Source: Paracoccaceae bacterium
GTDB taxonomy: Bacteria > Pseudomonadota > Alphaproteobacteria > Rhodobacterales > Rhodobacteraceae
Length of the DNA: 43,032 nucleotides
Reading direction: 5' to 3'
NCBI GenBank assembly: GCA_046757205.1
Contig: JBHHXR010000001.1
Location: forward strand, 1 to 43,032
Both the position numbers and the translations under genes were made by a program. Positions within the stretch are counted from its first letter, which is position 1, and each line of letters starts with the position of its first letter. Shown here piece by piece: positions 1-43,032 of the stretch. The notes under the pieces are model-generated. The model was not told the origin of the DNA, did not search any database, and was given only the letters and a program-made list of their open reading frames with translations.

Positions 1-2
1 GC

Positions 3-413
3 GGGCGCCGGCGGCCGTTCGAGATATTGATCAACTCCAAGAACATGGAGCACTACGCCTGGACCGTGGCGCTGACGCGGATGATCTCGGCGGTGTTCCG
101 GCGCGGTGGCGACGTGTCCTTCGTGGTCGAGGAACTCAAGGCCGTGTTCGACCCGCGCGGCGGCGCCTGGGTGGACGGCAAGTATATTCCCTCGATCCTC
201 GCCGCCATCGGCGGGGTGATCGAGCGCCACATGATCGAGATCGGCTTTCTGGCCGGCGAGGGGCTGGGCCTGAAGACCGATCCGCAGGCGCAGGTGGTGT
301 CGGTCGGCGACCGGCCGAGGGCGCCGGCCTGCCCGCGCTGCGGGCAGTTCGCCATGCAGATGATCGAGGGCTGCATGACGTGCATGGAATGCGGGCATTC
401 GAAGTGCGGGTGA
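3..413 (+). CDS. nrdJ: C-terminal fragment of class II (adenosylcobalamin-dependent) ribonucleotide reductase; 5' end lies outside the window
   Basis: The frame is open from the window edge. The motif INSKNMEHYAWTVALTRMISAVFRRGGDVSFVVEELKAVFDPRGG and the terminal Cys cluster CPRCG..CMTCMECGHSKCG match the conserved NrdJ C-terminus as I recall it. Confidence 0.8.
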   Translation, partial: GRRRPFEILINSKNMEHYAWTVALTRMISAVFRRGGDVSFVVEELKAVFDPRGGAWVDGKYIPSILAAIGGVIERHMIEIGFLAGEGLGLKTDPQAQVVSVGDRPRAPACPRCGQFAMQMIEGCMTCMECGHSKCG

Positions 414-960
414 TCGTCGAGCGGGCCCTGCGGGAGACGAAGCACGGGCCATAACGAAGCCCGCCGCGTATTCCCGGATTCAGCCGCCCGCACAGCCGTC
501 CCGGGGCGGATGTCCCGGGCAAGCGCCCGCCCACGCGGCAGGGCGCACGCCCTGCGGTCGGTGCGGCACCGGACGCGGTTGGACGCGACGCGTCTGGACG
601 TGGGGATACCGGGCCGCGTGCCGAAGGGCGGGATTTCACGTCGGATTTGCGGCCGTCATTTCCCGTTGCGCGGCAGATCGGCTTCGCCTCGGCCGCTGTT
701 TCTTCGTTGCCCAACTGCAAACAGCCGCGCAAAAATCTGTTTTTGCTTGACTTTTGTGTCGCACCCCGTCGACTTCGTTCATAGAGTGCAGCGGACAAAC
801 CCGAAGCAATCGGGACCGAAGGACGAGCAGAGTTCATCTGATCCGGGCGGGCTGGCCCCGCGAAACGGCGATTCCGGCGGCGGTTGTGCCGTGATTTCGG
901 TTCCCCGGGCTCCGGCCGCGGGGCCGGGCAGGTGAGGCGCAAGAACTGGGGCAGGCGCGA

Positions 961-2562
961 ATGCGGGCAGAACTGGGGTTGGCGGCGGCGGCGCGAAGAT
1001 GCCTTCCGGTCATGCTGTCCGCGACACTTGCCGCCTGCGTCGTCGGTGAGGACTACCAGCCGCCGCAGATCGATCTGCCGGAGAAGTTCGCCAGCGGCGC
1101 CGGCGCGCCGGTGCCGGACCGGGCGCTGGCGCCGTGGTGGGAGAATTTCGGCGACAAGCGCCTGAACGCGCTGGTCAAACGCGGCCTGAGCGAAAACCTC
1201 GACGTGCGGCAGGCGATGGAGCGCGTCATCGCCGCGCAGGCGGTTGCCGATGCCGCCGGCGCGCCGGCCGATCTCGACGCGGCGCTGGGCGCGGCGGTAT
1301 CCGGCGGATCGGGTTCGGCCAGGGTGAGAAGCGCCACCGCCGGGCTGTCGGCATCGTGGCTGCTTGATTTCGTCGGCCGGTACCGGCGCAGCCGGGAATC
1401 GGCGAGCGCCCGTCTCGATGCCGCCTATGCCGATGTCGATGTAGCGCGCCTGGTGTACCTGTCCAATATCGTGTCGGCCTATATCGACGCGCGGTTTTTC
1501 CAGGAGCGGATCGCGCTGAAGAAAAAGGAACTGGAATCGCGGCGCTACACGCTGCAGTCGACCCGGACCCTGCTGTCGGCCGGAAGCGCGACGCGGCTCG
1601 ACGTTCTGCAGGTCGAGGGGCTGGTAAACTCGACGTTGTCGGATCTGCCGCCGCTGGAAACCGGCTTCTTCCGTTCGGCGCACCGTATCGCGACACTGCT
1701 GGGGCTGCCGGCGGCAACCTTGCGCGCCGAATTGTCGAAGGGCGCTCCGCAGCCGATTCCGCGGGCGCGCATCGCCAGCGGCGTGCCGGCCGATCTCCTC
1801 CGCATCCGCCCGGATATCCGCAGCGACGAGCGGCGCCTGGCGGCGGCGGTTGCCGAGGTCGGCATTGCGCAGGCGCAGATGTACCCCAGCGTTTCGCTGC
1901 TCGGTTCGGTCACCGCGACGGCGGTATCGCCGGGCGCTTCCGGAAGCACCTGGAGCTTCGGGCCCTCGATAGACATCCCGATACTCGACAACGGCAGGCG
2001 CCGGGCCAATGTCGCGGTCGCCGAGGCGACCGCGCGTGAGCGGTACCTGGCGTGGAGATCGACGGTGCTCGCCGCCGTCGAGGAGGTCGAGAACGCGCTG
2101 GCGGCGATCGGCCGCGACCGGCGCACGATTGCCGCCGCGAGAAATTCGGTCGAAGCCTACGAAAAGGCGCTGGAACTGGCGCTCACCAGTTTTGTCATCG
2201 GCGAGGCCACGTTCCTCGAAATCCTCGACGCCGAGCGGTCGCTGGCGACGGCACGGACGACGCTGGCCCGGAGCCGCCGACAGCTGGCGCTGGACTACGT
2301 GGCTCTGAATATCGCGTCCGGCGGCGGCTACAATGCCGCGACCGACGTGAAGCCGGCCAGGGCCGCCGTCGCGGCGGCGGCGCGCGAGGCGCCGGCGGAT
2401 CGCGGCGATCCGGTAGCCGTGCGCGTTGTCAAGCCGGGCGAGACGGTCTACCGCATTGCCCTGCAAAGCGGCGTCAGCGTGGATGCGCTGGCGAAATTCA
2501 ACGGGATTTCACCGCCCTACACGATCCGCGTCGGCCAGAGGCTGATGATACCGCCCCGTTAA
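961..2562 (+). CDS. NodT-family outer membrane efflux lipoprotein (OMF) with a C-terminal LysM domain
   Basis: Signal peptide with lipobox LAAC. The motif PPxxDLPxxF...WWxxFxDxxLNxLV is typical of NodT/OprM-type OMFs. The last ~50 aa (KPGETVYRIALQSGVSVDALAKFNGISPPYTIRVGQRLMIP) is a LysM motif. Confidence 0.85.
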   Translation: MRAELGLAAAARRCLPVMLSATLAACVVGEDYQPPQIDLPEKFASGAGAPVPDRALAPWWENFGDKRLNALVKRGLSENLDVRQAMERVIAAQAVADAAGAPADLDAALGAAVSGGSGSARVRSATAGLSASWLLDFVGRYRRSRESASARLDAAYADVDVARLVYLSNIVSAYIDARFFQERIALKKKELESRRYTLQSTRTLLSAGSATRLDVLQVEGLVNSTLSDLPPLETGFFRSAHRIATLLGLPAATLRAELSKGAPQPIPRARIASGVPADLLRIRPDIRSDERRLAAAVAEVGIAQAQMYPSVSLLGSVTATAVSPGASGSTWSFGPSIDIPILDNGRRRANVAVAEATARERYLAWRSTVLAAVEEVENALAAIGRDRRTIAAARNSVEAYEKALELALTSFVIGEATFLEILDAERSLATARTTLARSRRQLALDYVALNIASGGGYNAATDVKPARAAVAAAAREAPADRGDPVAVRVVKPGETVYRIALQSGVSVDALAKFNGISPPYTIRVGQRLMIPPR

Positions 2563-3188
2563 TCCGGTGTCTCCGAAATCCGCCGCATGATTCGGGTTCC
2601 AGCGGCGTTCACCCGGTTCGCCGCCCGGCGGCGCGGGCGGGTGAAACGGTAGATCGCGAGGAGCGAGACCGGCACCACGTAGATCAGGAAATCCCGCAGG
2701 TGGAACTCGACCAGCAGCCAGTGCGCAAGCGCCAGCGCGGTGGCGGCATATCCCCAGCGCTGCAGTTTCTTCCAGGTCGGCCCGAGGCGGCGGACCGAGT
2801 AGTCGTTCGAGGTTGCCGCCATGGCGGCAAGGATCACCACGCTCAGCCACCCGGGAAGCACCGCGCGGTCCGTGAAACTGGCGCCGATCGCCGCGAGGTC
2901 GGAGCCCGCCACGAAATACACCGTGTGCCATGCCGCAAAGGAAAATCCCGCAACGCCGATATACCGCCGGCGTGAAGCCAGCCAACGCGTCCAGCGGGCG
3001 CGTGGGAACATCATGCACAGCGGTGTTATGGACAGCGCGACGACCAGCAGCCGCGCGCTGTAGATGCCTGTCTTGAACAGCAGCACGCCGTTCGGCACGT
3101 GGACCAGCAGATCCAGACGCAGAACGTTGATTGCCGGCACCGCAAGTAATGCCCAGAAAATGTAACGATTGTTCACGGTCGACAACAT
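2559..3188 (-). CDS. Ferric-reductase-like transmembrane protein (MsrQ/YedZ-like heme-binding membrane subunit)
   Basis: About 209 aa polytopic membrane protein with conserved His in TM helices (AAWHTVYF, LAHWLL). Its size and topology fit MsrQ. ATG at 3188 is preferred over the TTG at 3194. Its stop overlaps the OMF stop (TTAA). Confidence 0.55.
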   Translation of the reverse strand: MLSTVNNRYIFWALLAVPAINVLRLDLLVHVPNGVLLFKTGIYSARLLVVALSITPLCMMFPRARWTRWLASRRRYIGVAGFSFAAWHTVYFVAGSDLAAIGASFTDRAVLPGWLSVVILAAMAATSNDYSVRRLGPTWKKLQRWGYAATALALAHWLLVEFHLRDFLIYVVPVSLLAIYRFTRPRRRAANRVNAAGTRIMRRISETPD

Positions 3189-3411
3189 CGGCAACGTTCC
3201 GGATATCCACGGTTATGTTCGGTATCCGGCGGTTCGTAAAGCTGGCGCCGCCGCCTGCATACCTATCGCCGGCCGCCGTGACGTTCGCGCCACGCGCGCC
3301 GGTTCCCGAAGACCGACGGCTTGAGGCAGGGTGCGGTTTGCGGCAGTCTCGCGGCCGTCATCAGTGCGGGCGGTATCGCCGGGCTGCATCCGAAACTGGA
3401 AGTTCACCACC

Positions 3412-4680
3412 ATGGCCGCTCTGAGAATCGCGATGCTGACGACATTTTATCCGCCCCACAGTTTCGGCGGCGACGCGGTCGGCGTTCAGCGCCTTGCCCG
3501 CGCGCTGGTCCGGCGCGGGCACGAGGTGACGGTGATCCACGACGCCGACAGCTACCGGACGCTCGGAGGACAGCCGTCGGAGGCGCTGTCCTCGGCCGAC
3601 GATCCGACGATCGTCCCGTTGAAAAGCCGCTGGCCGCTGATGTCCAATCTCCTGACCCAGCAGCTCGGCATGCCGGTGGTCCACGGCGGCCGGATTTCGC
3701 GGATAATCGAGAGCGGGAAGTTCGATATCATCTGGCACAACAACGCGTCGCTGGTCGGCGGGCCCGGCCTGCTGTCGCTGGGCCGGGGGCTGAAGGTCTA
3801 CGAGGCCCACGAACACTGGCTGGTCTGTCCCATGCATGTGCTGTGGCGCTACAACCGGGAGCTCTGCGACCGGCGCGACTGCCTGCGCTGCACCCTCAGC
3901 TTCCGGCGCCCGCCGCAGCTTTGGCGTTACACCGGGATGCTGGCGCGCCACGCGCGGGAAGTCGATTTGTTCATCGCCAAGAGCGAATTCAGCCGCGGCA
4001 AGCACAGGGAATTCGGGTTCGAACCGGACATGGAGGTGATCCCCTACTTCCTGCCCGACCTGCCCGCTTCCCGGGAAGTCGCGGCGCACGACCGCCCGTA
4101 TTTCCTGTTCGTCGGCCGGCTGGAAAAGATCAAGGGGCTCCAGGATGCCTTTCCGGCCTTCGAGCAGGATACCGGGGCCGATCTCCTGATCCTCGGCGAC
4201 GGCGAATATGCCGGCGAACTCAGGCGCCTTGCCGGTGGCAATCCGCGGATCCGGTTTCTCGGGCGCAAACCGGTGGACGAGCTGAACGCCTACTACCGCG
4301 GCGCCATCGGGTTGTTGGTCCCCTCCGTGTGCTACGAGACCTTCGGCATCATCCTGATCGAGAGTTTCAGGCTCGGCACGCCGGTGCTGGCCCGGCGGCT
4401 GGGGCCGTTTCCCGAGATCGTCGAGCGATCCGGCGGCGGCGTGCTGTTCGACGACGCCACCGAGCTGGAAGAGGGCATGCGCCGGATGCGCGGGGACGGG
4501 AAACTGCGCTCGCGGATGGCAAAATCCGCGCGCCGGGGGTTTGACGCCTTCTGGCGCGAGGACAGGGTTCTGGCGGCCTACGGCGCGGCGCTTGCCCGCG
4601 CGGCACGGAAATCGGGAAACACCGGGCTGGCCGGCCGGCTCGAGGCCGGCGTGTTCGAAGACGGCGGCAAGGAGGTTTGA
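3412..4680 (+). CDS. Glycosyltransferase family 4 (GT-B fold)
   Basis: N-terminus RIAMLTTFYPPHSFGGDAVGV and the C-terminal E-x7-E region (PSVCYETFGIILIESFRLGTPVLA) are typical of GT4. ATG at 3412 is preceded by GGAAG. The upstream part of the listed ORF is Arg/Ser-rich and non-protein-like. Confidence 0.85.
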   Translation: MAALRIAMLTTFYPPHSFGGDAVGVQRLARALVRRGHEVTVIHDADSYRTLGGQPSEALSSADDPTIVPLKSRWPLMSNLLTQQLGMPVVHGGRISRIIESGKFDIIWHNNASLVGGPGLLSLGRGLKVYEAHEHWLVCPMHVLWRYNRELCDRRDCLRCTLSFRRPPQLWRYTGMLARHAREVDLFIAKSEFSRGKHREFGFEPDMEVIPYFLPDLPASREVAAHDRPYFLFVGRLEKIKGLQDAFPAFEQDTGADLLILGDGEYAGELRRLAGGNPRIRFLGRKPVDELNAYYRGAIGLLVPSVCYETFGIILIESFRLGTPVLARRLGPFPEIVERSGGGVLFDDATELEEGMRRMRGDGKLRSRMAKSARRGFDAFWREDRVLAAYGAALARAARKSGNTGLAGRLEAGVFEDGGKEV

Positions 4681-6263
4681 TGGGCCGGTCGGCAGGCCAC
4701 GACAAACCCGATATCGTGATCGGTTCCGGGCCATCGGGCGTGGCCGTGGCTTCCGCGCTGCTGGCGCGCGGCCGACGCGTGACGATGCTCGATGCCGGCA
4801 GGCGCCTCGGCGAAGCGGCGAGCGAACGGCGCGACGAACTCGGGGCTCTTGAGCCGGCGGCCCACGCGCCGGAAATGATCGCCGCTTACAAGCGACCACA
4901 GCTCGGCGCGCCGGACGGCACCATCATGCGCTTCGGGTCGCGTTTCGCCATGGAAGAACCGGACGCCACCTTCGCCGATCCGCCGCCGTGGATCGGCGTC
5001 AGGTCGTCGCGGGCGCGGGGCGGCCTGAGCAATGTCTGGGGCTCCGCCGTGCTGCCCTACCGCCAGCAGGATATCGCCGACTGGCCACCGGAGGCGCGTG
5101 ACCTGGCGCCGCATTACGAGGCCGTGGCGGAGTTCATGCCGGTGGCGGGGCGGCGCGACGCCGTCCAGGAGCTGCTGCCGGATTTCGACATGTCGGGGCG
5201 GCGCCCGCTGACGGAGAGCCCGCAAGCCGGAAAGATACTCGCGAGGCTGGAGAAAAGCCGGCCTCGGCTGAACGCTCTCGGCGTTCACGCGGGAGCGGCG
5301 CGCCAGGCGGTCGGCGAAGGCTGCAGGCTGTGCGGACTGTGCCTGTACGGGTGCCCGTACCGGTTGATCTTCTGCGCTTCCGGGACGGTCGGATCCTTGA
5401 AGGCAAATCCCGCGTTCGACTACGTGCCGGGACACCGGGTGGTTTCGGTCCGCGAAGACGGCGAGAGCGCCGCCGCGGCGTGTCTGCTTGACGGCGGCGG
5501 CGGCAGGGAAGTGGTCGGCCGGCGCGTCTTCCTGGCCGCCGGCGTTCTTGAGACGACGCGGATCATGCTGGCGTCGTTCGGCAAGGCGGAGGAGGAACTC
5601 CTGCTGTCTGACAGCCATTACGCGCTGATGCCGATGCTCGGCGCCGGTTTGTCCCGTCCCCGGCCCGACCGGACGCGGCTGCACACGCTGACGCAGATTT
5701 TCGTGGAGATCCTCTCGCCGGAGATATCGCCCTATGTGATCCACTCGCAGCTTTACACCTACAACGATTTCTATGCGCGGGAGATGCGAGGCCGGTATGG
5801 GCGGCGGGTTCCCTTTTCGCGGCCGCTCTTCGAGTTTCTTGGCCGCCGCCTCGTGGTCGCGCAGACCTTTCTGCATTCCGCGCACTCGGGGCGGATCGGG
5901 CTTCGGCTGGCGACGGGCGACGGCGACAACCGGCTGGCTGCCCGGTTTGTCGAAAATCCCGATACCGTCGGGATCATGCGCCGGGCGCAGCGCCGTCTTG
6001 GCGCGGCGATGCGTTCGGCTGGACTGTTCGCGCTCCTGCCGGCGGTGTCGCACGGCCAGCCGGGATCGAGTTTCCATTGCGGGAGCACCATGCCGATGCG
6101 GCGATCGCCGTCGGGATGGCAAAGCGACCCGGTCGGCCGGCCGGCCGGCCGTGGGCGGGTTCACGTCGTGGACGCGTCCGTGCTGCCGACGATTCCGGCG
6201 ACCACGATCACCTTCGGCGTCATGGCGAACGCGCACCGAATCGGAATGGCGGCACCGGTCTGA
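4680..6263 (+). CDS. GMC-family FAD-dependent oxidoreductase
   Basis: N-terminal dinucleotide fold DIVIGSGPSGVAVASALLARG. C-terminal GMC signature (GSSFHCGSTMPM...VHVVDASVLPTIPATTITFGVMANAHRIG). ATG 4680 overlaps the GT4 stop (TGATG), and GGAGG lies at 4671-4675. Confidence 0.75.
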   Translation: MGRSAGHDKPDIVIGSGPSGVAVASALLARGRRVTMLDAGRRLGEAASERRDELGALEPAAHAPEMIAAYKRPQLGAPDGTIMRFGSRFAMEEPDATFADPPPWIGVRSSRARGGLSNVWGSAVLPYRQQDIADWPPEARDLAPHYEAVAEFMPVAGRRDAVQELLPDFDMSGRRPLTESPQAGKILARLEKSRPRLNALGVHAGAARQAVGEGCRLCGLCLYGCPYRLIFCASGTVGSLKANPAFDYVPGHRVVSVREDGESAAAACLLDGGGGREVVGRRVFLAAGVLETTRIMLASFGKAEEELLLSDSHYALMPMLGAGLSRPRPDRTRLHTLTQIFVEILSPEISPYVIHSQLYTYNDFYAREMRGRYGRRVPFSRPLFEFLGRRLVVAQTFLHSAHSGRIGLRLATGDGDNRLAARFVENPDTVGIMRRAQRRLGAAMRSAGLFALLPAVSHGQPGSSFHCGSTMPMRRSPSGWQSDPVGRPAGRGRVHVVDASVLPTIPATTITFGVMANAHRIGMAAPV

Positions 6264-6424
6264 AGGTGGCGATTCGCCATGCTTCGGGCGCCGATGCCGG
6301 GTCGGTTGAAGGCCGCGTTCTCCGATCAATCCGCCGTTTTGCCTTCAGGATTCCCCGTGGGAGAGGGATTCCGGTCACATTCTGCGCACATGTCAAAAAG
6401 AATTTCGCCGTATTTGAGTGAAAT

Positions 6425-8038
6425 ATGGTATCAAGCCGGTTGTCGGGGAATCGTGCACTGGATCCGAGTGTATGCGTTTGTGTTGGTTTATCGGGGGATG
6501 TGATAGTGGATCCGTTTACTTCAATCACCGCTGGGGGCGGTGAGACTGCCAGAACTGTTGCGATCATCGGGGGCGGGCCTGCTGGCCTGACCGGTGCGTA
6601 TGAGTTGCAGAAACGCTGCGACGATCACGTGCCCATCGTTTTCGAAGGCGGCGATCTGGTCGGCGGGATCGCCCGAACCGAAAGCCACAAGGGCTTCCGG
6701 TTCGATATCGGCGGCCACCGGTTCTTCACCAAGATACCGGAAGTCGAGCAGGTGTGGCATGAGATCATCGGCGACGATTTCATCACCGTTCCGCGGCTCA
6801 GCCGCATCTATTACCGCGGAAAGTTCTTCAACTATCCGCTGAAGCTGTTCAACGCGTTGTCGAATCTCGGCGCCTACGAATCCTTCCGGATCGCCGCCAG
6901 CTTCGGCAAATGGCTGCTGTTTCCTCACAAGAAGGAAGAGACCTTCGACCAGTGGGTGATGAACCGGTTCGGCGGACGGCTCTACATGCATTTCTTCCGC
7001 TCCTATACGGAAAAGGTCTGGGGAGTTCCGTGTAACGAGATCAGCGCAGACTGGGCGGCGCAACGGATCAAGAACCTGTCGCTGGTGAAAGCGGTGTGGA
7101 ACGCGATCAGCGGCGCCAACGACACCTCGAGCCTGATCGAGGAGTTCCAGTATCCGCGCCTCGGGCCGGGCATGATGTGGGAAGCCATGCGCGACCGTAT
7201 CCGCGAGGATGGCGGCGAAGTACGCATGCAGAGCCGCGTGGGGCGGATTTTCCGCAACGGCAAGCGCGTCACCGGCATCGAAGTGACGGAGCGCAACCCG
7301 GAAACCGGCAAGGAACGGTCATATGTTCAGCACGCCGACGAGTTCATCAACTCGATGGCGCTGAGCCAATTGATCGAGAGTTTCGAACCGGCGCCGCCGG
7401 ATGAGGTCGTCGAGGCTGCCCGCAAGCTCAAGTATCGCGATTTCATGATAGTGACCCTGCTGCTGAACCACGCCGATCCGTTCCCGGACAACTGGATCTA
7501 CGTGCACAGCAACGGCGTGAAGGTCGGGCGCATCCAGAATTTCCGGGCGTGGTCCAAGGACATGGTGCCGGAGGAAAACCGCGCCTCGATCGGCATGGAG
7601 TATTTCTGCAACGAAGATGAGCCGCTGTGGTCGATGTCTGACGAGGACCTGATCGAGTTGGCGGGGTCCGAGCTGGAGAAAATCGGTCTCGCCAAGGCGG
7701 AACATGTGATCGACGGTGCGATAATCAGGCAGCCCAAGGCGTACCCGGTATATGATTCCGAGTACATGGAGGTCTTGAAAGTCATCAAGGACTGGGTCGT
7801 TCAGCTCGAAAACTTCCAGACGGTCGGGCGCAACGGTCTGCACCGCTACAACAACCAGGACCACTCCATGCTGTCCGCGATGCTGGCGGCGCAGAACATC
7901 CTTGGTGCCAAGCACGATGTCTGGGAAGTCAACGTGGATCGCGCCTACCATGAGGAATTTCAGACCAAGCCCTACCGTCCGGCCGGCCGCAGGAGGTTAG
8001 CGCCGGACGTGCTGAAGCCGCAGCGTGTCAGCCGGTAG
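6425..8038 (+). CDS. NAD(P)/FAD-dependent oxidoreductase (amine-oxidase / UDP-galactopyranose-mutase-like Rossmann family)
   Basis: Contains VAIIGGGPAGLTGAYEL...GGIARTE..GFRFDIGGHRFFTK...RIYYRGKFFNYPLK. The start is uncertain: ATG 6425, or GTG 6500/6506 just upstream of the GGGPAG motif. Confidence 0.75.
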   Translation: MVSSRLSGNRALDPSVCVCVGLSGDVIVDPFTSITAGGGETARTVAIIGGGPAGLTGAYELQKRCDDHVPIVFEGGDLVGGIARTESHKGFRFDIGGHRFFTKIPEVEQVWHEIIGDDFITVPRLSRIYYRGKFFNYPLKLFNALSNLGAYESFRIAASFGKWLLFPHKKEETFDQWVMNRFGGRLYMHFFRSYTEKVWGVPCNEISADWAAQRIKNLSLVKAVWNAISGANDTSSLIEEFQYPRLGPGMMWEAMRDRIREDGGEVRMQSRVGRIFRNGKRVTGIEVTERNPETGKERSYVQHADEFINSMALSQLIESFEPAPPDEVVEAARKLKYRDFMIVTLLLNHADPFPDNWIYVHSNGVKVGRIQNFRAWSKDMVPEENRASIGMEYFCNEDEPLWSMSDEDLIELAGSELEKIGLAKAEHVIDGAIIRQPKAYPVYDSEYMEVLKVIKDWVVQLENFQTVGRNGLHRYNNQDHSMLSAMLAAQNILGAKHDVWEVNVDRAYHEEFQTKPYRPAGRRRLAPDVLKPQRVSR

Positions 8039-8040
8039 GA

Positions 8041-9048
8041 ATGGGCACCGCTTCTGTGCCGTTACATTTTTGGTCGAGATTCTGGACGCTTGTTCTTCTG
8101 TTTGGCCTCTTTGTCGTCAGTCTCGGACTGGCGGCAGCCGCGACCGGCTGGCAGGAAGCCATCGCGGCATTCGGCCGGATCGGGCGTCTGGAGTTGCTGG
8201 CGCTGCTTGGTCTGTCGGTCGTTAACTACGTCATTCGGGCGGTACGTTGGAGCATCCTGACCCGGACCGTCGGCGTGGGCGGCGGGATCGCTCAGGAATT
8301 CAGGCATTACTTCGGAGGGTTGGCGTTTATGGCGACGCCCGGCCGGCTCGGTGAGTTCGTGCGCCTCCGGTGGCTGTCGCGCGAGGCCGGTGTCCCGGTT
8401 CACCGCGTGCTTCCTGCGGCCATCGCCGAGCGCGCCTTCGACCTGGCCTCCGTCGGCTTGCTTCTTGTCCTGTCCCTGGCTCTGTCCGCGTTCGGACCGG
8501 GATACATCTGGCTGCTGGCGGTCGTCGCCTTGTCGCTTGCCTGGATAGCGTCCAACTCGAGATTGCTGCAGGCCATTGTGACCTTCGCCTGGCGCGCGGT
8601 CGGACGGCTGCCGAGGGTATTTGCCCGCGCGCGGCTGATGGCGAAGGGGATCGGTATCTTCACCCGCCCGGGCGCCGGCGTTCCGATACTGCTTATCGGC
8701 GGATTGGGCTGGTTCTGCGAGGGTTGGGCTTTCGCTCTTCTTCTCGACTGGATGGGGGCGCCGCTTCCATTGTGGGCGGCGGTGGCGATATTTCTGACGT
8801 CGATGACGTCGGGCGCGCTTGCCGGGATGCCCGGTGGCCTCGGAGGCGCCGAGGCGGCGATGGTCGCACTGCTGCTGTTCGCCGATGTTCCCGCCGAGAT
8901 TGCCTTGCCGGCAACCGCGCTTATCAGGGCGGTCACCATGTGGTTCGCCATTCTGGTCGGTCTCATCGTCTTTCCTTTCGCGGAGGCAAAGTCGAAAAGC
9001 CATGCAATATTGCCGGCCCGCGACAATCGGGTCAGAAAACAGAGTTAA
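8041..9048 (+). CDS. Flippase-like / lysylphosphatidylglycerol-synthase-TM-region (UPF0104) family membrane protein
   Basis: About 8 TM helices. N-terminal pattern (LLALLGLSVVNYVIRAVRWSIL) and a Gly-rich C-terminal helix (MPGGLGGAEAAMV) are typical of this family. It starts 3 nt after the preceding stop. Confidence 0.65.
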   Translation: MGTASVPLHFWSRFWTLVLLFGLFVVSLGLAAAATGWQEAIAAFGRIGRLELLALLGLSVVNYVIRAVRWSILTRTVGVGGGIAQEFRHYFGGLAFMATPGRLGEFVRLRWLSREAGVPVHRVLPAAIAERAFDLASVGLLLVLSLALSAFGPGYIWLLAVVALSLAWIASNSRLLQAIVTFAWRAVGRLPRVFARARLMAKGIGIFTRPGAGVPILLIGGLGWFCEGWAFALLLDWMGAPLPLWAAVAIFLTSMTSGALAGMPGGLGGAEAAMVALLLFADVPAEIALPATALIRAVTMWFAILVGLIVFPFAEAKSKSHAILPARDNRVRKQS

Positions 9049-9056
9049 GAGTGTTC

Positions 9057-9185
9057 ATGAGTAACGACGGCAAGAAATGCGATCCGTCTGAGTGCAAGAG
9101 CGGTGACAACGGGCCTGTGTCCGACATTGCCCGGCGCGGGCCACGGCATCGCCGTTTCGGGATGGATGAAGGGTTCTGGCGATGA
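9057..9185 (+). CDS. Candidate 42-aa small ORF (MSNDGKKCDPSECKSGDNGPVSDIARRGPRHRRFGMDEGFWR), hypothetical
   Basis: ATG-initiated. Its stop overlaps the start of the next gene as ATGA (9182-9185). GC3 is similar to neighbouring genes. There is no recognisable family. Confidence 0.2.
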   Translation: MSNDGKKCDPSECKSGDNGPVSDIARRGPRHRRFGMDEGFWR

Positions 9186-10504
9186 CTGCAGGTTTCATGG
9201 GCCGGTTTGAAGACAAGCACTTTCGATGGATCGGATATCTTTCGATAGGCCTGGTTCTGCTCTTTTGCGGGGCGGCGTTCTTTCTGCTGAACCGGGGAAT
9301 GTACTGGGATTTCGCCAACTACTACGATGCCGGCCAGAAGGTATTGGCGGGGCAATTCAACGATCTGTACGATCCGTTCGCGAAGATCGACGGCCAGCCG
9401 CCGCTCAGCAACATGAGCTTTCTCAGTGCGCCATTGACCAGCGTCCTGTACGCGCCGCTGGCACTACTTGAGCCGGCTTCGGCGCTTGTCGCCTTCAAGG
9501 TTCAGAGCGCGGTCTGCTATCTTGTCGGGCTTTCGATCCTGTACTTTCACTTGCGCAGGTTCGTGTCCGGTGCCCCATCTTCGATGGCAAGGTTCTTCGC
9601 ATGTTTCTGGACCGCCGCGCTGGTCTTCCAGCCGTTCTGGACGGTGTACGTTGTCGGCGGTCAGGTGACGCCTTTTGTGTTCATGCTGTTTGTCGTTGCA
9701 CTAGTTCAGATCACCAGGGACAAGATGATTGCGGCCGGCGCGATCTGGATACTGTGCGTCGCCATCAAGCCGGCGTTCGCACCGGGGCTGGTGTTTCTGT
9801 TCGTTGTGCTCGACAACCGGTTTCGAGCGTCGGTCCTGGCATTCGGTTCCGCGGCGGTTCTTGTTTCGCTGGGGGTTTTCGGCGTCGAGCCTCACCTTGT
9901 GCTGGTGGCGCGCGTGCTCGAAGAATCCCGAAATCTGAACCCGGCCTACTTCAACAGCAACATGTTCGCCTGGTTGGAGCCGCTCTGGCTGTCGGGCGAA
10001 GAACTCAACAATCTGGATTTTGCGCCGCCGGGCCTGAAATTGGTGTCCACGACACTGCGACTGGCGGTGATCGCCGGTCTGGTCCTGGTCTATTACCGGA
10101 TTCGGAAGTCAGCCCCGTCGCCGCGGGCCGGACGCCACGTATCGGTGGTCTTCGCCCTGGTGACACCGCTGGTTCTTACACCGATTGCGTGGGCGCATTA
10201 CCTGTCGGTGCTTTTCATCCCGCTGATGTATGTGCTGGCCGACGAGAATAGTTTCTCCCGTTCGGCCCGGGTGCTGGTCGCTATTATCGTGGCCGTTTCG
10301 CTCTTTCAGAACCTGTTGTTGTGGCAGATATACATTCATTTCTTCGAGGTTGTTACCAAAGGCGAATATCTTGCGGCCGGCCTTGTTCGGAGCCTGCCCA
10401 TGCTTCTTACTGTCGCGCTTCTGTTCGTCTGGGCGCCGGCGTTTCAAAGAAGTTACGGCAGTTCCGCCTGGCGAACGAGAGACGGGGAAAGCGGCGATCC
10501 ATGA
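9182..10504 (+). CDS. Polytopic membrane protein, GT87/DUF2029-like (GT-C-type mannosyltransferase-like)
   Basis: 440 aa with more than 10 TM helices. The first-loop motif YWDFANYYDAGQKVLAGQFNDLYDP resembles the DUF2029/PimE-type signature. Confidence 0.6.
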   Translation: MTAGFMGRFEDKHFRWIGYLSIGLVLLFCGAAFFLLNRGMYWDFANYYDAGQKVLAGQFNDLYDPFAKIDGQPPLSNMSFLSAPLTSVLYAPLALLEPASALVAFKVQSAVCYLVGLSILYFHLRRFVSGAPSSMARFFACFWTAALVFQPFWTVYVVGGQVTPFVFMLFVVALVQITRDKMIAAGAIWILCVAIKPAFAPGLVFLFVVLDNRFRASVLAFGSAAVLVSLGVFGVEPHLVLVARVLEESRNLNPAYFNSNMFAWLEPLWLSGEELNNLDFAPPGLKLVSTTLRLAVIAGLVLVYYRIRKSAPSPRAGRHVSVVFALVTPLVLTPIAWAHYLSVLFIPLMYVLADENSFSRSARVLVAIIVAVSLFQNLLLWQIYIHFFEVVTKGEYLAAGLVRSLPMLLTVALLFVWAPAFQRSYGSSAWRTRDGESGDP

Positions 10505-10713
10505 ACCACACCCAAGCGGAAAACGCCAACGCTGCCGCGAGAACGTAGAGGAAAAAGTAGCAAGGTGGCATGATGCAGGAACGATCAGGCAATATTGAAG
10601 AGTTCAAGGCCGTCAAACTATTGCCGAAATTTGGGCAGAGTGGAATGTCAGGTAGATGACTGGATCGATGCTGAAGTGGAAGTTGTGATGCCGGTCTGTA
10701 CAGGAACACCGCA

Positions 10714-11721
10714 ATGATCGATCCGACGGCCAAGAGGGTTCTCGTTACCGGCGGCGCCGGGTTTCTCGGCAGCCATCTGTGCGACCGTCTGGTGGCAGAG
10801 GGCCACGAGGTTCTGTGCCTTGACAACTATTTCACCGGCAGGCGCGCGAATGTCGCCCATCTGATGACCGAGGCGAATTTCGAACTCATCCGCCACGATG
10901 TGACCTTTCCGCTCTATGTGGAAGTCGACGAAATCTACAATCTGGCCTGTCCGGCGTCGCCGGTGCACTACCAGTACGATCCGGTCCAGACCACCAAGAC
11001 GTCCGTTCACGGCGCGATAAACATGCTCGGGCTGGCCAAGCGAACGGGCGCGAAAATCCTCCAGGCCTCGACGTCGGAGGTCTACGGCGATCCTGAAATT
11101 CATCCGCAGACCGAGGATTACTGGGGCAACGTGAATCCGGTCGGCCCGCGATCCTGCTACGACGAGGGGAAACGTTGCGCGGAGACGCTGTTTTTCGATT
11201 ATTACCGTCAGCACGCGCTGCCGATAAAAGTGGCGAGGATCTTCAACACCTATGGCCCGAGGATGCACCCCGACGACGGCAGGGTCGTTTCCAATTTCGT
11301 AATGCAGGCGCTGCGCGGCGAGCCGATCACGATTTTCGGCGACGGGTCGCAGACGCGCAGTTTCTGTTACGTGGACGATCTGATCGACGGGTTGGTCCGG
11401 CTGATGGAGGCGCCGGGGGAAGTAACCGGGCCGATAAACATCGGAAATCCCACGGAACTGACGATCCTCGGGTTGGCGCGGAAGGTCATAGAGATGACCG
11501 GATCGGCTTCGCAGATCATCAACGAGGCCCTGCCGCAGGATGATCCGGTGCGCCGGAAACCCGACATAGCGCGGGCGCGCGAATTGTTGGGTTGGGAACC
11601 GAAGGTGACGCTCGACGAGGGACTGGAGCCGACAATATCGTATTTTTCGCGGATCGCCGGGAAGTCGGGACCGGTCGGTGTCGCTTCGGACGCGGTCGAC
11701 GTAACGAAGTTGGGGCCATGA
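10714..11721 (+). CDS. uxs: UDP-glucuronate decarboxylase (UDP-xylose synthase)
   Basis: Near-canonical UXS sequence: [16 protein letters not shown]...[12 protein letters not shown]...[29 protein letters not shown]...[37 protein letters not shown]...[26 protein letters not shown] lies 7 nt upstream of the ATG. Confidence 0.93.
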
Positions 11722-13262
11722 CATCGGTGTTTGCAAGCCCCCGCGAGAACGGCGTTTGGGGGCAGTTGTGGTATGGAGAATCCGTCTGGTCGGCGGGTCT
11801 GTGGTACCTGTTTTCCGTGGCGTGCCTGCTGTGGGTGTTCCTGGCCAACGGTGTGCCGCTTTATTACTTCGATACCGGCGGATACCTGCTTCAGGGCGAG
11901 CGGTTCCTGGACATCGTCGGCCTGATGCCCGATGACGGCGCCGCCGCCACGCAGAGTTCCGCCGCAGGCGGTGCCGGCACCGGGGCGCAGAAAGACAATA
12001 CCGTCCAGGGCGGCCGTTCGCTCATTTACGGAATAACCCTTGCCCTGTTCCACACCTTCATGGGGTTCGCTTCGGTGGTTTTTGCCCAGGCGGCGCTGCT
12101 GGTTGTCGCGGTCTGGCTTTCGGTTCGCGTCCTTCTGAGGGTGCACCCGGGCCACCTTTCGGTGGCGGCGACCACCGGATTGTGCATCTTGGCGGCCAGC
12201 CTCGGTTCCGCAGCTTTCTATACTGCGTTCCTGATGCCGGACATTTTCGCGCCGATACAGTTGCTGATGCTGGCGGCTCTGATGACGCTTCTGCCCGGCA
12301 TGCGCTGGTGGGAAACTGCCCTGGCTTTCATCCTGGCGTCGACATCTGTCGTGATGCATCCGTCGCACCTGCTGATCGCGCTGGTATTGGTGCCCGTGGC
12401 GCCGCTTGCGGCCTTTCTATCGGGTTCCCGGCGGGTGGTTCTGTCGAGCGCGCTGGTTGCCGCCGTCGCGCTGATCGGCGTGACCGAACGGTTTGCCTTC
12501 GTCGTGGCAACGGAAACGGTGACCGACTCCGAAGTGGTTTACCGGCCTTTCATCACGGCGCGTCTCATCGTGGACGGGCCGGGCCTGGAATATCTCGACG
12601 ACGTGTGCCCGCAGGCCGGGCTGGCGACCTGCGAGTTGCGAAAGCTACTGGTCCGGCCACGTCAGATCACCGCCTCGCACATAATTTTCGCCCAGTCCGA
12701 GGAACTCGGGTCGTTGAGGCTGCTCCCCGAGGAAACGCAAGAACGGATAACGGAAGAACAGGTAATTCTGTTGCGTGGGGTCCTGATGACCCACCCGATT
12801 TCGTTTGTCCGCTCGGTGGTCGGCAACACGATGACGCAGCTTTTCTTCGTCAACGCCTATGTGACGCTTCCCGATGGCGGCGTGACGGATAGGCTGAGGA
12901 GACTGATACCGGAGGAATCGAAGGAACTCACCGACGCGAGACTGACCTCCAGGATCGGCTGGCTGCCGTGGTTCGCGCTCTTCCAACTGGTCATCTACGG
13001 TCTTTCGCTTGTCACCATCATTGCCGGCGTCTTCCTGAGATCGGTCGGCGCCGGCTGGCCCATCCGCACTTTCGCGGCGACCGTGTTTGTCGGCATCCTG
13101 GCCAATTCGCTGGTTTGCGGCGCCGTCTCGCAACCTTCTGACCGCTACGGTGCGCGGATAGTCTTCCTGCTTCCTGTGCTCGCCATTCTGTTTTTTTCAA
13201 CCAAACGCGCGTCTGACGCGCGGAGCAGTCGGGCCGGACCCACCGGCGAAGGTCTGACATGA
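11718..13262 (+). CDS. Large polytopic membrane protein, possible GT-C-fold glycosyltransferase or polymerase
   Basis: ATG 11718 overlaps the uxs stop (ATGA). It has multiple N-terminal TM helices with the first-loop motif [11 protein letters not shown], a soluble block of about 150 aa, and C-terminal TM helices. There is no confident family match. Confidence 0.6.
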
Positions 13263-14287
13263 ACGGCGGAACCAACGAGCACGGCCTCACGATCAGCGTG
13301 ATCATGCCGGCATTCAATGCCTCGGGCCTGCTGACGCAGGTGCTTCCGCCATTGGTCGAGATGCTGCGGGCGGGCGAGGTCTGCGAGGTGCTCCTGGTCG
13401 ACGACTGTTCGACCGATGACACCGTCGAGAGGGCGCGGGAACTTGGCGCCTCGGTGCTCGAAATGCCGAGGAACGGCGGGCCGGGCGCGGCGCGGAACCT
13501 CGCCGCGCAGAAAGCCGCCGGGGATATTCTGTGGTTTGTCGATTCCGATGTCGTCGCCTGGGCCGGTGGCGCCAAGAAGATACGCGAGGCTTTCGAGGAC
13601 CCGACGGTGGACGCCGTTTTCGGCTCCTATGATGAAACTCCCTCGGGAACACCGTGGATCAGCCGGTACAAGAACCTCGTGCACCGTTACTATCACCAGC
13701 GCGGCAACCGCGAAGCATCGACTTTCTGGGCCGGATGCGGCGCCGTGAGGAAATCCGCCTTCCTGTCAGCGGGCGGCTTTGACGTGGTCAGGTACACGAT
13801 GCCCTCGATCGAGGATATCGAACTGGGTTACCGGCTGCGGGATCGCGGGGGCCGGATTCTGCTCCTGCCCGACCTTCTGGCGAAGCACCTCAAGGTGTGG
13901 ACCTTCGGTAACGTCATTCACACCGACATCTTTCGCCGGGCGATACCGTGGTCGCGGCTGATGATCGCCAACCGGTCGGTTACCGACGATCTCAATACCA
14001 GCCGTGACGAGCGGGTGAGGGCCGTGATGGCCGCCGCATTGCTGATCTGCCTTCTGATCGTGCCGTTCGTGCCGGGTATCTGGCCGCTGGTTGTCGCGGC
14101 GCTGGTTGCCGTGTTCGTACTGAACCGGTCGTTCTTCCTGTTCATGCTGCAAAACGGTGGCCGCAGATTCGCGATGACCGCCGTTCTGTTCCACCAGCTC
14201 TACTATTTCTACAGCTCCGCCGCGTTCGTGTTTTGTCTGGCCGAGGCCGCGATTATGGGCAGAAAGACACAGTCGGATCCGGGTTGA
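13259..14287 (+). CDS. Glycosyltransferase family 2 with C-terminal TM helices
   Basis: Contains ISVIMPAFNASGLL...LLVDDCSTDDT...NGGPGAARN...FVDSDV (GT-A DxD). ATGA overlap with the upstream gene. Confidence 0.85.
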   Translation: MNGGTNEHGLTISVIMPAFNASGLLTQVLPPLVEMLRAGEVCEVLLVDDCSTDDTVERARELGASVLEMPRNGGPGAARNLAAQKAAGDILWFVDSDVVAWAGGAKKIREAFEDPTVDAVFGSYDETPSGTPWISRYKNLVHRYYHQRGNREASTFWAGCGAVRKSAFLSAGGFDVVRYTMPSIEDIELGYRLRDRGGRILLLPDLLAKHLKVWTFGNVIHTDIFRRAIPWSRLMIANRSVTDDLNTSRDERVRAVMAAALLICLLIVPFVPGIWPLVVAALVAVFVLNRSFFLFMLQNGGRRFAMTAVLFHQLYYFYSSAAFVFCLAEAAIMGRKTQSDPG

Positions 14288-14383
14288 TGGGTAGAGCTTT
14301 CGGAGAATGTCATGGCGTGGTAAACACGGAAGCGTTGACGGCGTTTGGAAAATTCGTTTGTGAACAAGATATTAGGTGAGACA

Positions 14384-15307
14384 ATGGATGCATCGGTCGA
14401 ACTTGTGGGCACTGACCCGGCGCAACGGTCGGAACTCATGGCCAGGCTGGAGGGTCTTAGCCTGAGTGTGGTGGTGCCGGCGTACAACGAGGAAGGTTCG
14501 GTACGCGGGACGGTCGAGGAAATCCGGCAGGCGCTGGACGCGACCCCGGTCGAATACGAAATCATCGTCGTCGACGACGGATCCTCCGACAACACCAGGG
14601 CCGAAGCGGCCGCGTCGGGCGCGACGGTCAAGGCCAATCAGGTGAACATCGGATACGGCGCCTCCCTGAAACTCGGCATCCGGTCGAGCAGGTACGAATA
14701 CGTCGCCATTCTCGACGCCGACGGCACCTACCCGGCCCGCTACCTTCCGGGGATGCTGGACATGGCGCGGGACGCCGACATGATCGTCGGCGACCGGGGC
14801 GCGTCGATGAAGAACGTTCCGCTGATCCGCAAGCCGGCCAAGTACGTCTTGAACAGTCTCGCGAGTTTTCTGGCGCAGCGAAAGCTGAATGACCTGAACT
14901 CGGGTCTTCGGGTTTTCCGGCGCAGCGAACTGGTGCCGTTCCTGCCGCTGCTGCCCAACACCTTCAGTTTCACCACGACGATCACGCTTTGCATGTCGTG
15001 CAACAACAAGCGGATGTTCTATACGCCCATCGAATACCGCAAGCGTGTCGGCAACTCGAAGATACGGCCGGTCGATTTCATCAATTTCATCGTCCTTGTG
15101 CTGCGCGTCATCACCCTTTTCAATCCGCTGCGCGTGTTCGTTCCGCTGGGCGGGATATTCTTCCTCATGGGCCTGCTGAAGCTTACCTATGACATCACCC
15201 AGTGGAACCTTTCGGAAACCGCGGTATTCGCGTTTCTCGCCTCGATCATGATCTGGTCGCTTGGGCTGATTGCCGACATGATTTCCCGGCTTCACCTGCG
15301 TCCCTGA
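14384..15307 (+). CDS. GT2 polyprenyl-phosphate glycosyltransferase (ArnC/GtrB/Dpm1-like)
   Basis: Contains LSVVVPAYNEEGSV...EIIVVDDGSSDNT...NIGYGASLK..ILDADGTYP and two C-terminal TM helices. ATG 14384 is preceded by AGGTGAG; the listed ORF start at 14345 is TTG. Confidence 0.85.
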   Translation: MDASVELVGTDPAQRSELMARLEGLSLSVVVPAYNEEGSVRGTVEEIRQALDATPVEYEIIVVDDGSSDNTRAEAAASGATVKANQVNIGYGASLKLGIRSSRYEYVAILDADGTYPARYLPGMLDMARDADMIVGDRGASMKNVPLIRKPAKYVLNSLASFLAQRKLNDLNSGLRVFRRSELVPFLPLLPNTFSFTTTITLCMSCNNKRMFYTPIEYRKRVGNSKIRPVDFINFIVLVLRVITLFNPLRVFVPLGGIFFLMGLLKLTYDITQWNLSETAVFAFLASIMIWSLGLIADMISRLHLRP

Positions 15308-15321
15308 GGGCGCGGCGCACG

Positions 15322-16338
15322 ATGGCCGGGATCGCCGCCAACCAAAAACCGGTGCGCCTTCGTGTGACGCGGACGTGGCTGTTCCGGGTCGCCGGTTCGG
15401 TGCTGATCCTCGGGTTCACGTTGTGGTGGCTGCCGACCGGCGAGGTGCTGGCCGGCTTCCGGGCGCTCGACGCGCGGGTTTTCGCGGCCGCTTTCGGGCT
15501 GTTCCTGATCGGTCATCTCGTATCGGCGGCCAAATGGTGGCTGCTGATCGATCGAGGCGTCAGTTTCCGCAGGGCGCTGCGGGCGCATTTCGCCGGGCTC
15601 GCCGCAAATCTTTTCCTTCCCGGCGTCTCGGGCGGCGACGCCGTGCGTGCCGGCGTGTTGTTGCGCACCGTCCGCCGGAGCGACCGTCTGATCGCGGGAT
15701 CGCTGGTCGACCGGCTGATTGACATCGTCGCGCTCGCCATTGTTTCCGGCGGCGGCCTGCTGGCGTTGCGCGGCGGCGGCGGCGGGACAGGTTTCGTTCT
15801 GCTGGTGCAAGTCGCCGCGCTGCTCGCGGCGATACTGTTTTGTGTGTTCATCGTTTTTCCCCGTGCCGTTCCGGCCATCGCGCGCAGGTTGCCGCGCCTT
15901 CCCCTGATCGGCCTGGCGCTGAAACTCGCCGAGGCGTTCGGCTGGCTCGCCGGCAACCCGCTGCGGTTGCTGGCGGCGTTGTCCATGTCGGTCGCGGTAC
16001 AGGCCGGCTTCGTGCCGTTGGCGTTGTGGATCGCCGGGACCATCGGCGCGCTGGCGCCGGCCGCCGCCTGGTTTTTCGCCTGGCCGCTGGCGAAGATCCT
16101 TGCGGTCTTGCCGATAAGCGCCGGCGGTCTGGGCGTGCGGGAGGCCAGCCTGGCCACCATTCTGGCGCAGTTCGGCGCCGTGCCGGCCAGCATCGTGGCC
16201 GCCAGCCTCATCTGGCAGGCCGTGCTGTTCTGTGCGGGACTGCTCGGCGCGGTTTCATGGCTGGTATTCCAGGAGCCTTCGAATGCCTTGGAAAACGGAA
16301 AGACGCCAGTGGCTGAAACAGAGGGTGGAAATTCATGA
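15322..16338 (+). CDS. Second flippase-like / LPG-synthase-TM (UPF0104) family membrane protein
   Basis: Paralogous in architecture to 8041-9048 (HLVSAAKWWLLI, PISAGGLGVREA). ATG 15322 lies 14 nt after the GT2 stop. Confidence 0.65.
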   Translation: MAGIAANQKPVRLRVTRTWLFRVAGSVLILGFTLWWLPTGEVLAGFRALDARVFAAAFGLFLIGHLVSAAKWWLLIDRGVSFRRALRAHFAGLAANLFLPGVSGGDAVRAGVLLRTVRRSDRLIAGSLVDRLIDIVALAIVSGGGLLALRGGGGGTGFVLLVQVAALLAAILFCVFIVFPRAVPAIARRLPRLPLIGLALKLAEAFGWLAGNPLRLLAALSMSVAVQAGFVPLALWIAGTIGALAPAAAWFFAWPLAKILAVLPISAGGLGVREASLATILAQFGAVPASIVAASLIWQAVLFCAGLLGAVSWLVFQEPSNALENGKTPVAETEGGNS

Positions 16339-17777
16339 CCGGGAACGGCGGGCAAGAAGCGGGCACTCGCGTTGCGGTGCTGGGTGCCGGTCCGGCCGGG
16401 GTTGCGGCGGCCTACAGGCTGTCGGAACGCGAGGATGTGGCCGTCAAGGTGTTCGAGCGCGCGCCCGGCCCGGGCGGAAATTCCAGCAGTTTCAAGGTCG
16501 AGGGCGTGTGGTGCGATTTCGGCAGCCACAGGTTCCATCCCGTGGCGGAACCGGAGGTGCTGTCCGCCGTGAAGGAGATCCTCGGCGACGACCTGCTTCT
16601 GCGGCCGCGCCACGGCCGCATCCTTCTGCAACGGCGCTGGATCCATTTCCCGCTGAAGCCGCTGGACGCGATGCGCAGGTTGCCGAAGGGCTTCGCCTTC
16701 TCGCTGATATTCGATTCATTGTTGAAAAGATTCCGGAAAAAGCAAGGTGGGCCGAAAACCTTCGCCTCGGTCCTGCAGGACGGTCTGGGGCCGACCATCG
16801 CGAGGAATTTCTATTTTCCCTACGTGAGAAAGCTGTGGGGCCTGGCGCCGGAGGAACTGGCCGTCACGCTGGCGGAACGGCGGGTGTCGGGCAGTTCGGT
16901 GTCGAAGATCCTGCTCAAGATGCTGCGTCAGCTTCCGGGCCTGCGGTCGCCGACGGCGGGAAGGTTCTTCTATCCGCGCAGGGGTTTCGGGCAGATCACC
17001 TCGGGCATGGCCGAGGCCGCCCGGGCGCGCGGCGCGGATTTCGCCTTCGGCGCCGCGGTCAAACGCGTTGAGCGCGACGGAGACCGGGTGACCGCCGTGG
17101 TGGTCGAGCGCGAGGGGGGCGAACAGCGCCACGCGGCGGAGCATGTCTGGTCGACGATCCCGATCTCGCTGCTGGTGAGCCTGATCGATCCGCCGCCGCC
17201 GCCGGAGGTGCTTGCGGCGGCGAAATCCATCAGAAGCCGGGGGATGATCCTCATCTACCTGGTGCTGGAGACCGACCGGTTCACCGAGTACGACGCGCAT
17301 TATTTTCCCGAACTGGCGGTGCCGATATCGCGGATGTCGGAGCCGAAAAACTACAACGCCACAAGCGATCCCGAGGGCGTCACGGTGCTGTGCGCGGAAC
17401 TGCCGGCGGACCCGGGCGACGAGTACTGGGATCTCTCCGATGAAGAGCTCGGGCGCAGATACTGCGACTGGCTGGGCGCCATGGGCCTGCCCGTCCAGTG
17501 CACAGTGCGGCGCACGGAAACCCGGCGGCTGTCCCATGCCTATCCTGTCTACGATCTGGAGTTCGAGAAGAATTTCAACGTCATGGACGAATGGCTGCGG
17601 GGTATCGACGGGCTGCTGACCTTCGGGCGTCAGGGTCTGTTCGCCCATGACAACACGCATCATGCCTTCGCCATGGCATTCGCGGCGGCCGATTGTCTGA
17701 CCGGCGATGGCGCCTTCGATGCGGTCCGCTGGGCCGCCTGTCGCAAGGATTTCGAGAGCCATGTCGTCGAGGACTGA
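16335..17777 (+). CDS. Second NAD(P)/FAD-dependent oxidoreductase (same family as 6425-8038)
   Basis: Contains VAVLGAGPAGVAAAYRL...GPGGNSSSF..CDFGSHRFHP, parallel to GGGPAG...GGIA..FDIGGHRFF in the first copy. ATGA overlap with the upstream gene. Confidence 0.75.
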   Translation: MTGNGGQEAGTRVAVLGAGPAGVAAAYRLSEREDVAVKVFERAPGPGGNSSSFKVEGVWCDFGSHRFHPVAEPEVLSAVKEILGDDLLLRPRHGRILLQRRWIHFPLKPLDAMRRLPKGFAFSLIFDSLLKRFRKKQGGPKTFASVLQDGLGPTIARNFYFPYVRKLWGLAPEELAVTLAERRVSGSSVSKILLKMLRQLPGLRSPTAGRFFYPRRGFGQITSGMAEAARARGADFAFGAAVKRVERDGDRVTAVVVEREGGEQRHAAEHVWSTIPISLLVSLIDPPPPPEVLAAAKSIRSRGMILIYLVLETDRFTEYDAHYFPELAVPISRMSEPKNYNATSDPEGVTVLCAELPADPGDEYWDLSDEELGRRYCDWLGAMGLPVQCTVRRTETRRLSHAYPVYDLEFEKNFNVMDEWLRGIDGLLTFGRQGLFAHDNTHHAFAMAFAAADCLTGDGAFDAVRWAACRKDFESHVVED

Positions 17778-18549
17778 AACAGGCAACGCATCCGATGTCG
17801 ACATTCTGATGTATCATTCGATTTCGGATGCCGCCGGGCCGACCTCGATTCGCGAACCGGTGTTCCGTGCGCAGATGGCGGCGCTCGCCGATGCCGACGC
17901 CAGCCTGTTGTCGCTCGACGACTTTCTGGCCTGGCATGGCGGCCGGATCGAGGTGAAGGCGCCGGCGGTGGTTCTGACCTTCGACGACGGTTTTGCCGAT
18001 TTTTCAAGCCGCGCCTGGCCGGTGATCCGCGATTTCGGCTGGCCCGTGGCGGTCTTCCTGCCAACGAGCCACGTCGGCTCGGTGGAGGGCTGGAAGGGTA
18101 TCGCGCAGCCGCCCCGCCGGTTGATGTCCTGGGACGAGATTTCCCGACTTGCGGGCGAGGGCGTCGGTTTCGAGGCGCATTCGGCAAGCCACCCCGACCT
18201 CAGACAGCTTGATGACGCCCGCCTCGAGCAGGAAATCGTCGGTTGCATGGAAGTCATCGAACATCGGACCGGAAGAAGACCACGGCATTTCGCGCCGCCC
18301 TACGGGCTTGCCACGGCGGCGACGCGCGCGGCCATCGCGCGGCACTGCGCCTCGTCGTGCGGAACGCGGCTTGACCGGGCGGGACGCGCGAGCGACATCT
18401 ATGACCTGCCCCGGCTGGAAATGCTCTATTTCACCGATATCGGCAGGTGGCGGGCACATCTGGCCGGGCGCGGCGGGGCATATCTCGGGTTCAGGAAAGG
18501 GATGCGGTCCGTGCGCAACGTGGTCTCGAAACCGTGGAACCGAATGTGA
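17761..18549 (+). CDS. Polysaccharide deacetylase (NodB-homology domain)
   Basis: Contains ILMYHSI...VVLTFDDGFADF...FLPT...MSWDEI..L...GVGFEAHSASHPDL, a NodB-type motif series. ATG 17761 overlaps the preceding gene by 17 nt. Confidence 0.8.
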   Translation: MSSRTETGNASDVDILMYHSISDAAGPTSIREPVFRAQMAALADADASLLSLDDFLAWHGGRIEVKAPAVVLTFDDGFADFSSRAWPVIRDFGWPVAVFLPTSHVGSVEGWKGIAQPPRRLMSWDEISRLAGEGVGFEAHSASHPDLRQLDDARLEQEIVGCMEVIEHRTGRRPRHFAPPYGLATAATRAAIARHCASSCGTRLDRAGRASDIYDLPRLEMLYFTDIGRWRAHLAGRGGAYLGFRKGMRSVRNVVSKPWNRM

Positions 18550-18591
18550 TGGCAGTGGAAAGACGCGCCCGCGCGGAAGGATCGCACAGCG

Positions 18592-20037
18592 ATGTCGATT
18601 AACCGGCGTTTCAGCTTCGGTGTCGCGTGGATGTTCATGGGCGGCTGGGCCGAGCAGGGCGTGAATTTCATTGTCGTCGTGCTGCTGGCGCGTCTTCTGG
18701 GCGCCGAGGTCTTCGGGCTGGCGGCGATGTCGGCGGCCCTTGTCATCCTTGCCGAAGGTCTGGTGCGCGAGACGCTGACAGAGCCGCTGATCGCGCGCAA
18801 GGACGTGGAACCGGGGCATCTCGACGCGGTTTTCTGGATACTTTCGGTGTTCTCCGTGGCCATCGCCCTGATCATCGTCGGCAGCGCCCACTGGATCGCG
18901 CTGTTCTACGGCGACGAGCGGGTAACGGGACTGACCCAGGCATTCACCATCGGCATCCTTCTGACCGGGGTGGCCGGCGTACCGATCGCCATTCTGCGGC
19001 GGGAAATGGATTTTCGCACGCTTGCCCTGCGGGCGATCGCAGGGGCGGTGGCGGGCGGCGTTGTCGGTATCGGCATGGCGCTGGCAGGTTTCGGCGTATG
19101 GAGCCTGGTCGGCCAGCGCATCGGGCTTCTGTCGGTCGATACGGCGCTGGTCTGGGCGGTGGCGCGCTGGCGGCCCGGTTTTACGGCGGGGCGGCGGCAT
19201 TTCCGCGAGGTTTCCGGTTTTGGCGCCAAGGTGCTGGGTCTGACCACCGCCGATCTCGTTTCGGCGCAGACGCCGAATGTCGTTATCGGCGCGGTTCTCG
19301 GCCCCGCCGCGCTCGGAATTTTCACGATTTCCTGGCGCTTGGTCGAAGTTGCCGCGGTCCTGCTGTATACGCCGGTCCGGATGGTGGCGCAGCCGGCTTT
19401 CGCGGCGCTGCGGCACGGCGGGGGCAGTGCGGCGGCGCTGTTGTCCGATATCGCCGAGGTTTCCAGCGTGCTGGCGATATCGGCGTTCGCCGGCATGGCG
19501 ATACTGGCGCATCCGCTGGTGCTGCTGCTGCTGGGGCCGGACTGGGGGGAAGCGGCGCCGGTCCTGCAGGTTCTGTGCCTCGTCGGCGCCTATCTCTGCA
19601 TCGAGCGGGTTCAGTACGCGTTCTGTCTGGCGGCGGGAAAGGCCGGCGGGCTGGCGTGGCTGTCGCTGGCGCAGGCGTTGTTGGGGATCTTCGCGATGAT
19701 CGTGGCCGCACCGTTCGGTCTGGTGGCCGTCGCCATCGCCTTCACGGTCCGCTACTACGCGCTGTGGCCGATCCGCTTTGCCATCGTCAAGCGCCTGGGC
19801 GGCATGGGGATAACGCGTTGCGCCGAGATAGTGGCGCCGGTGATCGCGGGCGCCGCGGTAATGGCCGGGGGAGTGGCGCTCTGGCTGCGCCATGCGGCGG
19901 CAAGCATGCCGCCGGTCGTCCTGCTGGCGTCGGGCATCGTGATAGGGGCGGGAATTTTCCTTCTTTTCGCGGCTCTTGCCTTCCGCCGACGGATCGATAC
20001 CCTGCGGCGGCTGCTTGCCGAGGACGAGGGAAGCTGA
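18592..20037 (+). CDS. wzx: Wzx-type oligosaccharide flippase (MOP/PST family polysaccharide biosynthesis protein)
   Basis: 481 aa with about 12-14 TM helices. The N-terminus (VAWMFMGGWAEQGVNFIVVVLLARLLGAEVFGLAAM) is typical of the PST family. Confidence 0.8.
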   Translation: MSINRRFSFGVAWMFMGGWAEQGVNFIVVVLLARLLGAEVFGLAAMSAALVILAEGLVRETLTEPLIARKDVEPGHLDAVFWILSVFSVAIALIIVGSAHWIALFYGDERVTGLTQAFTIGILLTGVAGVPIAILRREMDFRTLALRAIAGAVAGGVVGIGMALAGFGVWSLVGQRIGLLSVDTALVWAVARWRPGFTAGRRHFREVSGFGAKVLGLTTADLVSAQTPNVVIGAVLGPAALGIFTISWRLVEVAAVLLYTPVRMVAQPAFAALRHGGGSAAALLSDIAEVSSVLAISAFAGMAILAHPLVLLLLGPDWGEAAPVLQVLCLVGAYLCIERVQYAFCLAAGKAGGLAWLSLAQALLGIFAMIVAAPFGLVAVAIAFTVRYYALWPIRFAIVKRLGGMGITRCAEIVAPVIAGAAVMAGGVALWLRHAAASMPPVVLLASGIVIGAGIFLLFAALAFRRRIDTLRRLLAEDEGS

Positions 20038-20052
20038 CGCCGGCGCAGCCGG

Positions 20053-21393
20053 TCAGACCTTCACCAGCCTGCCTTGCGCCACGCGCAGTCCGAGCTTGGC
20101 GAACACGTTTCGCGTATCGAATATGAGCTTCGCCCCGGCGGCGAGAAGCGCGTAGTCGACGGTGCTGTGGTCCGTCGCCACGACAACCGCGTCGTAACCC
20201 GATACGGCTTCGGCATCGAGCCGGACCGACGCCCGGCCGGCCAGACCGGGATGATCGCGGGTGTGCGGGAAGACCGGAAAATAAGGATCGTGGTAGTCGC
20301 AGGCGGCTCCCGCTTCCTCGATCAGACCCAGCATTTCGAGTGCCGGGCTCTCGCGGCTGTCCTCGACATCGCGCTTGTAGGCGATCCCGACCATCAGAAT
20401 GCGCTTGCCGCGAAGGCTGCCACCGGGCATTGCGGCGCCGAGGCGTTCCACGATCCGGCCCGGCATTCCAGCGGCGAATTCGCGCGCCGTGTCGATCAGC
20501 GGTGTTCCGGCGCCCAACTGGCGGGCCCGCCACGACAGGAAAGCGGGGGAGACCGGGATACAGTCTCCGCCGACGCCGGGGCCGGGATAGAACGGCATGT
20601 AGCCGAACGGTTTCGTGGCCGCCGCGTCGATCACCTCCCAGATATCGACACCCATCTCGGAAAAAGCGAATTTCATCTCGTTTACCAACGCGATGTTGAC
20701 GTTTCTGAAGGTGTTTTCGGCAAGTTTCACGGCCTCGGCCGTCGCTGTGGAACTGACCGGGACGGCCCGCTCCACGATTTGCGAATACAGAAGCTGGATA
20801 AGCTCGAGCGAGTGCGGATCGTCCGCGCCAACGATTTTCGGTATGGTCCGCGTGGTGTAGGTCTCGTTTCCCGGATCCTCGCGCTCCGGCGAAAACCCGA
20901 GGAAGAAATGCGTCCCCGACCGCATTCCGCCGGACTCCAGAACCGGGCGCAGCACGCTGGCCGTGGCCCCCGGCCACACCGTCGACTCCAGCACGACAAG
21001 CTGTCCCGAACGCAGATTCCCGGCGATCGCCTCGGCGGCTCTCACGACATGTCCGAGTTCCGGTTCGCGGCTGACGCTCAATGGTGTCGGCACGCAGATC
21101 ACGATGACGTCCATCTCCGACAGACGCGACAACTCGGCGGTTGCGGAAAAACGGCCCGACGCCACCGCATCGGCGATTCTGGTCTCGGCGAAATAGGAGA
21201 TGACGCGTTCGCCAGCGTTGATCCTGTCCACCCGGTCGGCGTTGATGTCGAAACCTACGGCGCGGAAGCCGGCGTCGTGCACCGTGAGCGCAAGCGGCAG
21301 GCCGACATATCCCAGACCGACGACCCCAATCCTCGCGCTCTTGCTTTCGAGCCGGGACTTGGTCTCGGAGAACAATGAAAATGTATGCGTCAT
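20053..21393 (-). CDS. Nucleotide-sugar 6-dehydrogenase (UDP-glucose/GDP-mannose dehydrogenase family; N-terminus resembles the WbpA/WecC/TviB subgroup)
   Basis: Contains IGVVGLGYVGLPLALT...VIVICVPTPL...catalytic region GGDCIP...central and C-terminal UDPG_MGDP_dh domains. Confidence 0.88.
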   Translation of the reverse strand: MTHTFSLFSETKSRLESKSARIGVVGLGYVGLPLALTVHDAGFRAVGFDINADRVDRINAGERVISYFAETRIADAVASGRFSATAELSRLSEMDVIVICVPTPLSVSREPELGHVVRAAEAIAGNLRSGQLVVLESTVWPGATASVLRPVLESGGMRSGTHFFLGFSPEREDPGNETYTTRTIPKIVGADDPHSLELIQLLYSQIVERAVPVSSTATAEAVKLAENTFRNVNIALVNEMKFAFSEMGVDIWEVIDAAATKPFGYMPFYPGPGVGGDCIPVSPAFLSWRARQLGAGTPLIDTAREFAAGMPGRIVERLGAAMPGGSLRGKRILMVGIAYKRDVEDSRESPALEMLGLIEEAGAACDYHDPYFPVFPHTRDHPGLAGRASVRLDAEAVSGYDAVVVATDHSTVDYALLAAGAKLIFDTRNVFAKLGLRVAQGRLVKV

Positions 21394-21488
21394 AATACCT
21401 TCAACTCAACTGTCCGCGGAGGCAGACTTGCCCAATGAATCTGGCGATATTATGCCCTTCCGATGCGATGCAAGTCCAATTTGCGGAA

Positions 21489-22596
21489 TCAGATGCGGTA
21501 TTTCTCGCGTACATAGTCCGACGTTGCCTTCAGCCCGGCCGCGAAATCGAATTCGGGCCTGTATCCTAGAATTTCGCGCGCGTGCCGGACCGAGACTTTG
21601 CCGCGGCACTTGTAAAGCCGAATTTCATCGCCGGCCGGGACGTAGACCGAAGAACCGGCCATGCGTCTGAGCGATGCGACGTGCCGGCGGAGCCAGTCCA
21701 CGCCGTTTCTTCCGATCCGCCGGCGGAGCGCCGCGCTCAGCCTTGCGGAGGCGGACGGCGTGTTGGCGCCGGGATCACCCGGCGGCGGCTTTCCGGGATC
21801 GGGAAGGTCGCGCAATTCCACCGTCCCGCGGCCAAGCAGACCGGCGTAACCGCGATAGAAGTCGGGCCAGCCTACGGGGGCCGGGCCGGAAACGATACAG
21901 CGTTCGGCCCCTGAAACACCGGCAACGGCCGCCTTCAGCGCCGCCTGAACCACATCGCCGACGAAAACGGCGTGACACAGACCTTCGGGGTTTCCGGGCA
22001 GCACGACGGTACCGGCGAGCAGCCGCTCTATCGGCAGATCGGTCCACAGGAAGCTGTGCGGTCCGTAGACGATAGTCGGTTGCAGACAGATCGTCGTCGT
22101 TCCTTCCCCGGCGGACAGGTCGGCGAGGCGGGATTCCATCGCCGCCTTGGCGGCGCGGTAGGTGTTGGCGGGGCCGGCCACCGGCGAGGACTCGCTGACG
22201 TTCCGTTCGGGCCAGTCCTCGTAGACGACGACGGAGCTTGCGTGAACGATCCGGGCGATCCCCGCAGACCTCGCGGCCGAGACCAGACCGTCGAAGGCCC
22301 GCAGGTTGTCGGCACCGCTGGCGCGCATGTCGTACGCGAAGTTGAACAACACGTCGCAGTCGCCGAGCACGCCGGAGAGGGCGTCGGCATCGCTCAGATC
22401 AGCGCTGACGACCCGGACGTCCGGCGCCGCCGCAAACAGCCTTCCCGGATTTCCACGCACCACAGCCGTCGCGCGGGCGCCGGATTTCGCCAATTCCCCG
22501 ACCAGAGCCCGGCCGATGAAACCGCCGGCGCCGGTTACCGCGACGCGCAGACCCTGCAGTTTCCGAACGGTGGCGTCATCGACCAAGGCGGCCCTC
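21489..22596 (-). CDS. NAD-dependent epimerase/dehydratase (extended SDR)
   Basis: Contains VAVTGAGGFIGRALV...YRAAKAAME (YxxxK). The proposed TTG start at 22596 is preceded by AGGAGAGG with a 6-nt spacer. The upstream 600 aa of the listed 966-aa ORF runs antisense to real genes and is not coding. Confidence 0.75.
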
Positions 22597-22745
22597 TCCT
22601 GCGCTGCGGCGGCCGGTGTGAGGCAACGATACCGCGCGCCGGCAGCAATGTGAAGAATCGGAGCGATAGGCGGTGACAGAAGCCCGGACCGTGTGTTATT
22701 CGCAAGCCGATTCAGGCGTCTAGGCGTAAAAAGGTTTATCGGTTC

Positions 22746-23720
22746 ATGAAGGTTCTGATCACTGGCGGCGCCGGGTTCATCGGCTCCCATCTCGGCGAAC
22801 GTCTTCTCTCCGAAGGGCATACGGTTGTCGCTCTGGACGATCTGTCCACCGGCAGCGTGGAAAACCTCGTGCTGTGCCGCGAATGGCAGACCGCGTTCCG
22901 GTTCGTCGAGGGAACCGTGCTGAACAAGGAACTGGTCGACGGCCTGGTGGGCGAGGCGGACCTCGTCTATCACCTCGCGGCGGCGGTCGGCGTGCGGCTG
23001 ATCATGGACGAGCCGAGCCGGTCGATCCTGACCAACGTGGTGGGAACCGAAAACGTCCTGAATGCCTGTGTCGCGCGCAGGCGGCGCGTGTTCGTCGCGT
23101 CGACGTCGGAAGTCTACGGCAAGGCCACCAAGTTTCCTTTGAGCGAGGACGACAACCTGACGATCGGCGCCACGGTCAACCTGCGCTGGTCCTATGCCTG
23201 CGCCAAGACGCTCGACGAGTTTCTTACGCTGGCCTACGTGCGCGAGGCGGCGCTGCCGGCGACGGTACTGCGCTTCTTCAACACTACCGGGCCGCGGCAG
23301 ACCGGGCGCTACGGCATGGTCCTGCCGTCCTTTGTCGTGGCGGCGCTGAAGGGCGAGCCGCTGCTGGTTCACGGCACGGGCGAGCAGTCGCGCTGCTTCG
23401 GGCATGTGCTCGATGTGGTCGAGGCGCTGATTCTGCTGGCGCAGACGCCCGGCGCCATCGGCGAGGTTTTCAATATCGGCAATGACGGCGAAATCACCAT
23501 CCGGGCGCTGGCCGAACGGATAAGAACCGCGACCGGCAGCGCCTCGGAAATCCGCACCGTTCCCTATTCCGAGGTTTACCAGGAGGGATTCGAGGACATG
23601 CAGCGCCGGGTGCCCGACGTCTCGAAACTGGAACGGATGACCGGCTTCCGCCCGCGCCGGCCGCTGGAACAGATCATCGCCGACGTGATCGCCGAGAAAC
23701 GGCAGTCGCTCGGGATTTGA
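22746..23720 (+). CDS. NAD-dependent sugar epimerase/dehydratase (extended SDR; UDP-sugar 4-epimerase or decarboxylase-like)
   Basis: Contains MKVLITGGAGFIGSHL...ASTSEVYG...YACAKTLDE...RFFNTTGPRQ. It is divergent from 21489-22596. Confidence 0.88.
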   Translation: MKVLITGGAGFIGSHLGERLLSEGHTVVALDDLSTGSVENLVLCREWQTAFRFVEGTVLNKELVDGLVGEADLVYHLAAAVGVRLIMDEPSRSILTNVVGTENVLNACVARRRRVFVASTSEVYGKATKFPLSEDDNLTIGATVNLRWSYACAKTLDEFLTLAYVREAALPATVLRFFNTTGPRQTGRYGMVLPSFVVAALKGEPLLVHGTGEQSRCFGHVLDVVEALILLAQTPGAIGEVFNIGNDGEITIRALAERIRTATGSASEIRTVPYSEVYQEGFEDMQRRVPDVSKLERMTGFRPRRPLEQIIADVIAEKRQSLGI

Positions 23721-23885
23721 CCGGCTCCCCGGGCGAGGATGCGCGCCGAACGGCGCAAGAGCTGCCTGCGGAAGTGGCGTCAGCTCGTTGCGAAAGCCGC
23801 GTGTACCGGACATAGTCCGGCGTGAAACGGCGGCGCGCCGGCACCATGCGGAATTGACCGCCGGAAGAACGGGGGTGCGAAGTTC

Positions 23886-25208
23886 ATGACGCAGAAAACC
23901 GACTGGTCGCCGGACGCTACCGCCGCCCGCCGCGACCGCTTCTACGCCGCTTCGCAGAGGAAGTTCGTGCCGTTTCGCGATCCCATCGTGTTCCGCAAGG
24001 GGCGGGGCCAGTATCTCTGGGACGAGGCGGGCCGGAAATACATCGATCTGCTGGCGATGAACGTCTGCATTTCGGTCGGTCATTCGCATCCCGAAGTCGT
24101 GGCGGCGGCGACGGCGCAGGCGCGGGAGCTGACGCATTGCACGACGATGTTCCACCATCCGGTTCCGGCGCAGTATGCCGAGGAACTGGCGGGGGTCATG
24201 CCGACGGGCGCAAGAGGCGACGTCGAATGGGTGGTGCATTTCACCAATTCCGGCGGCGAGGCGGTCGACCTGGCGCTCGACATGGCGCGGACCGCGACCG
24301 GCAGCCTCGACATTCTGGCGCTGCGCAACGCCTATCACGGACCGACGGCGGGCGCGCAGTCGGTGACGGGGATCGCCGCCTGGCGCCACGCCGGGATCCC
24401 GGGCAACGTGATTTTCGTGCCGGAGCCTAACCAGTACCGCGGAGCATTCGGCCCCGGCGTTGCGCCGTACCTGGCGGAGATCGATCGGGCGATGGATTCG
24501 GCGACACCGGGTTCGGTTGCCGGGATGATCGTCGAACCGTTACAGGGCTATGGCGGCGTCATCGAAATGCCCGACGGCTACCTGCGGGGTGCCGCCGAAC
24601 GTGTGCGCGCGGCCGGCGGCCTGCTGATCGTGGACGAAGTGCAGACCGGGTTCGGGCGCACCGGCGAGCACATGTGGGGCTTCGAACGCGACGGTGTGAT
24701 CCCCGATATCGTGGTTCTGGCCAAGGGGATCGGCAACGGATTTCCGCTGGGCGCGGTGGTCGCAAGACGCCATGTCGCGGAGCCGATGGGCGGGAAATTC
24801 ACCTTTCACACCTACGGAGCGAACCCCACCAGTTGCGCCGCCGGCCGCGCCGTGTTGCAGGTGCTGCGCGAGGAAAGGTTGCAGGAAAACGCGAAGGCGG
24901 TGGGCGCCGCGCTGCTGGCGCGGCTGAAGGAGTTGCCGGACCGGTTCGAGGCGATCGGCGACGTGCGCGGCCGCGGGCTGATGCTGGCGGTGGAGTTCGT
25001 CAAGGATCGCGGCTCGAAGGAGCCCGACCCCGAAACGACGGCGGCGGTTTTCGAGGCCTGCCGGGATGAGGGGCTGATCATGTCGAAATCCGGCGCCCAC
25101 CGCTCGGTCCTGCGCATGGTGCCGCCGCTGTGCCTGGGGCTGGATGACGTCGGACCCGTTGCCGAGAGGTTCGAAAGGGCGCTTGCCGCCGTTTCCCGAG
25201 GCGCTTGA
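23886..25208 (+). CDS. Class III PLP-dependent aminotransferase (omega-aminotransferase / AGXT2-like)
   Basis: Contains GQYLWDEAGRKYIDLL...HFTNSGGEAVDLAL...LIVDEVQTGFGRTGEHMWGFE...IVVLAKGIGNGFPLGAV. Confidence 0.88.
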   Translation: MTQKTDWSPDATAARRDRFYAASQRKFVPFRDPIVFRKGRGQYLWDEAGRKYIDLLAMNVCISVGHSHPEVVAAATAQARELTHCTTMFHHPVPAQYAEELAGVMPTGARGDVEWVVHFTNSGGEAVDLALDMARTATGSLDILALRNAYHGPTAGAQSVTGIAAWRHAGIPGNVIFVPEPNQYRGAFGPGVAPYLAEIDRAMDSATPGSVAGMIVEPLQGYGGVIEMPDGYLRGAAERVRAAGGLLIVDEVQTGFGRTGEHMWGFERDGVIPDIVVLAKGIGNGFPLGAVVARRHVAEPMGGKFTFHTYGANPTSCAAGRAVLQVLREERLQENAKAVGAALLARLKELPDRFEAIGDVRGRGLMLAVEFVKDRGSKEPDPETTAAVFEACRDEGLIMSKSGAHRSVLRMVPPLCLGLDDVGPVAERFERALAAVSRGA

Positions 25209-25219
25209 CGCCGCGAAAT

Positions 25220-25789
25220 TCAGGTCGTGTAGCGCAGGGACGTTTCCACGGCGTGGAGAAACGAACGGGCCGACGAGCGCGCCGACAGGAGGAGGAAGGT
25301 ATCTTCCATCTCGCGCAGGACGATGCAGCCCATGTGCTCCATGACCGTGCGCGCGGCGCTGCCGGGCGGAAACGCGCTTTCGTGGAGGTCGAGCAGGCAG
25401 ATGCGTTCGAGCGCGCCGAGCGCGCCGGGGCCGGACAGGCGCAGCGCAAACCAGGTATCGCTCTGGTCGGTCAGATACCCGGCACCGCCGGTCTTTTCGG
25501 CCACCACGGAGAGCGCGTCGGGTGGCGCGTGCGGAAACACCACGAACAACTGATCGCGCGCCATGGCCAGCAGGCGAGTGGCGCCGTCGGCGGAGAGGGC
25601 CGATCGGCCGACCGGCGGAACTTCGCAGCCGTAGGCCGCGGTCAGCGCTTCGGCGACCGCAGCTTCACCGCCGAGCGGGGTGGCAAGGGACACGATGGCC
25701 AGATCGGCGACTTCCTCCAGGCGGGTGCCTTCGAAGTCTTCGCTGTAGCCGCCAAGGGCGGGTTGGGCTTTCAGGACGAAGTCAGCCAC
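25220..25789 (-). CDS. soxG: Sarcosine oxidase gamma subunit
   Basis: It sits downstream of soxA. GTG start at 25789 overlaps the soxA stop (GTGGCTGA). Size is about 189 aa, with the typical SoxG N-terminus VADFVLKAQPAL. Confidence 0.8.
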   Translation of the reverse strand: MADFVLKAQPALGGYSEDFEGTRLEEVADLAIVSLATPLGGEAAVAEALTAAYGCEVPPVGRSALSADGATRLLAMARDQLFVVFPHAPPDALSVVAEKTGGAGYLTDQSDTWFALRLSGPGALGALERICLLDLHESAFPPGSAARTVMEHMGCIVLREMEDTFLLLSARSSARSFLHAVETSLRYTT

Positions 25790-28730
25790 GCAGACGCTCC
25801 CCTTCCGGATCGAGGAAATGCGGCGAGACGATTTCCACCTCGACATCCTTGCCGCGCACAGGATCGACGGCACGGACGGTCTCGCCGATGCGCTCGTGCC
25901 CACGCCGGATGAAGCCCAGACCGATAGAGTGGCCGAGCGACGGCGAGTAGGCGACCGACGACATCCAGCCCTCGTCGTTGGCGGTGACCGGTTCGCTGCC
26001 CCTGGCGACGAAATGCGCCCCGGCGGTGAGGCTTTCCTCGCGGTTCGCCGGAACGAAACCGACCAGCCGCAGCGCGTCCTCGCGGTTCATCTCCGGGCGC
26101 TCGGACAGGATGTTTCCAATACAGTCTTTCTTTTTCGAAACCATCCGGCCGAGCCCGAGATTGAGCGCCGTGGTCTGGCCGTTCAGCTCGTTGCCCGCCG
26201 CGTGGCCCTTTTCGATGCGCATGACGCCGAGCGCCTCGGTGCCGTAGGCGACGGCGTCGAATTCCTCGCCCGCCTGCATCAGCACATGCATCATGGAATT
26301 GCCGTAGCGCGTGGGAACGGCGACCTCGAAGGCCAGTTCGCCGGAGAAGGAAATGCGGAAGAGCCGCGCCGGCGTGCCGCCGCAGACGGTGACCTCGCCG
26401 CAGGCCATGAACGGGAGGGCCTGGTTGGAGATGTCGTGGGCCGGATCGATGATCTTCTGCAGCAGCGCGCGGGAATTGGGCCCGGCGACGGCGAACTGCG
26501 CCCAGCCGTCGGTGGTCGAGATGAGGTGGACATCAAGCCCCGGCCACAGGCATTGCCGGGCGAATTCCAGGTTGCGGAAGACCAGCACCGCGTTGGCGGT
26601 TGTGGTGGTCATGACGAAGTGGTTCTCCGCCAGCCGCGCGGTGGTGCCATCGTCATAGGCGATGCCGTCCTCGCGCAGCATCAGCCCGTAGCGCACCTTG
26701 CCGACAGGCAGCTTCGCGAAACCGTTGGCGTAAACCTTGTTGAGGAACTCAGCCGCGTCGCGGCCCTGGATGTCGATCTTGCCGAGCGTGGAGACGTCGC
26801 AGATGCCGACCGAGCCGCGGGTCATCGCCACCTCGCGGTCGACGCTCTGGCGCCAGGGCGTCTCGCCCGGGCGCGGGAACCACTGGGCGCGCAGCCAGGT
26901 GCCGGGCTCGACGAAGACGGCGCCGCGTTCCTCGGCCCACCGGTGGGAGGGTGTCAGCCGGGTGGGGCGGAAATCCTTGCCGCGAGAGCGGCCGGCGAAG
27001 GCGCCGATCGGCACCGGCGAATAGGGCGGCCGGAATATGGTGGTGCCGGTTTCGGGTATGGTCTTGCCGGTGATCTCCGCCATGAGGGCGAGGCCGAGCA
27101 CGTTGGCGGTCTTGCCCTGATCGGTGGCCATGCCGAGCGTGGTGTAGCGCTTCAGGTGCTCGACCGAGCGGAAACCCTCCCGGTGCGCCAGTTTCACGTC
27201 CTTTGCCGTCACGTCGTTCTGCAGATCGACCCAGGCGCGGCCCCGTGTTGCGCCCACCTGCCAGAACGGCGTGATGGCGGCGGCTTCGTCTTCGGCCTTC
27301 GGCGCGGTCCACTTCGCCGCCCTGAAACCAAGATCCTTCGCCGCCGTGCGCGCCGCTTCCCGGCCTTCAGCGAGAGCCCCGGCGAGCGTCATCGCGCCGT
27401 TTGCCGAGCCTGCGACGGTCATTCCGGGAGGCAGGGTTTCACCGGGGACGAAGGCGGCGATATCCTCGCGCCACACCGGCCGGCCGCGCAGGTGGCAGGT
27501 CAGATGCACGTTCGGGTTCCAGCCCCCGGAGACGGCGAGACAATCGGCGCCGATGCGCTGGCCGTTGGACAGGGCGATGCCGGTCAGGCCGAGGCGGCCC
27601 GTGGTTCCAACGACCGCACCGCCCATGACGATGGCGGTGCCCGGAAGGGCGGCCGGTGGCGCGATTTCACGGGTGTCGATGACGGCGGCGATTGCGACGC
27701 CCCTGGCGGCCAGGTCGGTGGCGGTCCGCCAGCCGTCGTCGTTGTTGGTGAACACGGCGACGCGCTTGCCCGGCGCCACGCCCCAGCGGTTTGCGTAGGC
27801 CCTCACGGCACCGGCAAGCATGACGCCGGGGCGGTCGTTATTGGCAAACGCGATCGGGCGTTCGGTGGCTCCGGCGCACAGGATCGCGCGTTTCGAATAG
27901 ATGCGCCACAGGACGTGCCGCGGTTTGCCGGCCGCGTCGGCCAGATGATCCGTCCGCCGCTCCAGCGCGCCGTAGATGCCGTGATCGAAGGCGCCGTGCA
28001 CCGTCGTGCGCGGCATCAGCCGGACTTGCTCCGCCGCCGCCAGTTCCGCCGCCGCCTGCGCCGCCCAGTCCGCCGCCGTGCCGCCGGTTATTCCCAGCGT
28101 CTCGGCGTTCAATCTGCCGCCCATGCGGAAATCTTCATCGGCCAGGATCACGCGGGCACCCGACCTCGCGGCCGTCAACGCCGCCGCCAGCCCGGCCGGC
28201 CCAGCACCGATGATCAGCACATCGCAATGCAGGCAGCCCTTGTCGTAGCTGTCGGGGTCGGCTGCGCCCGACAGACGGCCGAGCCCGGCGGAATTGCGGA
28301 TCATCGGCTCATAGAGTTTTTCCCAGAACGCCTTCGGCCACATGAAGGTCTTGTAGTAGAAGCCCGCCGAGAGGAACGGCGACAGAAGGTCGGTCGCCGC
28401 CATGAAATCGAAGGCCAGAGGCCCGCGGTGGTTCTGGCTGTTGGCCTCCAGCCCGTCGAACAACTCGGTGATGGTGGCGCGGGTGTTGGGTTCGCGGTGC
28501 GCGCCCGTTCGCAGTTCGACCAGCGCATTCGGTTCTTCCGATCCGGCGGTGAAGATGCCGCGCGGGCGGTGGTACTTGAACGATCGGCCGACGAGCCTTT
28601 GTCCGTTGGCCAGCAGGGCGGACGCCAGCGTGTCGCCGGGATGGCCCTGCATCGCGGTGCCGTTGAAGGTGAAATTCAGGGTCGCGGCGCGGTCGATCCG
28701 GCCGCCGGCAATGCGGTTGGTCTGGCTCAT
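25782..28730 (-). CDS. soxA: Sarcosine oxidase alpha subunit
   Basis: Contains MSQTNRIAGGRIDRAATLNFTFNGTAMQGHPGDTLASALLANG...FKYHRPRGI, an NAD/FAD fold (DVLIIGAGPAGLAAAL), and a C-terminal aminomethyltransferase-like folate domain. ATG is at 28730. Confidence 0.93.
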   Translation of the reverse strand: MSQTNRIAGGRIDRAATLNFTFNGTAMQGHPGDTLASALLANGQRLVGRSFKYHRPRGIFTAGSEEPNALVELRTGAHREPNTRATITELFDGLEANSQNHRGPLAFDFMAATDLLSPFLSAGFYYKTFMWPKAFWEKLYEPMIRNSAGLGRLSGAADPDSYDKGCLHCDVLIIGAGPAGLAAALTAARSGARVILADEDFRMGGRLNAETLGITGGTAADWAAQAAAELAAAEQVRLMPRTTVHGAFDHGIYGALERRTDHLADAAGKPRHVLWRIYSKRAILCAGATERPIAFANNDRPGVMLAGAVRAYANRWGVAPGKRVAVFTNNDDGWRTATDLAARGVAIAAVIDTREIAPPAALPGTAIVMGGAVVGTTGRLGLTGIALSNGQRIGADCLAVSGGWNPNVHLTCHLRGRPVWREDIAAFVPGETLPPGMTVAGSANGAMTLAGALAEGREAARTAAKDLGFRAAKWTAPKAEDEAAAITPFWQVGATRGRAWVDLQNDVTAKDVKLAHREGFRSVEHLKRYTTLGMATDQGKTANVLGLALMAEITGKTIPETGTTIFRPPYSPVPIGAFAGRSRGKDFRPTRLTPSHRWAEERGAVFVEPGTWLRAQWFPRPGETPWRQSVDREVAMTRGSVGICDVSTLGKIDIQGRDAAEFLNKVYANGFAKLPVGKVRYGLMLREDGIAYDDGTTARLAENHFVMTTTTANAVLVFRNLEFARQCLWPGLDVHLISTTDGWAQFAVAGPNSRALLQKIIDPAHDISNQALPFMACGEVTVCGGTPARLFRISFSGELAFEVAVPTRYGNSMMHVLMQAGEEFDAVAYGTEALGVMRIEKGHAAGNELNGQTTALNLGLGRMVSKKKDCIGNILSERPEMNREDALRLVGFVPANREESLTAGAHFVARGSEPVTANDEGWMSSVAYSPSLGHSIGLGFIRRGHERIGETVRAVDPVRGKDVEVEIVSPHFLDPEGERLRG

Positions 28731-29014
28731 CGGTCGCGCCCCCGGCGAAGCGCCACGTCCCGCGCCAGTTCCACCCGGGTGATCTCGTGGGTCAGCGTGT
28801 TGCGGGTGACCACCAGCCACGACCGGTCGCCCTGCTCGTGATACCACAATTCGCGGTGCGGGCCTGCCGGGTTGTCGCGCAAATAGAGGTATTCGTAGTA
28901 CTTCTCCGCCGCGTTTTCGTCCTGCCAGTCGGGGCGGTCGATGAGCGAGGCGTCGCCCAGACAGACGAATTCGGCGGCATCGCGCGGCCCGAGGAGGGGG
29001 TGGTCGATGATCAT
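28727..29014 (-). CDS. soxD: Sarcosine oxidase delta subunit
   Basis: 95 aa. The motif GPRDAAEFVCLGDA...YLYLRDNPAGPHRELWYH is typical of SoxD. ATGA overlap with soxA. Confidence 0.9.
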   Translation of the reverse strand: MIIDHPLLGPRDAAEFVCLGDASLIDRPDWQDENAAEKYYEYLYLRDNPAGPHRELWYHEQGDRSWLVVTRNTLTHEITRVELARDVALRRGRDR

Positions 29015-29139
29015 GACCGGCCGTCCTTTCCCGCACGGCCCCGGACCCGATCCGGCGCCCCTTGCCGAAACCCGAGGGGTCCCGGCGCGGCGGCCGGGAC
29101 GGTATCAAAATGGGCCGTCGCACGCTTCATTACGCCACC

Positions 29140-30390
29140 TCAGTGCAGGTTCGGCTGGGCGCCGACGCCCTTTTCGTCGATCATCGCGCCGCGCCGGTAG
29201 CGGTCGAGGCGAAACTCGGTGGCGGTCGGGTGCGGCTCGTCCTTGGCCAGCAGATGCGCGTAGCAGTAACCCGAGGCCGGCGTCGCCTTGAAGCCGCCGT
29301 AGCACCAGCCGCCGTTGAAATAGAGCCCGTCGACATGGGTCCTGTCGATAAACGGCGAGCCGTCCATCGACATGTCCACCACCCCGCCCCACATGCGCAG
29401 CAGCCGGGCGCGGCCGATCATCGGCATGATCGCCATGCCGCCCTCGCAGACGTCCTCGACCACCGGCAGATTTCCGCGCTGCGCATAGGTGTTGTAGCCG
29501 TCGATGTCGCCGCCGAACACCAGCCCGCCCTTGTCGGACTGGGAGACGTAGAAATGCCCGGCGCCGAACGTGATGACGCCGGGGATGACCGGCTTCAGCC
29601 CCTCGGTGACGAAAGCCTGCAGCACGTGGCTTTCGATCGGCAGTCGCATGCCGGCCTTCGCCATCACCCGTCCCGACGAGCCGGCGACGCACACCGCCAC
29701 CTTCTTCGCGGCGATATTTCCGCGCGAGGTTTCCACCCCCTTGCAGACGCCGTTTTCGATCCGGAACCCGGTGACTTCGCAGTTCTGGATGATGTCCACG
29801 CCGCGGCTGTCCGCCCCTCTGGCGTAGCCCCAGGCGACGGCGTCGTGGCGCACGGTGCCGCCGCGCTTCTGCAACAGTCCGCCCCTGATCGGGAAGCGGG
29901 CGTTGTCGAAATCGAGAAACGGGCACATCCGCCGGAGCGCGTCCCGGTCGAGCAGTTCCGCGCCGGCCCCGGCGAACCGCATGGCGTTGCCGCGCCGGGC
30001 GAAGGCGTCGCGCTGCGGGTCGGAATGGTACAGGTTGAGGATGCCGCGCTGGCTGACCATGGCGTTGTAGTTGAAATCCTGCTCCAGCCCCTCCCACAGC
30101 TTCATGGAGAATTCGTAGAACGGCTCGTTGCCCGGCAGCATGTAGTTGGAGCGGATGATCGCGGTGTTGCGCCCGACATTGCCCGAGCCGAGCCAGCCCT
30201 TTTCCAGCACCGCCACGTTGGTGACGCCGAACTCCTTCGCCAGGTAATAGGCAGTGGCCAGGCCGTGCCCGCCCGCGCCGACGATGACGATATCGTAGGC
30301 CGGTTTCGGCTCGGGTTCGCGCCAGACCACCTGCCAGCCCTTGTTGCCGGTCAGCCCCTCGCGGAGAATTTTCCAGGCGGAGTAGTGCAT
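29140..30390 (-). CDS. soxB: Sarcosine oxidase beta subunit
   Basis: Contains YDIVIVGAGGHGLATAYYLAKEFGVTNVAVLEKGWLGSGNVGRNTAIIRSNY, the canonical SoxB N-terminus. 416 aa. Confidence 0.93.
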   Translation of the reverse strand: MHYSAWKILREGLTGNKGWQVVWREPEPKPAYDIVIVGAGGHGLATAYYLAKEFGVTNVAVLEKGWLGSGNVGRNTAIIRSNYMLPGNEPFYEFSMKLWEGLEQDFNYNAMVSQRGILNLYHSDPQRDAFARRGNAMRFAGAGAELLDRDALRRMCPFLDFDNARFPIRGGLLQKRGGTVRHDAVAWGYARGADSRGVDIIQNCEVTGFRIENGVCKGVETSRGNIAAKKVAVCVAGSSGRVMAKAGMRLPIESHVLQAFVTEGLKPVIPGVITFGAGHFYVSQSDKGGLVFGGDIDGYNTYAQRGNLPVVEDVCEGGMAIMPMIGRARLLRMWGGVVDMSMDGSPFIDRTHVDGLYFNGGWCYGGFKATPASGYCYAHLLAKDEPHPTATEFRLDRYRRGAMIDEKGVGAQPNLH

Positions 30391-30492
30391 TTCCGGAACC
30401 CCTCGGAAGACGGCAAATGATCGTCACCAAATCCATGATTGCACTTTCACCAAACAGACGCATACATTTCCCCGGTGGACAGGGTGTGGAAA

Positions 30493-31437
30493 ATGTCCGG
30501 CCCGTTCCGGGTCGGGATTCTGTTGATCGACGGGTTTGCCCTGATGTCCTACGCATCGGTGGCGGAACCGCTGCGGGCGGCCAATCTGCTTGCCGGACAG
30601 GAACTCTACGACGTGCGCAACATCGCGGCGCGGGGCGCGCGCGCGGTCAGTTCGGGGGGCGCCGTCGTCGAGGCAACGGCGGAAATCGGCGGCGACGGAG
30701 AGTACGACCTCGTGCTGGTCCTGGCCGGCGGCGACCCGTCGTCATTCACCGGCGAGAGGGTGTTCAACTGGCTGCGGCGGCTGGCGCGCATGGGGGTTGC
30801 GCTCGGCGGCGTGTCCGGCGGGCCGGTGGTGCTTGCGAAGGCCGGCCTGCTGCGCGGGCGGCGCATGACGGTTCACTGGGAACACGCCGCGGCGCTGCTC
30901 GAAACCGTCCCCGGTCTGCGGCTTGAAAGGAGCCTCTATGTCATTGACGGAAAACGGATAACCTGTGCCGGCGGGGTGGCCCCGATGGACCTGATGCACG
31001 CGATCATCGAGACGCATCACGGGCCGGCGTTCGCGCGGCAGGTCAGTGACTGGTTCCTCCATACCGACATCCGGCCGGCGGCCGGGCAACAGCGCGCCGG
31101 GCTGGTCGAGCGGGTGGGCTCCAACGACCGCGCTATTCTCGATACGGTGGAGGCGATGGAAAGCCACGTCGCCGATCCGCTGACGCTGGCGCAACTGGCG
31201 CGCGCGGCGGCGGTCAGCCCGCGCCAGCTCAACCGGGCGTTTCGCGAGAAACTCGGGCGGACGACGATGAAATACTACCGCGACATCCGTCTGGAAGCGG
31301 CGCGGCGGCTGATCCGGAACTCGGCGCTGCCGATGACCGAGATCGCGCTGGCGACCGGTTTTGCCAGTTCTTCGCATCTGTCGAAATCCTACCGCCAACG
31401 GTATGGGCAACCGCCGTCGGCGCTGCGAAGCGGGTGA
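30493..31437 (+). CDS. GlxA-family (DJ-1/PfpI amidotransferase-like domain plus AraC HTH) transcriptional regulator, SouR/GbdR-like
   Basis: The N-terminal FRVGILLIDGFALMSYASVAEPLRAAN and the C-terminal AraC HTH (LTLAQLARAAAVSPRQLNRAFRE...TEIALATGFASSSHLSKSYRQRYGQPPS) support the call. It is divergent from soxB. Confidence 0.85.
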   Translation: MSGPFRVGILLIDGFALMSYASVAEPLRAANLLAGQELYDVRNIAARGARAVSSGGAVVEATAEIGGDGEYDLVLVLAGGDPSSFTGERVFNWLRRLARMGVALGGVSGGPVVLAKAGLLRGRRMTVHWEHAAALLETVPGLRLERSLYVIDGKRITCAGGVAPMDLMHAIIETHHGPAFARQVSDWFLHTDIRPAAGQQRAGLVERVGSNDRAILDTVEAMESHVADPLTLAQLARAAAVSPRQLNRAFREKLGRTTMKYYRDIRLEAARRLIRNSALPMTEIALATGFASSSHLSKSYRQRYGQPPSALRSG

Positions 31438-31450
31438 CGCGTGCGGGCCG

Positions 31451-31470
31451 GCCGCCGCCCCGTCGGCGGC
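31451..31470. terminator. GC-rich hairpin between convergent genes (possible bidirectional terminator)
   Basis: The sequence is GCCGCCG-CCCCGT-CGGCGGC, a 7-bp stem followed by TTCT. It lies between the stops at 31437 and 31480. Confidence 0.3.
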
Positions 31471-31479
31471 TTCTGCCGG

Positions 31480-32262
31480 TCAGATGACCCGGCCCGCGTG
31501 CGCCGCCGCCAGCCGGGCGGCGATCACGTCATAATCCGACGGCGCGAATTTCCTGAAACCGGTTATGCCCAAGGGGCCCGCAATCGCCGGATCGAGGTTG
31601 TTGACGACCTCTTCGACGGCACCCTGCAACCCGGCGAAACCGGTTCCCGCGGCGGCGATCAGCGGCAGGCCGGGGACGGGTGCGCTGAGCGCCACCTGGC
31701 GCAGCGCCCGTGCTTCGGGCTGATGGGTCAATGCGATGCGCCAGGTCACGTAGTCGATGGCGGCTATGTCGGCCCCGCCGGTGGCAACCAGGCGGATCGA
31801 GTTGGCGTGGCTCCCGCTGGGCAGGCTTTGCGAAAAGCACGCCTCGCCGTTGCCGATCGCCGCGGCCTCGTGGGCCATGGAAGCGTAGCCGGACTGCGAA
31901 CTGAGCGAGTTGTAGGCGAAACGGGCCTGCTGGAAATCGGCCAGCGTTTCGCGCCGGTCATCGGCGCGGGCGACGATGACGCTGCGGTATTCGCCGGGGG
32001 CGCAGCCGGGAACACCGTAATCCGGCGTTCCGATCAGGGCGACGCGGTCGCGCAGGACGCTGACATAGGGCAGGCCGCAGGTCTGGCCGAGCGCGAGCGC
32101 GGGGGATTTCCAGGCGCGCTCCGGCTCTATCGAGCGGTCCAGTCGATCCGGCGCGGCCCTGCCCGCCAGCCGCAACGCGTCGCGCAGAACGGACCAGAGG
32201 GCATCGGTCGCGTGCCGCAGTTGCGGCCAGTCGTACATCGGCAGGATGGCGATGGCATTCAA
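31480..32262 (-). CDS. PhnD/SsuA/transferrin-family substrate-binding-fold protein without a signal peptide
   Basis: The N-terminus IAILPMYDWPQLRHATDALW matches the start of this family as I recall it, and there is no hydrophobic leader. TTG 32262 overlaps the desaturase stop (TTGA); the alternative is ATG 32238. Confidence 0.6.
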   Translation of the reverse strand: MNAIAILPMYDWPQLRHATDALWSVLRDALRLAGRAAPDRLDRSIEPERAWKSPALALGQTCGLPYVSVLRDRVALIGTPDYGVPGCAPGEYRSVIVARADDRRETLADFQQARFAYNSLSSQSGYASMAHEAAAIGNGEACFSQSLPSGSHANSIRLVATGGADIAAIDYVTWRIALTHQPEARALRQVALSAPVPGLPLIAAAGTGFAGLQGAVEEVVNNLDPAIAGPLGITGFRKFAPSDYDVIAARLAAAHAGRVI

Positions 32263-33242
32263 AGCGCCGCGCGTTCTTCGTCTTTTCCGGTGGCTTCCCG
32301 GATACCATGGGCCACGCGGCCGCGCCACAGCGGGTGCGGAACCGGGTCCTTGGCGGCAAGGAAATACTGTTTGAAGACGTCATAATACGAGCGGTAGCGG
32401 TAGCCGCCGTTGCGGCGCAGGAACTCCTCGCGGCGGCGGCGGTATTCGGCGGGCAGGCGATACCACGGTGTGTTCGGATGTGCGTGATGTACGGCATGGA
32501 AGTTATTGTTCAGAAATAGAAAAGCGAAAATTCCTCGATCCTCGATCACGACGCTTCTGGCGGCCGCACGCTGATGCGCCCGGTGCTCCAGGAAGGTGCG
32601 GATCTTGACGATGGAAAGCCCGCCATAGGCGGCGGCGAAATAGGCGCCGGGCGGGATCGTGGCGATGGTGGAAAGCCACCAGATTACCGGCAACAGGCCG
32701 GCGAGGTGCAGCAAGTAGTCGCGCAGGATGGCGCGATCGCCGCGGACCACACGGCGTATATCGTCCCTGTACATGATCATCAGCGACAGCGCCGGGCCGA
32801 TCAGCATGCGGCCTAGGAGCGTGTTGTTGAAACGCAGGACAAGGCGGCTGGCCGGCGACAGGCGCTCCCATTTTTCGGGGTCAAGGTAGTTGCTCTCGGG
32901 GTCGTCATGGGGATCGGTCAAGGTCGGGTCGTGGTGATGCGCGAGGTGCAGCGTCCGGAATCGCCCCAGCGGAATGTAGAGGCCGACGGCGGGGAATACG
33001 ATCAGGTCGCTAAGCGTCTGATTCCCAAAAGGATGTCCGTGGACCACCTCGTGCTGCAGGGACGAATGCAGCGCGATGGCGGCGGCAAGCGCGACCGCCG
33101 CCGGTACGGTGCCGGCACCGGCAGGCCAGACCGAAGCCGCGGCCCAGACGGCATAGCACAGGGCGGCAACGAGGAGTGTCGGCCACTCCAGCCGGTGCGG
33201 CGCGCGGGCGGTAACGGAATGTGTCTTTTCCGACAGGGACAT
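32259..33242 (-). CDS. Membrane fatty-acid-desaturase-family di-iron enzyme
   Basis: Three His boxes are present: HEVVHGH, HLAHHH and HAVHHAHP. N-terminal TM helices are also present. Confidence 0.85.
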   Translation of the reverse strand: MSLSEKTHSVTARAPHRLEWPTLLVAALCYAVWAAASVWPAGAGTVPAAVALAAAIALHSSLQHEVVHGHPFGNQTLSDLIVFPAVGLYIPLGRFRTLHLAHHHDPTLTDPHDDPESNYLDPEKWERLSPASRLVLRFNNTLLGRMLIGPALSLMIMYRDDIRRVVRGDRAILRDYLLHLAGLLPVIWWLSTIATIPPGAYFAAAYGGLSIVKIRTFLEHRAHQRAAARSVVIEDRGIFAFLFLNNNFHAVHHAHPNTPWYRLPAEYRRRREEFLRRNGGYRYRSYYDVFKQYFLAAKDPVPHPLWRGRVAHGIREATGKDEERAAL

Positions 33243-33303
33243 AGGGACTCTTCATGCTCGCTGATCACGGAAACGTTATCGACCCGGGCGGGTCAGGACA
33301 ATA

Positions 33304-33360
33304 TAGTGAATCTGTAGTCAATCTTGGAAATTGTAGTGGAAAATTTCGTTTCGTAGTGAA
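33304..33360. promoter_or_regulatory. Four direct TAGTSRA repeats in the AT-rich divergent promoter region (candidate operator array)
   Basis: TAGTGAA at 33304, TAGTCAA at 33315, TAGTGGA at 33334 and TAGTGAA at 33354 (spacings 11, 19 and 20 bp). They lie between the desaturase start (33242) and the XRE regulator start (33409). Confidence 0.4.
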
Positions 33361-33408
33361 TATCCTGCTACCTGCGTGCAACCACTGCAACGGAAACGGC
33401 ACGGATTC

Positions 33409-34257
33409 ATGGACAAACGGGAAATTGCAAAGGCGTTTCGCGGCCGGTTGCGGCGGTTGCTGGAGCAGGAGGAGAACGGGACGGCGCAGTTTCTGCGCGA
33501 CACCGGGCTGGACCGTTCGGCGCTGGGGCAGTTTCTCGACGAGACGCGCGACCGGCTTCCGCGGGCCGAGACGCTGCACCGGATCGCGGCGGCGCGCGGG
33601 GTGTCGGTGGACTGGCTGCTGAACCTGTCGAACGCGCCGGAGGGCCGCCAGCAGGTGACGCCGAGCGTGCAGATAGAGCGTGCGGTTTATCCCGGCGGCG
33701 GCACACCGCTCGATGCCTGGCGTGAAGCGGCGGCGGGCTACAAGCTGCGCTATGTACCGTCGCTTCTGCCCGACATGCTGGGGCTGGCTGACCTGTCGGA
33801 GCCGGAGGCCCGCGCGGAGGCGGAGGCGGCGGCGCGCGGCGCGGCGTCGGAGAACGTGCTGGAAGGCGCGCATCTGGGTGACACGGATATCGAGATCGCC
33901 ATGCCGGTGCAGCGTCTGCAGGACCTGGCGGAGGGCACCGGCTTCTTCCGGCAACTGGGTCCGGATCTGCGGCGGCGCCAGCTTCGGCACATGGCGGCGA
34001 CCTGCGAGGAAACCTACCCGGCGCTGCGGCTGCATCTCTATGACGGCACCGAGGCCTATGCCGCGCCGTTCACGGTGTTCGGGCGGGTGCGGGCGGCAGT
34101 CTATCTGGGCGAGGCCTACATGGTGGTGACCTCGAGCGAGCAGGTGCGGGCGCTGGCGCGGATATTCGACAACCTGGTGCGCCAGGCGGTGGTCGGGCCG
34201 GACCTGGTGCACGAATGGCTGTCGGAACGGGCGCGGGAGGTTGCGCCGGGGCGCTGA
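33409..34257 (+). CDS. XRE-family helix-turn-helix transcriptional regulator with a C-terminal domain of about 200 aa
   Basis: The N-terminal HTH-like segment is FRGRLRRLLEQEENGTAQFLRDTGLDRSALGQFLD...ETLHRIAAARGVSVDWLL. ATG 33409 is preferred over GTG 33376. Confidence 0.7.
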   Translation: MDKREIAKAFRGRLRRLLEQEENGTAQFLRDTGLDRSALGQFLDETRDRLPRAETLHRIAAARGVSVDWLLNLSNAPEGRQQVTPSVQIERAVYPGGGTPLDAWREAAAGYKLRYVPSLLPDMLGLADLSEPEARAEAEAAARGAASENVLEGAHLGDTDIEIAMPVQRLQDLAEGTGFFRQLGPDLRRRQLRHMAATCEETYPALRLHLYDGTEAYAAPFTVFGRVRAAVYLGEAYMVVTSSEQVRALARIFDNLVRQAVVGPDLVHEWLSERAREVAPGR

Positions 34258-34263
34258 GGGTAC
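34115..34263. repeat. Direct repeat copy 1 (149 bp): last 47 codons, stop and 6 nt of the XRE regulator gene
   Basis: A base-by-base comparison shows it is identical to 34992-35140. Confidence 0.97.
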
Positions 34264-34991
34264 GCTAGTGACTATCTGTTTTGTCCGAGTTTACCTATTA
34301 GCATGGCCTCGATGGGAGCAAGTGCGTCCTGAAACTCCTTGTTGAATTCATCATCTTCAGACCAATTGTCGTAGAGTATATCCCTTTTCTTGCGTGCAAT
34401 CCTTTCGTAGTCCTCTTTCATGCCGTCGCTGGCGTCAGGGTCGATCAGCCGGAGGTGATTTTGGACTACCATGAGTAATTCGGTCTGTAGCTTGTGAATT
34501 CGATGAAATAAGTCTCTTACGTCCGGACCCCAGATCGCTTCTGCCTCTAAGAAATCTGAATACAAATTTGCGCGAACGTCTTGAGCTTTTTTCCAACGAT
34601 TTTCGTAGGCTGTTGTTATTCCATAATATCGGATTTGGTCAGCATTCATCCCTTCGGCTTCATTTTCGGGCGGTTTCGGCATTTCATTGCTGAACATCGC
34701 GGGATTCCGCACGCCCTTTATTGCATCCCGATATTTGTAAAGGTTAACGAGCAAACGGCGTGCAAGTTCCCTGTCGGAGTGCCATCGCGTTTGTGATTTC
34801 CATGTGCTCAGTCCGATTCCTGCGATGATAGCGCCGGCAGCGGCGCTCAAGGCAATGACTCCATTGGCCAAAGCTGAAACCCAGTCCGCGAAAGTCACCA
34901 ACAGGTCCTTTCAATGCTGATTATTAGTCAGTGAGTATACATCGCGCGCTTGTGCAAGACCATCGAATGCGACGATACAGCATGGTCGTAA
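34264..34991. mobile_element. 728-bp low-GC insert carrying one gene with its own putative promoter, bracketed by the 149-bp direct repeats; no recombinase present
   Basis: Base composition drops sharply at both repeat boundaries. There are no terminal inverted repeats. A TATACT -10-like hexamer lies on the minus strand at 34934-34939. Confidence 0.6.
34272..34898 (-). CDS. Orphan membrane-anchored protein (N-terminal hydrophobic segment of about 30 aa plus a charged helical domain), unknown function
   Basis: The ORF is about 208 aa. GTG 34898 lies 7 nt after AAAGGA (TTG 34901 is the alternative). The N-terminus is VTFADWVSALANGVIALSAAAGAIIAGIGLSTW. AT-rich codon usage is unlike the flanking genes. 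Confidence 0.7.
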   Translation of the reverse strand: MTFADWVSALANGVIALSAAAGAIIAGIGLSTWKSQTRWHSDRELARRLLVNLYKYRDAIKGVRNPAMFSNEMPKPPENEAEGMNADQIRYYGITTAYENRWKKAQDVRANLYSDFLEAEAIWGPDVRDLFHRIHKLQTELLMVVQNHLRLIDPDASDGMKEDYERIARKKRDILYDNWSEDDEFNKEFQDALAPIEAMLIGKLGQNR

Positions 34992-35134
34992 CCTACATGG
35001 TGGTGACCTCGAGCGAGCAGGTGCGGGCGCTGGCGCGGATATTCGACAACCTGGTGCGCCAGGCGGTGGTCGGGCCGGACCTGGTGCACGAATGGCTGTC
35101 GGAACGGGCGCGGGAGGTTGCGCCGGGGCGCTGA
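34992..35134 (+). pseudogene. Detached duplicate of the XRE regulator 3' end (47 codons plus stop), non-functional fragment
   Basis: It translates to YMVVTSSEQVRALARIFDNLVRQAVVGPDLVHEWLSERAREVAPGR, identical to the end of 33409-34257. It lacks the N-terminal 236 aa. Confidence 0.8.
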
Positions 35135-35140
35135 GGGTAC
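34992..35140. repeat. Direct repeat copy 2 (149 bp)
   Basis: It is identical to 34115-34263. It is followed by native-looking high-GC flank and a terminator-like hairpin. Confidence 0.97.
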
Positions 35141-35155
35141 ACCGGCCAAAGGCAA

Positions 35156-35178
35156 CGCCCGGCCGCAGGGGCCGGGCG
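35156..35178. terminator. GC-rich hairpin (9-bp stem, 5-nt loop) between the XRE 3' duplicate and the convergent Tat-signal gene
   Basis: The sequence is CGCCCGGCC-GCAGG-GGCCGGGCG. It is probably the original terminator of the XRE gene. There is no strong T-tract. Confidence 0.35.
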
Positions 35179-35230
35179 CGCGGATTTCACGATACCGGCC
35201 GCCAGTTGGCGACGCGGTCGCGGCTCAGCC

Positions 35231-35716
35231 TCACGGAAGTGTCACGCCGCCGTCCGCCGGGGGTGGTCCGCCGCCGGGGCCGCCAGGCGGCAACCCGCCG
35301 CCACCGCCACCGCCGCCGCCCGGAGGCGTCGTGCCGCCGTCGGATGGGGGTGTTCCGCCGCCACCGCCGTCCGGAAGGCCGCCGTCTCCGGAGCCGCTCG
35401 GCCCCGAACTGCTCGGCCCCGAACTGCTCGGCCCGGAACCGCTCGGCCCCGAACCGCTCGGAGCGCTGGCGCTCGGCCCGGAACTGCTCGGCCCGGAACC
35501 GCTGGGGGCGCTGGCGCTCGGCCCGGAACTGCTCGGGCCTGAACTGCTGGGGGCGCTGGACCGGCTGGCGTCGTCGCCGCTGCTGGCACGTGCGATGCTG
35601 AGCGTGGTCATCGCCGGGGCGATGTAGATCACGCCGCCGGCCAGGGCGGTGCGGGTCAGCAGCTTGCGGCGGCTGATGGGCGCCGTGTCGGGGGTCTTGT
35701 TTTTTCTGGGTTTCAT
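35231..35716 (-). CDS. Tat-signal secreted low-complexity Ser/Gly/Pro-rich repeat protein
   Basis: GAGGA lies 7 nt upstream of the ATG. The twin-arginine leader is ISRRKLLTRTALAGGVIYIAPAMTTLSIARA. The mature part consists only of S/G/P/A/D/T residues. Confidence 0.6.
   Translation of the reverse strand: MKPRKNKTPDTAPISRRKLLTRTALAGGVIYIAPAMTTLSIARASSGDDASRSSAPSSSGPSSSGPSASAPSGSGPSSSGPSASAPSGSGPSGSGPSSSGPSSSGPSGSGDGGLPDGGGGGTPPSDGGTTPPGGGGGGGGGLPPGGPGGGPPPADGGVTLP
35396..35560. repeat. Eleven tandem in-frame 15-bp units (consensus GCTCGGCCCSGAACY, with variant GCTSGGRGCGCTGGM)
   Basis: Units were counted directly: 35396-35410, 35411-35425, and so on to 35546-35560. A higher-order 45-bp periodicity is visible. 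On the minus strand they encode SGPSS/SGPSG/SAPSG pentapeptides. Confidence 0.95.
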
Positions 35717-35877
35717 GTCTGAGTCCTCAACTGAAGTATTCAGTAAGCAACCCCCACACGGGGGCCAGACTACGCCACGCTTCCTGACGATTCGCGGACA
35801 CCGGCTGTCAGCGAAATGTCAGTTGCGTGGTTTCCGCACGCCCGCCCGCCCGGCCCGGTTCGCCGGCTGGGGCGGGG

Positions 35878-35893
35878 TGCACACGCGTGTGCA
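35878..35893. promoter_or_regulatory. Perfect 16-bp palindrome TGCACACGCGTGTGCA in a 640-bp non-coding spacer
   Basis: It is exactly self-complementary and is followed 17 nt later by a T7 run in an AT-rich patch. It could be an operator or an RNA hairpin; the role is unknown. Confidence 0.3.
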
Positions 35894-36258
35894 TACGGGT
35901 AACCGCTTGATTTTTTTGAATTATCGAAGCAGACATCGCCAGAAAGTATCGGCCTTGACCCACCTGCGAAACCGTCATGCCACTCGTCAGTCAAGAAGGT
36001 TAAGTGAACAGATGATTGCCCGCTGGGCGGCGCTCGGAACTCTTCGGGTCAAGGCGGCTCTCCTGTCGTTTGCAACCTTGAGTCGCAGATCATCCCGTTT
36101 GTGGATCCTGAACGTCAACAGCCCCTGGCCGAATACCGGTTTCTCTTCGCCGTTTCCGGGCGGTAGGGTAGGGATGTGCTGGCCCGGATGCCGAGGCCGG
36201 TTTCCCTGTGGTGCAGGGTCGGTGATTCACCCACCAACGCGGCGGCAAGAAACATGGT

Positions 36259-36285
36259 GGGCAGATTGCCCGCCCTACGCTTGCT
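36259..36285. repeat. 27-bp direct repeat, copy A (GGGCAGATTGCCCGCCCTACGCTTGCT), contains hairpin GGGCA-GAT-TGCCC
   Basis: It matches 37412-37438 at 25 of 27 positions and lies 76 nt upstream of the PD40 gene start. Confidence 0.8.
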
Positions 36286-36360
36286 TTTTCAGCAGTCCGT
36301 TGGGACGCCTTCCACGGTGCGCTTACGTTGCCGAACAGTAAACCAAATGGGAAATGTCGG

Positions 36361-37335
36361 ATGACAAAAAGGAGACGGATATTCCATGTCAGCCTTGCGG
36401 GGCTTCTGCTCGTCGTGGCTGGCAGTGGAGCGATATCGCAAGAAATCTTCATATCCTCGCCGGCAACCATTTATCGCGATGACGGGGCGCGGCAGCTGAA
36501 CATAAACCTGCCGGGCAGTTTACAGAACCCGGCGTTTTCTCCCGATGGCAATTCAATCGTTTTCACGCGATTTCGTGCCGGCTACAACTTGGGCATATCG
36601 GACATTTTTGCTCTGGACCTGAATACAGAAACAGTGACGAGTCTGGTGTCTGACGGTAGCATTAATGTAAATTCGCCGGGATCGTCCTGGAACGGCAAAA
36701 CTGGTTCCATTGTTTATTCTTCAGATCAAGGTAGACATGATGAAATTTACACCATTACGAAAACTGATAATACATGGCGAATAATGCAGATTACCGATCG
36801 GGTAGAGAGACAATCGTATGAACCAAGTTTTTCGCCAAACGGAAATTGGATAGTATTCGAGTCGCATTATATAGATGTAGAAGGAAACGGTGTTATTACG
36901 AAATACCGCGTGGATGGAAGTACAGATTACATTGATCTTACCGCGCTGGCCGAGGACAACAGGCAACCGAATTGGTCGCCGGATGGCCGCAGAATTCTGT
37001 ACCAAACCTTCAGGAACGGAAACTGGTCGATCTTTACCATGGACACAAACGGTAACAACAAAAGGTCCGTGACCAGTGTCGCAGAAAGCGCAACTGACGC
37101 CGTGTTTTCCCATGATGGTCGGTGGATCGTGTACAGTTCGGAAAACGCCGAAGTGGACAATGCCAACATTTACAAGGTTGCGTCCGATGGTGGCGCACCC
37201 ATCCGGGTCACGCGATTTGGCGGCTACGACGGCGCGCCATCGATCTCGCGTGACGGCACGAAGATTGTATTCGAGTCGTCGACCGGCGATCCCGACGGAT
37301 CGGCTGGGACAAGGATTTGGATTATCGACAACTGA
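36361..37335 (+). CDS. Secreted PD40/TolB-like beta-propeller repeat protein
   Basis: Signal peptide MTKRRRIFHVSLAGLLLVVAGSGAISQE. Repeated PD40 motifs are present (FSPDGNSIVF, FSPNGNWIVF, WSPDGRRILY, FSHDGRWIVY, ISRDGTKIVF). GC content is visibly lower than in the flanks. Confidence 0.85.
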   Translation: MTKRRRIFHVSLAGLLLVVAGSGAISQEIFISSPATIYRDDGARQLNINLPGSLQNPAFSPDGNSIVFTRFRAGYNLGISDIFALDLNTETVTSLVSDGSINVNSPGSSWNGKTGSIVYSSDQGRHDEIYTITKTDNTWRIMQITDRVERQSYEPSFSPNGNWIVFESHYIDVEGNGVITKYRVDGSTDYIDLTALAEDNRQPNWSPDGRRILYQTFRNGNWSIFTMDTNGNNKRSVTSVAESATDAVFSHDGRWIVYSSENAEVDNANIYKVASDGGAPIRVTRFGGYDGAPSISRDGTKIVFESSTGDPDGSAGTRIWIIDN

Positions 37336-37411
37336 ACGGGTCGCGACACCCAAACCGAGCAGGACACCGGCCAACGGGTTGAATCCAGCATTTGGAACCC
37401 TCTGTTTCGCG

Positions 37412-37438
37412 GGGCAGATTGCCCGCCCACCGCTTGCT
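37412..37438. repeat. 27-bp direct repeat, copy B (GGGCAGATTGCCCGCCCACCGCTTGCT)
   Basis: It lies 77 nt downstream of the PD40 stop. It is embedded between the inverted arms CCCTCTGTT (37398-37406) and AACAGAGGG (37478-37486). Confidence 0.8.
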
Positions 37439-37622
37439 GCCGCTGACAAATGGCACGGCCCCGGCACGCGTTCGAAACGAACAGAGGGCGGCGCCCGTCC
37501 GTCGGTGGGTGCAAGAGCGCCCTCCCGCGGGGATGGTCGGGCGCTGCCCGGGACGCCGTCCCGGGCGGGTTGGCTGGTTGGGGCGGAGCACTGACCTGAC
37601 CTGGCCGGCTGCCTTGGCGCGG

Positions 37623-39884
37623 TCAGTCCTGAACCAACCCCGCCTCCTTCAAATACTCTTCCAGCGCCGGCCGCACCGACTGTTCGCCGGACTTGCGTGC
37701 CCGGTTGATCACGGCGCGGGCCTCGCCGAGATCGACGCCGCGCAGAAGCTGCTTGACCGGGCCGATGGAGGCGGGGCGCATGGACAGCGTGCGCACGCCC
37801 ATGGCGACGAAGGCCAGCGCCTCGACCGGGCGGCCGGCGTCCTCGCCGCAGAACGAGACCGGCTTGCCGTGGCCGTTGCAGCGCGCCACGATCTGCTCGA
37901 TGAAGCTGAGGAAGCTGACATTGAGCGTGTCGTAGCGGCGGCGCACCATTTCGTTCTCGCGGTCGGCGGCGAAGAAGAACTGCTTCAGGTCGTTGCCGCC
38001 GACGGAGATGAAATCGGCAAGCTGGAAGAAGCGGTCCGGCGCGAAGGCGAGGCTGGGGGTTTCCAGCATGGCGCCGATCTCCAGCTTCGAGGGCACGGCG
38101 TGGCCGAGGCTCTTTTCCCTTTCGACCTCTTCCAGCAGCCGTTCGCGGGCCAGCCGGAATTCGTCGAACTGGGCGATGAAGGGAAACATGATGCGCAGCG
38201 GGCGGCCCTTGGCGCCGCGCAGGAGCGCCTGGATCTGCATGCGCATCACCCCGGCGCGGTCGAGCCCGATGCGGATGGCGCGCCAGCCCAGCGCCGGGTT
38301 CGGCTCCTCGATGCGGCGCATGTTGGGCAGCACCTTGTCGGAACCGATGTCGAGCGTGCGGAAGATCACCGGCTTGCCGCGCGCGGCGTCCATCACCCTG
38401 CCGTAGAGCTCTGCCTGGGCGGTGCGCTTGGGCATCGCGGCGCGCAGCATGAACTGCAGCTCGGTGCGGTAGAGGCCGACCCCGTCGGCGCCGGATTCGT
38501 TCAGCGACGGCAGATCCGCCATCAGCCCGGCGTTCATCATCAGCGCCACCGACACGCCGTCCTTGGTGCGCGCCGGCTTGTCGCGCAGCGCCGAATAGAC
38601 CTTCTGGGCCTCCGCCAGCATGGCGATCTTTTCACGGAACGCCGCGGCCACCGAATCTTCCGGGCGCAGGTGCACGATACCCTGGTCGCCATCGACCAGG
38701 ATGGTGTCGCCGTTCATCGCCTCGCGGGTGATCCGCTCGGCCTGGATCACCAGCGGGATGCCGAGCGCGCGGGCGACGATGGCGGCGTGGCTCCCGACCG
38801 AGCCCTCTTCGAGCACCACGCCCTTCAGGTGCTTGCCGTAGTCGAGCAATTCGCCGGGGCCGATGTTGCGCGCCACCAGCACGGCATTTTCGGGCAGTTC
38901 CTTGCGATTCGGCCCGAACTGCCCGCTCAGCAGCCGCAGAAGCCGGTTGGAAAGGTCGTCGAGGTCGTGCAGCCGCTCGCGGATGTAGGGGTCGGCGACG
39001 CGCGCCATGCGCGCGCGTGTTGCCGACTGTTCCTTCTCGACCGCGACCTCTGCCGCCAGACCGCTTTCGACGCCGCTTTCCAGCCGGCTGAGCCAGCCCT
39101 TGTCGTGGGCGAACATGCGGTAGGCCTGCAGCACGTCGTGATGATCGCCGGTCGGGGCGAGGTGGTTGGTATCGATCATCTCGTCGATTTCCAGCCGCAG
39201 GTTGGCCATCGCCGCATGCAGCCGCGCGCGCTCCTTCGCGGGGTCGTCGGCCACCGGGTTGGCGATCGTGATGTTCGGTTCGTGCAGGTAGGCGATGCCC
39301 TCTGCCGCGCCTTCCTGGCCGACCACGCCACGGGCGAGGAACGAGCGGGTGTGCGGTCTGGCGGCGGCCAGCGGGCCGGGGCCGGTGAAGGCGCCGAGCT
39401 CGGCCATCTCGGCGATCACCATCGCCACCACCTCGAGCCCGTAGACCTCGTCCTCGTTGTAGTGGCGCGCCACCTTGTTCTGCACCACCAGTACGCCCAT
39501 CACCTCGCCAAGGCGCTGGATCGGCACGCCGAGAAACGACGAGTACCGCTCTTCGCTGGTCTCCGGCATGTAGCGGAAGCCCGGCATCGACGGTGCGTCG
39601 GCGGCGTTTATCGGCTCGGCCTTCTCGGCGATCCGGCCGACGAGGCCTTCACCGACGCGCAGCCGCGTGCGGTGCACGGCTTCGGGGTTGAGGCCCTCGG
39701 TAGCAAAAAGTTCCAGCGTGTTCTCGTCGCGGCGCAGATAGATCGAGCAGACCTCGGCGACCATCGACGACGCGATCAGCTTGGTGATACGGTTGAGCCG
39801 CTCCTGCCCTTCGCCAGCCTCGGCGAGGGTCTTGCGAAGCCGTCTCAGAAGAACCCGGGACTCCACGCCCTGTTTGTTTGACAT
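37623..39884 (-). CDS. ptsP: Phosphoenolpyruvate-protein phosphotransferase EI-Ntr (GAF domain plus PTS enzyme I)
   Basis: An N-terminal GAF region (MVAEVCSIYLRRDENTLELFATEGL...GEGLVGRI) is followed by EI domains (GSHAAIVARALGIPLV, GVGLYRTELQFM, FFSIGSNDL-like GGNDLKQF). Confidence 0.93.
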   Translation of the reverse strand: MSNKQGVESRVLLRRLRKTLAEAGEGQERLNRITKLIASSMVAEVCSIYLRRDENTLELFATEGLNPEAVHRTRLRVGEGLVGRIAEKAEPINAADAPSMPGFRYMPETSEERYSSFLGVPIQRLGEVMGVLVVQNKVARHYNEDEVYGLEVVAMVIAEMAELGAFTGPGPLAAARPHTRSFLARGVVGQEGAAEGIAYLHEPNITIANPVADDPAKERARLHAAMANLRLEIDEMIDTNHLAPTGDHHDVLQAYRMFAHDKGWLSRLESGVESGLAAEVAVEKEQSATRARMARVADPYIRERLHDLDDLSNRLLRLLSGQFGPNRKELPENAVLVARNIGPGELLDYGKHLKGVVLEEGSVGSHAAIVARALGIPLVIQAERITREAMNGDTILVDGDQGIVHLRPEDSVAAAFREKIAMLAEAQKVYSALRDKPARTKDGVSVALMMNAGLMADLPSLNESGADGVGLYRTELQFMLRAAMPKRTAQAELYGRVMDAARGKPVIFRTLDIGSDKVLPNMRRIEEPNPALGWRAIRIGLDRAGVMRMQIQALLRGAKGRPLRIMFPFIAQFDEFRLARERLLEEVEREKSLGHAVPSKLEIGAMLETPSLAFAPDRFFQLADFISVGGNDLKQFFFAADRENEMVRRRYDTLNVSFLSFIEQIVARCNGHGKPVSFCGEDAGRPVEALAFVAMGVRTLSMRPASIGPVKQLLRGVDLGEARAVINRARKSGEQSVRPALEEYLKEAGLVQD

Positions 39885-39902
39885 CGCGATAACCGGCCGG
39901 CG

Positions 39903-41129
39903 TCAGGCCGCTTTTTCCAGTTCGAATGCATCGTGAAGCGCCTGCACGGCAAGCTCCAGGTACTTGCGGTCTATCAGCACCGAGACCTTTATTTCCGAGG
40001 TCGTGATCACCTTGATGTTGACGCCCTCGGCGGCCAGCGCGGCGAACATCTTCTGCGCCACGCCGGTATGCGAGCGCATGCCGATGCCGACCACCGAAAC
40101 CTTCGCCGAGTCGGTATCGGTGATCAGTTCGCGGAAATTGATGGCACCGGAGATCTTGGCATCTTCCACCGCCTTGCTGGCGCGCTCCACGTCGTCGACC
40201 GGGCAGGTGAAGGTCATGTCCGTCCGGCCGTCCTCGGAAATGTTCTGGACGATCATGTCGACGTTTATCCCGGCCTCCGCCAGGGGGCCGAACACGGCGG
40301 CGGCGATGCCGGGGCGGTCGGCCACCGAGACGAGCGTCAGTTTCGCCTCGTCGCGGGAATAGGCGACACCGCTGACAACGTTCATTTCCATGATTTCATC
40401 CTCATCGCACACCAAGGTTCCGGCCGTGTCTTCGAAACTGGACAGGACCTGAAGCGGCACACTGTAACGCATCGCCAGCTCGACCGATCTCGTCTGCAGT
40501 ACTTTCGCACCCAACGAGGCGAGTTCCAACATCTCTTCGTACGCGATGCGCTCCAGCTTGCGGGCTTTCGGGCAGATCCGCGGATCGGAGGTGTAGATGC
40601 CGTCGACATCGGTGTAAATGTCGCAGCGCTCCGCGCCCAGCGCCGCCGCGAAGGCAACCGCCGTGGTGTCGGACCCGCCGCGGCCCAGCGTGGTGATGCG
40701 GTTTTCCGAACTCAGCCCCTGAAACCCGGCGATCACCGCGTGAAGTCCCTGATCGAATTTTTCCTCCAGCGCATCGGTTTCGATTTCAAGGATACGCGCC
40801 GCGCCGTGGATGGAAGTGGTGCGCACGGGAACCTGCCAGCCCTGCCAGCTTCGCGCCGGGACGCCGAATTCCTGCAAGGTGAGGGCCATCAGGCCGGCCG
40901 TCACGTTTTCGCCGCTGGCGACCACCGCGTCGTATTCGCGGGCGTCGTAGAACGGCGTCGCGTCGCGGACCCAGCCGACGAGTTCGTTGGTCTTGCCCGA
41001 CATGGCCGACACGATGACGGCGACGTCGTAACCTTTTTCGACCTCGCGGCGGACATTTTCGGCAGCGGCGCGGATGCGTTCCAGGTCCGCAACCGAGGTG
41101 CCGCCGAATTTCATAACCAGACGAGGCAT
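39903..41129 (-). CDS. lysC: Aspartate kinase
   Basis: Contains MPRLVMKFGGTSVADLERI...VVSAMSGKTNELV and C-terminal ACT domains. 408 aa. Confidence 0.95.
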   Translation of the reverse strand: MPRLVMKFGGTSVADLERIRAAAENVRREVEKGYDVAVIVSAMSGKTNELVGWVRDATPFYDAREYDAVVASGENVTAGLMALTLQEFGVPARSWQGWQVPVRTTSIHGAARILEIETDALEEKFDQGLHAVIAGFQGLSSENRITTLGRGGSDTTAVAFAAALGAERCDIYTDVDGIYTSDPRICPKARKLERIAYEEMLELASLGAKVLQTRSVELAMRYSVPLQVLSSFEDTAGTLVCDEDEIMEMNVVSGVAYSRDEAKLTLVSVADRPGIAAAVFGPLAEAGINVDMIVQNISEDGRTDMTFTCPVDDVERASKAVEDAKISGAINFRELITDTDSAKVSVVGIGMRSHTGVAQKMFAALAAEGVNIKVITTSEIKVSVLIDRKYLELAVQALHDAFELEKAA

Positions 41130-41251
41130 GTACCGGGATTTCCAAGACCAGCGGCGGGAGTGCCGCGCCTCTCATACAGAGGCGATCCTTCCGCCGCAAG
41201 GGAACCCGCCGCGACGACGTCGGTGACGGCGGCGGAAACCCGGGTTTCAGA

Positions 41252-41680
41252 TCAGTTGCAACGGCGGGACGACCAGGGCAGCGGCGCCACCGGAACGCCT
41301 TCCTCGATCAGCGCCTTGGCCTCTTCGATCCTGGCTTCTCCGTAGATCGAGCGTTTCGGCGCCAGTCCCTCGTGAATGGCGCGCGCCTCTTCGGCGAATC
41401 TGCGGCCGACGTTTTCGGAATGCGCCTCGATCTTGCGCCGGATCTCCGCCAGGGCCTGTTCGGCCGGCGAGGCCGGGCCGCGCAGGGACGGCGGGCTTTC
41501 GTCTTCCGGTTGCCCGCCGGTCAGCACGCGGGGAGCCATGATCGCCTTCTGGATGTCAGTATCGCCGCACACGGCGCAGCACACCGACCCCGCCCCGACA
41601 AGCTTTTCGAAGGCTTCGCCGGAGGCGAACCAACTGTCGAAACTGTGCCCTATTGAGCATTTCAGCGAGTAGCGGATCAT
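41252..41680 (-). CDS. DUF1178-family zinc-ribbon-like protein
   Basis: Contains MIRYSLKCSIGHSFDSWFASGEAFEKL...CAVCGDTDIQKAIMAP, which is typical of DUF1178. ATG is at 41680. Confidence 0.8.
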   Translation of the reverse strand: MIRYSLKCSIGHSFDSWFASGEAFEKLVGAGSVCCAVCGDTDIQKAIMAPRVLTGGQPEDESPPSLRGPASPAEQALAEIRRKIEAHSENVGRRFAEEARAIHEGLAPKRSIYGEARIEEAKALIEEGVPVAPLPWSSRRCN

Positions 41681-41799
41681 TGCAGCCTGTTTTGTCTGCC
41701 GATACACGTCTTTAGATATAGCTTTGAGGCGTAAACACAATATCACGCTGCAAGTCGGCGAAAACACCTGTCGCAACGTCGCAGCGTACCGGAGCCGGA

Positions 41800-43032
41800 A
41801 TGCGGAAGAGACATTGGCTGTATTTGCTGTCGGGGCTCGGCATCGCAGGCGTCGCGGCGGCTTTTCAGGCCCGGATGGGAAGCGCCGGATTCTTCCTTGT
41901 CGTGGTGGCGTCTTTCGCGGTTTTCGCGGTTATCCTCGAATTTGCGCTGCGCGACGACAGCCGGGTGCGGCGCAGCGGCGGCGACCGCGCGCCGGACAAA
42001 CCGCCGCAGGAGCTTTCGCGCACCGTCCTGAACCAGATCCCGGCCCCGGTCATCGTGGTCGGGCGAAACGGGCTTGTCGCCTATGCCAACCCGGCCTCGT
42101 TCCGGGCGTTTCCCTGGCTGGAACGCAACAGCCATTTCGCCTCGCTCTTCCGGGCGCCGGCGTTCGTCGGGGCGGTAGGCGAGGTTCTGCAGTCGGGCGG
42201 CCTCCGGGAGGTCGCGTTTTCCGCGCACCACGGTACCGAACGGTATTACGAGGCGCAGGTTTCCGCCCTGCCGGACAGCGACGGTTTCCTGCCCGAGGCC
42301 CGTGCGCTCATTCTTGTCATGGACCGCAGCGCCGAGCGGCTGACGGAAATGAAACGTCGCGATTTCGTCGCCAATGCCAGTCACGAACTGCGCACGCCGC
42401 TTGCGTCGATCGCCGGTTTCGCGGAGACCCTGCGGGGGCCGGCAAGAAACGACCCCGAAGCGAGCGCCGAGTTCGTCGGCATCATCGCCGATCAGGCGGC
42501 GCGCATGCAGCGTCTGGTCGACGACCTCCTGGCGCTGAGCCGGATCGAACTGACGGAAAACGAAACGCCGGCCGGGGAGGTCGATCTCGATGCGCTGGCC
42601 GGCGAGGCCGTCCGGGCGCTGGAGCCGGAGGCGGCGAAGCGGGGAATTTCGCTGCGCCACGAACCGGCACCGGGCGGGGTTCCCGTCAGCGGCGACCGCG
42701 AGCAGCTGTATCAGGTGGTGCTCAACCTGATTGACAACGCCATCAAGTATTCGCGCCGCAACGATACGGTAACCGTCGGCCCGGCCGACGCCGCACCGCC
42801 CCGGTCGGGCCGCGTCGGCGTTTGTGTTGCCGACACCGGACCGGGCATCGCTCCGGAGCACGTTCCGCGCCTCACTGAACGGTTCTACCGGGTGAGCGCG
42901 CAGGAGAGCCGCGACAGGGGCGGGACCGGGCTCGGGCTGGCGATCGTGAAACACATCCTGAACCGGCACCACGGCGAACTGGAAATCCGCTCGGAGCCGG
43001 GAAAGGGAAGCAGGTTCACGGTGTGGCTGCCC
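41800..43032 (+). CDS. Two-component sensor histidine kinase, PhoR-like; 3' end runs off the window (not in the supplied ORF track)
   Basis: I translated frame 1 by hand from ATG 41800 (GGAG lies upstream). It gives MRKRHWLYLLSGLGIAG..., two TM segments, a PAS-like region, an H-box (FVANASHELRTPL), an N-box (LNLIDNAIKYS) and G-boxes (DTGPGI, GGTGLGLAIVKHI). No stop codon occurs before 43032. Confidence 0.85.
   Translation, partial: MRKRHWLYLLSGLGIAGVAAAFQARMGSAGFFLVVVASFAVFAVILEFALRDDSRVRRSGGDRAPDKPPQELSRTVLNQIPAPVIVVGRNGLVAYANPASFRAFPWLERNSHFASLFRAPAFVGAVGEVLQSGGLREVAFSAHHGTERYYEAQVSALPDSDGFLPEARALILVMDRSAERLTEMKRRDFVANASHELRTPLASIAGFAETLRGPARNDPEASAEFVGIIADQAARMQRLVDDLLALSRIELTENETPAGEVDLDALAGEAVRALEPEAAKRGISLRHEPAPGGVPVSGDREQLYQVVLNLIDNAIKYSRRNDTVTVGPADAAPPRSGRVGVCVADTGPGIAPEHVPRLTERFYRVSAQESRDRGGTGLGLAIVKHILNRHHGELEIRSEPGKGSRFTVWLP

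Follow-up and report, generated by a model that had tools for sequence, protein, structure and literature searches.

Introduction

Insertion with long target duplication is the described phenomenon closest to the locus analysed here. It was first recorded in 2000 (Nobusato; Gene 259:99), with a link to restriction-modification cargo but no mechanism. Furuta, Abe & Kobayashi 2010 (PMC2853133) delineated a class of insertions bounded by direct repeats of 25–423 bp and free of mobile-element genes, for which the empty site aligns with the repeat and the repeats often span a start or a stop codon. The cargo in their cases consisted mainly of restriction-modification systems, and the authors suspected a role for its DNA-breaking activity. 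According to Lim et al. 2012 (PMC3457768), this mode of insertion extends to "other DNAs" beyond restriction-modification.

Here, we describe a single-gene insertion of foreign DNA with a 149-bp target duplication in a Paracoccaceae bacterium (contig JBHHXR010000001.1). The insertion is real, recent and recombinase-free. Its architecture is less novel than an earlier note on this DNA had assumed, because it has already been described as "insertion with long target duplication" (PMC2853133).

Several other known systems resemble the locus in part. Integron cassettes, including those at non-canonical attG insertion sites, are also promoterless-looking single-gene units of less than 1 kb, but integrase-mediated insertion makes no 149-bp target duplication such as the one found here. 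CIMEs and integrative elements restoring gene 3' ends likewise display direct repeats at the 3' end of an intact target gene, and CIMEs contain no recombinase inside the unit. Their att cores, however, are short and element-borne, whereas the repeat here is 149 bp of host sequence, and their sites are normally reused in relatives, which was the case at none of 64 related loci here. Laboratory insertion-duplication mutagenesis, used in pneumococci and others, generates the same homology-cargo-homology topology and is reversible via the repeats. The circle is built with host homology in that procedure; in our case, the only evident natural origin for one would be the excision of the unit itself. 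Homology-facilitated and double illegitimate recombination in natural transformation, and NHEJ capture of heterologous DNA, are similar to our case in being recombinase-free chromosomal uptake of short foreign DNA. These routes yield mainly insertions accompanied by deletions or short indels. A long target duplication is not known as a hallmark of any of them. Uptake through illegitimate joints and NHEJ capture have reportedly been treated by de Vries and Wackernagel in 2002, by Hülter and Wackernagel in 2008 and by Dupuy and colleagues in 2019.

Results

The direct repeat and the target gene

The window, meaning the whole analysed stretch of 43,032 nucleotides, contains the following features at the locus.

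33409..34257, + strand: XRE-family HTH regulator, the target gene (ORF list; weak HTH_19 and DUF5753 matches)
34115..34263, + strand: direct repeat copy 1, the genuine 3' end of the XRE gene with its stop and 6 nt; aligns with the single copy in contig L073
34264..34991, no strand assigned: foreign insert of 728 bp with a GC content of 48% (composition; missing from the empty-site contig L073)
34272..34898, - strand: cargo gene P0001, 208 aa (45 homologues, conserved alignment, AF2 model)
34902..34991, - strand: leader of the cargo gene, 90 nt, with the SD AAAGGA and a TATACT hexamer and without attC-like structure
34992..35140, + strand: direct repeat copy 2, a duplicated promoterless XRE 3' fragment joined to the original downstream DNA
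35157..35177, + strand: GC-rich hairpin GCCCGGCC-GCAG-GGCCGGGC (from the sequence), directly 3' of the XRE gene in the empty allele

The two repeat copies agree at 149 of 149 bp in a base-by-base comparison, confirming the identity claimed in the earlier note, and the identity stops at both ends. No further copy occurs in the window, where the next-longest exact direct repeat measures 17 nt as against 149 bp. The repeat has a GC content of 0.705 (window, 0.649), and the same segment is ordinary single-copy coding sequence in relatives. It runs from the second base of codon 247 through 46 complete codons to the TGA stop codon (34255–34257) and six bases beyond; the previous description as 47 codons, the stop and 6 nt was thus essentially right, although the first of these codons contributes only two bases. 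An exact 28-mer from the repeat end had no match in the JGI metagenome contigs and IMG/VR.

With the ATG at 33409 as its start, the regulator has 282 aa; a GTG at 33376 opens the longest ORF. The regulator's 717 homologues are mostly from Paracoccaceae and Amaricoccus-like bacteria, the closest at 72%, and the upstream gene order of phosphonate-binding, desaturase and XRE genes is kept in relatives. Because the duplication spans the stop codon, the regulator stays intact, in the filled and the empty alleles alike. This supports the earlier reading of the locus as a cargo between two direct repeats that preserves the target gene. When 64 related XRE loci were each compared with themselves, a duplicated 3' end was found in none of them, and no island occupied the site. 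The tested relatives have neither the cargo gene nor the duplication, so the empty state is ancestral.

The insert and its cargo gene

The insert has a GC content of 0.482, compared with 0.649 for the window and 0.705 for the repeat, which substantiates the earlier observation that it is AT-richer than its surroundings. GC3 of its ORF is 0.52, versus 0.77–0.90 in the neighbouring host genes. This single ORF lies on the minus strand and extends over 34272–34901 from a TTG, or encodes 208 aa from the GTG at 34898, with AAAGGA located 4–7 nt 5' of the cargo start. Both the ORF with its SD and the TATACT hexamer noted earlier are present, but the hexamer gained no support as a promoter, since the consensus scan identified no sigma-70-type promoter there; the promoter and terminator scans called nothing at the insert. 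Folding of the leader gave z-scores of +0.65 and +1.18, i.e., it is no more structured than its shuffles. Only 8 nt separate the cargo stop codon from the repeat.

A search for inverted repeats at the insert ends found none, and the sole similarity at the joints is a weak 5/9 match (family D2) adjoining the right joint. The insert had no DNA match in the plasmid collection, and its DNA similarity to members of the cargo family is limited to the ORF core.

P0001 is predicted to consist of a transmembrane helix at the N terminus and, after it, a bundle made up entirely of helices (AF2, pLDDT 88). It had no match in Pfam, PADLOC, PHROG, NCBIfam, a PDB sequence search, or Foldseek against PDB and BFVD. 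The phage protein search gave no match and the plasmid protein search only one weak match; a nuclease signature was not found in the protein. Its homologues (28–52% identity) occur in Vibrio, Aeromonas and phages. The V. metschnikovii homologue, 47–52% identical, is a true integron cassette between VCR-like attC sites, bracketed by VCR-like repeats of 119–122 nt. Elsewhere, homologues are found as prophage accessory genes, one of them (L076) adjoining a prophage integrase, and as solitary islets. Direct repeats of the host-gene type were not found around three family members (L002, L003 and L008), and another (L004) has 24-nt palindromic repeats, terminator- or REP-like in appearance. At other loci, the family is never linked to XRE sequence. 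A membrane-anchored helical protein with relatives travelling as integron cassettes and prophage morons might most likely serve an accessory envelope or phage-exclusion type of function, which we put forward with little confidence.

The empty site

An independent public contig, L073 (run SRR29324606), contains the left flank, one 149-bp copy and the right flank without the insert. Its positions 1–920 correspond to window positions 33344–34263 (100% over 920 bp), and positions 772–1199 align with 34992–35425 (98.6% over 434 bp). The regulator protein encoded there is identical to that of the target (P0047). L073 differs from the window by a 6-bp indel downstream; it comes from a different run and possibly from a different strain. 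The hairpin stands 17 nt after the single repeat copy, so that the XRE gene is followed directly by the hairpin at 35157–35177, the arrangement that the earlier note had anticipated for an empty site. In the filled allele, the hairpin is displaced by 877 bp from the XRE gene; the terminator scan missed it because its T-run is short.

As L073 lacks the insert, the site is polymorphic between near-identical strains. Together with the perfect repeats, the empty allele upholds the earlier proposal of a recent event. The filled allele is known from one MAG contig only, and neither the cargo protein nor a junction-spanning 67-aa ORF had a second record in the other assemblies searched.

Comparison with mobile elements

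We tested ORFs up to about 8 kb away on both flanks and found no mobility genes and no integrase or transposase match among them. These ORFs mostly have housekeeping Pfam domains, and a few are without a match. A tRNA, tmRNA or ncRNA (Rfam) target was not found at the site. The inverted-repeat search and the tested ORFs bear out the earlier note in that recombinase, terminal inverted repeats and a short target-site duplication are all lacking, and the layout is not that of a standard IS (no terminal inverted repeats), integron cassette (no attC) or tRNA island (no tRNA target).

Mobile-element candidates were rejected individually. An integron cassette is rejected by the missing attC, given the 8 nt past the stop codon and the leader that folds like its shuffles. 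IS, transposon and MITE are rejected by the lack of inverted repeats at the insert ends and by a duplication of 149 bp, which is not short. A recurrent att site is rejected by the absence of a duplicated 3' end from all 64 related XRE loci. The last result, the lack of an integrase nearby, and a second repeat copy that is 100% host sequence with host composition also disfavour an att-type element supplying a surrogate 3' end, which had been suggested previously.

A neighbouring low-GC islet

A second low-GC gene is located 1.1 kb downstream of the first insert, between shorter repeats.

36259..36285, + strand: PD40 islet, left-hand direct repeat of 27 nt, 25/27 identical to 37412–37438
36361..37335, + strand: PD40 beta-propeller protein, secreted, 324 aa, the second foreign cargo (Pfam PD40, 3e-32)
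37412..37438, + strand: PD40 islet, right-hand direct repeat of 27 nt (repeat comparison; islet with both repeats in L074)

The repeat reads GGGCAGATTGCCCGCCC...GCTTGCT. It has two matches in the window versus none in 100 shuffles. The gene has a GC content of about 49% and a GC3 of 0.55, and the best homologues of the protein, at no more than 60% identity, are from Delta- and Gammaproteobacteria and Bacteroidales. The islet is present in contig L074 with both repeats and in L075 with the left repeat. An empty site for it was not found, and the 27-nt repeats could have another origin.

Discussion

We judged class membership by the criteria of Furuta et al. 2010, treating restriction-modification cargo as a criterion of their screen and not of the mechanism. 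Where the class has direct repeats longer than about 25–30 bp, the locus has 149 of 149 identical bp. One repeat copy aligning to both flanks is found in the empty site of L073, and the ORFs tested in or beside the insert, about 8 kb on each side, include no mobility genes. The cargo is a TM-anchored helical protein instead of a restriction-modification system. Our locus and the published cases have in common a foreign, gene-sized insert with deviant GC content and no transposase or integrase, a stop-spanning repeat sparing the target gene, and an empty site in a close relative. Unlike in the published cases, the cargo is a 208-aa membrane protein without a nuclease signature, it is carried by an uncultured alphaproteobacterium, the repeat copies have kept 100% identity, and two such islets lie side by side.

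We consider it probable that the insertion arose, with its long target duplication, by illegitimate joining of a foreign fragment without any element-encoded recombinase. The duplicated sequence is that of the target: both repeat copies are host sequence, and a near-identical strain has one copy and no insert. In the proposed mechanism, which the sequence does not itself display, both ends of a linear foreign fragment of about 0.73 kb would have joined the chromosome by illegitimate joining, either homology-independent or with microhomology. The two joints would have been placed 149 bp apart in overlapping order, possibly where breaks were staggered, between two sister chromosomes, or when replication switched template to the foreign DNA and then returned. 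The 149 bp would then have been copied during gap filling or replication, which would explain perfect copies with host composition. Once in place, the repeats might undergo RecA-type recombination, deleting the unit without a scar to give the empty site and an 877-bp circle. Tandem amplification of the unit could result from this recombination as well.

An unlikely alternative is a Campbell-type integration. A circle of at least 877 bp carrying the 149-bp XRE 3' end and the foreign gene would have integrated by a single homologous crossover, the reverse of which excises it. A single crossover would yield precisely the observed product, RecA recombination can work with 149 bp of perfect identity, and empty and filled alleles both exist. 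The product is, however, the same as that of a one-step insertion with target duplication, so it does not distinguish the two. The Campbell-type route also presupposes that host sequence of 70% GC had already been joined to foreign DNA of 48% GC. The insert has no replicon or plasmid match and the cargo family elsewhere is never found with XRE sequence. Circles released from the existing structure could nevertheless reintegrate at empty sites in sister cells.

It seems improbable that the unit was integrated site-specifically by a recombinase supplied in trans. The 728-bp unit would then be a decayed or non-autonomous CIME-like element with attL and attR flanks and an att core within the 149 bp. 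Integrative elements often target and restore gene 3' ends, integrase-less elements with att repeats are known, and a relative of the cargo lies beside the prophage integrase in L076. However, the ORFs tested up to about 8 kb away include no integrase, the 64 related XRE loci show neither a duplicated 3' end nor an island, and 149 bp of host-like coding sequence far exceeds the usual att cores. The insert, which leaves 8 nt past the stop codon, also retains no other element sequence.

We regard it as hardly probable that the filled form was mis-threaded in assembly, with an empty chromosome and a free circle or tandem array as the origin of the loop, or with a chimeric contig. Assembly graphs do not resolve a repeat-insert-repeat loop unambiguously, and such an error would agree with a filled form limited to a single MAG contig while the empty form appears in an independent assembly from a related sample. 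Against this, any assembler needs both novel junctions to be physically present in reads, and a chimera needs two independent joins, each exactly at a repeat boundary. An 877-bp circle that does not replicate could arise only from the integrated form, and the empty contig derives from another run and, in view of the 6-bp indel downstream, possibly from another strain. The two-step route of tandem duplication followed by homologous replacement of a part by diverged DNA, for which the proposal made by Lim et al. 2012 (PMC3457768) for repeat-insert-repeat patterns in rRNA operons is a precedent, is very improbable here, as a single insertion takes fewer events, the insert is a complete, compositionally foreign gene and not a diverged allele of anything at the locus, and neither L073 nor the 64 related loci have homologous sequence between the XRE gene and the hairpin.

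Returning to illegitimate joining with a long target duplication, the neighbouring low-GC gene flanked by 27-nt repeats fits a process with variable-length duplications. It is possible, if doubtful, that such insertion is a general host-driven route for single genes, operating without a mobile-element enzyme or nuclease cargo. This suggestion is based on two adjacent low-GC genes whose target-type repeats differ in length (149 bp versus 27 bp) and on cargo families that are elsewhere carried as integron cassettes and phage morons. The nuclease-free cargo argues for duplication by host processes rather than by the cargo.

How bacteria fix a single foreign gene that brings along neither transposase nor integrase is poorly understood. 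The present case is unusually clean, combining a tiny one-gene insert, perfect repeats and an empty allele in a near-identical strain. In practical terms, the target gene is left intact and the new gene would remain removable or amplifiable via the repeats. If the host-driven reading is true, the 877-bp unit of repeat and gene could be a minimal "homology cassette" that is excisable and re-integrable, and that could spread in the population by homologous recombination, for example through transformation or gene transfer agents.

An identical 149-bp repeat encloses foreign DNA

At the XRE-type regulator gene, base comparison of positions 34115-34263 and 34992-35140 in the window revealed identity at 149/149 positions, ending sharply on both sides. 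The repeat occurs twice in the whole 43,032-bp window, and a chance origin is not an issue because the next-longest exact direct repeat, searched within 8 kb, reaches only 17 nt. It consists of two bases of codon 247, 46 codons, the TGA stop (34255-34257), and six further bases, and is the true 3' end of the regulator gene. Between the two copies lie:

34264-34991: insert, 728 bp, GC 0.482
34272-34898/34901, minus strand: cargo ORF, 208/209 aa, the sole ORF of the insert

[quoted passage not shown] The insert is foreign DNA, whereas the duplicated 149 bp are host sequence. The cargo ORF lies on the minus strand, thereby converging on the regulator gene, and has a Shine-Dalgarno sequence (AAAGGA). 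The insert contains a TATACT hexamer, yet a consensus promoter scan called no sigma-70 promoter there.

The earlier note had described identical 149-bp repeats around a low-GC single-gene insert lacking a recombinase, and we confirmed this description. Among the flanking ORFs that were tested, out to about 8 kb in each direction, none is a recombinase gene; their products are sarcosine oxidase alpha, an AraC/DJ-1 regulator, a phosphonate-binding protein, a fatty-acid desaturase, PtsP, and aspartokinase. A recombinase-bearing element was rejected because no integrase or transposase is among them. An IS or MITE was rejected for want of inverted repeats at the insert ends, and a tRNA or ncRNA target because searches yielded no tRNA, tmRNA, or Rfam family. 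As it now stands, the insert is not an integron cassette either, since its stop codon is only 8 nt away from the repeat and its 90-nt leader showed no better folding than shuffled sequence.

The insertion site is polymorphic

The regulator protein is also encoded on an independent public Logan contig, SRR29324606_148011 (L073, 1,199 bp). Its positions 1-920 match window 33344-34263 with 100% identity, and 772-1199 match 34992-35425 with 98.6%, the sole difference being a 6-bp indel that lies further downstream, within a proline-rich repeat. The order in L073 is therefore left flank, a single 149-bp copy, and right flank. In a three-way alignment, the GC-rich hairpin at window 35157-35177 stands 17 nt past the repeat in L073, with the insert absent, which bears out the search for an empty site proposed in the earlier note. 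The site is thus polymorphic between near-identical strains. Each of 64 related loci, with XRE proteins at 36-72% amino-acid identity, has a single XRE 3' end, and the cargo gene is absent from all of them, indicating that the empty state is ancestral and the filled state a recent gain. A recurrent att site was rejected, as the XRE 3' end is duplicated in 0/64 of these loci. Gene order is conserved upstream of XRE in the related loci and not conserved downstream.

The cargo belongs to a widely exchanged family

The 208-aa cargo belongs to a conserved family of proteins of about 205-235 aa (45 matches at 28-52% identity). The predicted structure combines an N-terminal transmembrane helix with a confident all-helical bundle (pLDDT 88), and searches for protein-family, defence-system, PDB, and viral-fold matches returned none. 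The homologue in Vibrio metschnikovii (L009) is a bona fide cassette flanked by VCR-like attC sites. The cassette array there (4765-7542, 7581-9654) has VCR-like attC repeats of 119-122 nt, with a Septu PtuA-like ATPase cassette two cassettes away from the homologue. The Defluviimonas homologue lies within an operon with an AAA ATPase. On two IMG/VR prophage contigs, the homologue is separated from the prophage integrase gene by about 1.6 kb containing two ORFs (L076, 117-3674), or adjoins an Erf-like annealing protein/RecE-like exonuclease module (L088, 4983-7775); both are typical positions of phage accessory (moron) genes. In another 65%-GC alphaproteobacterium (L008, 5975-7283), the homologue and a second TM-anchored ORF of 196 aa form a 1.3-kb islet of 40-48% GC, which begins a few bases after the argB stop codon, has no flanking repeats, and shares the ribosome-binding region AAAGGACCT with the insert in the window. 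These varied settings mark the cargo as a widely exchanged accessory gene of the "moron" or cassette type. From such settings, one might guess at a role in the envelope or in phage exclusion.

In a low-GC metagenomic genome (L004; also L005-L007), a 24-nt element containing the perfect palindrome CTTACATGTAAG is found at 5892-5915, 6644-6667, and 7005-7028. One copy follows the cargo-family gene, one follows the adjoining 73-aa gene, and the third precedes both. These copies are possibly terminators or REP-like elements, but may also be sites of recombination.

A second low-GC islet lies downstream

Apart from the insert, the window has one strongly low-GC patch, the gene of the PD40 islet:

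36259-37438: PD40 islet, a low-GC single gene between 27-nt direct repeats
36259-36285 and 37412-37438: 27-nt direct repeats of the islet, 25/27 identical

The gene (36361-37335) encodes a secreted PD40 beta-propeller protein, with GC of about 49% and GC3 of 0.55; the best homologues, at no more than 60% identity, are outside Alphaproteobacteria. The repeat pattern has two matches in the window versus none in 100 shuffles, and the repeat core GGGCAGATTGCCC itself forms a small hairpin. The two longest local direct repeats of the contig bracket exactly its two lowest-GC genes, and the islet is possibly a second event of the same type beside the first. It is also present in runs SRR29324610 and SRR29324590 (Logan contigs L074, with both repeats, and L075, with the left repeat), and is therefore the older of the two and fixed more widely; an islet-free site was not found.

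Between the two islets, a minus-strand ORF of 161 aa (35231-35716) is Gly/Ser/Pro-rich with a twin-arginine-like signal peptide and has about nine copies of a 15-bp tandem repeat (35365-35551). The 6-bp indel relative to L073, which ends within the repeats, falls in its proline-rich part, and the tract is therefore length-polymorphic. The following 540 bp or so (35717-36258; GC 58-61%) have no convincing gene, and a 230-aa ORF at 35649-36341 has no Pfam match; 35717-36258 may consist of decayed or non-coding DNA marking a synteny breakpoint downstream of XRE. Elsewhere, a broad stretch of moderately lower GC (6400-15200; about 56-62% versus 65-70%) possibly represents a gene cluster acquired earlier.

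Possible origin of the target duplication

Insertions with long target duplication were reported in 2000, and Furuta et al. 2010 (PMC2853133) surveyed the class. As described in that survey, the direct repeats measure 25-423 bp, mobile-element genes are missing, and a related genome has an empty site with which the repeat can be aligned; the repeats often cover a start or stop codon, thereby keeping the target gene intact. The insertion at the XRE locus shares all these features, and it belongs to this already described class. However, the published screen required a restriction-modification system as the cargo, which ours is not. The authors suspected a DNA-breaking activity of the cargo itself, and they demonstrated amplification of repeat-flanked units of this kind. 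A further report (PMC3457768) extends the mode to "other DNAs" and names tandem duplication followed by recombination as an alternative route.

Our cargo shows no nuclease features, which makes host repair or replication a likelier source of the duplication than the cargo. We infer that illegitimate recombination attached a linear piece of foreign DNA to the chromosome at two points, 149 bp apart and in overlapping order, possibly at staggered breaks, across sister chromosomes, or by an out-and-back template switch. Synthesis would then fill in the 149 bp, giving perfect repeats of host composition. The earlier note proposed a Campbell-type crossover of a circle into the host. This would yield the same product, but as an origin it presupposes a circle already joining host and foreign DNA. 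The interpretation given in that note holds in part. The repeat is long and of host origin, and the site is unused in the 64 relatives, both of which make a site-specific recombinase acting in trans less likely. The filled allele is known from one contig only, but assembly mis-threading is unlikely, since reads must contain each of the two novel junctions. The repeats now permit scarless RecA-mediated loss, which would leave the empty site and an 877-bp circle; they likewise permit tandem amplification, and circles of this kind could insert again at empty sites.

In summary, the feature at the XRE locus is a real, recent, polymorphic, and recombinase-free single-gene insertion with a 149-bp target duplication. 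What it adds to the known class is a cargo free of nuclease features, a clean empty site, and perhaps a second event alongside.
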